Shown here piece by piece: positions 1 to 64,000 of a stretch of DNA of 64,000 bases. The stretch lies in NCBI GenBank assembly GCA_048940445.1, contig JBHLON010000012.1, positions 17,426 through 81,425 on the forward strand. The letters are read 5' to 3'. Source of the DNA: Promethearchaeota archaeon. Its GTDB lineage: Archaea > Asgardarchaeota > Lokiarchaeia > Sigyniarchaeales > SOKP01. The position numbers and the translations under genes were made by a program. How positions within the stretch are numbered: position 1 is the first letter of the stretch; each line of letters starts with the position of its first letter. The notes beneath the pieces are model-generated. The model made no database searches. It had not been told where the DNA came from and was given only the letters and a program-made list of their open reading frames with translations.

Positions 1-1275
1 GTGAAAAATCTCCAACTATTTTTACCAAAAAAACTCCCACAATTTTTTGGAAATCTTTTTGAGATTGAAGAAAAACATTTACAATTTTTTAAAGAGAAAA
101 AATTTGATGATCCCATTACTTTAGGGAAGGTTCGTTCAGGTTCTAAAATACTAGATATAGATGTCAATGTTAGTGCTTCTGAAGTAATACGCCATCATGT
201 GTTAATTCCTGCTACTACTGGAAGAGGTAAATCGAACTTAGTGAAAGTCATTTTATATAACATAGTAGAGAACTTATCTTGCGGAAAATTAGTGTTTGAT
301 CCTCATAATGAGTATTATGGCACACCAAAAATAAAAGGTCTTAAGGACCATCCTAAAAGCTCTGATTATGTTATATATTATACTTTGAGAGATATTCAAA
401 GAAAATTAGATTTAAAATTTAATGTTCAATATCTGTATCCAAGTCATGTTTTAGGTAGTATTGATTTATCCCAACCGCAAAGCGATGCTTTAATAACTTA
501 CTTTAGAAAATTTAAGAAAGAATGGATTCAAAAGATTTTTGACGAGAACATTGAGTATAATAAATTTGGCATAAAAGACACTACAATCGACGTTCTAAGA
601 AGAAAATTGACTCTTTTATTAGATTTAGATTTTGATGATGAAGGAAATATTATTGAAAAAGGCATATTTTCTCTAAGCGGTTATGAATCTACAATAGAAG
701 ATATTATTAATTTCTTGATTAATGGAAAAACAGTGATTATTGATAGTTCATTGTTTTCTGGAAATGAAGAAATTTTTATTGCTACAATTATAGTTGAGAG
801 CATTTTCAATCGATATAAACACTATAAATTTAAAGATGAGTTAGAGGATAAGCCTGTTATAGCTATAATACTTGAAGAGGCTCCTCGAGTCATAGGAATT
901 AAAGCATTAGAAGTTAGAGAGAACGTTTTTGGAAAAATAGCAAGGGAAGGGAGAAAGTTTAAGATAGGTTTAGTTGGAATTACTCAACTACCCAGTTTAA
1001 TTCCTCGTGAAATTCTTGCCAATATGAATACAAAAATAATTTTAGGTAATGAAATGGGTCCAGAGAGGCGGGTATTAATAGAAGGTTCAGCTCAAGATTT
1101 ATCTGATGACAGTCAAACAATCGCAAGTTTAGATATTGGTGAAGCAATCGTGACTTCTAACTTTACAAAGTTTGCAATTCCTATAAAAATCCCTCTATTT
1201 GATGACTTGATAAAGAATACTTTACATTCTGAAAAGAAAATAAAGAAAGTATCTCCAGGATTTTCATTAGAATAA
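1..1275 (+). CDS. herA: HerA DNA double-strand-break repair helicase/ATPase (5'-truncated by window edge)
   Basis: [15 protein letters not shown] Walker [14 protein letters not shown] Walker [15 protein letters not shown]; directly upstream of mre11-rad50. Confidence 0.92.
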
Positions 1276-1298
1276 TTTTGAAAAAAGGTGTAATAAGT

Positions 1299-2585
1299 AT
1301 GAAAGTTAAATTTGCTCATTTATCTGATTGCCATTTAGGTGCTTGGAGAAATGAGAGACTTAATGTGCTTGGATATAAAGCTTTTGAAGAAGCAACTAGT
1401 ATAATAATCAAAGAAAAAGTTGATTTTGTGATAATTAGTGGAGATTTATTTGATGTTAGCAATCCAAAAGTTGACGTTATAGACTTAGCCGTTAGGGAAT
1501 TAAAAAAGTTAAAAGACAATGACATACCTGTTTACGGCATCATGGGTTCACATGACTATTCACCCTCAAATAAATCTATGATTCGGCCTTTAATAACCGC
1601 TGGCCTTTTTATAAATGTATTTGATGGAAAAGCATTTGATGATAAATTAAAATTATTTTTTACACAAGATCCAAAAACTAAAATAAAGTTAACAGGATTG
1701 AGAGCGAGAAAGAGAAGCTTAGAAATTGAAGATTATGAAAGGTTAGATAAGCAAAATTTAGAAAATGAACCTGGAATTAAGATTTTTGTTTTTCATACAA
1801 TGTTAAATGAATTAAAACCAATCGAATTTAAGCAGATGGAATCTACTCCTAAATCTGGTTTGCCTAAAAATTTTCATTATTATGCTGGTGGGCATCTTCA
1901 TAAAACTGTACCGCATAAGTTAAGAGAAAATGATAATATAATTAAAATTTCTGATAAAAACAACATAGTTTATCCAGGTGCCCTAAGTTTGACTGATTTT
2001 AGAGAAATTGAGAAATATAAATATGGTGGATTTTGTATAATTTCGGGAGAAATAGATCATGATGTGTGTAACTTTAATGTTAGATTTATCCCTTTAAAAA
2101 TAAAAGAAGTGATTACACTTGATCTTAATTGTGAGAATAAGACTTCTTTACAAGTTCAAAATATTCTTAAAGAGAAGCTTGAGACCCTTAATGTTCAAGA
2201 CAAAATTGTAACCTTACGAATTCATGGAGCTTTATCTTCTGGAAAAAGCTATGAAGTTAAGACTAATAGTTTTATTCGTTATTTAAGACAAAAAGGCGCT
2301 TATGAAATTTTAATTAATAAATTCTCACTCTCCTCAAAAGAATATACGTCAATAAAGGTTCCAACGGGAAAAACAAATGAAGAGATTGAGGAAGTCTTTA
2401 TTCACGAACATGCTCAAACCACAAATATTAAAAATATCAGGAAAAAAGACCTTGAGAATAGGATTCATCAACTCCTAACTGCAATTGGAGAAGAAAGAGA
2501 AGAAGGCATGAAAGTAAAAGATTATAATGAACTTTTGATAACTAACTTTAAAAGAATTTTTCAGATAAATGAAAAAAAGGAATGA
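1299..2585 (+). CDS. mre11: Mre11 nuclease
   Basis: Metallophosphoesterase motifs HLSDCHLG, SGDLFD, GSHD, FH, GGHLH, YPG. ATG at 1299 follows AGGTG (ORF track starts at 1278). Confidence 0.93.
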   Translation: MKVKFAHLSDCHLGAWRNERLNVLGYKAFEEATSIIIKEKVDFVIISGDLFDVSNPKVDVIDLAVRELKKLKDNDIPVYGIMGSHDYSPSNKSMIRPLITAGLFINVFDGKAFDDKLKLFFTQDPKTKIKLTGLRARKRSLEIEDYERLDKQNLENEPGIKIFVFHTMLNELKPIEFKQMESTPKSGLPKNFHYYAGGHLHKTVPHKLRENDNIIKISDKNNIVYPGALSLTDFREIEKYKYGGFCIISGEIDHDVCNFNVRFIPLKIKEVITLDLNCENKTSLQVQNILKEKLETLNVQDKIVTLRIHGALSSGKSYEVKTNSFIRYLRQKGAYEILINKFSLSSKEYTSIKVPTGKTNEEIEEVFIHEHAQTTNIKNIRKKDLENRIHQLLTAIGEEREEGMKVKDYNELLITNFKRIFQINEKKE

Positions 2586-2589
2586 GAAA

Positions 2590-4692
2590 ATGATTATCGA
2601 ATCAGTGAAAATAAAGAACATTAGAAGTATAGTAAAATTAAATAAAGATTTCCCTTCTTCTACAATTCTATTTTATGGAGATATTGGGAGTGGTAAATCA
2701 TCAGTTTTAAAAGCAATAGAATTTGGATTATTTGGAACTTTAACCGCAGCAGATTTAAGTGGTGATTCTCTATTAAGAAGAGGCGAAAATAGAGGTTCAG
2801 TGGAATTAACCTTTCTAATAGATGATAAGAAATATACAGTCAAGCGGAATTTGAAGAGAGTCATCAAGGACAAAAAATCAACTGTAAATCAAGAAGAAGG
2901 CTCATTTATTGAATATATAAATAGTACTCCCTCAGAAATTTCTTATGCAGCTACAGACCTAAGAAAAAAAGTATTAAACCTCCTAAATTATTCAATAACT
3001 CGTTATGAGAAGGCTCAAAAGATTCCTATTTTTCGTTATACAGTCTATACTCCACAAGAACAAGTTAAAGAAATATTACAGGCAAAACCAGAAGAAAGAT
3101 TTGAAATCTTAAAAGAAGTTTTTGGGATTGAAAAGTATGAAATTGCTCTTAAAAATGTAAGCGTTCTTAATGATTATTTACATAATGAGGGAAAAGAAAC
3201 GAAAATCAAGCTAGATATAATAGGGCAACCTGAGCTTTTAGTCCCTAAGAAACAGCAGGAAATTGAAGAAAAAAAAGAAAAAATTGAAAAATTCCGAATC
3301 TCTTTAAAAGAAAAAGAAAAAGAATTAGAAAGGGAAGAACTGAAAGATGAAAAAATACAGTCGGATTTAGATGAATGCTCTAAAAAGTTAATTCAAATAG
3401 ACAATTATCAAAAATTAGTTACAAATTCAGCAGATTCTAAGCAAAAAAGTGAGAACTCATTGGATATATTAATAAAAGAAATTTCAAATTCGGAAAAAAT
3501 AATAAATGACTTGCCTCAAATAGAAATTGAAACAATTTTAACTGAAGAACAATTTGAAGCTCAGATTAAAAAGGCTCGTAAGGAATATTCTAAAATAGAG
3601 AAAGAGAAAGCAATTTTGGAGAAAAAAGTGGAAGATATTAACATTCTTTTAAAAGAAGGTAAGTGTTCTTTATGTGGACAAGAGATACATGAGCAAGAAA
3701 GATTTGATAAAGAATTAAAAGAGATAAATAAAAAAATTAAAAACTATTTAAAAGAGACTCAGGATTTGGAAGCTCAAATACTTAAATCCGAAATAAATTT
3801 AAAAAACTTAAGAGAATATAGCAAGGTTAGAACAAAGAAGGAAGCTCTATTGACTTTAATTGAGGAAAAAAGGAAAAGAGAAGGCGAACTAAAAAAAATC
3901 ATTGATCAATGTAGTGAAACAATCGAAAAAAACCAAAAATTAATAGATGATGTTCTAAAGAAATATGATATAAAAAATTTAGAGAAGTTAAAAGAATTAG
4001 AAGCGAAATTAAAATCTAATATTGTAACCCAGAAGAATTTTATTAAAAAAATTAGGGCAGAAAAGACTGAATTTGAAAAAGGATTAGTTATTGAACAAAC
4101 TAGTCTAAAATCACTAAATTCAGAATTAATCATATTAAAGGATAATCTTAAAAGTAAGGACATACTTCGAGAAAAACTTGAGTATGTGACAGATTTAAAA
4201 AATTGGATTACAGATAAATTCCATATCCTTATAAGAGATATTGAGAGAGAGATAATATCTTCTAGTGCCCGCCAATTTAATGAATATTTTAAAGAATGGT
4301 TTATAACTTTAGTAGAGGACCCAAATATTGAAGTAGAAATTCGATTAGATGATTTTGAGCCAATAATAACGGTGAATGGATATGATTCACCATTTAATGA
4401 TTTATCTGGTGGAGAAAAAAGTGCTTTATCTTTAGCATATAGACTCGCATTAAATAAGATAATCAATGAGAGATATCAAGAGGTAAAAACCAAAGATTTA
4501 TTAATTCTAGATGAACCTACTGATGGATTTAGCCAAGAGCAAATTAATAAAATGCAGGAAGTATTTGAGAAACTTGCTACTTCCCAAATGTTTATTATTT
4601 CTCATGATAGAAATCTTGATTCTTTTGTAACCGATATTTTCAATTTTACAAAAGAAAGACATCAAACCAGAGTTACACAAGAACAAGTATGA
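2590..4692 (+). CDS. rad50: Rad50 SMC-like ATPase
   Basis: Walker A GDIGSGKS, Q-loop YTPQEQ, zinc hook CSLCG, signature LSGGE, LILDEPT, SH. Likely ATG at 2590. Confidence 0.93.
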   Translation: MIIESVKIKNIRSIVKLNKDFPSSTILFYGDIGSGKSSVLKAIEFGLFGTLTAADLSGDSLLRRGENRGSVELTFLIDDKKYTVKRNLKRVIKDKKSTVNQEEGSFIEYINSTPSEISYAATDLRKKVLNLLNYSITRYEKAQKIPIFRYTVYTPQEQVKEILQAKPEERFEILKEVFGIEKYEIALKNVSVLNDYLHNEGKETKIKLDIIGQPELLVPKKQQEIEEKKEKIEKFRISLKEKEKELEREELKDEKIQSDLDECSKKLIQIDNYQKLVTNSADSKQKSENSLDILIKEISNSEKIINDLPQIEIETILTEEQFEAQIKKARKEYSKIEKEKAILEKKVEDINILLKEGKCSLCGQEIHEQERFDKELKEINKKIKNYLKETQDLEAQILKSEINLKNLREYSKVRTKKEALLTLIEEKRKREGELKKIIDQCSETIEKNQKLIDDVLKKYDIKNLEKLKELEAKLKSNIVTQKNFIKKIRAEKTEFEKGLVIEQTSLKSLNSELIILKDNLKSKDILREKLEYVTDLKNWITDKFHILIRDIEREIISSSARQFNEYFKEWFITLVEDPNIEVEIRLDDFEPIITVNGYDSPFNDLSGGEKSALSLAYRLALNKIINERYQEVKTKDLLILDEPTDGFSQEQINKMQEVFEKLATSQMFIISHDRNLDSFVTDIFNFTKERHQTRVTQEQV

Positions 4693-4826
4693 TTTTCTAT
4701 TAATTTTTAAATTACTTTATTTTTAAAGATATTTTCACAAATCTTTTACTCATTATATTTAAATACCCGAAGACTATGATCTCCATAGAAATCTTTTGAA
4801 ATTCAAAAATTGGGGATAATAAAAAT

Positions 4827-5348
4827 TTGAATGAATTTTGGGCTTATTTTATTTTTGTCGGGCTATTAGTGGCGGGAATATTTTTTTTAATTTATTTTCG
4901 TAAGAAAATATTTAAAAAGAAAAAAAAGGGTCAAGAAGAAAGAGTCTCAAATTATAAATGTCTAGATGGTCATTTTGTTAAATCTAGGGGTGAAATAATT
5001 ATTGATAACTATCTATATATTTTAGGAATTAAGCATGAATATGAAAAGAAAATAAAAATTTTTAACCAAAAAGTTAAATCTGACTGGTTTTTACCCGATT
5101 TAGATGTTTACATAGAATATTGGGGTTTTCATGGAAAAAATTATTTAAAAAGAAAGAAAGAGAAAATTAAATTCTATAAAAAAGCGAAGTTAAAACTGAT
5201 CTCTATTGAAAATTATATGTTTTCGGATATATATTTTTATTTAAATAAAAAGCTGAAGCCTTTCATTGATATAGAGAAAATAGAACCCTTATTATTTACA
5301 AAAAAGTACTGTTCAAATTGTGGAATTGCTCTAGATGAAAGATTTTAA
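4827..5348 (+). CDS. Membrane-anchored PD-(D/E)xK-like nuclease-domain protein
   Basis: N-terminal hydrophobic helix followed by a Lys-rich stretch; DGHFVKSRGE..IDNYL..HEYE..SDW..YIEYWG pattern; C-terminal CxxC. Confidence 0.6.
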   Translation: MNEFWAYFIFVGLLVAGIFFLIYFRKKIFKKKKKGQEERVSNYKCLDGHFVKSRGEIIIDNYLYILGIKHEYEKKIKIFNQKVKSDWFLPDLDVYIEYWGFHGKNYLKRKKEKIKFYKKAKLKLISIENYMFSDIYFYLNKKLKPFIDIEKIEPLLFTKKYCSNCGIALDERF

Positions 5349-5352
5349 GTTA

Positions 5353-6537
5353 TTATTTTAAGAATTCCTCTAAATAATTAAATGTTTTTTCAAGCATTTC
5401 TAGATTAGGTAGGAAAGTTAATCTAATATGTCCTTTACCATATTCTCCAAATCCAGAACCAAAAACAGTGCATACGCCCTTTTCCTTAAGAAAATTAATC
5501 GCAAAATCTTTATCATCTTTCCATTTGGAGAATTCTTGAAATTCTATTTTCGGAAATAAGTAAAAGGCCCCACTAGCATTTACGCAACTAATTCCTTCAA
5601 TTTGTTTTAATCGCTTATAAGAATAATCACGTCTTTCTCTTAACTTTTTTACCATTTCTTTTGTATGGTCGCTTTTAGTTTTAAAAATTTCAACTGCTGC
5701 ATATTGAGCAATGGTACTAGCAGATAGACGAGCTCTGGCCATTTTTGCAATACTTTCTTTTAATTCTGTTAATTTCTGTTCTGGATCATGGTAATATAAA
5801 TAACCAAGCCTCCACCCTGTCATTAGATGTGCTTTTGAAAACCCATTCATCCCAATAATTGGTACATCCTTACTAAGACTTGCTGGAGATACAAAATCTC
5901 TTTCGTAAGTAATTTGATCATAAATCTCATCTGATAATATTGGTAAGTTATACTCTCCTGCTAAGTTAATGATTTGTTTGATTTTCTTTTCACTATATAA
6001 CACGCCCGTAGGATTATTTGGAGAACAAATTAAAATACCTTTAGTTTTTACCGTGATTTTTTTTCTCAAATCATCGATATTAGGATCCCAATCATCATTC
6101 TCGTTTAATTCATATTCTACTGGAATTCCATCATAAAATCGTGTATTATTAATATAGAGCGGATAAGTAGGACCAGGGATAAGAAATTCATCACTTTTTT
6201 CAACAAGTGCTGCTAAAAGGAAATAAATTGCTTCAGTTACACCAGTTGTAATTATAATATCTCTAGAATTTACATTTAGTTTATATCTTTCTTTCATAAA
6301 ATTACTAAGTTCTTCTCTTAACTCTAGAATTCCTAAAGAATCAGCATAATAATTCTTTCCACTAAGGCTAGCATTTGCTAGTGCTTTAGAAATAAATTCA
6401 GGTGTTTGAAAATCAAATATGGCAGGATCTCCAATATTCAAAGAAATGACCTCTTTTCCAGACTTTTTAACTTCATCTGCGATAATTGCAATATCTCTTA
6501 TTGCATATTCTATATCCTTAACTCTACGTGAGACCAT
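5353..6537 (-). CDS. Class I/II PLP aminotransferase (alanine aminotransferase-like)
   Basis: LNIGDP, PNNPTG, SDEIYD, GFSKAHLMTGWRLGY. Confidence 0.9.
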   Translation of the reverse strand: MVSRRVKDIEYAIRDIAIIADEVKKSGKEVISLNIGDPAIFDFQTPEFISKALANASLSGKNYYADSLGILELREELSNFMKERYKLNVNSRDIIITTGVTEAIYFLLAALVEKSDEFLIPGPTYPLYINNTRFYDGIPVEYELNENDDWDPNIDDLRKKITVKTKGILICSPNNPTGVLYSEKKIKQIINLAGEYNLPILSDEIYDQITYERDFVSPASLSKDVPIIGMNGFSKAHLMTGWRLGYLYYHDPEQKLTELKESIAKMARARLSASTIAQYAAVEIFKTKSDHTKEMVKKLRERRDYSYKRLKQIEGISCVNASGAFYLFPKIEFQEFSKWKDDKDFAINFLKEKGVCTVFGSGFGEYGKGHIRLTFLPNLEMLEKTFNYLEEFLK

Positions 6538-6632
6538 CGAATATCACTTAATATAATAAAAACTACTTTACAGTTAATATTTTCTAAAACTAAATAAGTT
6601 TATTATTAGAAAAAAGAGAGATTAAAAATTAA

Positions 6633-6917
6633 TTAATGAAGCTCTAATTTAAGATTATCTATTAGAGATGCTAAATATTGAGCCTTGAATGATTCTTTAT
6701 CTTCTATTTCATCATAAACTCTCATATATTCATTTAGTTCTTCTTGTTTTTCAATAAATTCTAATTCAAGATATCCTGTGGATAATTCAATAAAAAATTG
6801 TTCGCAAGAATCATCCAAATCTTTTTGTTCAACTTTATCTAAACTCTTTACAACAATTTCCATTAAAATCACATCCATTTTAGAAAGTAATTTTGTTTTA
6901 TCCAAGTAAATAACCAT
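6633..6917 (-). CDS. Small hypothetical protein homologous to the central helical hairpin of the 11147-11764 protein
   Basis: GYLELEFIEKQEELNEYMRVYDEIEDKESFKAQYLASLIDNL aligns with GYLYQEIVEKQQLQTELFEEYEKMNDKESYKGLSLKNWIDML. Confidence 0.75.
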   Translation of the reverse strand: MVIYLDKTKLLSKMDVILMEIVVKSLDKVEQKDLDDSCEQFFIELSTGYLELEFIEKQEELNEYMRVYDEIEDKESFKAQYLASLIDNLKLELH

Positions 6918-6958
6918 TCTCTCTAAATTTAAAAAATTTGATAAGAAGATTTTTTATT

Positions 6959-6984
6959 ATTTTGATAAATTTTTTTATCAAAAT
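6959..6984. promoter_or_regulatory. Perfect inverted repeat with TGATAA-N6-TTATCA core (candidate operator; could alternatively be a cdc48 terminator hairpin)
   Basis: ATTTTGATAAA-tttt-TTTATCAAAAT upstream of the 6917 gene; same core recurs at 11864 and 12006. Confidence 0.5.
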
Positions 6985-7026
6985 TAGTTCTTAATAATTT
7001 TTTTTAAAAGTAAAATAAGAACAGTA

Positions 7027-9336
<2,310 letters not shown>

Positions 9337-9364
9337 TTAATTGTTTTAAATTATAATTTTGACT

Positions 9365-10360
9365 TTACTTTTTAAGTATCTCTGTAGCTATTTTAAAAGC
9401 ATAATTATAATCAAATACCTTTAATCCCTTTGTTTTTGAGGCTTCTTTTAAGATTTGGCTCTCTGAATTTGCTTTCAAGGCGCCTAATGCCAGCGCACCT
9501 ATACAAAATATTCCAGGATAAACCTCATCGTTTTTATGTTTAGGCCTTACACCTTCAATACCATAAGGAGGAACTAAATTAATATCAACTACAATTTTTT
9601 TACCAGATAATTTTTGCATCAAATCTGCATTTAATATTTCAACACCAGCAGCAGCAAGAGACCAAATAACAAGGGCATCTTTCGCCGCTTCAAATCTTTG
9701 TTCTGGTTCTGGTGCAAACACTCCATGAATTTTTGTTGCTTCTTTCCCAGCTTCTGCAGTAAGTTCGTTTGCTAGCGTATTCACAAAATCCTTATTTGAT
9801 TTTTCCCACGTTTCTACTATGTATGTTTTACAGCCTATCTTGGCTGCTAAAATTGCTGCAATTCTTCCAACTGGTCCTGCCCCAAAAATCACTATTTTTT
9901 TATCTTTTAAACTTTTTATTCCATGTTTTCTATTAGCGATATCTATGGTCATAGCCACAACCGCGGAAGCTGTAGTATGAGAACCTCTAGGATCAATAAT
10001 AATTGGGCATTCAAAAGGAGGCACTAATGAGTCTTTTACAGTTTTAGCAATTTTTTCCCCTTCTTTAACATCTGACCCTCCAATAAAGAAAGCGGTGGGA
10101 GCATTGGGTTTTCTAGAAAATATTGCATCCTGTACAAGCTTGGGAACATAATCTGCTTTCATTTTACTCAACGGTATAACAATATCAAAACCAGCATCGT
10201 ATGCCATATTTATATCAAAAGGAGAAGCATTCTCATCTGTATCGAAAAAATAGCATATTTTATCAGATGTATCTTGTTTTTTAATAATAATTGGAGCTAA
10301 TTCTATAATAGATTTTTTTCCTAAAATACTTTCAGCACTTCTATCAACCATTTTCATCAA
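9365..10360 (-). CDS. NAD(P)-dependent methylene-H4MPT dehydrogenase, MtdB/MtdA family
   Basis: SPFDINMAYDAGFD, VQDAIFSR, FIGG, DPRGSHTTASA, GAGPVG, DINLVPPYGIEG, GALALGALK. Confidence 0.85.
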   Translation of the reverse strand: MMKMVDRSAESILGKKSIIELAPIIIKKQDTSDKICYFFDTDENASPFDINMAYDAGFDIVIPLSKMKADYVPKLVQDAIFSRKPNAPTAFFIGGSDVKEGEKIAKTVKDSLVPPFECPIIIDPRGSHTTASAVVAMTIDIANRKHGIKSLKDKKIVIFGAGPVGRIAAILAAKIGCKTYIVETWEKSNKDFVNTLANELTAEAGKEATKIHGVFAPEPEQRFEAAKDALVIWSLAAAGVEILNADLMQKLSGKKIVVDINLVPPYGIEGVRPKHKNDEVYPGIFCIGALALGALKANSESQILKEASKTKGLKVFDYNYAFKIATEILKK

Positions 10361-10397
10361 CTTTTTCTTATTAATTTAAAATAAATCTTAAAAAAAT

Positions 10398-11129
10398 TTA
10401 TTTAGAGATGTCAATTTCAACATCTTTTTCGAGATCTTTTTCAATTTCTTCAGTTCTAATGGTTCTCTTGATCTTAATTTGTTCCGTTTCAATACCTAAT
10501 TCTTCTGATAATTTTTCAATCCCATTAAAGTGTCGAAGATCACAGATAAACATCCCTTTCAATTTTTTACCACTTTTTTCCTTTGCAAGATTTAATACAT
10601 TCATCATCATCCAGGCTTCTCTTACTTTATACCTTATATCATCCTCTTGATTATCATAATCCTTCTGTAAATATTCTTTCCATAATATTAACTGTTGAAA
10701 TAATTCATCATTTTCAGGAACTTTTCCTTGTTTTTTAATTATTTCTCTAATTTTTAATTCAAGATTTTTAATTGTAGATCTATGTTCGTCTAAGGCTGAA
10801 GAAAGATATAATTCAGCATTTTCTGCTATATCAGCACGTTTGAAAGAAATATTTCGTTTCTCAAATAGTTTTTTCAAAGGATCATTTGGGTCATTTACAT
10901 TATTCCAAAAATTTGGTCTCTCTTCTACTGCAAAATCTGGTTTATACTTCTCAATCAATGAATCAACTAATTGAAGATATTCTTTTGAAATTAAGTGAAG
11001 ATTCCATATAAGATCTTCTTTAATCTCATTAGGTACTTCAAACCACCAGTCTATTGGGAATTCACTTTCAATCATTACTAATTTTAAATATTTTTCTTTT
11101 AAAGGTTTTAATTCTAACACTTCTGGCAT
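10398..11129 (-). CDS. TraB/PrgY(TIKI)-like fold hypothetical protein
   Basis: HLISKE..IEKYKPDFAVEE and REAWM..FICDLRHFNGI resemble TraB motifs; SD GGAG upstream. Confidence 0.55.
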   Translation of the reverse strand: MPEVLELKPLKEKYLKLVMIESEFPIDWWFEVPNEIKEDLIWNLHLISKEYLQLVDSLIEKYKPDFAVEERPNFWNNVNDPNDPLKKLFEKRNISFKRADIAENAELYLSSALDEHRSTIKNLELKIREIIKKQGKVPENDELFQQLILWKEYLQKDYDNQEDDIRYKVREAWMMMNVLNLAKEKSGKKLKGMFICDLRHFNGIEKLSEELGIETEQIKIKRTIRTEEIEKDLEKDVEIDISK

Positions 11130-11146
11130 TTATTATCTCCTCTTTC

Positions 11147-11764
11147 TTAAAATATTATATTTTGTATTGTATGTTTTTTATTATAGGAAATTACTTTTAC
11201 ACCTAATTCCCTCAAATTACTGGTAACTTCAGGGCAAATATCTTCACAAATATCTTCTTGAACAAAATGCACAAACACAATTATATTTTTTTCGTAGTTG
11301 GATACTAAATCTAACATTTTCTTAACAATCCATTGAGGTCTCAATTTTAGACTTAGAAATATTTCTTTTTCCTGAATCTCTTCTCCTAACATGTCAATCC
11401 AATTCTTTAAACTGAGTCCTTTATAGGATTCTTTGTCGTTCATTTTTTCATATTCTTCAAATAATTCTGTTTGTAATTGTTGTTTTTCAACAATTTCTTG
11501 ATATAGATAACCCATCGCATAATCTGGAATATCAACTTGAAAATAGGGGATTTTTAGTTCATTTAATGTTAGAGCAAATGGTGTTTTACTAAATTCTTTC
11601 ATATTAACCTGAAAATCTACCGTTACAAAATCAACGTTGTTCTTTTTTAAAAATTCTCTTAACTTAGACGTGTCTTTATTTTGAAAATACTTCGCATTTT
11701 CTTTTGAGGAAATATAGGCAACAATTTTTCTATTTTTTATAGGCTTTAATTCCAAAACTTCCAC
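11147..11764 (-). CDS. Paralog of the 10398-11129 protein (TraB-like, divergent)
   Basis: Shared N-terminus EVLELKP and similar C-terminal W..K..L..LRELGV. GTG start at 11764 after GAGGTG (ORF track extends to 11845). Confidence 0.6.
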   Translation of the reverse strand: MEVLELKPIKNRKIVAYISSKENAKYFQNKDTSKLREFLKKNNVDFVTVDFQVNMKEFSKTPFALTLNELKIPYFQVDIPDYAMGYLYQEIVEKQQLQTELFEEYEKMNDKESYKGLSLKNWIDMLGEEIQEKEIFLSLKLRPQWIVKKMLDLVSNYEKNIIVFVHFVQEDICEDICPEVTSNLRELGVKVISYNKKHTIQNIIF

Positions 11765-11863
11765 TTTATGAAACACCTCTTCATAAACCATATCGTAGTA
11801 ATCTAAGATCTTAATCAAATTGTTAGAATAAAAAGAGTTTGACAAGAAAATTTTCTTATAATT

Positions 11864-11881
11864 TGATAATTTTTTTAGTCA
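11864..11881. promoter_or_regulatory. Candidate operator TGATAA-N6-TAGTCA
   Basis: Imperfect copy of the 6963-6980 palindrome, between the leftward TATA box and the 11764 start. Confidence 0.4.
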
Positions 11882-11911
11882 AGAACTCTTCAAACAAAAT
11901 TTTTGTTGTTA

Positions 11912-11956
11912 TATATAAAATCGATAATTCTATGACTAATATCGCCATTTTATATA
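11912..11956. promoter_or_regulatory. Back-to-back TATA boxes of a divergent promoter
   Basis: TATATAAAATCGATA...TATCGccATTTTATATA inverted repeat giving TTTATATA on each strand. Confidence 0.5.
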
Positions 11957-12005
11957 ATGAAGAGGAAAAGTCTAATGATCAAATCCTAACAAAGTTTAAA
12001 TAGAT

Positions 12006-12023
12006 CGATAACTATCATTATCA
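12006..12023. promoter_or_regulatory. Candidate operator CGATAA-N6-TTATCA
   Basis: Immediately downstream of TTTAAATA (11995-12002) and upstream of the HTH-HdrA gene. Confidence 0.45.
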
Positions 12024-12091
12024 TGAAGAGAAATAAAATTGTCAAATTTGAAAATTAACAAAAATAATAATCAAATAAAGAGGGGAAGTAA

Positions 12092-14638
12092 ATAGATATA
12101 TACAACATCTTATCCCATCCTGTCCGAAGGAAAATTTTATTATTATTAGAAAAAGAAGGGTTTATCCCATATACAGAGCTAATGGAAAAAATGGGGATAG
12201 ATCAAACGGGTCAATTAAATTTCCATCTAAAGAAGTTAGGGTCCTTAATAAATAAAGATAAAAAATCTTACTTTTTAACTGAAGATGGCAAAAGAATTTT
12301 AAGGATTATGAATGTAAGTAAACGCATCTTAGCAGGTGAAGAGATAGAATACTTAGATAAAAAAGGAAGCGAAATCAATCGCGTAGGAGTGATCTTATGC
12401 AGTTGTAACACTGAAATTTCTAATATAATAAATATTAATGCCTTGGAAAGTCAAATTGAGAATTTAGATGGTGTAGTTTCAGTAAAGGTTTTTGATAATT
12501 TATGTCAAGAAAAAAATTTGAATAAAATAACAAATTGGATAAAGGAGAACTTTTTAAACAAAGTAGTTATAGCAGCTTGTTCACCTAAAACACATCAGCA
12601 CATTTTTGAGCGGATTTTTAAAAATGTAATTGATAGTGCTAATATTGAAATAGCCAATATTAGAGAGCAATGTTGTTGGGTTCATCATTCAAATAATCAG
12701 CAATTTGATCCTTTATTGGCGTTAAAAAAGGCGAATTTGTTAATTGAAGCTGCAGTCGAACGCGTGAGACTTCAAAAAGAAGTTAAAATAAAAACAGTAG
12801 AAGTTGAAAAAAGTTGTGCTATTTTAGGAGGCGGTATTGCCGGTATGACATTAGCCTTAAATCTTTCCCGGGCAGGGATTAAAGTATATTTAATTGAAAA
12901 ATCACCTACACTAGGCGGGAAAGTAGCCAGATGGCATCGTATTTCTAACATGGGTGACTGTTCTATATGCTTTATTTCTGAATTAATTGGTGAAATAGTA
13001 AAAGAAAAAAATATCGAAATTTTAACTAATACTGAAATAGAAACGGTTTCTGGAGAGGTAGGAAATTTTACTTTAGATTTAATCAAGAAACCGAGATTTG
13101 TAGATGAGAAAAAATGTACCGGCTGTAAACAATGTATAAATGTATGTGGGAAAGAAAAAAGAAATCAATACGAATTTGATTTAACCTCTCGAAAAATAAT
13201 ATATATCCCCTTCCAGAATTCATATCCATATGTTCCTCTAATTGACGAGGAAGATATTAATGATTGTTTAAATTGTAGAATATGTGAACGAGTTTGTATT
13301 AATAAAGCAATAAACCTAAACGAAAAAGTTGAAAAAATTCGAATTAAAGTTGGAGCGAAAGTTATTGCAATAGGTGCTGACCTTTATTCGAATTTAACAA
13401 AATATTTATATAATCCTCAAAAAGATATTATCACTTCCTCTGAATTTGAGAGAATTTTATCTTCAGATGGTATTACAGAAGGAAAATTAGTGAGATTATC
13501 TGATAAGAAACTGATAAATTCCGTTTCAATTGTTCAAGAAGTTGGTCCATCTAAATATCTAGCAGAATATTCAGAAATTTTAGCGCAAAAATATATAGAG
13601 GATATTAAAATAAGAAGCCCTGACTGTGAAGTAAACGTTTTTTATGATTTAAGTAAATTAAAAAATAAAAATGAAATTTTACTGCGATCAACTAATCCAA
13701 GATTTCTCTATGCTAATAATGTTACCATTGAAACTAATGGTACAATGAACTATGTTGTTGCCGATAATATTGAATTTCCGAGCGATCTGATAGTTTTAAA
13801 TCTTAAGTATATTCCTAATAAAGATCTAAAAGTTTTACGGAGGTTCATGGATTTTACATTGAACGATTTCGGTTTTATGAGCGAGGAAACACTAGCATCA
13901 GGTATTTATGGAATTGGAACAATATTTGGCCCTTTAAACTACCAATCGACTCTTTCTACTGCAAATATCGTAGCGCTAAAAGTCATTTCTCTCCTCTCAA
14001 ATGATTATTTATTAGCTGAATTTACTGGAATTGAAATTAATGAAGAAAAATGTGGTTTATGCGGTTTATGTGAAAAAGCATGTCCTTATAATGCGATAAC
14101 GATTGAATCAAATAAGATTAATATTGATAAATTTAAATGTAAAGGTTGTGGTACATGCGCAAGTGTATGTTCTACTAACGCTATTGAAATGAATATAGAT
14201 ACTTCAGAAAAGATTTTAAAAACTATCGAGGTTTATTCAAAATTTAGTAAAAGTCCTAAAATTATCGCTTTTTGTTGTTATTCTTGCGGTTATGCTGCTG
14301 CTGATGATGCAGGTCTTAAAAAGGAGTTATATCAACCAAATATTTTCGTTATACGTATTCCATGTACGGGAAGATTGGATACTGAATTCATATTTAAATC
14401 ATTTGAAGCAGGATTTGATGGAGTAATGGTGATAGGATGCAGGAAAGATGCTTGTAGATATATTGATGGAATTGAAAAGGCACAAAAAAAAATATCACTC
14501 ATTAAAAAGATATTAAATCCAAAATATAGCAACCGAATTATATTTAAAAACTTAAATGCTGTAGAGGGTCATAAATTTGCAGAAATTGCGAATAAATTTT
14601 ATAATATTTTAAAGGAGGGGGCTATAAATCAAACTTAA
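12092..14638 (+). CDS. Fusion: ArsR-like winged HTH + HdrA-like flavoprotein (degenerate) + ferredoxin + MvhD
   Basis: In-frame extension IDIYNILSHPVRRKILLLLEKEGFIPYTELMEKMGIDQTGQLNFHLKKL starting at ATA 12092 after GAGGGG; CSC..LC..ACSPKTH..NIREQCCWVH; GGGIAG; two 2x[4Fe-4S] ferredoxin motifs; MvhD FCCYSC..RIPCTGR..GC..CRY. Confidence 0.88.
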   Translation: MDIYNILSHPVRRKILLLLEKEGFIPYTELMEKMGIDQTGQLNFHLKKLGSLINKDKKSYFLTEDGKRILRIMNVSKRILAGEEIEYLDKKGSEINRVGVILCSCNTEISNIININALESQIENLDGVVSVKVFDNLCQEKNLNKITNWIKENFLNKVVIAACSPKTHQHIFERIFKNVIDSANIEIANIREQCCWVHHSNNQQFDPLLALKKANLLIEAAVERVRLQKEVKIKTVEVEKSCAILGGGIAGMTLALNLSRAGIKVYLIEKSPTLGGKVARWHRISNMGDCSICFISELIGEIVKEKNIEILTNTEIETVSGEVGNFTLDLIKKPRFVDEKKCTGCKQCINVCGKEKRNQYEFDLTSRKIIYIPFQNSYPYVPLIDEEDINDCLNCRICERVCINKAINLNEKVEKIRIKVGAKVIAIGADLYSNLTKYLYNPQKDIITSSEFERILSSDGITEGKLVRLSDKKLINSVSIVQEVGPSKYLAEYSEILAQKYIEDIKIRSPDCEVNVFYDLSKLKNKNEILLRSTNPRFLYANNVTIETNGTMNYVVADNIEFPSDLIVLNLKYIPNKDLKVLRRFMDFTLNDFGFMSEETLASGIYGIGTIFGPLNYQSTLSTANIVALKVISLLSNDYLLAEFTGIEINEEKCGLCGLCEKACPYNAITIESNKINIDKFKCKGCGTCASVCSTNAIEMNIDTSEKILKTIEVYSKFSKSPKIIAFCCYSCGYAAADDAGLKKELYQPNIFVIRIPCTGRLDTEFIFKSFEAGFDGVMVIGCRKDACRYIDGIEKAQKKISLIKKILNPKYSNRIIFKNLNAVEGHKFAEIANKFYNILKEGAINQT

Positions 14639-15374
14639 GTTTATTATTGCTTCGTTAACCTCATGCAGTGGATGTATATCAACATTAATTTCATTGGATA
14701 TGTTTTCTCAATTTCTAGAAAAAATTGAAATCTCTTTTTTTCCATTTATTTCAGATCAAAATGAATTAATTGACTCTGATGTCGCATTAATAGAGGGTTG
14801 TATTTCAGAAGCTAATCAAATAGAAATATTGAAAAATATTAGAAAACATTCAAAAAAAGTTTATGCTTTAGGCACTTGTGCTGCTTTTGGGGGGATTTTA
14901 GGGTTATCTAAAAGAAAAGATTCTGATCCAATCTTAAAATTTATAGAAATTGATGGATTTATCCCTGGATGTCCTCCTCCAACAAACTTATTAGGAAATT
15001 CCTTAATGAGACTAATAGAAAATAAAAGTATAATTCTTTCTGAAAAAAATATGTGCGCCTCTTGTCCACGTAAAGGAGAAATGCATCTTAATTCTCAAAT
15101 AACAAAGCTTAATCCTTCTAATTCTGAAATAATGTCTAATAAACGAGAATGTTTTTTAAATAATGGGATCTTATGTTTAGGGCCAATTACTCGAGAAGGA
15201 TGTGATAATAAATGTATAGAACTGGGATTACCATGCGAAGGATGTTTAGGTCCTCCTTCAAAGCAGTACACATCAAATCTTATAAATTTCTTGAGTCTGG
15301 TTCCTCTTTCTAATAAATTAAAGAAATATCCAGGAATCTTTTATAGATTTTCAAAGCCGACATTAAAAAGGTGA
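14628..15374 (+). CDS. mvhG: [NiFe] hydrogenase small subunit, MvhG/group 3-like
   Basis: N-terminal SCSGC lies upstream of the ORF-track start, in frame from ATC 14628 after GGAGGGG; EG, GTCAAFGG, PGCPP, CxxC, CLGP..C..C..PCEGC. Confidence 0.85.
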   Translation: MKLKFIIASLTSCSGCISTLISLDMFSQFLEKIEISFFPFISDQNELIDSDVALIEGCISEANQIEILKNIRKHSKKVYALGTCAAFGGILGLSKRKDSDPILKFIEIDGFIPGCPPPTNLLGNSLMRLIENKSIILSEKNMCASCPRKGEMHLNSQITKLNPSNSEIMSNKRECFLNNGILCLGPITREGCDNKCIELGLPCEGCLGPPSKQYTSNLINFLSLVPLSNKLKKYPGIFYRFSKPTLKR

Positions 15375-16678
15375 GAATAATTCAAAAGGTAATAAATGTA
15401 TGTTCCAGAGTTGAGGGCCACGGTAAAGTTAGTTATTTCATACAAAATGATAATATTGATCATGTTGAATTTGAAATTTCTGCATTTAGAGGATTCGAAA
15501 ACATTTTGGTAGGTAAGAATTTAAAAGATATACCTAGAATTGTCTCGAGAATTTGTGGTTTGTGTCATGCTTCTCAAACAATTGCTAGTTGTAAAGCTAT
15601 TGAAAAAATCTATGATATTCAACCCAGCTCTCAAGCTATTCTACTTAGAAAATTATTAATGACGGGGGAATTAATCAAGTCTCATATTATGCATTTTTTC
15701 TTTCAATCACTACCTGATCTCTTAGAAATTTTTCAAATCTATAAAAGTGGGAGTAATTCATACAATTTGGTTAAGTTTGACCCACAATTGAGCAGTAATG
15801 TTTTTGACCTAATTAAAACAGGATCTGAATTAAACAATATTTTTGGAGGAAGAATAATCCATTTGATTACTCCTGTTCCAGGAGGAATTATCTATTATCC
15901 TTCAAAAAAGAATATTCTGCTCGCTCAAAAATATTTACAGAAATCCATATCTCATATTCAATACATTATTGATCGATTTGTTGAATTATTCGCTTCTAAA
16001 ATCCCTCCATATGAATTTAATCTAAATAAAACATCGTATTTAGGAATGCTAAATAAAGGAAAATATGATAGGTATAATGGAACTCTAAATATATTACCGG
16101 TTAATATGAACAAATTAAATTTTGAAGTGAATGATTATAAAAACTATTTTGAAAAAGATTCTAATTTGTTTGGAATTAAATTTTTATCAGATATAAAAAG
16201 CATTTTAACGGGACCGATTGCAAGATTCTATCTCATAAATAAAGATAATGAAATTAGAAGAAATGCTGTAATAGATAACTTTGACACAGAGTGGAAAGAG
16301 AACATTTTATTTATGAACATTTTACAACTTGTCGAAGTCTTTAAAGAAGTAAATAATAGTATAGAGATATTAAATAAACATAGTTTAGAAAATAAAGATA
16401 CCCTCCCCTCTCTTAATACTATCATAAATCAGGAAGGTTTTGGGATTGTAGAAGCCCCACGTGGAACCCTTATACATCATTATCATCTAAATAAATCTAA
16501 AATAATTGATTGCGTTAAACTTTTTATAGCAACTGAAATAAATTTTCCTCTTTTAAATGAAAAAATTAAAAATTATGCTCAAGAGTTATACAAAAAAGAA
16601 GACTTAGAATCAGTCAATAGAAAAGTTCAAATTTTGATAAGAGCTTTTGATCCATGTATCTCTTGTGCTACACATTAG
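15371..16678 (+). CDS. mvhA: [NiFe] hydrogenase large subunit, MvhA/group 3-like, no C-terminal extension
   Basis: RVEGHG, L1 RICGLC, EAPRGTLIHHY, L2 DPCISCATH followed immediately by stop. Confidence 0.88.
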   Translation: MRIIQKVINVCSRVEGHGKVSYFIQNDNIDHVEFEISAFRGFENILVGKNLKDIPRIVSRICGLCHASQTIASCKAIEKIYDIQPSSQAILLRKLLMTGELIKSHIMHFFFQSLPDLLEIFQIYKSGSNSYNLVKFDPQLSSNVFDLIKTGSELNNIFGGRIIHLITPVPGGIIYYPSKKNILLAQKYLQKSISHIQYIIDRFVELFASKIPPYEFNLNKTSYLGMLNKGKYDRYNGTLNILPVNMNKLNFEVNDYKNYFEKDSNLFGIKFLSDIKSILTGPIARFYLINKDNEIRRNAVIDNFDTEWKENILFMNILQLVEVFKEVNNSIEILNKHSLENKDTLPSLNTIINQEGFGIVEAPRGTLIHHYHLNKSKIIDCVKLFIATEINFPLLNEKIKNYAQELYKKEDLESVNRKVQILIRAFDPCISCATH

Positions 16679-16697
16679 AAAATATGGTGTTTAATAA

Positions 16698-17720
16698 ATG
16701 GATGATTTCAACCTGAATAAGCCAAAAGATGCTGTAGAGCCCGAACAACTATGTGAAATATTTCTACTCTACTTTGATGAAGAATATGGACCAATGCCTC
16801 TTCTTATCACTCCTGATGAGTCTCTAAAAGATGATGTTGATGTTATGCGTTTAATTAGAATTCATTCCATTTGGTTTCTTGATATAAGCGATCAAACATC
16901 TCCAGATCGTATGGATTTAGAGTATCAAAAAAAAATATATTTTGCAAAGAAATTTTTAGTACCATCCAAAAGAGAAAAAAGGCGTTCAGGTTCTGAAGGA
17001 GAAAGTTTCGAAACTCTTGTTTTAATCTTAGCTTTACCAGTTGATATGGATATCTTTGGAGGAGCACTTCTAAAAAGAATGGCAGAAAGAATAACAAAGC
17101 ATTTTTCTTTTAAAATATCTCATCTAATAGATTCTGAAATAGCAAAAATGAAAGCGATAAAAATCCATACCACGATACCACTACTTCAGATTGGAGATGC
17201 TATTAAAAAGCGAATAAAAGTTTTAATTAAAAACACATGTGTACAGTATTTCGATTCTGTCATTAAGAAAACTGATTCTACAACTTTCAAACTTCAGAAA
17301 GCTATATCATACTTATCATTAAAGGGAGTTCCAATTAACTATATTGTTAGTGAAAAGGGAAATTTAGGTTTTTCAAACGTTAAACTGTTTGAATCAAAAG
17401 TTTTAGTAAATGATAAATATAAATTTGAAAAAAATTTTAAAATTATAAGCACAGATATAGATTCAGATACTCAAGAAGTTGAGATTTTAATTAAAAATCT
17501 TTCAATTAATGAATTTAGTAATCTCTATGTTAAAGTAATCTCTATTCAAGAATTCTTTGAAAGTGAAGTATTACGTGAAAAAATAGAAAAATGGCTTCCT
17601 GAAGAAGAGTTAATTATAATACTACCTTATGTACTCACAAACTTTGAATACTTCTTTTATATCTTTGATAGTCACTCTAATCAGACTTTATTTAAGCAGA
17701 AGTTGCAACTACTAAATTAA
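16698..17720 (+). CDS. Hypothetical protein with longin/uDENN-like N-terminus and beta-sandwich C-terminus
   Basis: LLYFDEEYGPMPL motif typical of longin/uDENN strands; 19 nt downstream of mvhA. Confidence 0.5.
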   Translation: MDDFNLNKPKDAVEPEQLCEIFLLYFDEEYGPMPLLITPDESLKDDVDVMRLIRIHSIWFLDISDQTSPDRMDLEYQKKIYFAKKFLVPSKREKRRSGSEGESFETLVLILALPVDMDIFGGALLKRMAERITKHFSFKISHLIDSEIAKMKAIKIHTTIPLLQIGDAIKKRIKVLIKNTCVQYFDSVIKKTDSTTFKLQKAISYLSLKGVPINYIVSEKGNLGFSNVKLFESKVLVNDKYKFEKNFKIISTDIDSDTQEVEILIKNLSINEFSNLYVKVISIQEFFESEVLREKIEKWLPEEELIIILPYVLTNFEYFFYIFDSHSNQTLFKQKLQLLN

Positions 17721-17736
17721 ATTATTTAAAAATTGC

Positions 17737-18105
17737 TTAAAATTGAAATTCTCGATTCCTTAATTTTGAGACTAGATGCCCCCTACTAAGAAGTTGTATT
17801 CCAAATTGATTAGAGTAATCACGAGCAAAATCAGTTGCGATATTACATACCATTATACCCCCTTCAATATCAGGAACATCAAGACATGCCTTGTGAAGTT
17901 GTCGTAATTGAGTTATAGAAATCTCTCTCTTCCAATCTCGAATGAAAATTCCATACTTCCCATACTTTCCATCATCCACTATAGCATTAAAATCCCATAA
18001 CTTTCCGGACTTTCCCTTTAATTTCTGCGGATTATTATTATATTGAAATTTTTCGGAAAAAACTTTTTTAGCTAATTCAGCTAAAGGGGTCTCTCTAAAT
18101 GACAT
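17737..18105 (-). CDS. Mrr-type restriction-endonuclease-fold protein (probably degenerate)
   Basis: KGKSGKLWDFNA..IFIRDWKREISITQL..GGIMVCN..ARDY..GIQL. Confidence 0.6.
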   Translation of the reverse strand: MSFRETPLAELAKKVFSEKFQYNNNPQKLKGKSGKLWDFNAIVDDGKYGKYGIFIRDWKREISITQLRQLHKACLDVPDIEGGIMVCNIATDFARDYSNQFGIQLLSRGHLVSKLRNREFQF

Positions 18106-18293
18106 GAAATCACGAGTTTTTTATTTAAATATATCGATTACGTATTATTTAAATGTTAGTTGTATAATTCCTACTAATCATCATAAAAATATGTAATATG
18201 TACATAATATGACCCCCATTAAAAAAATCGTGTTGAATATGTATTGTTTAACTTACCGACAAAAAAACTTAATAAATGTTTATAAAATTCTGT

Positions 18294-19139
18294 TCAAACT
18301 ATAACATGATTAAATAGTTTATGTAGCGGATATTCACCATAAACATCTAATCCATTCCGCTTTATAAAATTAATTAGATGTTGTTTTAAAAATAAAATTA
18401 AATGATTAGTAATTTTACTACATACATTTTTGCATTTAAAAAAATCGTTTGGGAGAAGAGGACAAGCACTATTATATTCTAAGCAGAACTTTTTCATTTG
18501 TAGAGATAAACCATCTGCTAAAAGGACATCAAAGTTGTCCCATTTATCAATAAAACCTGCTAAACTGCTTGGTGCAATCCTCATTATTGAATTTTTTAAT
18601 ACCATCGTATTATTACAGTTTTTTGGTGAAAAATTTAAACCTAATCGATATTTTATTTTTTTCATTTCAGATTTTGCTTCTAATAAGCATAAAAAGTTAT
18701 ATTTATCCAGTAGTTTTTCAGCTTCAAGAGTTTTATCGTGATCAATAATCTCCCAACCTGATACTTTTTTACAATCAATCAATCCTTTTGAGTTTGGAAA
18801 GTCGTAAAATGGATACAACCAACATTGAGGTGGCTTTATACCAGAATGATGAACCTTACATCCATTTAATTTACTATCAAATAGAAAACATTTTCCAATT
18901 TTATTATCAAACCTTAATTCAAATGTAAATACATTACCTCTATTAAAGTCTTCCTTAGTAGCATACTTTCTGCGTATATATTCTTCGGCCAACACTTTAG
19001 GGACATCAATTTTGATAGAGCAACAACCACCTCTACAGTTATTAGGATTAGTACAGTCTGGTCCCTTTATAGCAGATTTCATTAAACTATTGAACTTTTT
19101 AATAATAAACCAAAAGTAATTATTATTTTGATGCACCAA
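18294..19139 (-). CDS. YkgJ/CxxCxxCC cysteine-cluster protein with extra C-terminal Cys cluster (start uncertain)
   Basis: C..CRGGCC, CFLFD..GCKVH..KPPQCWLYPF..C; additional C-x5-C-x8-C-x3-C. Confidence 0.7.
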   Translation of the reverse strand: MVHQNNNYFWFIIKKFNSLMKSAIKGPDCTNPNNCRGGCCSIKIDVPKVLAEEYIRRKYATKEDFNRGNVFTFELRFDNKIGKCFLFDSKLNGCKVHHSGIKPPQCWLYPFYDFPNSKGLIDCKKVSGWEIIDHDKTLEAEKLLDKYNFLCLLEAKSEMKKIKYRLGLNFSPKNCNNTMVLKNSIMRIAPSSLAGFIDKWDNFDVLLADGLSLQMKKFCLEYNSACPLLPNDFFKCKNVCSKITNHLILFLKQHLINFIKRNGLDVYGEYPLHKLFNHVIV

Positions 19140-19199
19140 ATTAATATAATAATCTTAAAAGAATAATATATTTTTTACTATCTCCATTAATTTACTATT

Positions 19200-20138
19200 A
19201 TGCCTAACTTAATTATTGTTGATATAACAGAAACAGAACAAACAAAATTGGATAGTAATGGAAATCTAAAAGAAATAAATGGTTATGGAACTTTAACAAT
19301 AAAAAATCCTTCTAATAAAAGCAAACTCTGGGACTTGAATTGTGATTTGAAAGAAATAGTAAACACAACCATGGACTCCAGGGAAATAGCTCTAGATTCA
19401 TTAAATCCTTCTCAAGAAACTAGTAAAAGTTATCAAATTAAGAATTTGAAAAAACCTTCCTTAGTTGTAACCGAATTATTTAATCTATCTAATCAGTATA
19501 ATAAATATTCCATAAAAATTAAGGTAACCAATGCAATAGACCATCTAATTTCAAATATTAAAATTAGTAGGGAACTTCCTGACAAATTCAAAAATATTGA
19601 ATATGAAACACCAGAGATGGGAAAGATGAAAATAAATACCGTAGATGGTGTTAGTATGTTAGAATGGGATATACTTGAATTAATCGCTAGGAATTCAACT
19701 GAAGTGTTAGTTAAGTTTAATATGGATGAAGTCAAAATAAAAAATTCAATTGGATCATTAAACGTGTCGTATGATGTTAATAAGTATCAATTATCTAGGT
19801 TGAAGCCAGAAATTCTTAGCAATACTAATATTTCAACGAAAATTCATAAACAGAGCCAAACCGAAGAGATCTGGGATTGCAGAATTGAATTTCTAAACGC
19901 ATCTGAGTTTCAAGTAAAATTAGAGAATGTTAAGGTGATAAACAAAGAAAGTACAGGGAGTAAAGTAATTATTTCTCAAGCACCTAATAAAGTATTAAAT
20001 CCTTTACAATCTTGGATACACAATTTTCAAATTAAATCGCTAAAAAATCCAAAATTAAATTCTATTATAGAGTACTTTCCATTATTTGTTGTTATAAACC
20101 ACGTGATTGGAGATATAGAAAAAGAATCAAATGTATAA
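19200..20138 (+). CDS. All-beta protein resembling the mu-homology domain (adaptin mu / delta-COP C-terminal)
   Basis: IIVDITETEQTKLDSNGNLKEINGYGTLTI and ISNIKISRELP..G..LEWDI patterns, recognised by eye. Confidence 0.45.
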   Translation: MPNLIIVDITETEQTKLDSNGNLKEINGYGTLTIKNPSNKSKLWDLNCDLKEIVNTTMDSREIALDSLNPSQETSKSYQIKNLKKPSLVVTELFNLSNQYNKYSIKIKVTNAIDHLISNIKISRELPDKFKNIEYETPEMGKMKINTVDGVSMLEWDILELIARNSTEVLVKFNMDEVKIKNSIGSLNVSYDVNKYQLSRLKPEILSNTNISTKIHKQSQTEEIWDCRIEFLNASEFQVKLENVKVINKESTGSKVIISQAPNKVLNPLQSWIHNFQIKSLKNPKLNSIIEYFPLFVVINHVIGDIEKESNV

Positions 20139-20150
20139 GAGACTAAAACC

Positions 20151-20792
20151 ATGTTTGCTTTGACAATTATCTTTGAAATATTATTCACAATTAATTTTGT
20201 ACTATATTGGTCAATAATTTTAAAGGTACAAAACCTAAAAATTAAAAATTACTATAAAAAGGCTTTTCCAATAATTTGGGCCTGTTGCGGAGTGCTTATC
20301 TTAGTTCCTACATCTAATATTATCCAGTTTATTTTTAATAAGAATTTCAGTTATTTTCAAGACTTATGGACATGGTTTTTAGTTTTAGGAGTCATATTTA
20401 TTATAGCTGGTTTTAAGATTATCTCTATGGTAAAAAAACTATATAAAAAGAAAACGATTAACATAAAAGGATCCAAATTAGTAGAAAAAGGGATATATTC
20501 AATAATTAGACATCCTCTCTATTTATCTTGGTTCTTAATATTTATTGGTTTTAGCTTTATTTTTGATTCAACTTTAACGATTATCTTTTTACCTATTTTC
20601 ATTATTCTATTAGAAATTCAGACTTTCTTGGAAGAAAAGTTTATTCTTATTCCAATTTTTGGAAAAAAATACCAAGAATATAAAAAAAAGACGCCCTTTC
20701 GCCTTATACCACGGCCATATATTTATATTTTTGTGATACTTGCTGTAATTGTGGTTTATATTGGATTTTATAATTTCGTTTTAAAAAGTTAA
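20151..20792 (+). CDS. Isoprenylcysteine carboxyl methyltransferase / PEMT-family membrane protein
   Basis: LVEKGIYSIIRHPLY, EEKFIL..FGKKYQEYKKKTP. Confidence 0.85.
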   Translation: MFALTIIFEILFTINFVLYWSIILKVQNLKIKNYYKKAFPIIWACCGVLILVPTSNIIQFIFNKNFSYFQDLWTWFLVLGVIFIIAGFKIISMVKKLYKKKTINIKGSKLVEKGIYSIIRHPLYLSWFLIFIGFSFIFDSTLTIIFLPIFIILLEIQTFLEEKFILIPIFGKKYQEYKKKTPFRLIPRPYIYIFVILAVIVVYIGFYNFVLKS

Positions 20793-20906
20793 TTTATTTC
20801 CATTTTCAAGGGTTTAGAATTTTGTTTTAATAATTTATAACCCAAATTATAAAATATTTACTTACAGTCTGATTAATAATTATTAAATATCGGAGGATCC
20901 GAAAAA

Positions 20907-21428
20907 ATGACTCAAAAGATAGCTATTTTAGCAACTGATGGTTTTGAAGATGCTGAACTGTTATATCCAAAAATAAGGTTGAAGGAAGAAGGAATCAATA
21001 CAGAATTGATTAGTTTGCATAGAAGGGAAATTATAGGAAAACATGGTTATCCAATAAAACCAGATAAATTGATAAGAGAAGCACATGCTGATGATTATGA
21101 TGGGGTGATCATCCCCGGTGGAACAGTCAATCCTGATCATCTTAGACGAGAAAGTGAAGTATTAGAATTTGTAGCAAAACTGAATCAACAGAAAAAGTTA
21201 GTGAGTAGTATTTGTCATGGCGGATGGGTTTTAATTTCTGCAAAAGTTATAAAAGGTCGTAAAGCTACAAGTTATTTTGCAATAAAGGATGATATGATAA
21301 ATGCTGGTGCAAAATTTGAAGATAAGTCAGTTGTAGTCGATGGAAATTTAATAACATCTAGACAACCAGATGATCTACCGGATTTCATGAAAAAAATTAT
21401 AGAATTCTTAAAAAAAGTTGCAAATTAA
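20907..21428 (+). CDS. pfpI: PfpI/DJ-1 family protein
   Basis: GFEDAEL, IIPGG, ICHG nucleophile, VVDGNLITSRQPDDL. Confidence 0.92.
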   Translation: MTQKIAILATDGFEDAELLYPKIRLKEEGINTELISLHRREIIGKHGYPIKPDKLIREAHADDYDGVIIPGGTVNPDHLRRESEVLEFVAKLNQQKKLVSSICHGGWVLISAKVIKGRKATSYFAIKDDMINAGAKFEDKSVVVDGNLITSRQPDDLPDFMKKIIEFLKKVAN

Positions 21429-21437
21429 ATTTAACTT

Positions 21438-22649
21438 TTACTTAGTCTTAATCTTATTAATTTCAATTTCGATATATTCTTGAAGTTTTTCTATTTCTTT
21501 CATTTGCTTTTGAAATAAATCAATTTCCCTATCTAATATTTCTTTTTCTAAATTCTTTTTATCTAATTCGATATTTTTTGCTACCAAAAGATAAGACTTA
21601 ATTTTATTTAACGAAAGCTCTATATTTGTTACATTTACTTTAATTCCTTTTTTATATTTCTTAAAAATTTCAATTAATGTTCTGAAATTCTCAATAAAAT
21701 TCATCCACTGTTCTAGATTGTGGGTATTTTTCAATATTTTTATTGAATCATCCATATTTTCTAGTAAGGCTAAAAATATATTTCTAGGGCGTATTTCCGT
21801 AGAGATTTCTTTTAGTTTTGGTTCCAAATTTATATCTTCTATAATATCTTTTGTATAAGTAATTGAAATTTGATTCAAATCTTTTTTAGATTCACTTTTA
21901 TTATTGTTAAATTCTTCAATTTCGTCAATATCAGTGATCAATCGCAGTTCATCAACTTCAATCTGGGTAATTAATGGGGTAAATCTTACAGATAGATGTT
22001 TTTTCCCATAATAATTATTATTTGACCTTAAGATTTGAGTATAGACTTGTATGAAATCCTCACCAATAGGAGCAAATAACACACCATAATTTTGATCGAG
22101 CTGATCAAGCAATCGATAAATCTTTTCTTGCCTAATAGCTCCTGTTACTAAAATTTTTTTCCAAGGTCCCATCTCTGGCAAACCCTTCAAAGGGTTCTTT
22201 ACTAGAATTTTAATTTCATCGCTCAATCCAAGGCGGTCTATATTTTTTTGAGTAATCTTTGCGATTCTAGCATTTGCTTCTAAAATCACAATTTTTCCTT
22301 TTGGTGCTAATTTGTGAGCTAAAGCTGCAATATATCCACTCTTTGCTCCCAAGATCAATAAGTCGTCATTTTCATTTAAAATTAAATTTTGTAGCATTAT
22401 TGTAATCATATGTGGTGCTGATACAGTTCTCAAATTCTCAGGACGTTCCTTCTCATAATAAAAGAGAACAGGAGCGTCATCATAGATTCTTACAGATGGT
22501 AAAATTTCCTTTGGTATGAAATTATCTAACTTCACATCTAAAAACGCTTTGAATAACCGGATGTCTTTTAGATAACCATTATATAATAATGACAATAATA
22601 ATTGTATTTTTGAATAAAAATTATTTGTACTTTCCATAATATCTAACAA
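21438..22649 (-). CDS. Protein-L-isoaspartate O-methyltransferase-like with C-terminal helical extension
   Basis: TVSAPHM, LILGAKSGYIAA, ILVTGA, QL..GVLFAPIG, VRFTPL. Confidence 0.75.
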   Translation of the reverse strand: MLDIMESTNNFYSKIQLLLSLLYNGYLKDIRLFKAFLDVKLDNFIPKEILPSVRIYDDAPVLFYYEKERPENLRTVSAPHMITIMLQNLILNENDDLLILGAKSGYIAALAHKLAPKGKIVILEANARIAKITQKNIDRLGLSDEIKILVKNPLKGLPEMGPWKKILVTGAIRQEKIYRLLDQLDQNYGVLFAPIGEDFIQVYTQILRSNNNYYGKKHLSVRFTPLITQIEVDELRLITDIDEIEEFNNNKSESKKDLNQISITYTKDIIEDINLEPKLKEISTEIRPRNIFLALLENMDDSIKILKNTHNLEQWMNFIENFRTLIEIFKKYKKGIKVNVTNIELSLNKIKSYLLVAKNIELDKKNLEKEILDREIDLFQKQMKEIEKLQEYIEIEINKIKTK

Positions 22650-22746
22650 AATTAAGATAACTCTTATTGTTATTATATCTTTTTATAATAATATATTTAT
22701 AAAGTTATTTTACATAACATTTCAAAAAATTCACACACATTAAATT

Positions 22747-23325
22747 ATGTATGTATTATCAGCTGAAGGTTTTAAAGGAGCAAGAGTCACTTTACTTTTA
22801 ATCACTGCCAATATTATCTTTTTTATATCGTTTAATCCTGCTTTTGATCAAAATATATTCTATTTATTTGTACAAAATAATGATAGAATCATCAATCATT
22901 TTGAATATTGGCGATTATTTACAGCAATGTTTCTCCACTATGATATTTTACATATTTTTTCCAATATGTTTGCATTATTGTTTTTCGGAACTTTTATTGA
23001 GTATAATTTTTCCAAATTGGCTTTTATTGGTTTGTATTTTATTTCAGGTTTAATTGGAAATATATTTTCATTAATTTTTCTCCCACTAAACATAAATAGC
23101 TTAGGAGCATCTGGTTGTATTTTTGGATTAATTGGAGCAGCGTTAGTAATTATAATAAAACAAAAGAATAGAATTTTATTAATGCTAGCTGGTGCATATG
23201 TAGTCTACTTTGTGGTATCATCATTTTTACCTGGAGTAAATTTCTATGCCCATATTTTTGGATTACTTGGAGGTTTTATTTTTGGATATTTGTTAAAAAG
23301 AAAAGAAGAGATAGCAAGATACTAA
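22747..23325 (+). CDS. Rhomboid intramembrane serine protease
   Basis: EYWRLFTAMFLH, HIFSNM, GASG, AHIFG. Confidence 0.92.
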   Translation: MYVLSAEGFKGARVTLLLITANIIFFISFNPAFDQNIFYLFVQNNDRIINHFEYWRLFTAMFLHYDILHIFSNMFALLFFGTFIEYNFSKLAFIGLYFISGLIGNIFSLIFLPLNINSLGASGCIFGLIGAALVIIIKQKNRILLMLAGAYVVYFVVSSFLPGVNFYAHIFGLLGGFIFGYLLKRKEEIARY

Positions 23326-23342
23326 TAGGTTATAAAAAATCA

Positions 23343-24002
23343 TCATTTCCTTTTTTCCTTTTGAATCTGTTCCATAGAAAAATCTTTGGGGCAAAATTTA
23401 TCTAATGGACATATATTACACTTAGGACTAGTAGGTAAACATGTTTCTTGTCCAAATCTTACGAGTAGCCGATTAATGCGAATCCAATCCTTTTTTGGAA
23501 TTAAATCTTTTAACTTATTCTCTGTTTCTTTAGTATTTTTCGATTTGACCCAACCTAGCCTATTACTTATTCTATGTACATGAGTGTCAACAGGGATAGC
23601 TGGAATTTTGAATGCATAGACTAAAACACAATTAGCAGTTTTAGCACCAACACCTGGAAGGTTTAATAATTCTTTAAATTTATTTGGGACTTTTCCATTA
23701 AATTTTTCTAATAATAATTTGGAAACTTCTTTTATACGAGCCGCTTTAACTTTATAAAATCCAGATTTATAAATAAGCTGTTCAATGTCTTCAACATCAG
23801 CATTAGCAATTTCATTCGGAGTTTGATATTTTTCAAATAACCTTTCTGTCGCTTCTTTAGTGTTGGCATCTCTAGTTCTTGCAGATAATATAGTTGATAT
23901 TAATATCTTAAATGGGTCTTGTTTTTTATTCGCTAATTCATCTAAATGAGCTTCTCCTTTAAGAGTGTTTTCTATTTCGTCCAACATCTGTACAATATCC
24001 AT
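23343..24002 (-). CDS. nth: Endonuclease III
   Basis: HhH LPGVGAKTA, VDTHV, C-x6-C-x2-C-x5-C FeS motif. Confidence 0.93.
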   Translation of the reverse strand: MDIVQMLDEIENTLKGEAHLDELANKKQDPFKILISTILSARTRDANTKEATERLFEKYQTPNEIANADVEDIEQLIYKSGFYKVKAARIKEVSKLLLEKFNGKVPNKFKELLNLPGVGAKTANCVLVYAFKIPAIPVDTHVHRISNRLGWVKSKNTKETENKLKDLIPKKDWIRINRLLVRFGQETCLPTSPKCNICPLDKFCPKDFSMEQIQKEKRK

Positions 24003-24014
24003 ACAAATCTCTTA

Positions 24015-25418
24015 CTATTTTCCCTTTTCAAATAAATATAACTTCCTTTTAATAATCTGTCCTTTTTTAACATCAATCATCGCTCTTACTTGACTTTTCT
24101 GGAACTGTAGCTTTCGATTGGACTTATTAATAATCCGATCTGTGTCTAATAATGGAATAAGTTTAAAATTGTTCGCATTTGCGATTTGTTCAATATTTAT
24201 TTGAATGTCACCTCCATCTAAGGTTTCAAAAATAGGAGAAATTATACAAATTCGCCCTTTTTCTTTAAGAACTTTATAACTTTCTCTAAAAGTACTTTCA
24301 AAGATTGATTTTAATTTAGATTCAATTAATTCCTTAACTTCAGTATAATATGGTTTTTCTGTGTAAAAAGGACCTAATTCTGGCTCAGTGCATATTCCAT
24401 CGAAAAAATTCTCTTTGAAAAATGCTGATAAATTACCTATATCTGTCTGAATTATTTTATCTTTTAGTGATAACGGTGTTGGCTCTTCAAGTTCCGTGAA
24501 TAGCCAATTGACATTTCTAATTGTATTATTAACTTTTTCTTTATCTATATCCGAACCATAAATTTGAAAATCTTGAATTAAAGCAAACAATAAAATAGTG
24601 CCGTTTCCAGCAAAAGGATCAAGAATAATTTTTTGGTGTCGGTTATCAAAGAGATTTAAGAAATTCAACATAATAATTGACAATTTTGGTGAAATACTAC
24701 TCTTAAATTCCTTAAATGGTCTCTCTTCATCAATTTTTTTCTTAAAGTTGGGGTCATCACATGTAAAAGTTCTTGCAATATAGACTCCTTCTTCAGTAAA
24801 ACCAAAAACGATTTCTGCACGGTCCTGGTTAAATAGCCCATATTTTATGATATGGTGAGGAAAAATAGGATTCAGAGTTCCCTTCTTAATATATTCTTCC
24901 GGATATTGATAATATAATGCTTTTTTAACACCTTTTTCCTTCAAAATGTTCAAAATTTCTTTATTTAGAAAAGGTAAATAGTGTTTTACCAGAACATTAG
25001 AATAGTATTCTTCTTCATAAAGATTTGGATAAATTGAAACTGCATAAAATATATTTTCATTCTTTATTTTTAAAAAGATTTTCTCTAAACTTGTGCTTAA
25101 AATAGATATAATTTTTTTACGCATTTTTTGAATTTTTTTAAAATTATCAATCTTTAAAGGAAAGCCATCAAAAATATCATTAATGTGAATGAAATCAAAT
25201 ATTTTTGCTACTTTTTGAGTGCCACCTAATATATATTGAAATTCCATCAGTTCATTAATGTAATGCTTATGCTCATGTAATTTCTCAAACTCAACAATCG
25301 CTATATTAGCTGAATAGTCAGTAATTCTCCCTTTAAATTTAGAATATTTTAAAACATTATCTAATTCTGCCAAGGAAAGTTGCCAATTTGATCCTAATAC
25401 TATTAAATATTTTTCCAT
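24015..25418 (-). CDS. Trm11/TrmG10-like tRNA N2-guanine methyltransferase
   Basis: SISPKL, ILDPFAGNGT, GSDID, CTEPELG. Confidence 0.7.
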   Translation of the reverse strand: MEKYLIVLGSNWQLSLAELDNVLKYSKFKGRITDYSANIAIVEFEKLHEHKHYINELMEFQYILGGTQKVAKIFDFIHINDIFDGFPLKIDNFKKIQKMRKKIISILSTSLEKIFLKIKNENIFYAVSIYPNLYEEEYYSNVLVKHYLPFLNKEILNILKEKGVKKALYYQYPEEYIKKGTLNPIFPHHIIKYGLFNQDRAEIVFGFTEEGVYIARTFTCDDPNFKKKIDEERPFKEFKSSISPKLSIIMLNFLNLFDNRHQKIILDPFAGNGTILLFALIQDFQIYGSDIDKEKVNNTIRNVNWLFTELEEPTPLSLKDKIIQTDIGNLSAFFKENFFDGICTEPELGPFYTEKPYYTEVKELIESKLKSIFESTFRESYKVLKEKGRICIISPIFETLDGGDIQINIEQIANANNFKLIPLLDTDRIINKSNRKLQFQKSQVRAMIDVKKGQIIKRKLYLFEKGK

Positions 25419-25497
25419 CTTAAATGAATAAAGCTTGCTTAAAATTGGAAAATAAGGATAAAATTTCTATTTTATTGTTTTTAATTAAAAAGGGTTT

Positions 25498-26757
25498 TTA
25501 TAGATCAAAAACATATTTAATGACAGAAATTATATCAGCTTTCCTAGCATTAGAGGGCAATTCAATATCATATTCATTGCAAAATTTCTTTAATTCCCTT
25601 ACCGTCCAATCATTTAAATCATCAGGCAATTCAGCTAATCCTTGTTTCATTTTTTCTTCTTTTTCTAAATCAATTGTCCGTTCCAGTTTTTCTCCAGTCA
25701 ATTCTTCAATTGCTCCTAAAATATCTTCTAAGGCCTCTTTTTTCCTCTCCGGGATCGCTTCTAATAATTCTTCTTCCGGTTTTTCTTGATCCTTTAAAGC
25801 TTTTTTAATGGCTTCTAGGTGTTCTTTTTTCTTTTCTAATCTGTCTTTTTTAACTTTTTCAATTTCCCCCAAAATTTCATTATAGTGATCTTTAAAATAT
25901 TTAAGAGCTCCATTTATTAGATCAGAAAAATTCTCCCAACCTCCTTTACTTATAATAGAGTCACCCCAATGAAACAAATCTAATTGAAGATCAATTGTGA
26001 TTGCTTTTCCTTCCATTCCAATATCTGTAGTTAACCATCTTAAAATATTTGCAATAATTAGATCATTATCAAATGCTGAAAAGCCGTATTCTCGCCCTAA
26101 TGAAGATAAAATCGATAAAGTGCCAAAAGCAACAACCTTGCCCTTAAAATATTCAACAGCAACCATTAATGGAATCTTAGGACAGTCCTCCTCAATCCAC
26201 TCTTTCCCATCGAATCTATTTCTCCAACAATTTAAACCTCCTTTTACAATTATTTCAATATTAATATTTTCTTCTTCTAAAAAATCTAGAACTTCAATAG
26301 AGCATGGATTTGAGAGAACTAATTTTTTTATTTGCTCAGTTATAAAGTGAGGTTTAAGGTCTTGCAATAGAGGTCTCTTCTGCAGATTAACATAAGTAAC
26401 AGAATCAGAAATTTCATCAGATGCGAATTGAAATCCAATTTTGCGCGTTAATTCATTTAAATTGGTACGATTTAAATAATCTCCCCCTCTAGCTCCCATA
26501 ATTAACATACTTCCGCCATTTTTTATGTATTCTTCCAGCGTCTCCAGTTCTTTTGGGCTCAGATTAATGTTTTTGGGAGTTGACATAATAACCACATCGT
26601 AATTTCCTAATTTTTCTGAAGAGAAACCAGCTTCAATTTTACCTAATTTATATCCTGAATTAAATAGAAATTGGGTGAAATCAGCATAACTGGGTGCTTC
26701 TAAGCTTAGCATATTATTATGCGAATAATCTAACCCAATTGTGATATCATTTTTCAT
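25498..26757 (-). CDS. GIFT(GldG/IFT52)/DUF4350-like domain + RHH-like segment + coiled coil + HeH/LEM-like domain
   Basis: IGLDYSHNN..YIKNGGSMLI..GKVVAFG..DN..NILRWL; ITIDL..GGWENFSDLINGAL; WTVRELKKFC..IELPSNARKADII. Confidence 0.6.
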   Translation of the reverse strand: MKNDITIGLDYSHNNMLSLEAPSYADFTQFLFNSGYKLGKIEAGFSSEKLGNYDVVIMSTPKNINLSPKELETLEEYIKNGGSMLIMGARGGDYLNRTNLNELTRKIGFQFASDEISDSVTYVNLQKRPLLQDLKPHFITEQIKKLVLSNPCSIEVLDFLEEENINIEIIVKGGLNCWRNRFDGKEWIEEDCPKIPLMVAVEYFKGKVVAFGTLSILSSLGREYGFSAFDNDLIIANILRWLTTDIGMEGKAITIDLQLDLFHWGDSIISKGGWENFSDLINGALKYFKDHYNEILGEIEKVKKDRLEKKKEHLEAIKKALKDQEKPEEELLEAIPERKKEALEDILGAIEELTGEKLERTIDLEKEEKMKQGLAELPDDLNDWTVRELKKFCNEYDIELPSNARKADIISVIKYVFDL

Positions 26758-26908
26758 AAGCAGTGATCATTCCTTTTTATTCTGTTTAATAATAATAATC
26801 CTTATTTTTAAATTTCTTTTTAGCTCATTTTAAATCTTTTAATTCATCTATTTTTAAGAACCTAATAGAAACACAATTTAATGAGTTTTTTGATTTATAG
26901 AACTGAAT

Positions 26909-27766
26909 TTAAGCCTTTAAGGTTAATATATCTATAACTGTATGATATAAATTAGGTCCATAGCTTTTAACAAATCGTTTCCCTAAAAGTTCACAGTTTA
27001 TTTTTTCTGCATTGGCTATTTCTTTGAATTCCTCAAATAACATCATATAATCTTCTTTATTTATCACACCTTCATAATGATATATAGTACCATTTTCATT
27101 TACAAGAGCCAAAGCATTCTTTATATATTTTTTAGGAGCTGGGAGTACCCCCATAATGACTCTATCAACTGAAATCGTCAATTTACTTAATTTAATTACT
27201 TCTTGCTTACAATCACCTTGAATTGGAATAATAATTCCTTCAAGATGGTTAAGTTTAATATTTTCTACTAAATATCTATAGGCATCTGGGTTCAATTCAA
27301 TACTATAAATTTTGCTTGGTTTTGCATTTTTAGCAATTGGAAGAGAAAAATAACCTATACCTGCGAACATATCTACAATTATTTCACCTTGCTTCACCAA
27401 GCTTGCTAAATATTTTCTCTCATTAACATTTCCCTTGCTAAACATCAATTTTGTAATATCAAACTTATATATAACATTATGTTCCTTATGTTCAACTATG
27501 GGGTTATCTTCACCAGCAATCAATTCCATTTTTTCTGGGATTCTAAATTTTCCAATTATTTTACCAGAATTAAGATATACGGACCTGAAATTATGATAAA
27601 TTTCTAAACATGTTGTCCCAATTAAAAACCTACTTTCATATAGTTTCGAGTTCAGTCGTAATATCATAATTTTTCCTAAATTTTGAAATCCGCTAGGAAG
27701 GTAAGAAAATTCTTGTTCTGTTAATACTGATTTAAGTTTTTCCTTAAGGATGTCTTTAAAACCCAT
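26909..27766 (-). CDS. Met-10+/Trm5/Taw2(TYW2)-family SAM-dependent tRNA-modifying enzyme
   Basis: MFSKGNVNER, VDMFAGIGYF, ELNP, DRVIMG, VKSYGP. Confidence 0.85.
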   Translation of the reverse strand: MGFKDILKEKLKSVLTEQEFSYLPSGFQNLGKIMILRLNSKLYESRFLIGTTCLEIYHNFRSVYLNSGKIIGKFRIPEKMELIAGEDNPIVEHKEHNVIYKFDITKLMFSKGNVNERKYLASLVKQGEIIVDMFAGIGYFSLPIAKNAKPSKIYSIELNPDAYRYLVENIKLNHLEGIIIPIQGDCKQEVIKLSKLTISVDRVIMGVLPAPKKYIKNALALVNENGTIYHYEGVINKEDYMMLFEEFKEIANAEKINCELLGKRFVKSYGPNLYHTVIDILTLKA

Positions 27767-27908
27767 GAATTCTCATTCAGATGATTTAATTAATAATAAA
27801 ATTATAAAAACGTCAAGTTAAATTATTATATTATCATAAATCATTCATATTATTATAAGATATGAAAATTATTCTAAATTTTAAAAAATAAAAAATATAT
27901 GATCTATT

Positions 27909-29768
27909 ATGCCAAGCATAGAAGATAAAGAATTTTTAGTTGATGAAAATAAAGTATGGTTTACCGGGGGTTATTGGCCAGAAGGGGTTCCACACCAATT
28001 AAAGGATGTAGAAGATGTTGATGTTTTGCCATTATGGGAGTACTTTATAGATGCAGCTAACAGATATGAAACATGGGATGAAAACATTTGTATTTTTGTA
28101 TATGGTTCATATATCGAACGAGTGAAATTAAGAACTCTATTTGACTATGCCAAACAATTCGGAACATTCCTCTATGATAACTTAGGTATTAGAAAAGGGG
28201 ATGTAGTAGCAATAGATCTCCCTAATTCTATAAATTTTGTCGTAGCTTATATGGGATGCCAATATATAGGAGCAATAGTTCAAGGTATCAATCCTACTTA
28301 TAGACCAATGGAACTTTTACATTCCTTAACTATGACTAACGCTAAAGTCTTTGTAATGATGGATATGTTGTATATCGCTGGACCAAAAGATATCTTGCCT
28401 AAAACAAGTGTGAAATTTGTAATACCTTCGAATTTTGTTGACTTTCTTACTGCTGATGAGACAATCATAGAGAAATTAGGAATTCCAAATGCAAAAGATA
28501 GGATTCCAAACGAAACAGAACATTATAAGGTATATTGGATGGATAAAATTATTAAAGATACAAAACCGGTTGAAATAGAAACAAGAATTGATCCCTGGGT
28601 GGATCCCGCTGTCTATCTGATGACAGGAGGGACTACCGGATTACCAAAGGTTGCGATGCTCTCCCACGCCAATCTCACATGTGATCTTAATATGGGAAAA
28701 GATTGGACAAATTTAAAAGCAGGGATGATAACTATTGGCTCTATTCCATTTTTCCATAGCTTCGGTCTAACATGTGTCATGAATGCAGCTCTTGGCTTAG
28801 GAATGGTTATGCTCCTATTCCCAAAGCCACCCTCAGATGAAGACTTATGCGAAGCAATAAATAAGATTGATGCTCCTGAGGGAATTATGTATACCGGAGT
28901 TGAAATGTTATTTAAAAGGCTTACTGATTTCGTAACTGGTATGGGTGAAGATGGATTCAAGGAAAAATATGATTTTTGGAAAAAATTGAAATATGCAACA
29001 CAAGGTGCGGGACCTCTCCATGACTATGTTCGATTACCTTTTGAAGAGATATTCTGTCCGATACGTTCTGGTTATGGATTGACTGAGACTTCTCCTATGC
29101 AGAGTATTGCTCCATTTTGGGGCCCAACTAAAACTGGAAAGTTAGGTTTACCCCTTCCTGGTGCTGATTGGGCTATATTTCCTTCAGATAATTTTGAAGC
29201 AGGACCGATTTGTGATGGGACTAAAGAGAAAGGAGGATTTGGAATTGAAAATACAGGAGAAATTTGTCTAGCTGGACCACATATAATGTTAGGATATTTG
29301 GGAGAACAAGCTGAGCAGGAAGATAATTTAAAATATTGGGGCGGAAAACGATGGCTTCTCAGTGGTGATATTGGATTCATGGATGAGCATGGATGGGTTG
29401 AGATACGTGACCGTAAGAAGTCTTTAATAAAGGTTTCTGGTCATTCTGTGTTTCCCAAAGAGGTTGAGGAGCTCATGGGAAATCATGAAATGATAGATGA
29501 GGTTGCCATAGCAGGAATTCCAGATGAATATAGCGGAGAAGCGGTGAAAGCATGGGTTACCTTGAAAAAGGGATATAAAGCTGATAGGGACATAACTGTT
29601 GATGACCTAAAGGCATGGTGTTTAGAGAATATGGCCAAATGGAAGTCTCCTAAATATATTGAGTTCATACGTAAAATGCCTGTAAGTATGACTGGTAAAG
29701 TGCAACGGAGAGAACTTCAAGAGAAAGATTTAGGAAAATTAAAAGAAGGTAAGGAAATAAAAGGTTAA
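27909..29768 (+). CDS. Long-chain acyl-CoA synthetase (AMP-forming)
   Basis: TGGTTGLPK, PFFHSFG, GYGLTE, SGDIG, DRKK, TGKV. Confidence 0.92.
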   Translation: MPSIEDKEFLVDENKVWFTGGYWPEGVPHQLKDVEDVDVLPLWEYFIDAANRYETWDENICIFVYGSYIERVKLRTLFDYAKQFGTFLYDNLGIRKGDVVAIDLPNSINFVVAYMGCQYIGAIVQGINPTYRPMELLHSLTMTNAKVFVMMDMLYIAGPKDILPKTSVKFVIPSNFVDFLTADETIIEKLGIPNAKDRIPNETEHYKVYWMDKIIKDTKPVEIETRIDPWVDPAVYLMTGGTTGLPKVAMLSHANLTCDLNMGKDWTNLKAGMITIGSIPFFHSFGLTCVMNAALGLGMVMLLFPKPPSDEDLCEAINKIDAPEGIMYTGVEMLFKRLTDFVTGMGEDGFKEKYDFWKKLKYATQGAGPLHDYVRLPFEEIFCPIRSGYGLTETSPMQSIAPFWGPTKTGKLGLPLPGADWAIFPSDNFEAGPICDGTKEKGGFGIENTGEICLAGPHIMLGYLGEQAEQEDNLKYWGGKRWLLSGDIGFMDEHGWVEIRDRKKSLIKVSGHSVFPKEVEELMGNHEMIDEVAIAGIPDEYSGEAVKAWVTLKKGYKADRDITVDDLKAWCLENMAKWKSPKYIEFIRKMPVSMTGKVQRRELQEKDLGKLKEGKEIKG

Positions 29769-29770
29769 TC

Positions 29771-29800
29771 TCTTTTTTTTTAATTTATCTTATTTTTTTG
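29771..29800 (+). terminator. Oligo-T archaeal terminator candidate
   Basis: T-rich tracts directly after the acyl-CoA synthetase stop. Confidence 0.35.
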
Positions 29801-29933
29801 ACATAATTTTTAATACTAGTTCTTTTATTATACTTTTAATATAGATCTCGAGAGTTTTAAAGTTCTATAATTTTATTTTTTAATATTTAAACCTTAAGAA
29901 TATATTTCATCTATATTAGTTGGTGGGGTTGAA

Positions 29934-30785
29934 ATGGAACAGGCTGTTAAAGAGTTAGAAATAGCATGTCCCGCTTGTGGGACAATAAAAAGTTTAAGAA
30001 TTCCACTCAAGGTTTTTTCTCAAAAAAAGTATGGTTTCATAAAGATTCAAGTACCTCAAGGAGCTGTATGTGAAGATCGTTTTATGATTTTAGCGGATCC
30101 AAATGGTAAAATTTTAGGTTATGAAACCATTGACATGTTCATTTCGAAATTAAAACCAGATGATGAGGTTAACGTTGAACAACCAAAAGGAATATCAATT
30201 AAAGATTACATTCATGAATTTGGTTTTAATTGTCTTGCTGGAATAATTCACGCTAGTTTATTTGGTTATCCTGCCTTTATTATAACTAAAATGGATGAGA
30301 ATGTAGATGTAAAACCTTTAAATGAAATGATAGATGGATTGATACCTGAAAACTATCGGAATAACCATGTATTAGAAAAAATTGAGTATGATCCCGAAAT
30401 TTACCCTAATCCTGGTTTTTACTACGCTTTAGTGGCAGATCAACAAAAATTTGATTTTCTAATAAATACTTACAAGCATGTTATACAAGATCCTTTTGAG
30501 ACAGATATTAAATATGAACAAGTAATTTTAAGAAATGCTTTAAAAGAAAAAAATGAAAATGGAATTCCCTTTAAGACGATAGCAGATTATATTTTGCGCT
30601 TTATAAGAGATGTAGAATTTGCGGCTTCAATTCTTAGTGCTAGTGAGAAAATCTCCGAAAAAGATTTAATGAAAGAAATGAATGATCGATTAACGTTATC
30701 ATCAATTAATAAAACACGTATGAAATATATCAAGGAATTTATAAATCGAAGAGTTTCAGCTGATTTGGTTTCAAAAATAAAATAA
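29934..30785 (+). CDS. Hypothetical protein with N-terminal CPxC zinc-ribbon-like domain
   Basis: CPACG..VPQGAVCED.F..DPNGKILGYE. Confidence 0.6.
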   Translation: MEQAVKELEIACPACGTIKSLRIPLKVFSQKKYGFIKIQVPQGAVCEDRFMILADPNGKILGYETIDMFISKLKPDDEVNVEQPKGISIKDYIHEFGFNCLAGIIHASLFGYPAFIITKMDENVDVKPLNEMIDGLIPENYRNNHVLEKIEYDPEIYPNPGFYYALVADQQKFDFLINTYKHVIQDPFETDIKYEQVILRNALKEKNENGIPFKTIADYILRFIRDVEFAASILSASEKISEKDLMKEMNDRLTLSSINKTRMKYIKEFINRRVSADLVSKIK

Positions 30786-30816
30786 TAATAAATAGAAAAA
30801 ATAATTTTGTTTAAGT

Positions 30817-32445
30817 TTAAGAGGAATTAAGTTTTTTATACGTTTTTCCCATAACTTTATAGATATTCAAATATTCCTTGAAAAGTTTATCATAAATAGA
30901 TCTATTTTCTAGATTTGGTTTGAAGATACCTGAATATTGGATATAATTTGGAATCTGATCCCATGTAATATACCCAAGACCTACTGATGCTATAAAAGCC
31001 GCTCCACGAGCGTTTGCTTGTATAGGATCCTTTACTTTTTTTATTGTCCTATTTAGAACATCTGCAAATATCTGACACCATATATTACTATTTGCTCCCC
31101 CCCCAATCATATTTAACTCTGGTATTACAACTTCACTTTTTGGAATACTTATTCCCTCCTTTTTCTTAAGTTTTTTTACATATTGTTCTACAATTAGAAA
31201 TAGCCATTTAACATTATATGCAACTCCTTCAAAGATTGCTCTAATCAAATGCTCTCTTGACATTTCTAAAGAAATATTATATAACCCTCCTCTAACGGTA
31301 TGATCATCAACAGGAGTTCTCTCTCCTATGAGCCATGGAGTAAAGATCAGACTATTTGCTCCTGGAGGCGTTTTTTCTACAATCTTATCAAAAATTTTAT
31401 AAACATCAGGGACAGCTTCTTCTTTTAAAAGCTCATCTTTGTGATAGAGAATTTTATCTCTAAGGAATGATAAGGATCCTCCAGCTATCTCTTGTTCATT
31501 GATTATCATGTATCTACCAGGAATTCCTGAAGCAATAGAGCCTATATTATGAAATATGTCTGCCTTTTTATATGGTACGTGGCAAATAAGCCAATCGCTG
31601 GTCCCAATATAGATATGGCTTTCATAATCTCGAACTGCACCAGAACCTATGGCAGCTGATGGAATATCAGGAGCTCCAGCAATCACTTTAGTGGTTTTTT
31701 CTAATCCTAATTCATCTGCTACTTCATTTTTTATAGATCCTAAAACATCCGTAGAATTAATTAATTCAGAAGGAAATTTGCTTTTATCTATTTTTACCAT
31801 TTTAATTAATTTTTTTGACCACTGGATATTATTAATATCTCTTATGTCAGTTAACCAATGTATTCCTAACGTTGTAAAAGAAGAAGCAAATTTACCTGAT
31901 AGTCTCAGATTAATATAATCTTGAGGTTCTAAAAACATAAAAGTTTTTTCGTAAATCTCTGGGAGTTCATTTTTAAGCCATAATATATGTGCAACAGGGT
32001 CTTTACCGCTTAAAGTCGGAGCTCCACCAGTTCTTTTAACAAATTTTAAAGCTTTGATAATATTTAATCCTCCAAATTGAAGTAAGCCTTTGTAAAACTT
32101 TTGAATATATGGTGCTCCTCGAGTATCCATCCAAATTATTGCATTCATCAAATGATTACCATCTTTATCTAAAGGTACGGTACCACTCCATTGACTTGTA
32201 TTACACACTCCTACAATATCTTCTACATGTATGGAAGTATTATCAATAACTTGTTTAGCTGTCTTTAATATAGCATTCCACCATTCCTCTGGATCTTGTT
32301 CTGCTCCTCCTCCTTTCTGTACGTATAATGGGACTTCTTGGAAAGCCCATTCAACAACCTCTCCGTGTGTGGAAACGATTGCACTTTTAGGGCCTCCAGT
32401 TCCATGATCTATAGCAAGTATATATTTTTTTTCAGAATTTATCAT
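30817..32445 (-). CDS. FGGY-family carbohydrate kinase (xylulokinase-like)
   Basis: AIDHGTGGPK, EQDP, WMDTR, GERTP, IGGGANS. Confidence 0.9.
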   Translation of the reverse strand: MINSEKKYILAIDHGTGGPKSAIVSTHGEVVEWAFQEVPLYVQKGGGAEQDPEEWWNAILKTAKQVIDNTSIHVEDIVGVCNTSQWSGTVPLDKDGNHLMNAIIWMDTRGAPYIQKFYKGLLQFGGLNIIKALKFVKRTGGAPTLSGKDPVAHILWLKNELPEIYEKTFMFLEPQDYINLRLSGKFASSFTTLGIHWLTDIRDINNIQWSKKLIKMVKIDKSKFPSELINSTDVLGSIKNEVADELGLEKTTKVIAGAPDIPSAAIGSGAVRDYESHIYIGTSDWLICHVPYKKADIFHNIGSIASGIPGRYMIINEQEIAGGSLSFLRDKILYHKDELLKEEAVPDVYKIFDKIVEKTPPGANSLIFTPWLIGERTPVDDHTVRGGLYNISLEMSREHLIRAIFEGVAYNVKWLFLIVEQYVKKLKKKEGISIPKSEVVIPELNMIGGGANSNIWCQIFADVLNRTIKKVKDPIQANARGAAFIASVGLGYITWDQIPNYIQYSGIFKPNLENRSIYDKLFKEYLNIYKVMGKTYKKLNSS

Positions 32446-32567
32446 AATTTAATTAAATGTTATAAGACTAAATAAAGATTCTTTACCTTGAAGTATTTAT
32501 TTTACTCTCAAAAAATAAACTTATTTTTCGATGAAATTCTTTTATTATTTAATTTAGTAGATAAAAT

Positions 32568-33998
32568 TTGAAACCGGTTTTTATACAAATGTGTAGTATG
32601 AAATATGAAGAACAAATTGCTAAGATTGATAATATTGTAAGCCAACCTTTAAAGAAATTTAAACCCGAAGAATTAAGAGGGATCATAGAAAGATATGAAA
32701 AAAATCATCGTAAATCGAAAGAAGCTTTTGAGAGGGCAAAGAAGGTTATCCCAGGGGGAGTGGAGCATAATCTTGCTTTCAATTTTCCGTTCCCTTTAAC
32801 AAGTAAACGCGTTTATGATTGTTATATGCAAACTATAGATGATATAATACTCTTCGACTATTTAATGTGTGGGGGACCTATAATATTAGGACATAACTAT
32901 AAACCATTAACCGAAAAGATGGTCGAAGTTATTAAAGAGGTAGGATCTTGCCACGGAATAACCAATGAGTATGAGTATTTAGCAGCAGAACAACTACAGA
33001 AACATTTCCCTTCTTGTGAATCCATAAGATGGCTCCAAAGTGGGACTGAAGCAGATATGTTAGCCATTCGAGTAGCACGTGTCTTTACTGGGAAAAAATA
33101 TATAATAAAAGTGGGTGGTAGTTATCATGGTTGGTCTGATCAACTTGTTTATGATTTACATATCCCAGGTACAAAAAGGATGGAATCTCATGGAATTCCA
33201 AAAGAAATTTTCAAAAATATTGAGTCAATTCCTCCAAACGATATTGAAGCATTAAAAGAGCAATTTAAAGAAAAGAAAAAAATTGCTGCTGTTATATTAG
33301 AGCCAATGGGAGGAGAAAGTGGAGCAATTCCAGTGAGACCAGAATTTAATAAAGAAGTAGAGGAGGTTTGTCGCGAAAATGGAACTCTTCTCATTAGTGA
33401 TGAGGTTGTGTGTGCTTTTAGGTTAGATATGGGTGGAGGTCAAGGTTATTTTGATTACACGCCAGATCTCTCTGTATTCGGAAAGATTGTTGGTCACGGC
33501 TATCCTTCTGCTGCTGCTTTAGGTGGAAGAGCTGATATCATGGCTACTGTAGCAGCAGGAATTGGAGGAGGTGCTAAAAGAGCTTACTGTGGAGGAACTC
33601 TGGCAGCAAATCCTCTTACATGCGCCGCAGCTTATTGGGCGATTAAATTTGTAGAAGAAACTCATGCCACTGAAATTGCAGGAAAGATAGCAATGAAAAT
33701 TTCAAATGGTTTAAATGATGTATTTAAAAAATACAATTTACCTTGGTTTTCATACAATTATGGTGGAACAGTACATTTTCACACTTCTTGTGTTTTTGGT
33801 ATAGATATAACAGATCCCAATCAAGCACCACAAATTAAAGAAAGAAAAGAGTTTATGGACCAGATGGGTGCGGCTCTTGTTGATCAAGAAATTATTTCTG
33901 TTGCAGGAAGTCGCTTTTATACCTGTATACTCCATACTGATGAAATGGTAGATGAAACTCTTCAAAAGATCGAAAATATTTGCAAGAAAATAGAATAA
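32568..33998 (+). CDS. Class III PLP aminotransferase (glutamate-1-semialdehyde aminomutase-like; start may be 32589/32598)
   Basis: SGTEA, SYHGW, EP, SDEV, FGKIVGHG, GTLAANP. Confidence 0.88.
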   Translation: MKPVFIQMCSMKYEEQIAKIDNIVSQPLKKFKPEELRGIIERYEKNHRKSKEAFERAKKVIPGGVEHNLAFNFPFPLTSKRVYDCYMQTIDDIILFDYLMCGGPIILGHNYKPLTEKMVEVIKEVGSCHGITNEYEYLAAEQLQKHFPSCESIRWLQSGTEADMLAIRVARVFTGKKYIIKVGGSYHGWSDQLVYDLHIPGTKRMESHGIPKEIFKNIESIPPNDIEALKEQFKEKKKIAAVILEPMGGESGAIPVRPEFNKEVEEVCRENGTLLISDEVVCAFRLDMGGGQGYFDYTPDLSVFGKIVGHGYPSAAALGGRADIMATVAAGIGGGAKRAYCGGTLAANPLTCAAAYWAIKFVEETHATEIAGKIAMKISNGLNDVFKKYNLPWFSYNYGGTVHFHTSCVFGIDITDPNQAPQIKERKEFMDQMGAALVDQEIISVAGSRFYTCILHTDEMVDETLQKIENICKKIE

Positions 33999-34151
33999 CT
34001 TCTCAATTTTACTTTTAATTAAGCACAGTCTACAAGTCAAATAAATTTGGGTATCTATACAATAAAAATAACTTTTTTAAAAATAAGTATAGATATTTAT
34101 TTTTCCATAAATTAAGTCCATTAAGTTTATACTAGATTAAATTTTTAATCA

Positions 34152-36104
34152 ATGAATATAAATAAACCAAGTATCTATTCTATAGCAAAAAATATATCGT
34201 ATGAAATTCTCGTAGAAGAACAATTACAACTACAAAGTAAAGCAATAAATACGTTATTTGAGAGATATAATAAAAAGAGAATTTCGCTTAAATTAAAATT
34301 CCTCTCATATAAGATCATTAATGGGATTATTTTTGCATTATTACCGTTATTTCCAATCATAGCATATTTAGATATTACTACCTCCCTCACAAATTTGGAT
34401 GCCCATGTCCAAATTATCATGCTTATCCAAAGTCTAGTTCTCCAAACTTTTATTATATTACAATTTTTTGATTTCCTTTTAATGGGAGTATTTAATTTGG
34501 TTAACATTATGTCAGGAGAGATTTTTGAATGGTTTAAAACGCTACCTTTTTCTAGGAAGGAATTAAAAAGATTAGCTTTACTCACAATTTTTCATAATTT
34601 CGACATAGCCATTATTGCAAATCTTTTTGCATTCCCTATTATGATATTTATAGTCACTCAAAATGTTTTTGTTCTTCTAATTTCTTTAGGATGTTCAGCT
34701 TTAAATATAATGTTTTCAATTTCCATTTTAATAATCCTTGGACAAAAAATTGGAAAATTAATAAAGGAAAGGAATAAAAAAGTAAAAAGATCATTAATCT
34801 TCCAATTTTTAAACGCGTTTAGTTATGTAATAATTATTTTTGGTAGTATTTTTGCTGCTCAAATAATTTTGAGTTCTATGATCACTTTTATTATCTCTTC
34901 TGCTGATTTAAGCTTTTCTCCGCTTTATAACCTTATCTTAAGCTTTATTTCTTTTCCTTTTAGCCCTGTTTATTTAATTATTTATATTATCCATATTCCA
35001 GAGATGATAATTAATTTTTGGCTTAGTCCTTTATTTGGTATGGCCTTATATGCGATTTATATCTACTTTTTTATTAGGAAAGCAATGAAATCAATTAATG
35101 AAATTTTATCATTAAAACAAAACCTCAATGATTCAATGTTATTAGATAAGGATTATATATTAAGAATTCATAGAACCTCACCGATTAAAGCTTTTATTAG
35201 GAAAGATTTGCTAATAGCATCAAGAAATCTACAGACTTTTATGTATTTCATAATGCCAATCATCATGTCATTTGTTTTTATAATTTTTTTCAATATTAGT
35301 TATGCAGGAGCAGGTGCTTTATTGGGAGGTGATTTATTCTATAATTGGATAGTGATGGTAGGATTTAGCCCCATTATTTCTGGAACAATTGTTTATAACA
35401 TTTTGAGTATAGAAAGTACGGGGAAAACTATAACAGGAGCGCTCCCAATTGTTATTCGTGATCAAGCTAAAGCAAAATTAGGAATAATGATTTTAATTCA
35501 AGTTATTGCTTTACTAGCTCCATCTTTAATTTATCTTCTTAACTCTAGGTTCATTGATTTATTAATAACTTCTCTTGCTGCGTTACCATTTACACTCATC
35601 TTTCTATTGTTAATTTTTATCCAACGAGTGTTATTCTTTGGGAAAAGAAAAAGCAAATATGTTCTTGATGAAATTGCCCCTAAAAATAAGATGAGCAAGT
35701 GGATATTTATATTTTTCATAAATTATTTTTTATATATTCTACTTGTTTCAATTATCTATTTCTTATATTTTTCCTTTGACTTTTTTATACTTCTATTAAA
35801 CTTGATAATAATAATTTTAATTTTAATAGTTGTTGTAAAAGGTCTTTTCGATATATTGTTTCCAAAATTCAAAATTGATGTAAATTTAAAGAAACAAACT
35901 CGTCAGAAACTAAAAGTAGTTAAATGGCCAATAATCATAACATCAATTGTAATTATTTATTATTTAATTTCTATATTATTCTTAGTTGGACCAACATTTA
36001 TTTTATTTAACCCTCAATTATCTACGGGACTATTCCTTATAATAATCGCTATAATAATGGTAATTTTATCTTTAACAATTCCAAAAAAAAGAAGAGGCAA
36101 GTAA
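34152..36104 (+). CDS. Polytopic membrane protein, ABC-2-type permease-like
   Basis: Many hydrophobic helices; TLPFS and KDLLIASRN..ALPI motifs in two halves. Confidence 0.6.
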   Translation: MNINKPSIYSIAKNISYEILVEEQLQLQSKAINTLFERYNKKRISLKLKFLSYKIINGIIFALLPLFPIIAYLDITTSLTNLDAHVQIIMLIQSLVLQTFIILQFFDFLLMGVFNLVNIMSGEIFEWFKTLPFSRKELKRLALLTIFHNFDIAIIANLFAFPIMIFIVTQNVFVLLISLGCSALNIMFSISILIILGQKIGKLIKERNKKVKRSLIFQFLNAFSYVIIIFGSIFAAQIILSSMITFIISSADLSFSPLYNLILSFISFPFSPVYLIIYIIHIPEMIINFWLSPLFGMALYAIYIYFFIRKAMKSINEILSLKQNLNDSMLLDKDYILRIHRTSPIKAFIRKDLLIASRNLQTFMYFIMPIIMSFVFIIFFNISYAGAGALLGGDLFYNWIVMVGFSPIISGTIVYNILSIESTGKTITGALPIVIRDQAKAKLGIMILIQVIALLAPSLIYLLNSRFIDLLITSLAALPFTLIFLLLIFIQRVLFFGKRKSKYVLDEIAPKNKMSKWIFIFFINYFLYILLVSIIYFLYFSFDFFILLLNLIIIILILIVVVKGLFDILFPKFKIDVNLKKQTRQKLKVVKWPIIITSIVIIYYLISILFLVGPTFILFNPQLSTGLFLIIIAIIMVILSLTIPKKRRGK

Positions 36105-36209
36105 ATAAAAATTAAAACTTCTAATTTTCCGAATTTTATTAAGAACTGGAACCACTTGTATTCTTTAATAATAATCATGAAAAATCAATTAATCGAGTAG
36201 GGATAATAA

Positions 36210-37235
36210 TTGAGAAAACAAAAAAAAATAACTAATCCCTCTAATTTATTAAATGAGAATGGGAGTCTTCTACAAAGAGGTTGGGCAACAAAACCGATAT
36301 TGAAATATAATAAAGAAAATATCGGTAAAGGTTGGATACGAATTAAAGAATGGGATCATTTTTCTGTTTTAAATGAGCAGTTTGGAATTCAATTAACGAT
36401 AGGAGATATTGGATACTTAACACAGATGAGTTATGTGTGGTTTGATTTTGTTGAGAAGAAAAGATATGATAAAGCAGTAATGAAATTTTTTACTAAGTCG
36501 AAACTTTTACCTCTAAGTTCTATTGAAGATTTTTTTATAGAGGTTCCTACTCTGAAATTTAGAGCTACTATTGAAAGGAGGGGGAATAATAGAATTCTTA
36601 CAATCGATGATAAACACTTCTTAAATAAGGGTATAAATGGAACTATTTCACTTTTTGATAATCCTAAATGGGATAATACAGTGGTAGTCACTGGTTATAA
36701 GGAAAAACCAAAATTATTTTATTATAACCATAAAATAAATATGATGCCTGCTGAGGGAAAAATAACCATCGGAGAAAAAGTATATAACTTTGAACCGGAA
36801 TCATCCTTTGGATTGATGGATTGGGGAAGAGGGATTTGGCCATATAAAACTCATTGGTTATGGGGATCTGCATGTGGAATTGTTGGTGGGGTTCCTGTTG
36901 CGTTTAATATTGGTTATGGATTTGGAGATCTTTCGACTCATACAGAAAATATTCTTTTTTATGACGGTGAGGCTCATAAAATTGATGAAGTTTATTTTCA
37001 CCATGAGAATCGAGACCCTGAAAAACCATGGAGCTTTAGTAGCAATGACAACCGTTTTAATATGACATTGTACCCGTTAATCCCTCACCGTGAAAAAATT
37101 AATTTTGGATTAATTTATTTAGATTCTTCTTTATTACATGGAGTTTATACCGGAAAATTAGTTTTAGATAATGGAGAGAAGATCTATATAAAAGATTTGC
37201 TAGGTCATGCTGAGGATATCTACTGGCGTTGGTAA
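36210..37235 (+). CDS. DUF2804 family protein
   Basis: RIKEWD, YNHK, DWGRGIWPYKTHWLW, TEN, GHAE..W. Confidence 0.8.
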   Translation: MRKQKKITNPSNLLNENGSLLQRGWATKPILKYNKENIGKGWIRIKEWDHFSVLNEQFGIQLTIGDIGYLTQMSYVWFDFVEKKRYDKAVMKFFTKSKLLPLSSIEDFFIEVPTLKFRATIERRGNNRILTIDDKHFLNKGINGTISLFDNPKWDNTVVVTGYKEKPKLFYYNHKINMMPAEGKITIGEKVYNFEPESSFGLMDWGRGIWPYKTHWLWGSACGIVGGVPVAFNIGYGFGDLSTHTENILFYDGEAHKIDEVYFHHENRDPEKPWSFSSNDNRFNMTLYPLIPHREKINFGLIYLDSSLLHGVYTGKLVLDNGEKIYIKDLLGHAEDIYWRW

Positions 37236-37286
37236 ATCTTACTCATCACACCTTTTTTATTAAAATCGTTTCCTTTAGATAAAAAA

Positions 37287-38642
37287 TCATTTCAATTCTT
37301 GACCTTTTTTACCTTTCCCTTTTTTTCTTTGAATTTCTTCTTCTAAACTCTTCTTGACTCTCATTACATAATCGTACACATTTTTGTTAAATTTTTTTAA
37401 ATCTTCAGAACTCCAAATTTCCGAATTCCGGAATGGAAATTCCATTCCAAATTCTCTACTAATATTTATCTCGAGCTCTCTGGCTTTTTCTTTTAACTGT
37501 TCCCAATTCATATTCGCCCCTAAAATAGGCATAATGTTTATATTGTGCCTAAATGCTAATTTTAATTCATTGATACAATCTTTTGAATAAGCGGAATTTT
37601 CTGTGAAAAAGATAATTAAAAGTTGACTTCGTGGAACTCTTGTCTCCATCCAATCATCGATATTTCCAACCATCCCTTCCTCACAATAATCTACTTTATA
37701 AATCCCTTTCTGTTTTTGTAAATATTTAGCAAGATTACTAATTTGATATTCATCATAATCTGTAATAGCATGACTGATAAATACTCGGATCCCTCTTTGT
37801 TTTACTTTCTTTCGTATAGCAAGTGAAATAGCCGCTATAATTGTTAATACAACGACACCTATTATAATAGCAGTTACTACAATTTGCCAATCATTAGGTT
37901 GAGCCGTAAATTGTTTCACTATTTGCAATTCTTTCCAACTCATATTACCATCGGTATCGTTTGCATAAAAGTTGATTTTAAACATTCCTAGAGGTATACT
38001 CTCCCAGATCACATAGTCTAAATATTCAGCTGTATCATTCTGGAGAAATTCCTTGAATGAAAGGGCACCAGATACATTATACCATATTTTATCTAAATTT
38101 TCATCGAATACAATTACCTTTATTAAAGGAGGTTCATCCCAATAAGTACTCGCCAGAGGTAACTGAATAATGATATTAGGAAAAATATCCAAAACATTCA
38201 CTGTTATAATAACTAAGATTGAAGTATAATTTGTTTTTTGAGCAGAAATGTTTAAATTGTTAATTCCTAAATTCAAACTGGCTGTGTTTATTAATACATA
38301 ATAACTATTAAGCCCTTCTGTAAGTAAATCATTAATTGTTTCACCGGTTAATCCAACCGTAGCCCCGCTAATAAAGTTTCCAGTTAAAATCTCTGAATAA
38401 ATAATTGTTATATTTAAAATCTCATTATAATCAATTTCGATATATTTTGTTTGAGTCTCATTTTGACTGTTTAGAAATATTGTTGTAATATCAGCTTCTG
38501 TAAAGGATGATTGGGGGTCTTCTATCGCTTTGTTAGATTTTTCCTGATTTATATTATTTAAGGGAAAAAACTTTAATAGACTTAAAAGCAACACTAGACT
38601 TAATAAAGTTAAGAAGAATACTATAATTTCCTTTTTCTCCAT
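37287..38642 (-). CDS. Single-pass membrane protein: Ig-like ectodomain + TM + cytoplasmic TIR domain
   Basis: N-terminal signal/anchor; beta-rich ectodomain with WY..FYANDTDGN unit; TM IVVTAIIIGVVVLTIIAAISLAI-RKK; TIR VFISHA..SQLLIIFFTENSAYSKDCINEL..IMPI. Confidence 0.85.
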   Translation of the reverse strand: MEKKEIIVFFLTLLSLVLLLSLLKFFPLNNINQEKSNKAIEDPQSSFTEADITTIFLNSQNETQTKYIEIDYNEILNITIIYSEILTGNFISGATVGLTGETINDLLTEGLNSYYVLINTASLNLGINNLNISAQKTNYTSILVIITVNVLDIFPNIIIQLPLASTYWDEPPLIKVIVFDENLDKIWYNVSGALSFKEFLQNDTAEYLDYVIWESIPLGMFKINFYANDTDGNMSWKELQIVKQFTAQPNDWQIVVTAIIIGVVVLTIIAAISLAIRKKVKQRGIRVFISHAITDYDEYQISNLAKYLQKQKGIYKVDYCEEGMVGNIDDWMETRVPRSQLLIIFFTENSAYSKDCINELKLAFRHNINIMPILGANMNWEQLKEKARELEINISREFGMEFPFRNSEIWSSEDLKKFNKNVYDYVMRVKKSLEEEIQRKKGKGKKGQELK

Positions 38643-38748
38643 TGAATTTCGTGTTTATCTTGTATAATTCTCTATAAATACACTTTATATCTAACTATTA
38701 TTTAAGTCTTTTTAATCAAGTATTTCAGGATTAAGACTCTTTTTATTT

Positions 38749-39411
38749 TTAAAATTGTTTTCTTTGAAAATTAATAATTGCAATTATAAGGAACGCTAAT
38801 GTTAAGCTTATTCCAACTAATGATGTTAATAATATCGGATTTATAATTTGAATGAAAAGTATTGCTATAACTGAAAGTGCAGATAATTGATTTCCAACAT
38901 AAACTGATAATATTGCTGCTGCTGCTACAGAACGAATTAATGTCCCGAAAAATACTCCTATTGAACAAGATATTGCCATTGCTGCCATAGTAGTTATAAG
39001 AGATTGAATAGTTATATCAGCAAAGGATTGAGAAGGAATACCAATTGTGAAATAATCGATGATTAAGCCAGCTATTAAAGAAATTATAGTCGCTATGAAT
39101 AAACATAAGTAAACCGCAAAAAATTTTGCTAATATAAGGTTATATCTTTTAACAGGTCTGATGAGGAATAGTTCATATACATGTGAACTCATTTCATTTG
39201 CCATAGAGGTTCCTAGCATAGCTGATCCTAACGTTCCTCCTATTGATGCTGTAACTATGGCAACTAAAGTACTAAATGGAAATCCTCCAGTATCTGATTG
39301 AAAGAAATGCATTATTATTGTCACTAAAGGCATTCCAATCCATAATATTATCATTACTTTTGATTTGTAAAAACCTTTTAACTCATCAAAAAACAGAATT
39401 TTCAAGCTCAT
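38749..39411 (-). CDS. ABC-2 type permease
   Basis: About 6 TM helices, E..LIRPVKR..AKF; adjacent to ABC ATPase. Confidence 0.85.
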   Translation of the reverse strand: MSLKILFFDELKGFYKSKVMIILWIGMPLVTIIMHFFQSDTGGFPFSTLVAIVTASIGGTLGSAMLGTSMANEMSSHVYELFLIRPVKRYNLILAKFFAVYLCLFIATIISLIAGLIIDYFTIGIPSQSFADITIQSLITTMAAMAISCSIGVFFGTLIRSVAAAAILSVYVGNQLSALSVIAILFIQIINPILLTSLVGISLTLAFLIIAIINFQRKQF

Positions 39412-39413
39412 TT

Positions 39414-40355
39414 CTAACGTCCTCCAACATAGTGTAAATAAACTTCTTCTAAACTGGGGGTTACTAATGAAATATTTCTTAATTTACAGTTATTATTCAC
39501 AATTTCTTTCAAAATTTGATGTATACATAGATCAACATCAAAATTATGTTTTAAGTAGACTTTTTGAATATGTTGATTTAAAATTTCAAGCTTTTCTACA
39601 AATTCAAAACGATCTATCTTGTTACACATATTTGTATCCATGGCATAGCCAATTTGAATTATATTTCCTATTTGGAAGTCTAATTGTAGCTCTTTGGGCG
39701 TTCCAATCTTTTTAATTTTACCTTGATTTAAAATCCCAATCTTATTGGCAACATCTTGCACATCACTTAAAATATGTGAAGAAAATAGAATGGTCTTTCC
39801 TTCAGATCCTAACTGTTTAACCAAATTTTTAAATTGATATCTACTCATAGGATCTAATCCCGTAAGTGGCTCATCTAATATGAGTATTTCAGGATTACTT
39901 AATAAAGCTTGTGCTAACCTTAGTTTTTGGACCATACCTCCTGATAAATGTACAATCTTCTTATTTTGAAATTCTTTTAAGCTTACAAATTCTAATATCT
40001 CATCAATTCTAGATTTTAAAAATTCACTCTCTAAACCAGAGAGCTTCCCAAAAGTTATCAGAGCTTGATTAACAGTTCTCCATGATTGAAATCCTGCTTC
40101 TTGGGGGTGATATCCTAAAACTCTAGAGAGTTCATTATAATTAAGTCTTAGGTCATTTCCATTTATCAAAACATCTCCTGTATAATTTCTTATTAGTCCA
40201 ACTAATATCTTAATTGTTGTTGTTTTACCAGCTCCATTAGGTCCGATATATCCAAAAATATCTCCTTTATTTATCGTAAATGATATTTTATCTAGCGCAA
40301 GTAATTCTTTATATTTTTTAGAAACATCACGAAATTGGATAAAGATTTCTGTCAT
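39414..40355 (-). CDS. ABC transporter ATP-binding protein
   Basis: GPNGAGKTT, LSGG, LDEP, SSH. Confidence 0.93.
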   Translation of the reverse strand: MTEIFIQFRDVSKKYKELLALDKISFTINKGDIFGYIGPNGAGKTTTIKILVGLIRNYTGDVLINGNDLRLNYNELSRVLGYHPQEAGFQSWRTVNQALITFGKLSGLESEFLKSRIDEILEFVSLKEFQNKKIVHLSGGMVQKLRLAQALLSNPEILILDEPLTGLDPMSRYQFKNLVKQLGSEGKTILFSSHILSDVQDVANKIGILNQGKIKKIGTPKELQLDFQIGNIIQIGYAMDTNMCNKIDRFEFVEKLEILNQHIQKVYLKHNFDVDLCIHQILKEIVNNNCKLRNISLVTPSLEEVYLHYVGGR

Positions 40356-40848
40356 ATTTAGTTACCATGAATCAATAGATAAATAAATTATGAAAGATAA
40401 GAATGTTTTGTATTCTAATGAGAGAAAATATTAAAACTTTAAGAACATACCCAACTCAAGAATATATCCCATTTTAATTAAGTTACAAAAAATATATGTG
40501 TAAATCTTCAAGATTATAGCAATGTGTAGATATCTATACCTAGTTAAGGAGAGAGAGAAAAATAGATAACAATATCGACAGAAGGAAAAACATTCAAGAA
40601 TCTTCTTTTTTTTGAACATCATAAATGCCTTTTAACAAAATAAAAATATTTAAATATGAAATATCACTCTCAAATTGGGATTCTAATTCATTAAGTAGAT
40701 GCATTGAATCAATAATATCAAGATTATTTAGGATTTTAAATGGTCTTAATCTGTTTTTAGGACTCTTTTATGCGTTATACTATATAGATGTTTTGATATA
40801 GGGGCCCTTAAGTTAGAATAATAAAGCAAAAGAAACTTATATCTAAAA

Positions 40849-41820
40849 ATGGCAGAGATAGGTATATTTATTTTAGCTATTTTCATGCTAATAGGAGGGT
40901 TAGTTTTAATAATCTACAGTAGTATCAAAGCTGTTAAACATTCAGCTATACTTGCGGCAACACTGGGTATTTCTCCATTAGTAATTGGAGTGGCGCTAGT
41001 TTCAATTGGAACTGATGTCTCAGAGATTTTTAATTCAATTATATCATGTGCGCTTGGTCATGGTGACATTGATGTGGGAGATAGTGTAGGTTCAGATTTA
41101 ACTCAACTCACACTGGTTTTTGGTTTATTACCATTAGTCTCTGGTGTTTTTTACGTTCATAGAAAAGATATTATAATTCTAGGGGTATGTGAAGTTCTAT
41201 CGTTAATTTTAATATTTACCGTTGTTGAAAAGGGTTATTTCACTAGAATCGATGCAATACTTATGATTGCTTGTTTGGGTATATATATTTGGTTAATATA
41301 CAATACCAATAAGGAAAGTATTCTCGAAAGAGTGGGAATGATTCAGAAAATAAGATCTCCCAAAAGTAAAAAATTTCATCTCTTTATCGCTTCATTAGGT
41401 TTTGGAGGAGTTACAATTAGTTCTTACATGATCGTTAATTCAGTTATTATTATATCTAATGCATTAAATATTCATGAATACATTATTAGTTTCGTCATAG
41501 TTTCTGTAGGTACTTCATTACCTGAATTGGCAGTAGACATTAACGCCTTAAGACTAAAGCAACACGAAATAGCTATAGGGGATATAATAGGTTCTTGTAT
41601 TGTAGATTCTACGCTCTCAATTGCGATTGGGCAAGCTCTTTTTCCACAGCGTGTTACAGCAAGACTAATTACTCCAACTGTCCTATATACATTATTGGCG
41701 AGTTTTATTGTAATTACAATAGTGGCAGTTAGAAAAAAAGTGGATCGAAGAGCTGGGGCAATATTTGTTTCAATTTATGTGTTTTCTTTTCTGTTTCTAT
41801 TTCTTTTAGGATTTTGGTAA
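40849..41820 (+). CDS. Na+/Ca2+ exchanger (CaCA, YrbG-like)
   Basis: Alpha repeats SIGTDVSE..GDSVGS and SVGTSLPE..GDIIGS. Confidence 0.88.
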   Translation: MAEIGIFILAIFMLIGGLVLIIYSSIKAVKHSAILAATLGISPLVIGVALVSIGTDVSEIFNSIISCALGHGDIDVGDSVGSDLTQLTLVFGLLPLVSGVFYVHRKDIIILGVCEVLSLILIFTVVEKGYFTRIDAILMIACLGIYIWLIYNTNKESILERVGMIQKIRSPKSKKFHLFIASLGFGGVTISSYMIVNSVIIISNALNIHEYIISFVIVSVGTSLPELAVDINALRLKQHEIAIGDIIGSCIVDSTLSIAIGQALFPQRVTARLITPTVLYTLLASFIVITIVAVRKKVDRRAGAIFVSIYVFSFLFLFLLGFW

Positions 41821-41852
41821 TATAATTATTCAAATAAGAGTCCAATAATTGG

Positions 41853-42200
41853 TTATATTGGCATATAGAATTTACATAAACTACATTGTTTTACTTTTAA
41901 GCGTCTATCCGGACCTAAAATAATATATTTGGATTGCATTGAACCACCACATTTAGGACAGTTTTTGGCAAAATTTTCCTTTATAGAATCTAATACTTTC
42001 TGAATATTTTTTTCTAATTTGAGGAGCTCATTAGCATTTTCAATAATTTTTCTTGCTGAAATCAAACCAATTCCCTTTATCCATGCCAATTCTTCAGGTT
42101 TAGCATTTGCGATATCTTGTATAGAACTAACACCTGCTTTATTTAATTTAATTGCAGCTACTGGACCAATTCCCCTTATTCGTTCAAGCTCATTCGACAT
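41853..42200 (-). CDS. Helix-hairpin-helix DNA-binding protein with C-terminal zinc ribbon
   Basis: IRGIGP and IKGIG HhH pairs; CPKCG..CSLC. Likely start MSNEL at 42200. Confidence 0.75.
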   Translation of the reverse strand: MSNELERIRGIGPVAAIKLNKAGVSSIQDIANAKPEELAWIKGIGLISARKIIENANELLKLEKNIQKVLDSIKENFAKNCPKCGGSMQSKYIILGPDRRLKVKQCSLCKFYMPI

Positions 42201-42383
42201 AACATAAATACTTAAGCTTTTGTTTTTAAATGTCCCTTTCTGAAGTTCTATTGAAGAATTACTATGAATTCTTCTCAATTAATCAGATAATATGAATTTA
42301 ATTGAATATGATTATGATATTATTTAATTTAATCAATTAAGAAAAAAAAAATTTTAGATTTAATTATTTCTTTAATTAAAAAT

Positions 42384-43100
42384 TTATTTTTCTATTTGAC
42401 GCCCTACACCAAAGTACATTAAATATCCACCTGCTAATCCTAAGATTACTCCTATTGCACTTATAATGATTCTGAATGTTTGATCATTAAGAGTATTCGA
42501 TAGAAAAATTCCGTACATAAAAATACATAGAGCGCAAAATCCAAATATAAAAAATTTCCACTTTTTTTTTAAATTTATATCTTCGAATCTACTATATATT
42601 TGAATTGAGAAATAGAGTAGAGGTACAATTATCACGGTTTCAACTATGAATACATATATAAAGAATCCAATACTCCAAACAGGAGAATAATTTGGATTCA
42701 GAGAAACTCCGGGTATAGGAGTGAATAAAAAGATAATCATAGCAAACATTGCAATACCATAGACAATAATAATAATCAATTGTTTGCTTGTTGTAATCAC
42801 TTTCTCAGACTTCAAAAGTATTAAATTAAACACCAGAAGGAATACAGGTGCATAAAATATACAAAAATTTGTAATAAAGTTTAAAATGAGAATGGTAGAC
42901 ACATCAGTAAGAAATACATAAATGAAGTTTATGAATGAGCCAATTACAGCGGATATATAAAATGATGCGAAGATTATATTCAATCGTTTTGTGTCTCGCT
43001 TTAGGGTCTTAATTGCTAAATAAAGAAAGAAGGCAAAAACCAATCCTTGTGCAACGAATACAGTAAGAATTCTCGTTGTCTCTAATTGTAATAATACCAT
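42384..43100 (-). CDS. Stand-alone 7TM membrane protein (HisKA_7TM-like), paralog A
   Basis: Seven hydrophobic segments; PVWS, LKKKWKFF. Confidence 0.7.
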   Translation of the reverse strand: MVLLQLETTRILTVFVAQGLVFAFFLYLAIKTLKRDTKRLNIIFASFYISAVIGSFINFIYVFLTDVSTILILNFITNFCIFYAPVFLLVFNLILLKSEKVITTSKQLIIIIVYGIAMFAMIIFLFTPIPGVSLNPNYSPVWSIGFFIYVFIVETVIIVPLLYFSIQIYSRFEDINLKKKWKFFIFGFCALCIFMYGIFLSNTLNDQTFRIIISAIGVILGLAGGYLMYFGVGRQIEK

Positions 43101-43216
43101 AAATTAATCACGGTTTTTTAATTTTTATTTGAATTTTGAATTTAATATTGTTATTTAATAATTTAAATGCATTTAACATTTGCTAATGTTTTAAAAATAG
43201 AACATTTCTATAGCAT

Positions 43217-43927
43217 CTATAATTGCTTAGCAACACCATAATATATGAAATAAAAAGCAATTAATGTGGGTAATGAAATGATCGACCAAATTAACCTAAA
43301 TCCAGGATCCGCCAATGTATTTGAGAAGGATGTACCGTAATATAGGAAAAAACAAGCAAATATTCCAATTAAAAAATATTTCCATTTCTTTTTTAGTTCT
43401 TGATGTTCTAATTTAAGATAAATTCTTAATGCAAAATATATTGTAGGAACAATTGCAAAGAGACTACAAACTATCGTACTATAAATAAAAAATGGCCAGC
43501 TCCAAACAGGTTTCCAACTAGTTTTGGAGTTTATTGTGATTCCACCTGGAATAAATATTAATCCAAGTACAGCGATCCCATAAAAAATAATAATTAATAT
43601 TTGCGTAAGAAGTGTAATCACTTTATCAGATTTCCATAAAATTAATACAAATATAAGTAAAAATACAAGAGAAATACATAATAAGTAGTAAGTAATAAAG
43701 TGAAGGATAAATACTATAACTTCAATAAATATAAACGCATAGATTATATTTATGATAGCTCCAATTGCAGCAGTGAAATAAAATAAGCTCAAAATTAAAT
43801 TTAAACCTTTAGATTCTCTTTTTAAAATTTTATAAGTCATAAATATGAAGAAGAAACCAAAAAAACCTTGTACTATGAAGATTTGTATAAATCGGGGTAA
43901 ATCTATTATTTGTAAGATAATTAACAA
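43217..43927 (-). CDS. Stand-alone 7TM membrane protein, paralog B
   Basis: Co-linear with paralog A (VQG..LKR..LN, KS.KVIT, PVWS, LKKKWKYF, SNTL.D..FR, Y.GV). Confidence 0.7.
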   Translation of the reverse strand: MLIILQIIDLPRFIQIFIVQGFFGFFFIFMTYKILKRESKGLNLILSLFYFTAAIGAIINIIYAFIFIEVIVFILHFITYYLLCISLVFLLIFVLILWKSDKVITLLTQILIIIFYGIAVLGLIFIPGGITINSKTSWKPVWSWPFFIYSTIVCSLFAIVPTIYFALRIYLKLEHQELKKKWKYFLIGIFACFFLYYGTSFSNTLADPGFRLIWSIISLPTLIAFYFIYYGVAKQL

Positions 43928-44146
43928 GGTTATTTCTCTGAAATTTTATCTTTAATAACTCGATAATTATGTTTCTTTTTTGTTTTTAATCTATAATAAA
44001 TCTTTTGCAATTGGTATTTTTAGCATTAATAACAAAATTCTCTTAAATAAGTTCAAATTAATTAATTTTAAATAATTCGATTCAATATTATCTTAAATCT
44101 CAATTTAATTAGGAATTAGTTCAAATCAAAATTTCTGGTAGTTATT

Positions 44147-45619
44147 TTGAAAAAGTATGACATTATTTTTATTCACCCGCCCAGACTATTAAAATTTAAA
44201 TATGGCAGGATAATGAAGTTCATAAGAGGAGCCTTTATTTTCATTCCAATGGGAATGTTTGCAATAGGGGATAAACTAAAAAAAGAGGGTTTTGGGGTTA
44301 AAATTATTAATTATCCCTTGGAACAATATTTAGAAGAAGATTGGGATCTGAAAACATATCTCAAAAGTATTGATTTCGATGTATGCGCAATAGACTTACA
44401 TTGGATTCATAATGCTAATGGAGTTATTGAAGTCGCGAAAATCATCAAAGAGGTAAATCCTAATGCTAAAGTTGTACTTGGAGGTTTTAGTGCTTCATAT
44501 TACCATAGAGAAATACTTAAATATTATCCCCAAATTGATGCTATAATCCGAGGTGAGGGTGAGATTCCACTTTTAAAATATCTTCAAAAAATTAAAAACA
44601 ATAATTTCGATTCTGTGCCTAATTTATCTTATCGAGACTCTAATAAGCACATTAATGTTAATTCTTTATCCTATGTGGCAAAAAATTTGGATGATTTAGA
44701 TTTTACGAATGTATCACTCCTTAAAAATGCAAGAAAATATCTTGAATGTAGTAGAAAGCTCATGGGTATTTCCTTTAATCTTCCAATTGGGAGAGGATGT
44801 CCTTTTAATTGTCCTCTTTGTGGAGGTGGTCAAAGGGCTCAACGAAATTATATGGGTAGAGAATCAGTAATTCTTAGAAAACCAGAAAATGTAGTAAATG
44901 ATATACATACCATAAGTTCTAAGTATAAAATTCCTAGTGTGTTTTTCGGACATGGATCTTATAGAAGTAATTTAAAGTATTGGAAAAAATTATTCGGATT
45001 AATCCAAAAAGAAAATTTTGATCTTGGAGGAGATTTAGAGATATGGCGTTTACCTTTCCCTAAAGAGATGTGGAAAATATTCTATAAAACCTTTACAAGA
45101 AGATATTCATCAATTAGTATTTCTCCAAGGACAATTTCATCAAAAGTTCATCAAAAAGTAGCAGAAATCTGCGATCCAACTTTCAAATTCCCCGAAAATC
45201 AAATTAATGATTTGATAAAAAATGCTAACCTTTTTAGGGTGATACTAAGAATTTGGTTAACAATTGGTTATCCTTTCCAGACACGCCTTGACTTTGTTAA
45301 AGACTTTAAGTTTGCTATGAAATGCCTTTATAAATATGGTAAGTCAAATTCTAAACCTATTACTATAATGAATGAACCCTACTATGCGTTCCCTGGATCT
45401 CCAGCTTTTGAATCTCCTGAAAAGTTTGGGATAAAATTCAAGTATCATTCATTTCCCCAGACCGTTTATGCGTATAAACAAGCCAAGATATCTTCTATGA
45501 ATAATGTTATCAATTATAGCACAAATTATTTCTCTGGTATGGATATTCATAGTCTTAATAGGTTATTTTTTCTAAGCACCGCACCTATGTTTCTCACAAC
45601 GGGTTCTAAAAAGGCTTAA
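44147..45619 (+). CDS. Cobalamin-binding radical SAM protein
   Basis: B12-binding domain (VVLGG, RGEGE); GRGCPFNCPLC. Confidence 0.88.
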   Translation: MKKYDIIFIHPPRLLKFKYGRIMKFIRGAFIFIPMGMFAIGDKLKKEGFGVKIINYPLEQYLEEDWDLKTYLKSIDFDVCAIDLHWIHNANGVIEVAKIIKEVNPNAKVVLGGFSASYYHREILKYYPQIDAIIRGEGEIPLLKYLQKIKNNNFDSVPNLSYRDSNKHINVNSLSYVAKNLDDLDFTNVSLLKNARKYLECSRKLMGISFNLPIGRGCPFNCPLCGGGQRAQRNYMGRESVILRKPENVVNDIHTISSKYKIPSVFFGHGSYRSNLKYWKKLFGLIQKENFDLGGDLEIWRLPFPKEMWKIFYKTFTRRYSSISISPRTISSKVHQKVAEICDPTFKFPENQINDLIKNANLFRVILRIWLTIGYPFQTRLDFVKDFKFAMKCLYKYGKSNSKPITIMNEPYYAFPGSPAFESPEKFGIKFKYHSFPQTVYAYKQAKISSMNNVINYSTNYFSGMDIHSLNRLFFLSTAPMFLTTGSKKA

Positions 45620-45786
45620 ATCGATTTAATCAAATAAAAAAGGTAGGTTTAGATTTTCGAATAATTTGTAAAATGTTATTTCAACACACCGTAATTTTTA
45701 AATATAATTTAACGTAATTAAAATAAATTCTATGAAAAAATTCTTGAAATAGAGATAAAAAAATTTTAAATTGAATTACAAAAAAG

Positions 45787-47196
45787 GTGAAATTAATTTT
45801 TTTCCATGTTGCCACGAATTGGGATTTCAAACTAATTGATGAATTAAAAAAATATCCTGTTGTTGATTTATATGGGGTTGCAGATCATACTATTGTAGGA
45901 GGTGGACGCCCATCTTTCTTACTACCCAAAATTTCAGAAGAAAAAATAGCCAATTACATTCAAAAAGTCCATGAGGAAGGTATGGAATTTTCTTATTTGT
46001 TAAATGCACCTTGTATGAATAATCTCGAATATGACCCTCATTATCATAAGGAGCTTCTTAAATATCTTCAATGGATTAATGATATTGATGCAGATAATGT
46101 AATAGTCACTACTCCCTTTTTGGTTCAATTAATTAAAGAACAATTTCCGGGACTTAAAATCCGATTATCTACTATAGCACACGTTAATAGTGTCAATAGA
46201 GCAAAGTTGTATGAACAATTAGGAGTAGAGGAAATAACTCCCGATGTCATGATTAACAGAGACTTCAAAACTTTAGAACAAATTAGAAAAGCTGTAAAAT
46301 GTAAGATAGTATTACTCTTAACAGATGGATGTTTATATCAATGTCCTTTTAGATATTATCATTATAACATTTTAGGTCACGCCTCTCAGTCTTTTCAACA
46401 ATTTGAACGCAACTATATTGATACTTGCATTTTAAACTGTAGTGTAATTAAATTCTCAAATCCTACAGAAGTGGTTAAAGCACGTTGGGTTCGACCTGAA
46501 GATTTAAAGTATTATAAGGCTATAGGAATTGATCATTTTAAAATTGCTGGTCGTAGAATGTCCACAGATTGGATCCTGAGATCCGTAAAAGCATTTTCTG
46601 AACAAAAATACGATGGAAATCTTATTGATATTATTCAAGGGTTTTCAATGTCATTTGGAGGCCTTGAAAAGAAAGATCCCAATATTAAATTAACTGAAAC
46701 TATTGGAAGGGAATCAAAATCAAAAATGATCATTGATAATAGCAAATTAGATGGATTTTTAGACTTTTTTAAGAAGCAAAATTGTGTAGCTATGTGTAAT
46801 GATTGCACTTATTGTGAAGAATGGGCAAAAAAGGCAGTATATGTAAATGAAGAAGAAGCTTCGACATATGTAGAATCGATAAAAAATTATATAGATGATA
46901 TTGTAACCAGTCGAGAGTTTGGAATTGCTTCAGCTGAGCCTAGAGAAACAGAAGAGCCTAGTTTAATGTGGAACGATGAAACTAAAAGTATTTTTGATGA
47001 CTTAATAACTTTATCACCATCTCAATTTCAATCTATGGCAAGGATGGCAATCTCATCGCTTGCAATAGAGAAAGCAAAGAAACGAGGTTCTACAGAAGTT
47101 GAAAACCAAGATATTCTTGAGGCATTCATAGAGGGGACTCCTGGTCCATTTCAAGCAGATATGAAGGAAGGGCTTAAAAAACATGGACTTTTATAG
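45787..47196 (+). CDS. U32 peptidase-family (Fe-S, prephenate-dependent hydroxylase-like) protein with C-terminal DUF2621/PCP_red-like domain
   Basis: GGGR, YLLNAPC, CLYQCP, C, WVRPEDL, FKIAGR, C..CNDCTYC; C-terminal WNDE..TP. Confidence 0.8.
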   Translation: MKLIFFHVATNWDFKLIDELKKYPVVDLYGVADHTIVGGGRPSFLLPKISEEKIANYIQKVHEEGMEFSYLLNAPCMNNLEYDPHYHKELLKYLQWINDIDADNVIVTTPFLVQLIKEQFPGLKIRLSTIAHVNSVNRAKLYEQLGVEEITPDVMINRDFKTLEQIRKAVKCKIVLLLTDGCLYQCPFRYYHYNILGHASQSFQQFERNYIDTCILNCSVIKFSNPTEVVKARWVRPEDLKYYKAIGIDHFKIAGRRMSTDWILRSVKAFSEQKYDGNLIDIIQGFSMSFGGLEKKDPNIKLTETIGRESKSKMIIDNSKLDGFLDFFKKQNCVAMCNDCTYCEEWAKKAVYVNEEEASTYVESIKNYIDDIVTSREFGIASAEPRETEEPSLMWNDETKSIFDDLITLSPSQFQSMARMAISSLAIEKAKKRGSTEVENQDILEAFIEGTPGPFQADMKEGLKKHGLL

Positions 47197-47244
47197 TAAA
47201 TCTTAAAATTTAAAAAAAGATAAAATAAAAATAATAGAAAAATC

Positions 47245-47439
47245 CTACTTTTCACGCCATTCCGTTCCACATTTTCCACATCTATATTTTTTGCCATAGA
47301 CTCTAGGATAATCACTAATGATGTTAGTTTTATCAGTTGATTCATGAATCATATTCTTTTCTTCATTCGCACACATAGGACATTTACGACGCCCATCAGT
47401 TTTTTCGATGGTTAAAAGATTATTTGTACCTTCTCCCAT
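47245..47439 (-). CDS. Small zinc-ribbon protein
   Basis: CPMC..CGKCGTEW in 64 aa. Confidence 0.7.
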   Translation of the reverse strand: MGEGTNNLLTIEKTDGRRKCPMCANEEKNMIHESTDKTNIISDYPRVYGKKYRCGKCGTEWREK

Positions 47440-47535
47440 AAAAATATTTCAACTCTGTAATATTTTGTGAGTTTTATTATTATTTTTGAATATATTATGA
47501 GAATTGTAATTATTAAATCTTTACAATAAAATCAT

Positions 47536-48147
47536 TTAAAAATTAAAATGATTTTTTAATTCCTTCCCATAAGAAATAGCATTTTTTAACAATTCTGGGT
47601 TTAAATTACCCAATTTTAAGATAAAATTTTCAAAAATTTTATTGAAAAGCTCCGAAAAATCATGATTTTTATTTTGAATTTCAAAACAATATAGAAAACC
47701 TAGATTCTTAGTTTTATTAATAAGATCGATGCTACTTATTCTTTCACGATCTAAAATATTTATATTTTCAATAAGATGCTTATTAAGCCCTAAAAGAATA
47801 GAAATGCCTTGAAACATATAAATGGTGCTGAAACCTTCAAAATCTGTAAAATTGCTGCTTTCTAAACTGTCAAGCTCATATATATCTATGATATAAATGA
47901 GAACATCAATCCTTTTAATTGGTTTATAATCATCTAATAAATCGTTGAAGTTTAATGCATTAAATAGCTTAATTTTTATCGGAACATCTTGAAATACTAT
48001 TAAAAACTCGAGAAATTTTTCATATGCATTATTATTTAATGACATATGTTTTAAGTATTCAATAATAAGTTCCTTACCATATTCATCTTTATCTATAATC
48101 CCGAGATTCAAAGATAACTTAACTTTTTTCAAAGTGTCACATTCCAA
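47536..48147 (-). CDS. Small-GTPase-fold protein lacking canonical G motifs (pseudo-GTPase)
   Basis: Ras-like layout (IKIKLF, DVLIYIIDI..DS, ILLG, CFEI..SELF) but P-loop reduced to DKDEYGKE, no DxxG or NKxD. Confidence 0.5.
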   Translation of the reverse strand: MECDTLKKVKLSLNLGIIDKDEYGKELIIEYLKHMSLNNNAYEKFLEFLIVFQDVPIKIKLFNALNFNDLLDDYKPIKRIDVLIYIIDIYELDSLESSNFTDFEGFSTIYMFQGISILLGLNKHLIENINILDRERISSIDLINKTKNLGFLYCFEIQNKNHDFSELFNKIFENFILKLGNLNPELLKNAISYGKELKNHFNF

Positions 48148-48228
48148 AAATAATAATTATTGCTATAAATTTATATGTATAGAAAAAACTTAGTAATATA
48201 AAATCTTGCTTAATAGAGCTTTTTTCTA

Positions 48229-49158
48229 ATGTTGTTCATATATTTTCTGTTAATCTTAATGATAAGTATTTGGAGTTTTTCTTTTATTATTGTAGATATA
48301 TCACTTGAATTCATTACTCCACTCTCGATAGCCCTTTATAGATTCATTATTGCTTCATTTGGCTATCTCTTGATAGATTTATACCGTAGATTAAAAAGGA
48401 AGAATACTGATAATAATGACAATATTAAGTCTAAAAATGTCTACTCTAAAAGAGAGTGGGTTTACCTTTTCTTCTCAAGTATTTTTGGAGTCTCTTTATT
48501 TTTCTTTATTCAATATTTATCTATTAATTTAATTGGGCCGTCAATTCCAGCTCTATTTGTATGCTTACTAGCCCCTGTTATAATTGCGATATTAGCCCTT
48601 ATTTTTTTCAAAGAAAAATTAAATAAATTAAAGATCATAGGCTTTATTGTCGCAACTTTAGGAGGTTTTTTATTAGTATCGGGAGGAAATATAGAGAATT
48701 TAACTCCAACATCTCCTAATTTTTTTGGATATATGTTTGCGCTCTTGACTCCTATATTTTGGGCAATCTATTCTACAATAAGTAAAAAAATAGTTATTGT
48801 CAGTTCTGCTAACCAAATGAATAAATTTATTTGTTATTTAGGAACCATTGAATTATTAGTGTTAGCCTTGATTATGAATGAATTAAATATTTTCATTCAA
48901 AATTTTCTAAATCCAATCTTATTTTTTTGCTCTTTATATTTGGGAGTTGGTTCTTATATTTTTGGGTACTATGCATATCAATATGCACAAAGTAAAATTA
49001 AGTCAGCAAAAGTTGCTTCATTTCTATACATCGAGCCATTTCTTACATTATTATTCTCGATAACACTCCAAAGATATGATGTGGTTGTAATATGGAATAT
49101 ATTAGGAGGTCTTATTGTGTTAATCGCTGTTTTTTTAATAAATTATGAAAAAATATGA
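48229..49158 (+). CDS. EamA/DMT-family transporter
   Basis: About 10 TM helices, IWS..P..RF, FFKEKL, EP. Confidence 0.88.
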   Translation: MLFIYFLLILMISIWSFSFIIVDISLEFITPLSIALYRFIIASFGYLLIDLYRRLKRKNTDNNDNIKSKNVYSKREWVYLFFSSIFGVSLFFFIQYLSINLIGPSIPALFVCLLAPVIIAILALIFFKEKLNKLKIIGFIVATLGGFLLVSGGNIENLTPTSPNFFGYMFALLTPIFWAIYSTISKKIVIVSSANQMNKFICYLGTIELLVLALIMNELNIFIQNFLNPILFFCSLYLGVGSYIFGYYAYQYAQSKIKSAKVASFLYIEPFLTLLFSITLQRYDVVVIWNILGGLIVLIAVFLINYEKI

Positions 49159-49315
49159 AGTAAAAAAGCAAAAGCTAAATGATTCTTATTCAACGTCTAA
49201 ATAAATTGTGTAATGTCCGAAATAGAAATCTTCATATATATTAGCATTTGGAGTAGTCAAATTAACGTAAACTATAATGTCCACATTGGGTATCTTTCTT
49301 ATAAAATTATGAAAG

Positions 49316-50740
49316 TTATAAGTTTGCTAAAGTGATTTTATCCAGTTCATTAACTAAATCTTCAGCTATGGGTCTCATGGGTTCTTTATTTTCTAAAACT
49401 TTTGCATATTCTTTTGCTCTTTTCCTTATAGATTTAGAACCTAATTCCTTCCATGTATCACGCGTTGTTCTGTCAATTATCGAACTTGGAATAAATAATT
49501 CTTTCTTAAATAACTTTAATGTTAATGGATGAGATAATAGTTCTTGTTTGTTCTCGTATGTCTTAAGAATATCTGCCGCAAATGGTGATCCATAATCTTC
49601 AATACCTTTCAAGAATCTCCGTATCATCCCAATTATTTCATTATCAATTATTAGCTTTTCAATACTTTGCATGGATTCAAAATCTATCATACCTGGTCCA
49701 GAAACCATATTTACACCTGATAAACCCGCTAAAATCCCTCCTATGCCAGCTTCAAATCCTGCTTGCGCATCTGGTAATTTTGAATCGCTTAAAGTCATAT
49801 AAGCATGTGTTGGCAGATTAAGAAATTTACCAATTTCAATATCTCCTATATTAATCATCATAGTTTCAATTGCTCCCATTGGAGTGGTACCTCTTCTCAT
49901 ATCCAAGATTGCGGGAGAACCTCCCCATATTAACGGTGCTCCTTTTCGTATTAACTGAACAATTACTACTCCAGCAAGACACTCTGCACAATGTTGGGTT
50001 ATTGACCCAATTAAAGTAATTGGTGCATTTGCCCCAGCTAAAGGCATTGAGACAAATTCAGAAGGGATCATACTTTTAGCTGCATCAACTAGAGACTGAG
50101 TTGTTAAATCTGACCATTTTAGTGGAGGACTTGGACAAGCATCAAATATCGCAAGAGGCTTTTTAGCTAAGTCCTGTTCAGATGTTCTACAAGCTAATAA
50201 AATTTCTCGCATAATTTTGAAGCTTTCTTTACGGAATGTCCCAGTAATAACAGGTTTATAACAATTAGATAATGCCAAGTATAGACGATGCCAATCTTGA
50301 GCTTCTTTAGGCACATCCTGATAAATGATCGCAGTGCTTTGGGCATCAATAAATTGCAATTGTTCAACAATTTTTGAGAAACGGATGAAATCATTTGATA
50401 CTGCTTCCCTAATTTCCCCAGTATTTTCGTCTAATAAAAAGATTGCTGCGGATCCTGGATCAAAATGAACATTATCGTTGCTTAATAAGAGAAAATCTCG
50501 ACCTTCTCTATCATATAATTTAATTTCAGGAGGTACTGATTTCAGACATTTTTCTACTAAATCTGATGGAATAAAATATCGAGAATCTTTTTCTGGAATT
50601 CCATGTGCTTTAAACATTTTCTTAGCTTCTTCATTTTCTAAGAAAATTCCTTGATTTTCAAGGATATCTTTTGCTTCCTCAAAAATTTTAAGTTTATGGT
50701 CATCATCTAATAACTTGATATTTGGTTTTAAAATTGTCAT
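49316..50740 (-). CDS. MttB-superfamily (non-pyrrolysine) methylamine:corrinoid methyltransferase
   Basis: PSPPLKW, GANAPITLIG, GAPLIWG, DMRRG, LSDSKLPDAQAGFE; no in-frame TAG. Confidence 0.88.
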   Translation of the reverse strand: MTILKPNIKLLDDDHKLKIFEEAKDILENQGIFLENEEAKKMFKAHGIPEKDSRYFIPSDLVEKCLKSVPPEIKLYDREGRDFLLLSNDNVHFDPGSAAIFLLDENTGEIREAVSNDFIRFSKIVEQLQFIDAQSTAIIYQDVPKEAQDWHRLYLALSNCYKPVITGTFRKESFKIMREILLACRTSEQDLAKKPLAIFDACPSPPLKWSDLTTQSLVDAAKSMIPSEFVSMPLAGANAPITLIGSITQHCAECLAGVVIVQLIRKGAPLIWGGSPAILDMRRGTTPMGAIETMMINIGDIEIGKFLNLPTHAYMTLSDSKLPDAQAGFEAGIGGILAGLSGVNMVSGPGMIDFESMQSIEKLIIDNEIIGMIRRFLKGIEDYGSPFAADILKTYENKQELLSHPLTLKLFKKELFIPSSIIDRTTRDTWKELGSKSIRKRAKEYAKVLENKEPMRPIAEDLVNELDKITLANL

Positions 50741-50746
50741 ATTTTA

Positions 50747-51643
50747 TCACTTTTTAATCTGAGAATTTATATAATTTTTAATCTCTTTTATTGACTCAGG
50801 AGATGTACCACAACATCCCCCTACTATTTTAGCACCAGCTTTTATAATCTCAGCAATATCTCTTCCAAATTCCTGCACGGGCTGTTCATAATATGCTATA
50901 CCCCCTGGTTCTACTTTTGGGTTACCTGCATTGGGTTTAATAGAAAAAGGTATACTTGTGAGTTTACCTATTTCTACAGTTAAATCAATCATATCTTTAG
51001 AAGCGAGGGTACAATTACTACCAATTACATCTACTTTTTCTCTTTCAATTTTCTCTATACATTGATGCAATGAGTGTCCCATAATTGTAAAAAATCCTCT
51101 TTTAGTCTTCTTATAGGTCATAGAACTAATGACTGGTTTATTGGAAAGTTTTTTTATTGCTCTTATAGCTGCAACCATTTCATCTATATCCGATATAGTT
51201 TCAATGTGCCATAAATCGACTCCTTTTTCAAGATACTTTACCTGCTCTAAATAGCTTGAGTACCATTGTTCAAACGTTATTTCCCCTATTGGAGGTTTGA
51301 ATTCTCCGGAGGGCCCAACATCTCCTACTACTAAATGCTCAGGTGGACAGACTTTTCTTAAGTTTTCCAGAGCATTCTCATTTATTTCTTTAATACGATT
51401 TTCAAGCTTATATTTTCTCAGATTTAAAATGCTAGACCCAAAAGTATTAGTTTGGCACATATCTGATCCTGCATCATAGTAAGATTCATGGATTTTTGAG
51501 ACTATATCAGGTTTTTCAATATTCAAAAGATCCGGAAGTTTTCCTGGTGTAATTCCGTATTTGAAAATTTCAGTACCCATTCCACCATCAAATAAAATTA
51601 CTTTTAAATCATCTTTTAGCCACTTTTCAAATAAATTCGTAAT
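50747..51643 (-). CDS. Homocysteine S-methyltransferase (stand-alone MetH Hcy-binding domain)
   Basis: VILFDGGMGT requires a start upstream of ATG 51580 (ATT 51643 after GGAG); TNTFG, GDVGPSG, ET, GSNC, PNAG, GGCCGT. Confidence 0.88.
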   Translation of the reverse strand: MTNLFEKWLKDDLKVILFDGGMGTEIFKYGITPGKLPDLLNIEKPDIVSKIHESYYDAGSDMCQTNTFGSSILNLRKYKLENRIKEINENALENLRKVCPPEHLVVGDVGPSGEFKPPIGEITFEQWYSSYLEQVKYLEKGVDLWHIETISDIDEMVAAIRAIKKLSNKPVISSMTYKKTKRGFFTIMGHSLHQCIEKIEREKVDVIGSNCTLASKDMIDLTVEIGKLTSIPFSIKPNAGNPKVEPGGIAYYEQPVQEFGRDIAEIIKAGAKIVGGCCGTSPESIKEIKNYINSQIKK

Positions 51644-51657
51644 ATCATCTCCAAAAT

Positions 51658-52311
51658 CTAATTGCTTTTTTCTATTATACTTTTCACTAACTTTACAGCT
51701 TCTATAGCATTATCAGCATAACCATCTGCTTTGCATTCATCCACCCAACTCATAGTTACTGGAGCACCACCAAATATAACTTTAAATTTATTCCGAATAC
51801 CTCTTTTGTTTAAATTTTCAATCAATCTTTTTTGACCAATCATTGTGGTGGTTAATAAAGCAGATACTCCAATTATATCTGCATTTTGGTCAATTGCTAT
51901 ACTGATAATTTTATCAATAGGTACATCAGCACCTAAATCATATACTTCAAATCCATTTGCACTAAGCATTGTTGCAACGATAGTCTTACCAATAGAATGA
52001 ATATCCCCTTCTATTGTGGCCATCACCACTTTTCCTGATTTTATCTCTCCTTTATTCTTCTTTAAGTGTGGTAAAAGAATTTCCATTGATTCTTGTACAA
52101 TATTCCCTCCTAACATCAACTCGGGCAAAAAGAATTCCCCTTCCTCCCATAAGTTTCCTATTCGACGGATTCCTGCCCCAAATCCTTTTTCTATTACACT
52201 TAATAAATCCGATTTCTCTTTTACTGCTTTATTTGCTAAGTAAATTACTTTATCTCTATCTAAACTAACGATAGCGTCTGAGATTTCTATAAAAAATTTC
52301 TCCTCGGACAT
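51658..52311 (-). CDS. Corrinoid (B12-binding) methyl-carrier protein, MttC/MtbC-like
   Basis: Cap domain FLPELM; GDIHSIGK, SALLTTT, GGAP. Confidence 0.92.
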   Translation of the reverse strand: MSEEKFFIEISDAIVSLDRDKVIYLANKAVKEKSDLLSVIEKGFGAGIRRIGNLWEEGEFFLPELMLGGNIVQESMEILLPHLKKNKGEIKSGKVVMATIEGDIHSIGKTIVATMLSANGFEVYDLGADVPIDKIISIAIDQNADIIGVSALLTTTMIGQKRLIENLNKRGIRNKFKVIFGGAPVTMSWVDECKADGYADNAIEAVKLVKSIIEKSN

Positions 52312-52540
52312 TATAATCTCCTAAAAGTTACAAGTTTGTTTTTTAGTAATTATTTAACTAATTAAAATATCGATGGTTTAAAAAATTATAATTTAACTTT
52401 TTTAGTAAGCTAAATGTCGCTCAATTAATTATTTATTGATTATTATTAGGTTATTTAACTGAAAGAATTATATATTTCTACACTATATACTACTAAAAGC
52501 TAATTTTTAAAAAAGTATTTGAATTAAAGGTGAATAAAAA

Positions 52541-53029
52541 ATTCCAAGACGTTATTATGCCAAACAAAAAAAAACTTATGCTAAGGATCAATCATTTGAT
52601 CAAGATCAAGTAGGAAAAGAAAAAGAGCGTTATCTAATAAGCATCGAGCTTATGAGTCTAAAAACTCTTAAAGATTACGATATTTTTGGTTGGCGAGGCG
52701 AATTTTATTTCAAGATTGATGGACCTAAACTTTTCAAAGCTAGATGGCCAAATAAAGGAACAATCAAGCTGCAGCGAAATCAAGAATTCACTTCTAAAGC
52801 TGATATGTCACTTTGGTCTCAATTTAAAACTGTAAGAGCTGATAAGCCCACTGTCGAGAAAATAAAGGTAATTCTACGTGAAAGGGATGATTTAAAAAAG
52901 GATCATACAGTCGCAGAACAAGAATTTGAAATTAAATTGCCCTCACCAACTGAATACGTTGTCCTCCAAGATGAAAAAGAGAATACAAAAGCAAAACTTC
53001 GTATTCAAGCAACTAGAACACGATATTAG
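52541..53029 (+). CDS. C2-domain-like beta-sandwich protein
   Basis: Open frame from ATT 52541 (IPRRYYAK..RYLISIEL) after AGGTGA; D.D..GEFYFKI and LRERDD..DH resemble C2 loops. Confidence 0.55.
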   Translation: MPRRYYAKQKKTYAKDQSFDQDQVGKEKERYLISIELMSLKTLKDYDIFGWRGEFYFKIDGPKLFKARWPNKGTIKLQRNQEFTSKADMSLWSQFKTVRADKPTVEKIKVILRERDDLKKDHTVAEQEFEIKLPSPTEYVVLQDEKENTKAKLRIQATRTRY

Positions 53030-53128
53030 TTGGAAATTAATAAACTGAACATTAAAGAAGTTGTTTATTAAACCAAAAAACTTAGTTTTACAATTTTTCT
53101 TAATTTTTAAAATAAAAAAAAAATTTTA

Positions 53129-56122
53129 TTAAATATAATTTTTCCGTTTTCTTAGAATTATTATCATACTCACTCCAATGATTCCCATTATTATTAAAAT
53201 ATCATATCCTGGAATACCTGGTTGTGGAGGCGGAGGTATTTCTACTAATTCTACTAAAATTGAATTAACATTTTCAATGTTCCCTACATTATCAATTGCA
53301 TAGTATGAGATATTATAATAACCAAAAGCGTATCCAGATAAATCAAATTCCCCAGTATAATCATTCCAAGTTGAATCATTAATTTTATATCTAATTACAA
53401 AAACTCCTGACCCTGTCCCATCGCTTGCTGTTAATGTGAAAATCGTAGAAACATTTACATCAACAGTTCCACTGTGAGGTATGAATAATATTTGCGAGCT
53501 AGGTACTTCAACATCTTTATATATAGTTACGTCTGCAAAAGCTAAAGATCCTAAAGTATCATTTGCATAAAATCTAATAATGACTGGACCAGTAGCGCCT
53601 ATTTTGTCCCACTCGGTTTGATCAATAGTTCCTGTTAATCCGGTAAATGTAATGTTAGTAATCCCACCATCTATGGTATACCATGTAGAATTCAAGTTTA
53701 ATTCGAAAATAGAAATATCAAAGTTTGGAGCACTACTCCCAAAAAATTCATTTGCAAGTGGCGCATTTATTGTAATCTGAGGCATACTAGTATCCTTAAT
53801 GATTAGCACTCCTACAGAACCTATATTACCAGCAGAATCATTTGCATAGAAAATCAAAGTTAGGGCTCCATCAGAAAGTTTATCCCATTCTGTTTGATCA
53901 ACTGTTCCTGTTAATCCAGTAAATATAATATTAGTCACTCCCCCATCTATTGTGTACCAAGTTGTATCCAAATTCGGTTCAACAATCGAAATATCAAAAT
54001 TTGGAGCTATATTTCCAAAATTTTCTTCATGTGTTGGTACATTAATTACAATCTGTGGATTAGTAGAATCTTTATTTATAACTACGTCTTTATGACCAAT
54101 ATTTCCAATTGTATCATTTGCATAGAAAGTCAAGGTCACTGGAACATCTGAAAGTTTGTCCCATTCAATTTGATCGATTGTTCCTGTTAATCCGGTAAAT
54201 GTAATATTAGTCACTCCCCCATCTATAGTATACCAAGTATAATCCAAATTGGGTTCGACAATGGAAATGTCAAAATTTGGAGCATTACTTCCAAAAAACT
54301 CGTTTGTAAGTGGAGTATTTATTGTAATCTGGGGGATACTAGAATCTTTATATATATTCACATCAGCATGTCCAATATTACCCACAGAATCATTTGCATA
54401 GAAAGTTAAGGTTACTGGAACGTCTGAAAGTTTATCCCATTCAGCTTGATCGATTGTTCCTGTTAATCCGGTGAATGTAATGTTATTCACTCCCCCATCT
54501 ATGGTATACCATGTAGAATTCAAGTTTAAATCGAAAATATAAAGGTCAAAGTTTGGAGCACTGCTTCCAAAAATTTCTGAATTAAGCGGCGCATTTATTG
54601 TAATTTGTGGATCAGTAGCATCTTTATATATATTCACATCTGCATGTCCAATATTACCAGCAGAATCATTTGCATAGAAAGTTAAGGTTACTGGAACATC
54701 TGAAAGTTTATCCCATTCAATTTGGTCGATTGTTCCTGTTAATCCAGTAAATGTAATATTAGTAATTCCCCCATCTATTGTATACCATCTAGAATCTAAA
54801 TCTGAATCTATAATTGAAATGTCAAAATTTGGAGCTGTACTGCCAAAAATCTCATTTTCATTAGGTGAATTTATACTTATTTGAGGAATCAAGTTATATT
54901 TTACTAAACACATATTATCATCGCTTTCTCCTCCTACATACACATTTTCATTAGAGTCTAAAGCAATCCCATAAGCTGCTGTATAATCTTTATCCCATCT
55001 AACAAAGCCTTGGGAATCACCAGACGTATTGTATTTTAACAAACCCAGATAAGAATTTACGGTCATCATATTATCTTGTCCAGTGTAACATGCAAGATAA
55101 ATATCCTCTGATGAATCTAGTACAATATCTCTAGCTCTAACTTCTCTATTCCCCCAATATCCAATTTCATTCCAAGTTTGATTATACAACTCAACCCCTA
55201 AAGAGTCAAATTTTACTAAAGCTACACTAGGATAATAAGTTGTTGGATGTGTTCTCTCTCCAGCAATATACACATTATCAGAAGAATCAAAGGCGATGCC
55301 ATATGCATAATTGTTGCCAAAAGCACCCCACGTGCGATTCCATAATAATGTACCTCCGCTATTATATTTTACAATATTCCACTGAAGGCTTCCAATGAAA
55401 CTTGTAGTAGTTCCGACCATATATACATTATCAGAATTATCAGTACCAACAGTATAAGCAATATCACTGCCACTTAAACCCCATGTGCGATTCCATTGTA
55501 ATGTTCCTGCATTATCATATTTTATTAAAACCATATCTTCATTTCCAGCGCCCCAACTTTCTGTTTCTCCCACTAAATACACATTATCTGATGAATCCAC
55601 TGTTATCCCATATATTCTCTCATAATTGCTCCCACCCCAGATACGAGACCATTGAATAGTTCCTAGGCTATTATATTTAACCAGAAATAAATCAAAAGCA
55701 CCCAATCCCAAAGTACCATATCCTCCCATATAAACATTATCAGAAGAATCAATTACTACTCCAAAAGATCGTACATCATTAACTCCATCCCATATACGTG
55801 ACCATATTATGTTTCCTAATGTATCATATTTTATTAAAGCAGCCTGATATCCAACGTAGATATCCCATGTACGTCCTGTAATATAAATAGCGTCTGAAGA
55901 ATCAATAGCAATATCAGAACCCACTGCACCCTGTCCCATTAAGTCCCACGTACGATTCCATTCATATCCAACTTCCTCATCCAAGGATGCTATTGATAGT
56001 ATTTGTCTTCGTTCACTTTGATATCTATCATATAGATTGATATCACTTATTAAAGCTGGATAGAATGAAAGCATCGTGCATACTATAAGTAACCCTAAAT
56101 AAACCGTACTTCTTTTTTTCAT
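53129..56122 (-). CDS. Large surface protein: signal peptide, SBBP-like beta-propeller, five Ig-like repeats, Loki-CTERM-like anchor
   Basis: About 7 DSSDNVY..WNRTW blades; repeated WYTIDGG..FYAND; C-terminal PGIPGY-TM-RKRK. Confidence 0.85.
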   Translation of the reverse strand: MKKRSTVYLGLLIVCTMLSFYPALISDINLYDRYQSERRQILSIASLDEEVGYEWNRTWDLMGQGAVGSDIAIDSSDAIYITGRTWDIYVGYQAALIKYDTLGNIIWSRIWDGVNDVRSFGVVIDSSDNVYMGGYGTLGLGAFDLFLVKYNSLGTIQWSRIWGGSNYERIYGITVDSSDNVYLVGETESWGAGNEDMVLIKYDNAGTLQWNRTWGLSGSDIAYTVGTDNSDNVYMVGTTTSFIGSLQWNIVKYNSGGTLLWNRTWGAFGNNYAYGIAFDSSDNVYIAGERTHPTTYYPSVALVKFDSLGVELYNQTWNEIGYWGNREVRARDIVLDSSEDIYLACYTGQDNMMTVNSYLGLLKYNTSGDSQGFVRWDKDYTAAYGIALDSNENVYVGGESDDNMCLVKYNLIPQISINSPNENEIFGSTAPNFDISIIDSDLDSRWYTIDGGITNITFTGLTGTIDQIEWDKLSDVPVTLTFYANDSAGNIGHADVNIYKDATDPQITINAPLNSEIFGSSAPNFDLYIFDLNLNSTWYTIDGGVNNITFTGLTGTIDQAEWDKLSDVPVTLTFYANDSVGNIGHADVNIYKDSSIPQITINTPLTNEFFGSNAPNFDISIVEPNLDYTWYTIDGGVTNITFTGLTGTIDQIEWDKLSDVPVTLTFYANDTIGNIGHKDVVINKDSTNPQIVINVPTHEENFGNIAPNFDISIVEPNLDTTWYTIDGGVTNIIFTGLTGTVDQTEWDKLSDGALTLIFYANDSAGNIGSVGVLIIKDTSMPQITINAPLANEFFGSSAPNFDISIFELNLNSTWYTIDGGITNITFTGLTGTIDQTEWDKIGATGPVIIRFYANDTLGSLAFADVTIYKDVEVPSSQILFIPHSGTVDVNVSTIFTLTASDGTGSGVFVIRYKINDSTWNDYTGEFDLSGYAFGYYNISYYAIDNVGNIENVNSILVELVEIPPPPQPGIPGYDILIIMGIIGVSMIIILRKRKNYI
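53520..54895 (-). repeat. Five tandem ~276-bp (92-aa) intragenic repeats
   Basis: EWDK-encoding segments recur about every 276 nt (~53607, 53883, 54159, 54435, 54711) with high DNA identity. Confidence 0.9.
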
Positions 56123-56195
56123 TTAAATTTCGCCAAAATTAATTAATTGATTAAGTCTTCTTATTCAAAAATAATATTTAATACTTATGATAAAA

Positions 56196-56312
56196 TTACG
56201 TTTTTGATTTATAAAATAAAGTTCTTTTATCCTTACTTCTTGTTTCAATAATTCCAGATAATTTTGCATAGAAAATTTAATATCCTAACCTTGATTGAGA
56301 AATTTTGCACAT
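56196..56312 (-). pseudogene. Decayed ArsR-like winged-HTH fragment
   Basis: Reads MCKISQSRLGY*IFYAKLSGIIETRSKDKRTLFYKSKT with an internal TAA. Confidence 0.35.
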
Positions 56313-56495
56313 ATTAAAAAAGCAGTTTCCAGTTTAATACTTTAAAGGTATTAGATTCATCATTTTGATAGGAAGAACGAGTTTTATTCTATAAAATGAA
56401 TTTCTCATATTTAAAATTACATGGATGATAAATTTCAGTATGCTGATACTTAGTATCCGATTCAAGATATTGAATATTTTCTATCTGATTTTAAT

Positions 56496-57200
56496 TTATA
56501 CTTCTTCATCAAGTTCGGGCTTTATTTTTAAAGATTCAATGATATTAATTATGTCTTCAGCGATTTCATACCTCTGGGCTCTATATTTATCTCGATTTAA
56601 ATGCTTTTCAACTTTTAACGGTATACCAATTTTTACACGCATTCCAGAACCACTTATCATATTAAAGAGCTTTGTTTTTTCAGAGTATATCGCTAATGGA
56701 ATAATAGGTGCCATTCCAGCAACTGCAAATTTAATAATCCCCGCCATTGCTTTTACTTGAGTTTCGCGATCCAACTTTGATTCAGGTGTCATTGCCACAA
56801 GATCTCCAACTTCATTCAAATAATGAAAAACTTTATCGATTGGTTCAGTGTCTTCCTTATCATATGTACTTCTGAACATACCAAGTGCTTTTAATACAGG
56901 TCCATAAAGTTGATGTTTCATTAATTTATGATGTACCATAAAATGAATTCGCCTACCAGACACCTGACTTATGATCGCCATGTCTCTTAATGCATTATCA
57001 CTAATCGTAGTTAATATTGCTTTTCCTCTTAAGGGAATATTCTCTTTTCCTTCAATTTTTAAGTCAGCAAAAAGTGCTAAACCCGCCCAACTAAGTCCCT
57101 TAATTGAGGCATAAAGGACATCATTTATTAATTCCTTACTAAAAAGTTGGTCTTTTCCTTTTGTTTCCGGTTCTTCAGTTGTTTCTACCATTTTTATCAC
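56496..57200 (-). CDS. PlsC/lysophospholipid acyltransferase-fold protein lacking the catalytic His (probable start ATG 57191)
   Basis: IEGKENIPLRGKAIL, PES (for PEG), PIIPLAI, VKIGIP; HX4D replaced by ISDNALRD. Confidence 0.75.
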   Translation of the reverse strand: MIKMVETTEEPETKGKDQLFSKELINDVLYASIKGLSWAGLALFADLKIEGKENIPLRGKAILTTISDNALRDMAIISQVSGRRIHFMVHHKLMKHQLYGPVLKALGMFRSTYDKEDTEPIDKVFHYLNEVGDLVAMTPESKLDRETQVKAMAGIIKFAVAGMAPIIPLAIYSEKTKLFNMISGSGMRVKIGIPLKVEKHLNRDKYRAQRYEIAEDIINIIESLKIKPELDEEV

Positions 57201-57219
57201 ATCTCATTTTTAATTTTCA

Positions 57220-57414
57220 TTATAATTTATCTATAAAATCATTTACCTCCTCCATTCGTCTCTCGTAATATTCTTTCAATTCCTTTTCGGATACGAATGT
57301 TGGAATTACTTTTTCTAAAAAAATATCAAATATTGTTGATAATTTTGTCTTATGGTGAAGAGTCTCAAGAAACTCCTCCCCTAATTCTTTTAAATTTTTA
57401 ATAAATTCTGTCAA
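57220..57414 (-). CDS. Small hypothetical protein within the activase operon
   Basis: TTG after GGAGG; tightly packed between co-oriented genes. Confidence 0.6.
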   Translation of the reverse strand: MTEFIKNLKELGEEFLETLHHKTKLSTIFDIFLEKVIPTFVSEKELKEYYERRMEEVNDFIDKL

Positions 57415-57432
57415 ATTACTTCTTAAACCTCC

Positions 57433-58458
57433 TTAAGTTACGTTATCCCATTTACCGCATCTAGATCCCCATCTAGCGATTACTTGATTTCCATATTCCG
57501 GCATTTTGACCTGGACAATCTCACAATTATTGGGGCAATCTCCACAGTTAAAAGCAGAAGTCTTGAATTCTATCTCTGCTACTTCTAAGCCTCTAAAGCT
57601 TGTTTCCTGCTCATGTTCTCGATAATAGTCTCTGACAAGTATTGCCATGCCTAAAGCGCCCATGAGAACATTGTACTTCGGTACAATGACTTTAACTTTT
57701 AAATGACGTTCAAAGGCTTCTATCATGCCCTTATTGTAAGAAACTCCTCCTTGGAATACAATGGGTTCTTCTAACTCTTTTCCCTTGGCTAAATTATTCA
57801 AATAGTTTCGAACCAAGGAATCACATAACCCTGCAATTATATCTTCCTTGCTATATCCTGCATTTTGTTTATGGATCATATCAGATTCAGCAAAAACAGT
57901 ACATCTTCCTGCAATACTCAGAGGATTTTTCGATCGAATTGCATAATCTCCAAAATCTTCAATAGGTATGCCAAGCCTAGCTGCTTGATGATCCAAGAAA
58001 GAACCTGTTCCCGCAGCACATACCGAATTCATCGCAAAATCTACAATAATTCCATCTCTGAGAATAATAATCTTTGAATCTTGACCGCCTATCTCAAGAA
58101 TAGTTCGCACGTCGGGATACATTGATTGTGCTGCAACAGCATGAGCAATAATTTCTGTTTTTGCTAGATCCCCCCCCACCACTGCCTTTGTTAAATATCT
58201 TGCTGAACCAGTCGTACCACAAGAACGTATTGCGTAATTCTTCAGTTCAGGTTTCTCTTCAATCTTATTCCGTAGCTCAGCCATACCCACTTTAGCAGAT
58301 TCTATAGGAGAACCCTCATTACGTAAAAAAACACTTGTTAGAACCTTTCCATCTGTATCCATTAAAACAAATTTGCAACTGACACTCCCAATATCAATTC
58401 CTAAAAAACAATCCTTTTTTTCTTTTTCAATCCTTACATCATCAGAAACTTGGACCAT
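57433..58458 (-). CDS. CoA-substrate-specific enzyme activase (HgdC/BadFG ASKHA ATPase), copy B
   Basis: GIDIGSVS, TTGSAR, EIGGQDSK, MNSVCAAGTGSFL, RCTVFAES, GGV; C-terminal CxxCxxxC..C. Confidence 0.9.
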   Translation of the reverse strand: MVQVSDDVRIEKEKKDCFLGIDIGSVSCKFVLMDTDGKVLTSVFLRNEGSPIESAKVGMAELRNKIEEKPELKNYAIRSCGTTGSARYLTKAVVGGDLAKTEIIAHAVAAQSMYPDVRTILEIGGQDSKIIILRDGIIVDFAMNSVCAAGTGSFLDHQAARLGIPIEDFGDYAIRSKNPLSIAGRCTVFAESDMIHKQNAGYSKEDIIAGLCDSLVRNYLNNLAKGKELEEPIVFQGGVSYNKGMIEAFERHLKVKVIVPKYNVLMGALGMAILVRDYYREHEQETSFRGLEVAEIEFKTSAFNCGDCPNNCEIVQVKMPEYGNQVIARWGSRCGKWDNVT

Positions 58459-58470
58459 GGTATCACTTTA

Positions 58471-59658
58471 TTATTGGCTTTGAATAATTTGATAACATTC
58501 TTTATAAAAATTACTCCCATAATCATGGTATACATTTTCTAAATCTTGCTTTAAATACTCCCTATTTTGATAAAGCTTATGCTCACGACGAGCATACATA
58601 AGGTCCACAAATGCTTCTAATCTTGTTTTAAATCCCTCCATCCCCGATTGCTCATCGAAAGAGAAATAGATAATTGGTAAGTCGTATACTTTTTTAAGTT
58701 TATTAGTTATAATTGTTCGAGCCGTCACCTCTGGCATACAGGTGAAAGGATATTGATGTACAAAACCATCAAAGCCAGCTCGAGCCCTATCAATATATTC
58801 TCCTAAAACCCATATACATTCCCCCCCGATATCCATTGGAACATAAGGTTTAGCCAAGTGTTCTAACCACTTCCTATGATAATTCAGATGGAATTTATGT
58901 ACAACCCAATCATATAAACTTAAATTTTGATGGATTTCAACCTGCATTTCACCTAACTTACGTCTTATATCTAAATTGACATAAGGTTCTAAAGAGATAT
59001 GAATTTCTCCTGCTATTGCGACCTTTAGTGGATTTCGAGTTTTATCAACATCAATTTGATTAAATTCATCCTTAATAACATTCTTAAAGTTCCTTAAACC
59101 TTTTAAGGTATTAGTTTCATCAAGCTTAATTAATAAATTTTTTACAAGTTTAGTAGTATCTCCTTGAGTGCGCTCATATGCCCGAAATAAACCTTCTGCT
59201 GTCTGTATATCGTTCAATAGTTTTGCTTTTTTTAGGAAAAAAATAACTGCTTTAAGAAATTTTGAGTAGATAAAGGGATCCCTTCTACCAGTCACCTCTT
59301 GGAGAGTCTTGACCCAATGGAATTCCAGAAGATCTGCTTGGTCAAGGGGTATTAATGTTATATTCTTATATCCCATATCCTTTAGAATTCTCTCCTGCAC
59401 GGAAGCATAAAATCCGAACCTACAAGGTCCACAGTCAATCGCCATGACTAATGTATCTGCTCCTTTCTCAATTGCGTTTACAAAATCCCCTATTGTCGCC
59501 TTGAATGGAAAACAAACGAACTCTGGAGATTGCTTAACACCGATTTTGATTGCCTCACGATTTGTTGGATCGGGAATGACCACATCTAAATCAAGGCTTG
59601 TAAAGAGTGTTTTAAAGGCGACCCAATTGGGACCCATATTAGGGAAGGAAATTAACAT
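58471..59658 (-). CDS. 2-hydroxyacyl-CoA dehydratase / PlsR-like reductase subunit, copy B
   Basis: SPEFVCFPFK, GPCRFG, GEI, IGGE, PFTCMPE, DEQSG..TRLEAF. Confidence 0.8.
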   Translation of the reverse strand: MLISFPNMGPNWVAFKTLFTSLDLDVVIPDPTNREAIKIGVKQSPEFVCFPFKATIGDFVNAIEKGADTLVMAIDCGPCRFGFYASVQERILKDMGYKNITLIPLDQADLLEFHWVKTLQEVTGRRDPFIYSKFLKAVIFFLKKAKLLNDIQTAEGLFRAYERTQGDTTKLVKNLLIKLDETNTLKGLRNFKNVIKDEFNQIDVDKTRNPLKVAIAGEIHISLEPYVNLDIRRKLGEMQVEIHQNLSLYDWVVHKFHLNYHRKWLEHLAKPYVPMDIGGECIWVLGEYIDRARAGFDGFVHQYPFTCMPEVTARTIITNKLKKVYDLPIIYFSFDEQSGMEGFKTRLEAFVDLMYARREHKLYQNREYLKQDLENVYHDYGSNFYKECYQIIQSQ

Positions 59659-59842
59659 TTTAATTCTAAGAAATTTTACCTAGTCAAGTATTTGATCAAA
59701 ACTATGAAATCAAATAACTCATTCTAAAATAAAAATTTACCCATTATAAACAGATTATCAATCGTATGATACTTTTTATAAAAATTTCAACAATATTTAA
59801 TAATCTCCTTCAAAGAGATTTCACTAGATACAAAATAGCCTC

Positions 59843-61177
59843 TCAAAGGTTAATAAGAGATTCGATACCAAAAAACGAATTTCTTGAAAAAAACTCGAGT
59901 CCATTCTTAACAGTGAATCCTACATCTAATTTCTTTGTTGGATTCAGCATTGTTAAAAGGAATGACATTGGTTTTTCAATACTAGACACAAAATATTCAA
60001 AATTGGATTTCGGTTTAAAATATATGTTTTTTATTTCATCCGGGACTACATACTTGACATCTCTAAACAAAGGATTAGACTTTTTGTTACCAATCATTAA
60101 ATCATGAAATGCTTCGATTCTTGTTCTAAGTCCTTCAAAACCAGAACTTCCATCAAGACTAAAATGAATATGGGGCATGTAAAACTTGTCCATGTTTTTT
60201 TCAGCTTCTAACATTCCCATGAGGGATATTTCAGGCATGCAAGTAAATGGGAATATATGGACAAAACCATCAAAACCTTTTTCTTGAGACTCAAGATAAG
60301 CTCCTATGTTCCAAACTGCTTCTCCGCCAATATCCATTGGAATATACATTTTAGCACTATGTTCAAGCCGTCTTCTTCGTTTGCTGGCATTAAGTTTGTA
60401 CATGACCCAATCAAAGACATCATACTGCTTGTGAACCTCGATACCCATGAGGCCTAATTCTCCCATCAGATCATAATTAACCCATTTCTCCAACATGACT
60501 TGGATTTCCCCAGTATAACAAACCCTCAAAGGTTCCATTTCCTTATCAATAGGAATCTTGCGAAAATTTTCATCTATCGTTCTATCAAAATTAGATAATT
60601 TCATCAAATTATTTTCGTTATCAAGTAAATTCATCAAAGTATGAACTACTTTGGTAGTCATTGATTTGTTTTTTTCTCGACATCTAACAAGTCCTTCAAT
60701 ATGGCTTATTCTTTCAACATAGTATGCTTTGACCAAGAACAAGAGTGTGTTTCTTAAAATTTTATAATCATCAAATTTTCTTCCTGTTCTTTTTTCTAAA
60801 TCACGAAATATCATTAGCCATTCAAGATTTCGCAGATCATCTTGACTCAGATAAAACATTCTAACATCCTTGAATCCCATATTTTTCATGATTCTTTTTT
60901 GGACAACAGCATACATTCCTGCTCTACAAGGGCCGTGGTCAAAAATCATCATAAAATCTTTAACATCATAATTACGATACAGGTTTATCATTTCACCAAG
61001 AATGACTTTAAATGGAAAACAAACGAATTCAGGAGAATTTTTGACTCCTTCACTAACGATTTCAGTGTTTACTAGAGGGGGTTCAACAACTTCAATACCA
61101 GGAAGATCATGGAATAAACCTTTGAAAAAAATATAGCTCCAACCCATTCGTGAAAATGAAACTCTAACATTTACCAT
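59843..61177 (-). CDS. 2-hydroxyacyl-CoA dehydratase / PlsR-like reductase subunit, copy A
   Basis: SPEFVCFPFK, GPCRAG, GEI, IGGE, PFTCMPE, TRIEAF; hydrophobic C-terminal tail. Confidence 0.8.
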   Translation of the reverse strand: MVNVRVSFSRMGWSYIFFKGLFHDLPGIEVVEPPLVNTEIVSEGVKNSPEFVCFPFKVILGEMINLYRNYDVKDFMMIFDHGPCRAGMYAVVQKRIMKNMGFKDVRMFYLSQDDLRNLEWLMIFRDLEKRTGRKFDDYKILRNTLLFLVKAYYVERISHIEGLVRCREKNKSMTTKVVHTLMNLLDNENNLMKLSNFDRTIDENFRKIPIDKEMEPLRVCYTGEIQVMLEKWVNYDLMGELGLMGIEVHKQYDVFDWVMYKLNASKRRRRLEHSAKMYIPMDIGGEAVWNIGAYLESQEKGFDGFVHIFPFTCMPEISLMGMLEAEKNMDKFYMPHIHFSLDGSSGFEGLRTRIEAFHDLMIGNKKSNPLFRDVKYVVPDEIKNIYFKPKSNFEYFVSSIEKPMSFLLTMLNPTKKLDVGFTVKNGLEFFSRNSFFGIESLINL

Positions 61178-62202
61178 TTACCGCACCTACTATTCCATCG
61201 TGCAAATATCCTATCATCCTTTTCTCTTCCAGTTACTCTACTTTTATCTTCTTCCCTGACAAGGTATTTAACTGTACATCTATTTGGACAATCAGGACAG
61301 ACAAATGAACCTGGAGCCAAGTTCATTTCACTAACTTTTAGGCCATGAAAAGAAGATATCTGTCCATTTACATGTTCCTTTGCCAAAATGGCTGAACCAA
61401 ATGCTCCCATCACATAAAAGTTTTCATGAATAATGACTTCATACCCCAATTCTTCTTCAAAAGCATTTTTTATTCCGGAATTTGCTGCAACTCCACCCTG
61501 AAATACGAAAGGCGGGAGGAGTTTTTTCCCTTTGCAAACATTATTCAAGTAGTTTCTAACAAGAGCTTTACACAATCCCTTGATAATTGATTCTTTAGAA
61601 TATCCTTCTTGTTGTTTACTGATCATATCAGATTCGGCAAAAACTGTGCATCGTCCTGCAATTGAAACCTCCTCTTCTGCCCGAAGAGCATAATCCCCAA
61701 ATTCTTCAATTGGAACCTTGATCCGAATTGCTTGGTGATCTAGAAAAGAACCAGTTCCGGCAGCACAAACACTGTTCATGTTAAAATCTGTTACGATGCC
61801 ATTTTTCATCAATATAACTTTGCTGTCCTGTCCCCCGATTTCAAGAATTGTTCTCACGTCAGGGGTATAAGTTGAAGCTCCAATTGCATGAGCAATTATT
61901 TCAGGTTTTGCGATATCAGCACCAATAAGTGCTTTTATTAAATACCTAGCAGAACCTGTTGTCCCAACACCACAAATACTTTTTTCGATGTTATCGGGAA
62001 TGACTTCTTCCATGTATTTTAGATTTTCTTGTGTAGAAACAATGGGAGAACCATCATTTCTAGTCCAAGTAGCATACAATAATTCATTTCTCTCATTAAT
62101 TATTGCACATTTCGTGGAGACACTTCCGACATCGATTCCTAGATATAACTTGTCATCCACATCATCTGAAAGAATATTCTTGATAAATTCTGGTTCATTC
62201 AT
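61171..62202 (-). CDS. CoA-substrate-specific enzyme activase, copy A
   Basis: GIDVGSVSTK, EIGGQDSK, CAAGTGSFL, CTVFAES; C-terminal CPDCPNRC..C. Confidence 0.9.
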   Translation of the reverse strand: MNEPEFIKNILSDDVDDKLYLGIDVGSVSTKCAIINERNELLYATWTRNDGSPIVSTQENLKYMEEVIPDNIEKSICGVGTTGSARYLIKALIGADIAKPEIIAHAIGASTYTPDVRTILEIGGQDSKVILMKNGIVTDFNMNSVCAAGTGSFLDHQAIRIKVPIEEFGDYALRAEEEVSIAGRCTVFAESDMISKQQEGYSKESIIKGLCKALVRNYLNNVCKGKKLLPPFVFQGGVAANSGIKNAFEEELGYEVIIHENFYVMGAFGSAILAKEHVNGQISSFHGLKVSEMNLAPGSFVCPDCPNRCTVKYLVREEDKSRVTGREKDDRIFARWNSRCGKW

Positions 62203-64000
62203 CTGTATTTCTTCCTCCTTATCATTTCGAGAAAAGATTCTACTCTTGTAGTTATTTGAGATTCTCCAGTGTGTTCATCTAATGTGAGATCAACAAAAGG
62301 TTTATCTTTCATGTCAAAATCCTGCATTACCAATTCTTGAATTAAAGAATCAGGACCACATGCAAAAGAAATCAAGAAAATACCTCCATCAATCTCTTCA
62401 TTATGGATAACATAATCAGATAATTGCATCAATTCATCTTCATTATCCCAGAAATTGCAAAGATTATCATCAATTTCAACTCTTCTTGAGAAGATTTCCT
62501 TTGGAGCATTTTCAACAGTTACAACATCAACAAAATTGGATTTGAGAATATCCATTAATCCATGATTAATAATTGGTTCATAAGTATTGTATGGATGACC
62601 AAGAACCATTAATGAAAGTGGATAATTTTCATAATCTTTGTTAAGTTTAGGTCGAAATCTTTTCTTAAACTTATAATTTGGATATTTTTCAAAAGGATAC
62701 ATTTTGTAAAGTGCATCAGGAACAAGAATTCCATCCTCAATCAACTCATGGAATTCTTCAAGTTTTTTATATCCATTCTCATACGCAAGTTTTGATTCTT
62801 CTTTTGATTTACCTAATGTTTTTCCAAAATCTATTGCTGATTTCATCATTGAATGTTCCCTGGCATTAAAAGTCCATTCAATAACGGGAATATTAGAAAC
62901 TGCTGAGTGTTGAGTGACATCTGGAAGGATCAGGAATTTCGGACAATAATAATGATCAGGACTTTTACTAATGAGTCTTGGAACAAATATAAAATCTAGA
63001 TCGGGGTGATTTCTCGATAAATAATTTACATGACCATAATGAATCTTGACTGGAATGCATAAATCGGTTGCAGATTGATTAGATCCGTTGGTAAGAATTT
63101 CTTTGTTTGTTTCTGGACTCACAATAACTTCGCAACCAAGACTTGTAAGCATTCCTTCCCATAATGGAAAATACTTGTAGAAATACAGGGAACGTGGTAT
63201 ACCTACCTTCAGTTTTTTCGTCTTTTCAGTCTTCTTCTTATAATTCGTCTTTTCATACAAGTTTCGAAATAGGTTCTTGGGATCCGTTCGTTCTTTCACT
63301 TTATCGTATAATTTCTTGTTATATACCTTCCAGAACAAGTCTTCCTCGTAGAAATTGTGAGTTATCAAGGTTTTCATTCCCCTGAGCTCATGAACCTTTT
63401 CTTCTAGCGCTTTATAGAAGTTAAATCCCTTTCTTTTTTGTTCGAACCCGTAGATGGCAAAATCTATGAATAGCTCATCCTCGATGGGAGCGATCATGTC
63501 TTGATTGACCCACGGGTAGAACTTGTACCCATCTAGTTTGTTTTTTTGCATGCGGTAAGGGACGATCCAAACCGGGAAATAATCAAATAACTCCAGGTAC
63601 CAATTGAAAAATTCTTCCGCGTGAGTGAATGGTATGAAGACATCAACAATCACGTCCGGTTCTCCCCCCTTCTTAGTTAAAAATGGCAATCGTTCGCTGA
63701 TCTTAAGAATATTTGTCGATCCAAGTATATAGGGCCCTACTAACCACCGGACTACTTTATTCTCAAAAATTCCTCCAGCAACATTCCGTATCGACCAGTG
63801 GCAATCTGCATCATACCTGAAAAAATAATCTATGGTGAAGAGGAAGTCTCGCTTTCTTTTCATCGCACTTTTGTAATAAATATCGTAGAAATATTTACTC
63901 TTGTAAGGAGCTTCCTCCTCATTAACGAAGCTGGCAACGCAGAGTACGTTCATATTCTCGGAGAAGATAAGCCCGTCCATCATTTCAATATCCTGCTTTT
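62199..64000 (-). CDS. Fusion of FAD-linked oxidoreductase (DHCR24/VAO-like; N-terminus beyond window) with DUF2229-type activase-associated reductase domain
   Basis: DYFFRYDADCHW, DVFIP, PVWIVP, KTL..Y..VKERTDP..LYEK, then KVGIPR..CIPVKIHYGH..CPK..GHPY..FACGPD..DEHTG..TRVE; frame open to 64000. Confidence 0.8.
   Translation of the reverse strand, partial: KQDIEMMDGLIFSENMNVLCVASFVNEEEAPYKSKYFYDIYYKSAMKRKRDFLFTIDYFFRYDADCHWSIRNVAGGIFENKVVRWLVGPYILGSTNILKISERLPFLTKKGGEPDVIVDVFIPFTHAEEFFNWYLELFDYFPVWIVPYRMQKNKLDGYKFYPWVNQDMIAPIEDELFIDFAIYGFEQKRKGFNFYKALEEKVHELRGMKTLITHNFYEEDLFWKVYNKKLYDKVKERTDPKNLFRNLYEKTNYKKKTEKTKKLKVGIPRSLYFYKYFPLWEGMLTSLGCEVIVSPETNKEILTNGSNQSATDLCIPVKIHYGHVNYLSRNHPDLDFIFVPRLISKSPDHYYCPKFLILPDVTQHSAVSNIPVIEWTFNAREHSMMKSAIDFGKTLGKSKEESKLAYENGYKKLEEFHELIEDGILVPDALYKMYPFEKYPNYKFKKRFRPKLNKDYENYPLSLMVLGHPYNTYEPIINHGLMDILKSNFVDVVTVENAPKEIFSRRVEIDDNLCNFWDNEDELMQLSDYVIHNEEIDGGIFLISFACGPDSLIQELVMQDFDMKDKPFVDLTLDEHTGESQITTRVESFLEMIRRKKYR

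Follow-up and report, generated by a model that had tools for sequence, protein, structure and literature searches.

A winged-helix domain fused to HdrA-MvhD beside a tail-less group 3 [NiFe] hydrogenase: a candidate one-component H2/redox regulator in a Lokiarchaeial genome

RESULTS

A winged-helix HdrA-MvhD fusion gene precedes genes for a [NiFe] hydrogenase

The window analyzed here is a 64,000-nt stretch of a Promethearchaeota contig; coordinates are positions in this window, with the strand in parentheses, and residue numbers are those of the fusion protein. The fusion gene (12092-14638, +) encodes 848 aa from an ATA start codon that has an in-frame TAA immediately 5' and a Shine-Dalgarno-like GAGGGG (12080-12085, +) 6 nt upstream. 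The position of this codon is occupied by ATG, TTG, or GTG in 37 of 41 homologous loci, and we therefore place the winged helix-turn-helix (wHTH) within the fusion protein; a genome-wide check of ATA/ATC starts behind Shine-Dalgarno motifs revealed no general excess. An assembly artifact was ruled out by >120 independent homologs. The first-pass annotation had described an ArsR-type wHTH followed by HdrA and MvhD, and profile searches confirmed this order, with matches to DUF7347 (residues 2-72; E 1.2e-11, 45.1 bits vs. a cut-off of 27.6), an HdrA2-like domain (residues 97-842; E 1.6e-169), and an MvhD/FlpD [2Fe-2S] domain (residues 724-841; 14249-14638, +). The HdrA-MvhD portion scored 565 against the family cut-off of 1100 for the HdrA2 type (NCBIfam NF040770), and its HdrA fold matched 5ODC_A with a Foldseek E of 3.6e-54.

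The wHTH (12092-12331, +) contains a near-invariant recognition helix, TGQLNFHLKK, starting at 12206. Since TGQLNFH is almost invariant across 121 proteins and 37 of the 41 loci start at the same codon, the HTH extension is conserved and in frame, a point on which the earlier proposal depended. Across 121 homologs the HTH ranks as the best-conserved part, with a column conservation of 0.88 vs. 0.75-0.88 in the enzyme domains. An AF2 model showed the helix/wing pattern at a pLDDT of ~85, and the domain matched PDB 1Y0U with an E of 0.002. The homodimer model scored 0.45 vs. 0.00 for the best control; among solved pairs, 20 of 30 reached this mark, as did 1 of 23 single chains. Contacts agreed to at least 62%, with pLDDT of at least 83, and resemblance to known ArsR dimer structures may account for the score. 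The linker to HdrA is ~15 residues long, flexible, and of low pLDDT, and its length is conserved among relatives. ArsR-like/DUF7347 regulators (e.g., PDB 1Y0U) share the wHTH, and the fusion is predicted to dimerize, as they do, through the first and last helices and to have a palindromic operator in its own promoter. In contrast to these regulators, the fusion lacks any Cys within residues 1-95 that might sense metals or thiols, and its sensor module is a multi-cluster flavoprotein.

The FAD site is retained, and the HA4 cluster site is lost

The HdrA N-terminal domain (12398-12580, +), part of the mobile arm, carries the HA3 shuttle-cluster cysteines C103, C105, C138, and C163. The FAD motif GGGIAG and the C290/C293 pair (12827-12970, +), equivalent to Cys202/205 between MvhD and the FAD, are followed by an inserted ferredoxin domain with eight invariant Cys (HA5/HA6; 13115-13297, +) and a C-terminal ferredoxin domain with eight Cys (HA1/HA2; 14051-14170, +). 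The ligands of HA3, HA5/6, HA1/2, and the MvhD cluster are thus kept, as is the HdrA FAD site, in which E453 (Glu356 equivalent; 13448-13450, +), K500 (Lys409 equivalent), C290, and C293 are invariant across homologs. At the HA4 site (13535-13591, +, including the K500 that follows), QCVGSR..YCSxxCC is replaced by QEVGP..YLAEYSE with a 7-residue deletion. None of the four ligands (C386/399/403/404 in 5ODC numbering) remains, as the first-pass annotation had noticed, and none of 121 close homologs has Cys at more than one of these positions. The same annotation had placed this Cys-ligated cluster on the way to HdrBC, which agrees with a published account that puts HA4 on the path from FAD to HdrB (PMC13580544).

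The reported absence of hdrB and hdrC from the window extends to the whole contig, on which no CCG (HdrB/HdrD) domain was found, and none of the ~40 loci read has hdrBC within the fusion operon. About two dozen CCG-domain genes are located elsewhere in the genome, several of them beside their own intact hdrA.

The fusion gene is followed by an mvhG-like small subunit gene (14628-15374, +; ATC start, cluster Cys conserved) and by mvhA (15371-16678, +), which encodes a group 3 [NiFe] large subunit with four invariant Cys, an invariant EAPRG motif, and no C-terminal extension. This three-gene order, whose conservation the annotation had proposed to check, is retained at every locus long enough. 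The best matches of the large subunit, VhuA and 5ODC_F, belong to group 3 (3c-like), not group 2; a preprint describes new Asgard subgroups of group 3 (3e-3l; bioRxiv 10.1101/2024.07.04.601786). The protein does end at DPCISCATH, as first read, and the stop follows the same His in 120 of 120 close homologs. Tail-lessness is indeed a trait of sensory hydrogenases, and it is also known in non-sensory ones (PMC8229454). Gln replaces His at CxxC+4 in 119 of the 120 close homologs; this residue, Gln69 of the large subunit (15575-15577, +), aligns with Q67 of HoxC, and HoxG has His there. Across about 160 sequences, the Cys, Glu, and Arg of the Ni-Fe site show no variation.

Palindromic boxes precede the fusion operon and a divergent TraB-like/Mtd operon

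We observed a palindrome, GAYAA-N6-TTRTC, upstream of 27 of 41 fusion genes (shuffle mean 0.15, maximum 2), a count that, like those of the homologs, overstates independence because the sampled genomes are related; the signal was seen with the 6-bp spacer only. At the present locus, cognate boxes sit inside 11770-12090, the intergenic stretch that the first-pass annotation had named for binding assays. Tandem putative operator boxes 21 bp apart (12005-12045; cores 12007-12022, exact, and 12028-12043, one mismatch) lie just downstream of a TATA-like TTTAAATA (11995-12002), and the leftward promoter carries, within 11838-11882, a further putative operator box (core 11865-11880) and a conserved half-site TTTGACAAGAA (11838-11848). 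A sigma-70 scan is uninformative, the host being an archaeon.

The leftward promoter would serve three genes. The first (11147-11764, -) encodes a TraB/ChaN-like alpha/beta protein of unassigned function, the second (10398-11129, -) a paralogous TraB/ChaN-like domain that is fused to Mtd in many relatives, and the third (9365-10360, -) an MtdA/MtdB-type NAD(P)-dependent methylene-H4MPT dehydrogenase. The third is the sole Mpt_N gene found in the genome, which is 93% complete and in which a search for F420-dependent Mtd (PF01993) gave no match. The TraB/ChaN label of the first two genes is only a lead from fold comparison: Foldseek gave no match at E ≤0.001, VIA a best Z of 8.7 (8.3 for ChaN, with 146 residues aligned at an rmsd of 3.9), and Atlas a TM of 0.49 to TraB. 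A further exact box (6962-6981) lies before a short gene (6633-6953, -), which copies the helical hairpin of the first TraB/ChaN-like protein.

The box was retained at 17 of 20 unlinked copies of the TraB-like/Mtd operon, i.e., through rearrangements, and a separate box precedes mtd where mtd sits downstream of mvhA. It also occurs around the Bathyarchaeia fusion operon. No box was present before mtd at six loci from families in which the fusion was not found, and in one clade (f18) that has the fusion, neither a box nor a TraB-like gene was found. A large regulon was rejected: the operator matrix found 40 sites genome-wide at a score of ≥11 vs. 40-55 in shuffles, and exact-pattern counts in 23 genomes were near control. 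Given this lack of enrichment, we do not take further high-scoring sites as targets.

A separate canonical hydrogenase operon has no box

The genome also contains a canonical vhuG-vhuA-vhuU(Sec)-hdrC-hdrB operon. The idea that the fusion hydrogenase is the cell's sole intact one was rejected, since this separate enzyme (C47) has a Sec-VhuU gene. VhuA identity between genomes of the family is 80-93%, compared to 49-80% (mostly about 52%) for the fusion large subunit, which keeps all its ligands yet diverges at about three times the rate of the housekeeping VhuA. Neither in this genome nor in 10 relatives was an operator box found close to the vhu operon, and the main hydrogenase was accordingly rejected as a target of the regulator. 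We infer that the traceable target is the TraB-like/Mtd operon.

The fusion predates the degeneration

Members of several Asgard families and of one Bathyarchaeia lineage carry the wHTH-HdrA-MvhD fusion, whose distribution the first-pass annotation had proposed to search for, and these fusions form one clade. Distant Asgard and Bathyarchaeia members keep the four HA4 Cys, the His, and the tail, indicating that the fusion is older than the degeneration. Loss of HA4, His, and tail is, judging from these alignments, specific to this Lokiarchaeial clade; the annotation's picture of a degenerate and tail-less module holds for this clade and fails for the family as a whole. The tree, from a rapid LG+G4 inference, came with warnings of long branches, and HA4 may have been lost once or twice. 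The fusion was not found in seven genomes of the other family of the same order, and a suitable culture may therefore not exist.

DISCUSSION

We consider it probable (about 60%) that the complex is a self-contained one-component H2/redox regulator that would autorepress its own operon and repress the Mtd operon. Its DNA binding and redox control are inferred. MvhAG would oxidize H2 and hand the electrons on to HA1/HA2, then to the MvhD [2Fe-2S] cluster, C290/C293, and finally the HdrA FAD, a route whose ligands are intact. HA4, the high-potential exit to HdrCB, is absent from the sequence, so the flavin should be unable to bifurcate to heterodisulfide and should track the H2/ferredoxin potential. 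In solved complexes the HdrA N-terminal domain is part of a mobile arm that rotates between states in the flavin cycle, and the wHTH would be tethered to this arm by the ~15-residue linker; a change of redox state may thus shift the arm and so alter how well two wHTHs can pair. Footprinting by comparison of loci strongly suggests that the wHTH dimer binds the GAYAA-N6-TTRTC boxes just downstream of TATA-like elements, where it would repress both operons and make an NAD(P)-dependent reaction of the H4MPT C1 pathway depend on how much H2 is supplied. The separate canonical Vhu-HdrBC operon and Gln69 would fit a dedicated sensor. We put at slightly better than even the fuller account, in which an Mvh-Hdr bifurcating machine was recruited as a transcription factor with the rotating arm as the switch for the fused wHTH dimer, the Lokiarchaeial lineage lost the exit and converged on Gln-for-His and tail loss, and Mtd, in some relatives probably Hdr/Frh, is set by the H2 level.

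The complex shares with MvhAGD-HdrABC (PDB 5ODC, 8RVU, 9SW2) the HdrA fold, the FAD-site Lys and Glu, the Cys pair, HA1-3, HA5-6, MvhD, MvhG, and MvhA, but differs from it in the N-terminal wHTH, the lost HA4 ligands, an operon without hdrBC, and a large subunit with Gln for His and no C-terminal extension. With group 2b sensors (HoxBC-HoxJ-HoxA of Cupriavidus necator, HupUV) it shares the tail-less large subunit, the Gln at CxxC+4 (Q67 of HoxC, Q69 here), and coexistence with an energy-converting hydrogenase. Because the sequence is group 3 rather than group 2, we regard the shared tail loss and Gln as convergent. Unlike group 2b systems, the locus has no kinase or response regulator, its neighbors being TraB-like/mtd genes and an unknown open reading frame; the DNA-binding domain is inside the complex itself, and the putative targets that are visible include mtd and the fusion operon but not the main hydrogenase. 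Group 2b sensors are further marked by low activity, O2 tolerance, and H2-dependent signaling. PutA, a trigger-enzyme flavoprotein of enteric bacteria, uses an N-terminal DNA-binding domain to repress a divergent promoter region under FAD-redox control. The fusion likewise joins an N-terminal DNA-binding domain and a flavoenzyme domain in one chain, a functional analogy only: the folds are unrelated (ribbon-helix-helix and proline dehydrogenase vs. wHTH and HdrA), the proposed input of the fusion is a separate hydrogenase, and its catalytic exit is lost. The literature searched, with most subscription papers outside its reach, gave no description of an HTH-HdrA fusion and no case of a hydrogenase complex that itself binds DNA, in line with the annotation's statement that no such archaeal system was known. 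We class the complex apart from known kinds because it departs from the defining features of both Mvh-Hdr and group 2b and because no DNA-binding hydrogenase complex was found described.

Several observations count against the sensor reading. Since distant members keep HA4, His, and tail, the family may be an enzyme that also regulates; retention of the Lys409/Glu356 equivalents and of all ferredoxin clusters is compatible with real electron flux; and no box accompanies the operon of the canonical hydrogenase, which is what an H2 sensor usually controls. In addition, clade f18 carries the fusion with no box, and tail loss is not confined to sensory hydrogenases. A bifunctional, PutA-like trigger enzyme, with metabolic flux (H2-to-ferredoxin exchange or supply to a neighboring HdrD/HdrL/FrhB module) plus autoregulation by the HTH, would explain the invariance of K500, E453, C290/293, HA3, and every ferredoxin Cys, as well as the four HA4 Cys kept by basal clades. 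It would also suit genus g2, where hdrD-like, large hdrA-like, mvhD, frhB-like, and Sec-hdrA genes surround the fusion operon, which sometimes has frhB within it. For distant members with intact HA4, this is probably the right description. For the present lineage we find it rather unlikely, as loss of HA4 leaves no high-potential branch, hdrBC is missing from the operon at every locus read, and the large subunit has diverged so much faster than VhuA.

The fall in identity within the family from HTH and HdrA (about 70-80%) through MvhG (about 60%) to MvhA (about 52%), together with the lack of a visible link to the main hydrogenase, could instead point to a regulator that reads ferredoxin or Fe-S/Ni status via HA3 and HA5/6, with the hydrogenase as a fading appendage or a flavin-resetting electron vent. 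That mvhG and mvhA nevertheless persist after the fusion at every locus long enough, that the Ni-Fe ligands never vary, and that a known H2 sensor shares both the Gln and the missing tail make this doubtful. A passive merger of an autoregulator gene with the operon's first gene, the HTH binding whatever the enzyme state, appears very improbable. DUF7347 HTHs do occur N-terminal to many unrelated proteins, an HTH-TraB-like-Mtd fusion exists (L116), and the linker has low pLDDT; however, a single clade of fusions, with a linker of conserved length, spans several Asgard families and reaches into Bathyarchaeia, L116 and L117, both without a box, look like deletion derivatives, and an HA4-less enzyme module would hardly be worth keeping without a signaling role.

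Syntrophy models of how Asgard archaea live and how eukaryotes arose give H2 exchange a central place, and we know of no settled answer to how archaea read H2 at the transcription level. Characterized H2 sensors are bacterial, signal through kinases, and belong to group 2b (PMC8229454); [FeFe] group C enzymes are putative sensors only (PMC11216029). If the regulator reading is true, this would be an archaeal H2-sensing system, a one-component hydrogenase sensor, in archaea presumed to rely on H2 syntrophy. A named protein, a separately expressible 80-residue domain, a 16-bp putative operator, and a named target operon make the question directly testable. Members of the family may grade from intact enzyme-regulators into likely dedicated sensors, and the naturally HA4-less HdrA offers material for studies of flavin bifurcation and arm gating.

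Results

ORF1 (12092..14638, +; 848 aa) had been described in the first-pass annotation as an N-terminal winged helix-turn-helix (wHTH) fused to HdrA and MvhD and followed by mvhG (14628..15374, +) and by mvhA (15371..16678, +), which encodes a [NiFe] large subunit ending at DPCISCATH; ORF reading, Pfam and NCBIfam searches and AlphaFold2 modeling showed this description to be accurate. The frame is open over 12092-14638, with the start placed at 12182 by ORF callers. The first in-frame codon past the upstream TAA is ATA, with GAGGGG 6 nt ahead, and ATG, TTG, or GTG occupies this exact position in 37 of 41 homologous loci, which makes the wHTH part of the protein. Pfam matched DUF7347 at residues 2-72 and FlpD at 724-841, and NCBIfam matched HdrA2 across 97-842, well below the family cut-off. 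In the AlphaFold2 model (pLDDT 85, pTM 0.73), residues 83-93 form a low-confidence linker between a winged helix and an HdrA fold. When residues 1-95 were modeled as a homodimer, the score was 0.45 (best control, 0.00); of solved pairs, 20 of 30 reach this mark, and of single chains, 1 of 23. Contacts agreed at ≥62%, with pLDDT ≥83. The modeled wHTHs pair through their first and last helices, as in ArsR dimers, and the model may reflect likeness to those dimers.

Non-canonical starts (ATA, ATC, ACG, ATT, CTG) were found on fusion-operon genes in the window (12092 and the ATC of mvhG at 14628) and at loci L054-L056, L060, L071, and L073, mostly of genus g1, and because of them public gene calls often cut off the HTH. 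A 340-aa ORF without a Pfam match lies 19 bp after mvhA (16698-17720, +), an adjacency seen mainly in g1.

The annotation had also reported the loss of all four Cys on the route to HdrBC, and C386, C399, C403, and C404 (numbering of the Mvh-Hdr structure 5ODC) are indeed absent from ORF1, along with a seven-residue deletion. The cluster concerned, HA4, is the route of the high-potential electron from FAD to HdrB (PMC13580544); each of 121 close homologues has at most one of its canonical Cys. The remaining electron path was invariant, comprising cluster HA3, the C290/C293 pair, both ferredoxin domains, MvhD, and the equivalents of Glu356 and of Lys409, which adjoins flavin N5 (PMC13514486). 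The large subunit retained all four Cys, the Glu, and the APRG Arg. Its Gln69 replaces the His of standard enzymes; the same position is Gln67 in HoxC, the large subunit of group 2b sensory hydrogenases, and His in HoxG.

The names of the closest matches mark the host as a Lokiarchaeial Asgard archaeon. Its genome encodes HypD and HypA as well as a separate, canonical vhuG-vhuA-vhuU(Sec)-hdrC-hdrB operon (G000:C47:23575-27884, -). Its vhuU carries an in-frame TGA (Sec) within an RCFDCUxxCAAH motif conserved in relatives, and several hdrA paralogues are likewise interrupted by a single codon, probably Sec. In nine genomes of the host's family, identity to the host copy was 80-93% for VhuA, 49-80% (mostly ~52%) for the fusion-operon large subunit, and 72-88% for the HTH. 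Since the large subunit keeps its ligands, these values show a tightly constrained DNA-binding end and a relaxed but intact hydrogenase end.

The architecture and synteny searches that the annotation had called for found the fusion in ~70 of 301 sampled Asgard genomes, with mvhG and mvhA behind it in every locus of sufficient length. It occurred in 50 of 68 genomes of the host's family and in families f3, f4, f9, f14, f18, and f21, and was not found in the seven genomes of the sister family f2. When 1.8 billion representatives were searched with a profile, only a handful of clusters spanned the HTH-HdrA junction, one with Bathyarchaeia members. In a tree from which the HA4 columns were excluded, the fusions formed one clade separate from canonical paralogues. 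Families f9, f14, and f18 retain the four HA4 Cys, the His, and, wherever the gene end could be read, the C-terminal tail of the large subunit; f21 has lost most HA4 Cys, the Gln is found in f1 and f3, and tail loss in f1. The intact state of f9, f14, and f18 indicates that the fusion is older than the degeneration. In f18 (L037-L040, L043), Lys replaces Arg in L1 of the large subunit, whose terminal His is missing in L038-L040 and L043.

Of 41 fusion genes, 27 have a palindrome, GAYAA-N6-TTRTC, in the 350 bp ahead of them (0.15 on average and at most 2 in shuffles), related genomes not being independent, and the signal was seen only at the 6-bp spacer. Boxes in the window lie at 11865, 12007, and 12028; the latter two, 21 bp apart, adjoin a TATA-like element, a geometry suggestive of a repressor. 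Neither a box nor a TraB-like gene was found in f18, where the recognition helix is altered (GKLNF/GRLTF). The Bathyarchaeia locus has the box. In L125, from the cluster with Bathyarchaeia members, HA4, His, and tail are intact, and the operator occurs at 776, before a gcvH-hoxEFU-like diaphorase operon leading into the fusion gene, and at 11556, at a second divergent promoter.

The divergent operon (- strand) encodes two TraB/ChaN-like paralogues (11147..11764 and 10398..11129) and an MtdA-type dehydrogenase (9365..10360; E 5e-32 to MtdA), the only gene of its kind found in the host genome. In f9 and f14, the TraB-like/Mtd module comes after mvhA and is preceded by a separate box. Of 20 TraB-like/mtd copies that are not linked to the regulator, a number of them lying on different contigs, and that did not serve to train the operator matrix, 17 had a box ≤300 bp upstream; six loci of families in which the fusion was not found had no box before mtd. 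Unless a common protein binds the boxes, it is difficult to see why they track the mtd operon through several rearrangements. We found neither genome-wide box enrichment nor a box at the vhu operon, which points to a small regulon.

Several variants surround this module. L116:4501-6477 (G218) encodes a wHTH-TraB-like-Mtd triple fusion, of which L117:6773-8786 (G275) holds a frameshifted copy; the fusion apparently arose by deletion of hdrA-mvhD-mvhG-mvhA and has no operator box nearby. TraB-like domains fused to Mtd are common in Bathyarchaeia and in Asgard families f10 and f15 (ESM Atlas; L110-L115), the regulator and box not being nearby. In L107 (G144), the TraB-like/mtd operon is duplicated in tandem, and both copies have boxes of their own. 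A short gene in the window (6633-6953, -) copies the TraB-like protein's helical hairpin behind an exact box, also found at the matching place in G201. A co-directional Cdc48 gene (7027-9285, -) lies behind mtd, an arrangement shared by most close relatives, and the window begins (1-4692, +) with HerA, Mre11-like phosphoesterase, and Rad50-like genes.

Discussion

The HTH very probably regulates its own and the TraB-like/mtd promoters. The sequences establish the anatomy of the fusion complex, its losses, its conservation, and the operator footprint; from this comparative evidence we infer its function, with H2 as the input, conformational coupling, and repression. The wHTH is suspended from the HdrA N-terminal domain, part of the mobile arm in solved complexes. 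With HA4 gone, the reduced flavin is left without a high-potential acceptor. The redox state of the cofactors and the position of the arm should therefore follow H2 and ferredoxin potential and could control whether the wHTHs pair on the boxes. We give this dedicated-sensor model a probability of roughly 0.6. A trigger enzyme carrying real flux is a considerably less probable reading, and a complex that senses the state of ferredoxin or of its cofactors is less probable still. A passive fusion seems very improbable.

The complex falls outside Mvh-HdrABC because HA4 is missing, and outside the group 2b sensors, whose purpose may be similar, because its hydrogenase is of another group (group 3) and there is no kinase in the locus; its regulatory logic resembles that of PutA. 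The system is real and conserved and apparently undescribed, no HTH-HdrA fusion having been found in the literature searched, and the proposal is directly testable. One of the phylogeny-based Asgard subgroups 3e-3l (bioRxiv 10.1101/2024.07.04.601786) may include the large subunit. In L104-L106 (genera g2 and g6), the regulator and mtd operons flank a cluster of hdrD-like, 1050-aa hdrA-like, mvhD, frhB-like, and Sec-hdrA genes; the boxes also occur in the divergent promoters of this cluster, and a wider regulon is possible there.

Follow-up and report, generated by a model that had tools for sequence, protein, structure and literature searches.

Positions 37287–38642 of the window (the whole 64,000-nt stretch of DNA that was analysed) encode a 451-aa protein, P0001, in which two Ig-like beta-sandwich modules, predicted to lie outside the cell, are joined by a single transmembrane (TM) helix to a TIR domain of putative enzymatic type. 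Its family, in which one conserved TM+TIR unit carries exchanged sensors, is small and was encountered in Asgard MAGs alone. TIR domains are common to bacterial, plant and animal immunity, and coupling of an extracellular sensor to a TIR domain via one membrane helix is a hallmark of animal Toll/IL-1 receptors. To our knowledge, the prokaryotic TIR systems characterised so far answer cytoplasmic cues. If P0001 works as proposed below, it would be a prokaryotic analogue of receptor-TIR immunity with an origin independent of animal TLR/IL-1R. The Asgard family would then show that prokaryotes, too, can evolve TIR signalling of the receptor type, and would offer a simple system for studying how extracellular binding activates a TIR enzyme. 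In the literature outside subscription journals, we found no description of archaeal ectodomain-TM-TIR proteins except for a listing of Rst 2TM/1TM-TIR.

Gene integrity, domain order and topology

The gene is an intact ORF that fills positions 37287–38642 exactly. Its features, from upstream to downstream, are listed here with the evidence for each.

38673–38678, minus strand: TTTATA, a hexamer resembling a TATA box, ~33 nt before the ATG (direct reading; weak, in AT-rich DNA)
37287–38642, minus strand: whole ORF, 451 aa, of the ectodomain-TM-TIR protein P0001 (ATG start; orthologues with 92% and 69% identity; dN/dS 0.25–0.34)
38562–38642, minus strand: K-rich n-region and hydrophobic core, aa 1–27 (hydropathy; same feature in family members)
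38187–38507, minus strand: module A, aa ~46–152, membrane-distal Ig-like beta-sandwich (AF2 pLDDT 97; Foldseek; 21 genome copies)
37905–38186, minus strand: module B, aa ~153–246, membrane-proximal stalk, an Ig/FN3-like beta-sandwich (pLDDT >85; Foldseek; 53 copies)
37815–37892, minus strand: transmembrane helix, aa ~251–276 (KD19 up to 3.15; modelled helix 251–281)
37785–37814, minus strand: basic stop-transfer/linker RKKVKQRGIR, aa 277–286 (six K/R in 277–286; positive-inside signal)
37413–37790, minus strand: TIR domain, aa ~285–410 (Pfam TIR_2 32.7 bits versus a cut-off of 28; VIA-align Z up to 14.6)
37566–37568, minus strand: E359, the Glu of DCINEL (DCINELKLA; no variation within the family or its LRR-TIR sister clade)
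37293–37409, minus strand: long C-terminal helix with a Lys-rich tail, aa ~412–450 (modelled helix 412–450)
37281–37286, minus strand: TTTTTT, an oligo-T, terminator-like run immediately 3' of the TGA stop (direct reading)

The whole-gene dN/dS against the two orthologues indicates purifying selection. By part, values were 0.12–0.28 for the TIR domain, 0.27–0.50 for the ectodomain and 0.09–0.30 for the C-terminal helix, and no diversifying selection on the ectodomain was seen at the whole-domain level. The TTTATA hexamer is a possible promoter of the gene's own. At 451 aa, P0001 is the smallest intact form among the family members examined, a size convenient for constructs with which to assay topology, ligands and NADase activity.

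The domain order given in the original prediction (signal or anchor, two beta-rich modules, TM helix, basic stop-transfer, TIR domain) is borne out by hydropathy, AlphaFold2 (AF2) modelling and Pfam TIR_2. Hydrophobic segments lie at aa ~5–27 and ~253–276 (Kyte-Doolittle, 19-residue maximum 3.15). Judged from its composition, the stretch at aa 1–27 would be either a Sec signal peptide or an uncleaved signal anchor; the same K-rich and hydrophobic feature occurs in relatives, including the WD40 types if these are read from TTG or GTG starts. Behind the TM helix, the RGIR of the basic linker continues into beta-A of the TIR domain, and the linkers of all TM-type relatives examined contain 4–7 K/R.

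The ectodomain is acidic (27 D/E versus 10 K/R) and has zero Cys. The many sequons noted earlier are in excess of expectation, with 8 observed in the ectodomain versus 3.57 expected from shuffles (P~0.015); the cytosolic part has 1, versus 0.85 expected. All 8 ectodomain sequons are conserved in both orthologues, whereas the single cytosolic sequon is not. STT3/AglB is encoded in the genome, and the Ig-like modules are probably N-glycosylated. The topology call rests on the positive-inside residues and the sequons, both of which agree with the orientation proposed originally. They predict Ig-like modules outside, a single TM helix and the TIR domain inside, which is the layout of an IL-1 receptor.

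Ectodomain modules and TIR domain

In the full-length AF2 model, module B reached a pLDDT >85 and module A remained <50. An alignment of paralogous module copies then yielded a dedicated model of module A (ma6f7b2095876), with eight strands and a pLDDT of 97. A Foldseek search, suggested as a check, returned Ig/FN3-like matches for both modules. Module A matched beta-sandwiches of OST subunits, the BT4663 C-terminal domain, titin, CD147 and the PD-L1 Ig at E ~1e-3, and module B matched 1ug9, 3pdd and 9kvu. For animal Ig domains E was only ~2e-3, with many unrelated beta-sandwiches also matched, and neither module has an Ig-superfamily Pfam match at E <= 1.

Both modules are repeated in this genome's large proteins. 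Module A has its 21 copies in 10 ORFs and module B its 53 copies in 17 ORFs, and a single ORF of 2405 aa contains as many as 22. The modules are also homologous to repeats of >1000 large proteins elsewhere; repeat proteins composed of module B match Pfam Big_13, Big_7 and Big_3_4, and module B is present in LVIVD-type relatives of P0001. Immunoglobulin-superfamily (I-set/C2-type) homology to the IL-1R ectodomain is not supported, given the prokaryotic repeat homologues and the missing Pfam match. "Ig-like" is used here for a generic prokaryotic beta-sandwich, not an animal Ig domain. The Ig-like ectodomain claimed for P0001 therefore stands as a description of fold, but not as homology to IL-1R. 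Because the modules belong to the standard repeats of the giant proteins in this genome and not to animal Ig, the likeness to IL-1R is architectural and convergent by domain shuffling, not orthology, as the original prediction had thought probable.

The C-terminal domain has the flavodoxin-like alpha/beta TIR fold that had been assigned to it (pLDDT ~90), which excludes the objection that it might not be TIR-fold. The Pfam match (PF13676) covers aa 287–376, and relatives score 27–37 bits. In VIA-align comparisons, enzyme-type TIRs (plant NLR, SPARTA, SARM1, AbTir) ranked first: RPS4 (Z 14.6; rmsd 2.5 A over 136 residues), RUN1 (14.5), SPARTA (13.8), SARM1 (13.7) and AbTir (13.4). These matches extend over ~130–145 residues, yet sequence identity is 14–20%. 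The scaffold and receptor TIRs Hydra TRR-2 (12.9), MAL (12.4) and MyD88 (12.3) lie within ~2 Z of the top-ranked enzyme TIRs, a margin of just 1.7–2.3 Z in this ranking by structure, and ~40 further TIR entries gave Z >12. Matches of the TIR domain to the PDB by sequence were weak, at E 0.013 to 9m0n for the single sequence and E 0.23 to Cat1 for a TIR-only profile. A whole-family profile was discarded for this purpose, having matched WD40 proteins only, through the propeller members.

The Glu of DCINEL is indeed retained, as the original prediction had it: E359 is invariant in 13 family members, across all sensor types. In the AF2 model it sits on helix 354–365, between strands 341–346 and 369–374. 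Its aligned residue in another TIR clade (P0049-type) is that clade's Glu, and a weak alignment places it at S-D-W-C-W-D-E-L in Cat1. TIR NADase activity requires a conserved Glu, although this residue is not sufficient, and TIRs such as those of plant NLR, SARM1, SPARTA, AbTir and Cat1 are switched on by oligomerisation. The invariant Glu and the top structural neighbours of the modelled domain suggest a TIR of the catalytic type, from which we infer NADase activity. The position of E359 also matches that described for E75 (PMC7075850).

The Asgard family and its gene neighbourhood

The family is marked by a TIR clade with the signature RGIRVFISHA...NIDDWM...S-x-DC-x-x-EL behind a TM helix. 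P0001 scores 243.9 bits against the TIR-only profile, has the TM helix, basic linker and Glu that define the family, and is the only match in its genome (G000) to the profile of this clade. The same three elements are retained in most TM-type loci examined, with one in-frame-stop copy failing the Glu pattern, and the TM-TIR junction is conserved in L049–L059. The sensors exchanged on this unit include an LVIVD propeller, a WD40/PQQ propeller, a Kre9-like domain and a polytopic membrane domain, the last of which replaces the ectodomain in P0015, L013, L058 and L059. A sister clade of the same TIR consists of soluble LRR fusions. In the family tree the Ig-Ig form is nested inside the LVIVD clade with 100/100 support, which indicates that the distal sensor was exchanged.

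The Asgard origin of the gene is supported, and its family too was seen only in Asgard MAGs. A survey of TM-TIR architectures in Asgard genomes, as had been proposed, revealed one TM+TIR unit with swapped sensors, but the membrane form of this TIR clade was found only in one genus-level group. Even there the TM-type is patchy (11 of the 28 genomes sampled of its genus), and copies in G065 and G267 are broken by in-frame stops. The TIR phylogeny likewise proposed took the form of a tree of the family. Direct ancestry of eukaryotic receptors is not supported, since the membrane form is confined to one genus-level group and the Ig modules are not animal-type.

P0001 is flanked by an ABC-2 transporter pair and DUF2804. 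The upstream ABC-2 pair was rejected as a functional partner, because its synteny extends to the 92% orthologue alone and the locus of the 69% orthologue lacks it, and comparison of these two loci revealed no conserved operon partner. No PADLOC or NCBIfam model matches P0001, and no PADLOC model matches its non-ABC neighbours. In several relatives, TM-TIR genes adjoin the gene for a 575-aa 2-TM protein (CorA-like) with an intact Nudix box, in two orientations (L006–L009, G065, G077, G117); the 69% orthologue is followed after 100 bp by another, unrelated Nudix of 146 aa. Neither Nudix gene adjoins P0001, and the CorA-like Nudix of this genome is unlinked, its gene being divided between the contig ends C55/C65. 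As a test, its co-occurrence with the TIR was uninformative, since 56 of the 71 genomes of the family have the Nudix gene. In the ESM Atlas, the N-terminal 440 aa of the Nudix protein matched only unnamed clusters, and the CorA family, at 11% of one cluster's members (score 0.84), is a lead only. Elsewhere, the genome encodes soluble TIR proteins: one is fused to a Ras-GTPase, and another has SLOG as its gene neighbour (a Thoeris-like pair).

Proposed function and comparison with known systems

We give about an even chance to a model in which P0001 is an outside-in sensor whose TIR domain is switched on to cleave NAD+ by ligand-driven clustering; the clustering, the NADase activity and the Nudix link are all steps that we infer. 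The distal module would bind a ligand that is multivalent or fixed to a surface (for example a virus particle, the envelope of a foreign or partner cell, or a polymer), and this binding would gather several receptor molecules in the membrane. The gathered TIR domains would then form an oligomer of the kind that all known active TIRs need, and Glu359 would cleave NAD+, leading to local depletion or to a nucleotide signal of ADP-ribose type. Downstream, this signal could plausibly be read or degraded by a Nudix protein, such as the CorA-like 2-TM-Nudix that is unlinked in this genome. A broader proposal, which is tentative and in our view somewhat unlikely, is that of an Asgard outside-in TIR pathway, independent of animal TLR/IL-1R, in which exchangeable receptors cluster on an external ligand and make an ADP-ribose-type nucleotide at the membrane, to be read or cleared by a Nudix membrane protein of CorA shape.

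P0001 could instead be a membrane-anchored abortive-infection NADase that is triggered at or inside the membrane by virus entry or membrane damage, with the Ig modules as anchor or spacer, as in Rst 2TM/1TM-TIR. Passages of two reports describe a bacterial 1-TM TIR defence system as more frequent in Asgard genomes (Leao et al., PMC11291487; 10.1101/2024.10.26.620412), and the relatives with a polytopic membrane domain in place of an ectodomain (P0015, L013, L058, L059) would fit such a trigger. We consider this unlikely, given that P0001 has no PADLOC match and no adjacent 2-TM partner, and that purifying selection acts on its ectodomain, whose sequons are conserved. Moreover, most relatives have large ectodomains of ligand-binding type (propellers, Ig arrays) that are exchanged between paralogues, which is hard to square with an inert outside part. 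A TIR domain that is non-enzymatic in vivo, and that nucleates TIR-TIR assemblies with soluble TIRs to reach other effectors, as TLR/IL-1R do with MyD88/MAL, would account for the nearly equal structural Z of TRR-2, MAL and MyD88. Recruitable soluble TIRs are present in the genome (the Ras-GTPase-TIR fusion and the TIR beside SLOG), and related genomes have soluble LRR sensors joined to TIRs of this clade. Such a scaffold receptor is quite improbable in light of a Glu that is invariant over all sensor types, the catalytic TIRs as top structural neighbours, and the Nudix neighbours of relatives, which fit a nucleotide product; the genome's other TIRs also belong to different clades.

The stock repeats that make up the ectodomain, both here and in the large proteins elsewhere, raise the question of whether P0001 senses cell-cell contact or adhesion and not immune cues, its ectodomain pairing with the same repeats in giant proteins on the surface of kin or partner cells, its TIR domain reporting the contact. 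The patchy occurrence within the genus and the broken copies are more like conflict genes than core biology, and we regard this as decidedly doubtful. It is very improbable indeed that the topology is inverted, with the TIR domain outside, or that the gene is decaying and unexpressed. The positive-inside signal after the TM helix is strong, the N-terminus is K-rich, sequons are enriched and conserved in the Ig part only, and NAD+ is cytoplasmic; decay is at odds with the intact ORF, its dN/dS against two orthologues, and the TATA-like and oligo-T flanks.

The outside-in sensor model shares its proposed logic, a TIR-made NAD-derived signal with a separate reader, with Thoeris, where the TIR protein ThsB is the sensor and a ThsA-type effector reads the TIR-made nucleotide. 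P0001 differs in its extracellular sensor and in having no adjacent effector gene, and relatives have a membrane Nudix as candidate partner, not SIR2/SLOG or Macro. Identification of P0001 as Thoeris was rejected, its neighbours being the ABC-2 pair and DUF2804 and not a ThsA-type effector gene. It is not a Toll-like receptor either, as it contains no LRR, the ectodomain of such receptors, and its LRR-TIR relatives have no TM before the TIR. The Rst 2TM/1TM-TIR anti-phage system, reportedly described by Rousset et al. in 2022, resembles P0001 in being a prokaryotic TIR protein on one TM helix. P0001 differs in having a 220-aa folded ectodomain and an N-terminal signal or anchor and in lacking an adjacent 2-TM partner gene; PADLOC models gave no match to P0001 at E <= 0.1, in a set in which the presence of Rst models is unconfirmed. 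A passage of one survey describes Rst 2TM/1TM-TIR as relatively frequent in Asgard genomes (PMC11291487).

Catalytic TIRs (RPS4, RUN1, RPP1, SARM1, SPARTA TIR-APAZ, AbTir, Cat1) are the best structural matches to P0001 and have the Glu in the same motif position. They are cytosolic, with intracellular sensors (NLR, Argonaute, CARF, ARM), whereas the TIR domain of P0001 sits on a membrane helix below an extracellular domain. We know of no MyD88-type adaptor for this Asgard system. The animal IL-1 receptor family has 1 or 3 Ig domains, one TM helix and a cytosolic TIR domain (PMC7075850), the same part order and predicted topology as P0001. P0001 differs from it in that the Ig-like modules are prokaryotic repeats with no Ig-superfamily Pfam match, and in that the TIR domain has a catalytic-type Glu and ranks nearest to enzyme TIRs. 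A further difference is that the Asgard family exchanges its sensors and is found only in a narrow Asgard lineage.

Reading frame, fold and topology of the receptor

The original prediction placed an Ig-like ectodomain, a membrane helix and a TIR domain at 37287-38642 of the window, and these positions proved to be the bounds of an intact 451-aa ORF. Its sole inaccuracy concerned the strand, as the ORF is read on the minus strand.

37287-38642, minus strand: receptor ORF (P0001), 451 aa
38187-38507, minus strand: module A, the membrane-distal Ig-like module (aa ~46-152)
37566-37568, minus strand: codon of E359, the Glu of DCINEL

Hydropathy analysis identified two strongly hydrophobic segments, one at aa ~5-27, preceded by the N-terminal residues MEKKE, and one at aa ~253-276, followed by RKKVKQRGIR, with six K/R in residues 277-286. 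Pfam TIR_2 matches aa 287-376 with 32.7 bits, against a curated cut-off of 28; the protein matched no PADLOC or NCBIfam model. Among the TIR ORFs of the source genome (G000), only the receptor has a membrane segment (KD19 3.15, versus 1.45 or less in the other four). With a TATA-like TTTATA ~33 nt 5' of its ATG and a T6 run behind its stop codon, the gene may form its own transcription unit, both signals being weak evidence in AT-rich DNA.

A full-length AlphaFold2 model built from 37 sequences is confident for a beta-sandwich at aa ~150-245, corresponding to the membrane-proximal module B, for a helix at 251-281, for strands alternating with helices at aa 285-410, and for a long helix at the C-terminus. 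Foldseek and VIA-align firmly place the modelled C-terminal domain in the TIR fold. The highest VIA-align Z scores were obtained with RPS4 (14.6; rmsd 2.5 A over 136 residues) and RUN1 (14.5), followed by SPARTA (13.8), SARM1 (13.7) and AbTir (13.4), with slightly lower scores for Hydra TRR-2 (12.9), MAL (12.4) and MyD88 (12.3). Module A was of low quality in the full-length model and was remodelled from 18 paralogous copies of the same genome together with orthologues and repeat proteins; the dedicated model (ma6f7b2095876) is an eight-strand beta-sandwich with a pLDDT of 97. Foldseek, at E ~1e-3, matched it to a wide range of unrelated Ig-like domains, among them the lumenal domains of oligosaccharyltransferase (OST) subunits, the BT4663 sensor's C-terminal domain, titin, CD147 and the PD-L1 Ig domain. 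The best matches, to human OST lumenal beta-sandwiches (6s7t chains F/G, E 4.5e-4 to 1e-3), probably reflect generic fold similarity. Given these matches to unrelated domains, and given that a Pfam search of the ectodomain matched no Ig-superfamily family, both outside domains are Ig-like in fold only. Hydropathy, Pfam and the models together bear out the predicted order of a signal/anchor-like N-terminus, two Ig-like beta-sandwich domains, a TM helix, a basic cluster and a TIR domain.

Several signals bear on topology. The N-terminus is K-rich up to the first hydrophobic core, the second is followed by a strong positive-inside cluster, and the part between them is acidic and Cys-free. This ectodomain has 8 sequons where 3.57 are expected (P~0.015), and the TIR part 1 where 0.85 are expected; all 8 ectodomain sequons are kept in both the 92% and the 69% orthologue, and the lone cytosolic one is not. 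The genome encodes an STT3/AglB oligosaccharyltransferase. A K/R-plus-hydrophobic N-terminus is also present in relatives, among them the WD40 forms if TTG/GTG codons are taken as starts. These signals, indirect but consistent, point to Ig modules outside and the TIR inside, whether or not the N-terminal segment is cleaved.

The DCINEL motif translates as originally described. Its Glu, E359, shows no substitution among 13 family members, among the eight sequences of a TIR-only alignment or in the LRR-TIR sister clade. The model has E359 on the helix that separates strands 341-346 and 369-374. A TIR from another clade (that of P0049, described below; 24% identity, E 5e-11) has a Glu at the aligned position, and a weak alignment pairs E359 with an S-D-W-C-W-D-E-L stretch of Cat1 (E 0.23). 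The S-x-D-C-I-N-E-L of the receptor presumably resembles the plant S-x-W-C-L-x-E-L catalytic motif. Judged by sequence and predicted fold, the receptor is a genuine TIR protein and belongs to the catalytic type.

Origin of the modules and selection on the gene

An exhaustive search with receptor aa 30-250 returned 1008 proteins, 145 of them at <1e-30. The majority measure 1000-3300 aa, with modules A/B recurring up to 26 times; the repeats register as bacterial Ig-like Big_13, Big_7 and Big_3_4, often alongside NosD/beta-helix domains. The source genome alone has 21 copies of module A in 10 ORFs and 53 copies of module B in 17 ORFs. The outside part of the receptor is thus built from stock repeats of the lineage's large proteins. 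The largest carrier in the genome is a 2405-aa ORF with 22 tandem module B copies (G000:C20:35121-42335, plus strand), and the window itself contains a 997-aa ORF with five (53132-56122, minus strand; G000:C104:70557-73547). The metagenomic protein P0049 (1279 aa) has three module B copies with 54% identity to that of the receptor. It also contains repeat domains, beta-helix domains and a TM helix, and its TIR belongs to another clade (24% identity), so the module B stalk is joined to TIRs of two or more clades.

Comparison with the 92% and 69% orthologues gave whole-gene dN/dS of 0.34 and 0.25, respectively, with 0.28 and 0.12 for the TIR, 0.41 and 0.33 for module A, and 0.50 and 0.27 for module B. 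These ratios indicate that the gene is maintained by selection. The ectodomain is less constrained, with no diversification detectable at whole-domain resolution with two orthologues.

A family with exchangeable sensors, and its neighbours

Close relatives are few, with ~15 clusters among 5.8 billion proteins. All ten family loci in species-representative genomes are in Asgard MAGs, labelled by their submitters as Promethearchaeota/-ia, Hodarchaeota or Odinarchaeota. The conserved unit is a TM helix, a basic linker and the TIR; the sensors in front differ.

Sensors of the TM-TIR family
Two Ig-like modules: receptor and two orthologues
LVIVD propeller and two module B copies: family TM-TIR proteins
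LVIVD and Kre9-like Ig domains: family TM-TIR proteins
LVIVD and TSP3 repeats: family TM-TIR protein, 1071 aa
WD40/PQQ propellers: family TM-TIR proteins
7-8-TM polytopic domain: family TM-TIR proteins

A TIR-only profile found the clade in 33 of 68 genomes of the same taxonomic family and 3 of 7 of a neighbouring one, and in none of 226 sampled genomes of 28 other Asgard families. TM-anchored forms give the top profile scores, all within the window's genus (11 of 28 genomes, including G000), with one to several copies per genome; the clade overall reaches 7. Among the other members that were examined, soluble LRR-TIR proteins predominate; these lack a hydrophobic segment ahead of the TIR. In the TIR tree, the Ig-Ig form lies inside the LVIVD clade (100/100 support) and the LRR forms group apart in a clade of their own (82/99), with deeper branches poorly resolved. 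The most parsimonious interpretation is an exchange of the distal sensor, with stalk module B, TM and TIR retained in the Ig-Ig form. The receptor is the smallest intact member among those seen, which makes it attractive.

Some TM-TIR copies have in-frame stops. Three clade members with one in-frame TAA each are probable pseudogenes (G065:C4:19633-20082, G267:C285:10810-11265 and G030:C68:1384-1812). P0007 (L006:6001-7035, plus strand, 344 aa) begins within a module-B repeat without a signal sequence, with a stop 15 nt upstream, and is probably a truncated LVIVD-type member. Two or three TM-TIR genes form tandem arrays at L007 and L009 and in G065 and G231.

The receptor gene is preceded on the same strand by genes for an ABC ATPase and an ABC-2-type permease and followed by a convergent DUF2804 gene. 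This context is identical at the 92% orthologue and lacking at the 69% orthologue, and the transporter was therefore not treated as a partner. The one neighbour that recurs across non-syntenic family loci is a ~575-aa protein that contains a pair of hydrophobic helices (aa ~381-434) and, at its C-terminus, a Nudix domain whose box, GX5EX7REVXEE, is intact. Its gene adjoins TM-TIR genes or arrays, convergently or divergently, at L006-L009 and in G065, G077 and G117. As an independent case, the 69% orthologue is followed on the same strand, after 100 bp, by the gene for a 146-aa Nudix protein whose box is intact (L017:7434-7874, plus strand); ahead of that orthologue are three to four small ORFs that carry no annotation. 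In the source genome, the 575-aa Nudix gene is split by an assembly gap across two contig ends, and no TIR gene was found beside either piece.

Pieces of the 575-aa Nudix gene in the source genome
G000:C55:3-1091 (L069), minus strand: aa 1-363, contig end
G000:C65:8382-8651 (L070), minus strand: aa 484-573, contig end

Since this gene occurs in 56 of 71 genomes of the same taxonomic family, its presence alone is uninformative on a TIR link. The Nudix association is thus a lead for the family rather than a feature of the receptor locus; such neighbours would fit a putative ADP-ribose-type TIR product.

Other TIR proteins of the genome include a 578-aa fusion (L001:1321-3057, minus strand, contig C89) in which a Ras/Roc-type small GTPase (Pfam Ras 2.7e-47) occupies the N-terminal end and TIR_2 (5.7e-15) the C-terminal end, with a ~260-aa unannotated middle part. 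Contig C71 has a Thoeris-like pair (L002:307-2184, minus strand), in which a 390-aa cytosolic TIR protein (TIR_2 1.4e-15, ThsB_TIR weak) is encoded directly 5' of a 211-aa SLOG protein (SLOG cluster-3, PF18180, 4.4e-40). Two more small TIR-like ORFs within 4 kb (C71:7212-7496 and C71:9381-9509) make this a TIR-rich island.

Comparison with known systems

For Thoeris, Rst 2TM/1TM-TIR and other catalogued defence systems, the receptor has neither a PADLOC model match nor a matching gene context. Leao et al. reported that a 1-TM TIR system is relatively frequent in Asgard genomes (PMC11291487). No description of archaeal ectodomain-TM-TIR receptors was found in the literature outside subscription journals. 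The receptor is laid out like the IL-1 receptor and possibly works alike, but differs in the nature of its Ig domains, and it is on this point that it does not qualify as an IL-1 receptor. The original view that the resemblance is convergent holds up, modules A/B being prokaryotic stock repeats with no Ig-superfamily Pfam match; for the TIR, enzymes rank above receptor and adaptor TIRs by a narrow Z margin. The functional side of the original view, a surface receptor that would turn an external cue into TIR activity, is a hypothesis. The receptor is a new, apparently unpublished architectural variant of a sensor-coupled, catalytic-type TIR.

What the first reader, a model, noticed from the sequence alone, without database searches (positions are those of the whole stretch)
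56496..64000. Split PlsA/PlsR (plasmalogen synthase) or Ger-like cluster beside a PlsC-like gene: candidate bacterial-type ether-lipid pathway in an Asgard archaeon
Seen: a co-oriented run of DUF2229-type reductase domain, activase A, reductase A, reductase B, activase B, small ORF and acyltransferase-fold gene. Established: anaerobic plasmalogen synthase (PlsA/PlsR of Clostridium perfringens) and glycerol ester reductase Ger (Thermotoga maritima) are built from two BadFG/HgdC-type activation domains plus DUF2229/HgdD-like reductase domains. They convert acyl esters of phospholipids to (vinyl) ethers. Inference: the same domain inventory is split into separate genes, and the lipid-related neighbours favour a glycerolipid substrate over amino-acid fermentation. 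This would imply fatty-acyl-derived ether or hybrid lipids, which bears on the lipid divide and eukaryogenesis.
Basis: partly seen in the sequence, partly recalled or inferred. Interest (0 to 1): 0.85.

Follow-up and report, generated by a model that had tools for sequence, protein, structure and literature searches.

The report
Split ether-lipid reductase operon in Lokiarchaeia
A Lokiarchaeia (Asgard) genome carries two split copies of the bacterial PlsA/PlsR/Ger-type enzyme that turns lipid esters into ethers, inside an operon with acyltransferase genes that is conserved across dozens of related species, giving a defined gene set for testing whether these archaea make bacterial-style ether lipids.

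Summary
In detail: seven co-oriented minus-strand genes with the stated domains lie at 56496-64000.

Four corrections:
1. The first gene is cut by the contig end. Full-length orthologues (803-837 aa) fuse a DHCR24-like FAD domain to the DUF2229 module.
2. The genes are two paralogous three-part sets (RedB, RedA, one activase each), not one enzyme in pieces.
3. Same-genus genomes show what lies past the contig end: a second RedB, a tandem-domain PlsC-type acyltransferase with both HX4D motifs, and a HAD hydrolase.
4. The acyltransferase-fold gene in the window lacks the catalytic His in all 61 orthologues.

Homology: RedB corresponds to Red1 and RedA to Red2/PlsR of fused Asgard Ger-like proteins (hhalign 98.6%). 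The Cys triads are conserved.

Synteny: RedA2-activase-small ORF-acyltransferase-like is present in 52 of 56 Promethearchaeota loci with enough flank. The genome's canonical 2-hydroxyacyl-CoA dehydratases lie elsewhere.

Best reading (about 0.55): ATP-driven Fe-S reductases convert acyl esters made by the neighbouring acyltransferases into alk(en)yl ethers.

Ger and PlsC homologues in Asgard archaea are already published. The split form, the operon linkage and the FAD fusion were not found in the searched literature. No activity has been tested.

The parts
63237..64000 (-). g1, C-terminal part of a DHCR24-like VAO-type FAD domain; the N-terminal ~210 residues are lost at the contig end
   Evidence: Window end is the contig end. 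Orthologues of 803-837 aa carry PF01565. The window ORF aligns to residues 213-812 of L033 at 94.7%. Model of the G159 orthologue's FAD domain (L033): pLDDT 92.7; best folds are cytokinin oxidase and DprE1. Nearest Atlas clusters are named Delta(24)-sterol reductase.
62199..63236 (-). g1, RedB1 module (full DUF2229 plus HGD-D tail), fused to the FAD domain; corresponds to Red1 of PlsA/Ger
   Evidence: DUF2229 155.6 bits. 24-27% identity to residues ~624-946 of fused 1395-1454 aa Asgard proteins. Cys309, Cys347 and Cys542 align with conserved Cys in all RedB/Red1 sequences compared.
61171..62202 (-). g2, Act1: BadF/BadG-type ATPase activase with a C-terminal Cys-rich tail
   Evidence: PF01869 159 bits, TIGR00241 186.6 bits. 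92% identical to the activase of the stand-alone trio in L002.
59843..61177 (-). g3, RedA1 (444 aa): Red2/PlsR-equivalent catalytic subunit of set 1
   Evidence: 42% identical to g4. RedA HMM 368.9 bits. 957 representatives at E<=1e-3, mostly ~360 aa or the C-terminal half of 671-770 aa proteins; five of these scanned with Pfam are RedB-RedA fusions.
59659..59842 (.). 184-nt intergenic seam where the g1-g3 trio joins the ancestral operon
   Evidence: In other genera RedB2 directly precedes RedA2. The trio stands alone in L002.
58471..59658 (-). g4, RedA2 (395 aa): Red2/PlsR-equivalent subunit of the ancestral set
   Evidence: Invariant C49, C79, C307. hhalign against the Red2/PlsR-like profile: 98.6%, E 1.2e-15, 327 columns. 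Model pLDDT 91.4; the top 20 folds are all DCCP, HadBC or benzoyl-CoA reductase subunits.
57433..58458 (-). g5, Act2: BadF/BadG-type activase of the ancestral set
   Evidence: PF01869 166.5 bits. Cys147, 186, 305, 308, 312 and 334 are invariant in 68 orthologues. 33-35% identical to the second activation domain of fused forms, with the alignment reaching the tail in three of four.
57220..57414 (-). g6, conserved 64-aa Cys-free protein of unknown role
   Evidence: 56-98% identical orthologues in the same position at nearly all loci with flank. No family hit.
56496..57200 (-). g7, acyltransferase-fold protein lacking the catalytic His (probable pseudo-acyltransferase)
   Evidence: PF01553 34.2 bits. 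No HX4D; the motif reads TT[IV][SAT]xNxxRD in 61 orthologues, while the motif II Arg and motif III PE are kept. It is the only PF01553 hit in the assembled genome.

Best explanation
The locus is the downstream two thirds of a Lokiarchaeia operon for fatty-acyl-derived glycerolipids.

Ancestral gene order, seen intact in other genera: HAD-type hydrolase, tandem-domain PlsC-type acyltransferase, RedB, RedA, activase, 64-aa protein, His-less acyltransferase-like protein.

In this genus a second paralogous trio (FAD::RedB1, Act1, RedA1) is inserted between RedB2 and RedA2.

Proposed mechanism (inferred by homology with PlsA/PlsR and Ger):
- Each RedB/RedA pair is the split equivalent of the Red1/Red2 catalytic core, with one Fe-S cluster per subunit on a conserved Cys triad.
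- Each activase acts as a homodimer and uses ATP to inject a low-potential electron.
- The core reduces the sn-1 acyl ester of a glycerolipid made by the neighbouring acyltransferase to an alk-1-enyl or alkyl ether.

More speculative:
- The DHCR24-like flavin domain fused to RedB1 reduces a C=C bond, for example vinyl ether to alkyl ether.
- g7 is a non-catalytic lipid-binding subunit.
For: Homology:
- Full DUF2229 in RedB.
- RedA aligns colinearly with Red2/PlsR-like modules.
- Cys triads are conserved between split and fused forms.
- The activase has the two bridging-cluster Cys and a Cys-rich tail shared with the second activation domain of most fused forms. The tail is absent from the genome's 261-300 aa HgdC-like activases.
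- RedB-RedA fusion proteins exist.
- The published Ger architecture is BBDHDDH (PMC13159169).

Context:
- The tandem acyltransferase (two HX4D, TIGR00530 154 bits) lies directly beside RedB in at least 25 genomes from 8 genera.
- 52 of 56 loci keep RedA2-Act-small-g7.
- A sister family has AT-AT-RedB-RedA-Act.
- Independent trios have an intact acyltransferase overlapping RedB by 4 nt.
- All acyltransferase- or FAD-linked RedA sequences form one clade, support 1.0.
- In this assembly the only PF01553 gene is in this cluster.
- A PlsY homologue is present elsewhere in the genome.
Against: - No split, single-activase member has been characterised.
- I could not obtain the T. maritima, D. alkenivorans or C. 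perfringens sequences, so the relation to proven enzymes rests on Pfam, the published architecture and fused Asgard homologues.
- The activase tree leaves split activases, fused second domains and HgdC-like activases unresolved.
- Split RedB-RedA pairs in another Asgard family, and a Firmicutes operon, have no acyltransferase nearby. Two sit beside aminotransferases.
- g7 lacks its catalytic His.
- One same-genus genome (100% complete) keeps the acyltransferases but has no Red or activase genes.
- Published lipid analysis of cultured Lokiarchaeota reported only archaeal lipids (quoted in PMC13400652).
- No clear G3P or G1P dehydrogenase was found with the two Pfam models tried.
Confidence: 0.55

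Rival explanations
1. The system is lipid-linked but does different chemistry. The Red/activase enzymes act on another carbonyl of an acylated lipid or precursor: an sn-2 ester, a lyso-lipid, an acylated archaeal lipid, an acyl thioester or a hydroxyacyl chain. The product is not an ether. The FAD domain acts on an isoprenoid or acyl double bond.
For: - The acyltransferase linkage shows only that an acylated molecule is involved.
- The closest solved folds of the FAD domain, cytokinin oxidase and DprE1, both act on prenyl-bearing substrates.
- GGGPS is present, so isoprenoid ether lipids are presumably made as well.
- The split clade is only 24-27% identical to fused Red1.
Against: The only proven activities reported for DUF2229-type enzymes in the papers consulted are ester-to-vinyl-ether and ester-to-alkyl-ether conversion (PMC13159169, PMC12838417). 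The Cys triads and module order are retained.
Confidence: 0.25
2. The system remodels or salvages exogenous bacterial phospholipids or plasmalogens taken from syntrophic partners. It is not part of de novo membrane synthesis.
For: - No clear G3P dehydrogenase was found.
- A same-genus genome has lost the Red and activase genes, so they are dispensable.
- A HAD-type hydrolase is encoded in the operon.
Against: - The tandem acyltransferase with two intact active sites and the PlsY homologue look anabolic.
- No lipase or transporter was seen among the operon genes identified at the loci examined.
Confidence: 0.1
3. The Red/activase genes are CoA-ester dehydratases or reductases of amino-acid or organic-acid fermentation, and the acyltransferase adjacency has no functional meaning.
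For: - The superfamily fold is shared with HadBC, benzoyl-CoA reductase and DCCP.
- Split pairs in another Asgard family sit beside aminotransferases.
Against: - PF06050 scores reach at most 30 bits here, against 105-305 bits for the genome's 11 canonical members, which lie on other contigs, some beside HgdC-like activases.
- No CoA-transferase, ligase or 2-hydroxyacid dehydrogenase was identified among the operon genes.
- The acyltransferase linkage holds across two families and in independent trios.
- The aminotransferase-adjacent pairs form a separate clade.
Confidence: 0.08

Closest known systems
Ger, glycerol ester reductase (Thermotoga maritima Tmari_0479; Desulfatibacillum alkenivorans SHJ90043), PMC13159169
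   Same: - BadF/BadG activation module.
- Full DUF2229 plus HGD-D tail (Red1).
- A second module with only short DUF2229/HGD-D pieces (Red2), as in g3 and g4.
- Predicted oxygen-sensitive Fe-S radical chemistry.
- Fused homologues of 1395-1454 aa occur in other Asgard families.
   Different: - Here the parts are separate genes, with one activase per set instead of a tandem pair.
- RedB is only 24-27% identical to fused Asgard Red1.
- One RedB is fused to a DHCR24-like flavin domain.
- The genes sit in an operon with acyltransferases.
- Activity is untested.
PlsA/PlsR plasmalogen synthase (Clostridium perfringens CPE1194/1195), Jackson et al. 2021 as cited in PMC12838417
   Same: - The catalytic core is divided between two polypeptides (PlsA carries Red1, PlsR is Red2).
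- It belongs to the BCR/HAD family.
- A PlsA-like (978-985 aa) plus PlsR-like (469-474 aa) pair occurs in the same Lokiarchaeia family, and in one same-genus genome it lies inside this very cluster.
   Different: In this window Red1 is also detached from the activase, and the activase is a single domain.
2-hydroxyacyl-CoA dehydratases, class I benzoyl-CoA reductases and the double-cubane cluster protein (PDB 3O3M, 9GAI, 8S02, 6ENO/7YYL)
   Same: The RedA model matches the overall fold at TM 0.43-0.57 and probability 1.0. The activase is 123-134 bits to HadI, HgdC and MbdQ.
   Different: - RedA has no sequence-level PDB hit.
- PF06050 scores are at or below its cut-off.
- The activase carries an extra Cys-rich tail.
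- No CoA-ester pathway genes lie nearby.
PlsC / lysophosphatidate acyltransferase family (PF01553, TIGR00530)
   Same: The tandem acyltransferase of the operon (seen in orthologous loci) has two domains, each with HX4D and (F/Y)PEGT. It is the protein annotated as 1-acyl-sn-glycerol-3-phosphate acyltransferase in Lokiarchaeota MAGs.
   Different: - The tandem-domain architecture was seen only in Asgard archaea among the top 120 hits.
- g7 in the window has the fold but no catalytic His.
DHCR24 / Delta(24)-sterol reductase-like VAO flavoproteins
   Same: FAD_binding_4 plus cap domain. Nearest Atlas clusters and database names are Delta(24)-sterol reductase.
   Different: It is fused to a DUF2229 Fe-S module in an anaerobic archaeon, and the substrate is unknown. 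Stand-alone homologues (40-64% identical) occur in other Asgard archaea, in Spirochaetes and in Anaeramoeba.

Membership tests
PlsA/PlsR/Ger (DUF2229-type ester-to-ether reductases) | BadF/BadG activation module with cluster-bridging cysteines | tested here: met
   PF01869 159 and 166.5 bits. Cys147 and Cys186 are invariant in 68 orthologues.
PlsA/PlsR/Ger (DUF2229-type ester-to-ether reductases) | Two activation domains in tandem on one polypeptide ('BB') | tested here: not met
   Each activase gene encodes one domain. A homodimer, or an Act1/Act2 heterodimer, is inferred and not shown.
PlsA/PlsR/Ger (DUF2229-type ester-to-ether reductases) | Full-length DUF2229 reduction domain followed by an HGD-D tail (Red1) | tested here: met
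   g1: DUF2229 positions 1-216 of 218, 155.6 bits; HGD-D tail 26.6 bits. The Cys triad is shared with fused Red1.
PlsA/PlsR/Ger (DUF2229-type ester-to-ether reductases) | Second reduction/dehydration module (Red2 / PlsR) | tested here: met
   RedA profile against the Red2/PlsR-like profile: hhalign 98.6%, E 1.2e-15, 327 columns. The RedA HMM hits residues ~988-1396 of the fused proteins colinearly.
PlsA/PlsR/Ger (DUF2229-type ester-to-ether reductases) | Groups with the experimentally proven enzymes in a phylogeny | not tested
   Sequences of Tmari_0479, SHJ90043 and CPE1194/1195 could not be fetched with the tools. The only indirect evidence is that PF09989 matches the T. maritima, L. lactis and B. 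thetaiotaomicron control genomes.
PlsA/PlsR/Ger (DUF2229-type ester-to-ether reductases) | Converts sn-1 acyl ester to alkenyl or alkyl ether under anoxic conditions | not testable with these tools
   Needs expression and lipidomics.
2-hydroxyacyl-CoA dehydratase (HgdAB/HadBC) | Full-length, above-threshold PF06050 match | tested here: not met
   17-30 bits, tail only, for g1, g3, g4 and orthologues. The same genome has 11 members at 105-305 bits elsewhere.
PlsC/LPAAT acyltransferase (g7) | PF01553 fold match above cut-off | tested here: met
   34.2 bits against a cut-off of 23.
PlsC/LPAAT acyltransferase (g7) | Catalytic HX4D motif | tested here: not met
   No H....D in g7. The aligned position is Ser or a variable residue in all 61 orthologues, while both domains of the tandem acyltransferase have the motif.
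VAO/PCMH flavoprotein, DHCR24-like (N-terminal part of g1) | FAD_binding_4 domain plus cap domain | tested here: met
   PF01565 53 bits in the full-length orthologue. Model pLDDT 92.7; TM ~0.65 to cytokinin oxidase and DprE1. The window copy itself lacks the N-terminal ~210 residues because the contig ends.

The most novel reading that the evidence does not exclude
Lokiarchaeia encode a complete, self-contained operon that makes bacterial-type, fatty-acid-derived 1-O-alk(en)yl-2-acyl glycerolipids. A tandem acyltransferase builds the diester and a split PlsA/PlsR-like reductase makes the vinyl ether. In some genera a DHCR24-like flavin domain fused to the reductase is the first dedicated vinyl-ether reductase and yields saturated alkyl ethers. 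Close relatives of the eukaryotic host lineage would then make mixed membranes with non-isoprenoid ether lipids.
Probability: 0.3. Interest if true: 0.85.

Novelty: new variant of a known kind. Interest (0 to 1): 0.66.

Why it matters
Whether Asgard archaea make any fatty-acyl, bacterial or eukaryote-like lipids is an open question in the lipid-divide and eukaryogenesis debate. So far it rests on scattered PlsC, PlsY and Ger homologues.

This work joins two of those homologue types (PlsC-type and Ger/PlsA-type) into one conserved operon:
- It contains the protein annotated as Lokiarchaeota 1-acylglycerol-3-phosphate acyltransferase.
- It is found in at least 78 species-level Promethearchaeota genomes.
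- It defines a small gene set that can be expressed anaerobically and assayed by lipidomics.

The work also brings out three further points:
- An uncharacterised, widespread split subfamily of DUF2229 enzymes (957 representatives at 50% identity).
- A flavin fusion that could explain how alkyl ethers, as opposed to alkenyl ethers, arise.
- A natural deletion variant that is useful for comparative lipidomics.

Tried and rejected
- Complex prediction of RedB2 + RedA2 + g7, with g7 as the partner: 'no answer', score 0.00. This is not evidence either way.
- The search for related loci with RedA alignments A1 and A2 failed because no stretch was conserved enough.
- The activase tree did not resolve whether split activases are sister to the second activation domain of fused forms.
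- PF13685 and PF01210 searches for G1P and G3P dehydrogenases gave only weak, non-specific hits. No conclusion was drawn.
- The sigma-70 promoter scan showed no excess and is not relevant to an archaeon.
- The g6 HMM did not detect the small ORF that follows the activase in L015. Pairwise similarity is marginal, E 0.065.
- The 523-aa protein in the acyltransferase/FAD position of L127 has no Pfam hit and no similarity to the FAD domain.
- The idea that the window encodes a single seven-part enzyme was rejected on the paralogy and synteny evidence.


Full report
**What is in the window**

Seven co-oriented minus-strand ORFs fill 56496-64000. Pfam and NCBIfam give:

| Gene | Coordinates | Length | Family result |
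|---|---|---|---|
| g1 | 62199-63983+ | 594+ aa | Full DUF2229 155.6 bits, plus HGD-D tail |
| g2 | 61171-62202 | 343 aa | BadF/BadG activase |
| g3 | 59843-61177 | 444 aa | Weak N-terminal DUF2229 |
| g4 | 58471-59658 | 395 aa | DUF2229 43.7 bits |
| g5 | 57433-58458 | 341 aa | BadF/BadG activase |
| g6 | 57220-57414 | 64 aa | No family |
| g7 | 56496-57200 | 234 aa | PF01553 34.2 bits |

- g1/g2 and g2/g3 overlap by 4 and 7 nt.
- The g4-g7 gaps are 12-19 nt.
- 184 nt separate g3 from g4.

**The first gene is truncated**

- The window ends exactly at the end of contig C104, and g1 is open to that end.
- Its nearest homologues (89-97% identical) are 803-815 aa and carry PF01565 FAD_binding_4 in front of DUF2229.
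- The window ORF aligns to residues 213-812 of the 812-aa orthologue of a same-genus genome. About 210 residues are missing, and the ATG at 63983 is internal.
- The missing N-terminus is not elsewhere in the assembly.

**Two paralogous sets, not one split enzyme**

- g3 and g4 are 42% identical. g2 and g5 are 52% identical.
- In two same-genus genomes (G159, G109) the cluster continues past our contig end. The order there is HAD-type hydrolase, a 559-583 aa protein with two PF01553 domains (174-184 bits), a second RedB (353-358 aa), then FAD::RedB1, Act1, RedA1, RedA2, Act2, the small ORF and g7.
- G109 also has a PlsA-like (Act-Act-Red1, 978 aa) and PlsR-like (469 aa) pair inserted in the cluster.
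- In three genomes from two other genera of the family the order is simply HAD hydrolase, tandem acyltransferase, RedB, RedA, activase, small ORF, acyltransferase-like.
- The trio FAD::RedB1/Act1/RedA1 stands alone in a metagenomic relative.
- I therefore read the locus as an ancestral seven-gene operon into which a second three-gene set was inserted between RedB2 and RedA2. The 184-nt gap is the downstream seam.

**Homology to PlsA/PlsR/Ger**

- Published Ger is BBDHDDH: two activation domains, a full DUF2229 with an HGD-D piece, then short D and H pieces. Ger spans both plsA and plsR (PMC13159169; bioRxiv 2026.06.23.733905).
- Other Asgard families hold fused proteins of 1395-1454 aa with this layout.
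- RedB aligns with their Red1 at 24-27% identity.
- A RedA HMM hits their C-terminal region (about 988-1396) colinearly.
- Profile-profile comparison of RedA with Red2/PlsR-like modules gives 98.6% probability, E 1.2e-15, over 327 columns.
- Three Cys are invariant in RedA (C49, C79, C307). Three Cys in RedB align across split and fused forms.
- The RedA model (pLDDT 91.4) matches only DCCP, HadBC and benzoyl-CoA reductase subunits among the top 20 solved folds.
- Activases keep the two bridging-cluster Cys plus an invariant C-terminal CxxCxxxC...C tail. The second activation domain of three of the four fused or PlsA-like forms aligns through this tail. The genome's 261-300 aa HgdC-like activases are too short to contain it.
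- RedB-RedA fusion proteins exist: five of the 671-770 aa hits scanned with Pfam have this layout.
- The split form is a distinct, widespread subfamily. It has 957 representatives at 50% identity and includes a Firmicutes RedB-RedA-Act operon.

**These are not canonical dehydratases**

- This locus's only hit in the whole-genome PF06050 search scores 28.6 bits.
- The same genome has 11 canonical HGD-D proteins at 105-305 bits on other contigs, some beside HgdC-like activases.

**The lipid link**

- The tandem acyltransferase keeps HX4D and (F/Y)PEGT in both domains and passes TIGR00530 (154 bits).
- It is the protein annotated as Lokiarchaeota 1-acylglycerol-3-phosphate acyltransferase.
- Coordinates put it directly beside RedB in at least 25 genomes of 8 genera.
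- A scan of species-representative genomes with RedA2 found 78 loci, most of them titled Promethearchaeota or Promethearchaeia MAGs.
- 52 of the 56 loci with at least 3.3 kb downstream have activase, small ORF and g7 in order.
- Of 38 loci with at least 4.5 kb of upstream flank:

| What lies upstream of RedA2 | Loci |
|---|---|
| Tandem acyltransferase and RedB2 | 13 |
| The FAD::RedB1 trio | 5 |
| RedB2 only | 2 |
| No cluster gene within the flank | 18 |

- A sister family has AT-AT-RedB-RedA-Act.
- Independent trios have an acyltransferase overlapping RedB by 4 nt. HX4D is confirmed for the L013 acyltransferase.
- In a FastTree of RedA, all acyltransferase- or FAD-linked sequences form one clade (support 1.0). 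It is separate from the clade of another Asgard family, whose pairs lack acyltransferases and twice sit beside aminotransferases.
- In this assembly g7 is the only PF01553 hit.
- A PlsY homologue (120 bits) and GGGPS (180 bits) are present elsewhere in the genome.

**g7 is not a standard PlsC**

- It has no HX4D. The aligned position is Ser or a variable residue in all 61 orthologues. The motif II Arg and motif III PE are conserved.
- I regard it as a probable pseudo-acyltransferase, perhaps a lipid-binding subunit. This is an inference. A complex prediction gave no answer.

**The FAD domain**

- The model (pLDDT 92.7) is a complete VAO-type flavoprotein. Its nearest solved folds are cytokinin oxidase and DprE1, at TM about 0.65.
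- Atlas and database names point to Delta(24)-sterol reductase.
- It occupies the position held by an acyltransferase in sister trios.
- DHCR24 and MurB, both FAD_binding_4 enzymes, reduce a C=C bond; in MurB the bond belongs to an enol ether (established knowledge). On that basis I propose a vinyl-ether or other C=C reductase role. This is speculation.

**Literature**

- Ger homologues in Lokiarchaeota (including Prometheoarchaeum) and Heimdallarchaeota are published (PMC13159169).
- PlsC and PlsY in Asgard archaea are published (PMC6431249, PMC13400652).
- I found no paper that describes the split form, the operon or the FAD fusion.

**Verdict**

The locus is best read as a new variant of a known kind. 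The biochemical function is unproven.

Noticed in passing
G083:C6 (locus L044): A same-genus genome (100% complete) keeps the HAD hydrolase, the tandem acyltransferase and the g7 orthologue about 1 kb apart, but has no DUF2229 or cluster activase genes. It is a natural deletion variant.
   Followed up: partly
G109:C38 (L031/L032) and G008:C90 (L034): A PlsA-like (Act-Act-Red1, 978-985 aa) plus PlsR-like (469-474 aa) gene pair occurs in the same family. In G109 it is inserted inside this cluster, giving three DUF2229 systems in a row. G109 also has a ~4.2 kb insert between Act2 and RedA2.
   Followed up: partly
window 49316-52311 (- strand): An MttB-family methyltransferase (234 bits), a homocysteine S-methyltransferase-domain protein (205 bits) and a B12-binding corrinoid protein lie together. 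This is a probable methyl-transfer module just downstream.
   Followed up: no
window 53129-56122 (- strand): A 997-aa protein with SBBP beta-propeller repeats and a weak Ig-like domain hit lies between the lipid operon and the methyltransferase genes.
   Followed up: no
P0015, P0009, L017, L125: Stand-alone homologues of the FAD domain are 58-61% identical (BLASTP). One is a protein of the anaerobic protist Anaeramoeba flamelloides annotated as 24-dehydrocholesterol reductase. In other Asgard archaea the gene sits beside an MFS transporter and Arf/Ras-like GTPases. Inter-domain transfer is possible.
   Followed up: partly
L132 (G196:C75), L134 (G133:C11): In another Asgard family, split RedB-RedA pairs lie next to class I/II aminotransferases, and one also lies near ornithine cyclodeaminase and a GNAT. 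This hints that this separate clade works in amino-acid metabolism.
   Followed up: partly
L127:657-2228: A 523-aa protein with no Pfam hit occupies the acyltransferase/FAD position upstream of a RedB-Act-RedA trio whose RedB is 74% identical to RedB1.
   Followed up: partly
G000 contigs C101, C96, C38, C3, C50, C77: The genome encodes 11 canonical HGD-D (PF06050) proteins and four HgdC-like activases, a large complement of dehydratase/reductase radical enzymes.
   Followed up: no
record titles: Several loci with 75-88% identical orthologues are titled Odin-, Hermod-, Hod- or Thorarchaeota, or even Nanopelagicaceae bacterium. One of these (L055, titled Nanopelagicaceae) is the same contig as G159:C84, which the genome search places in the window's own genus. 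The public taxonomic labels look unreliable.
   Followed up: no
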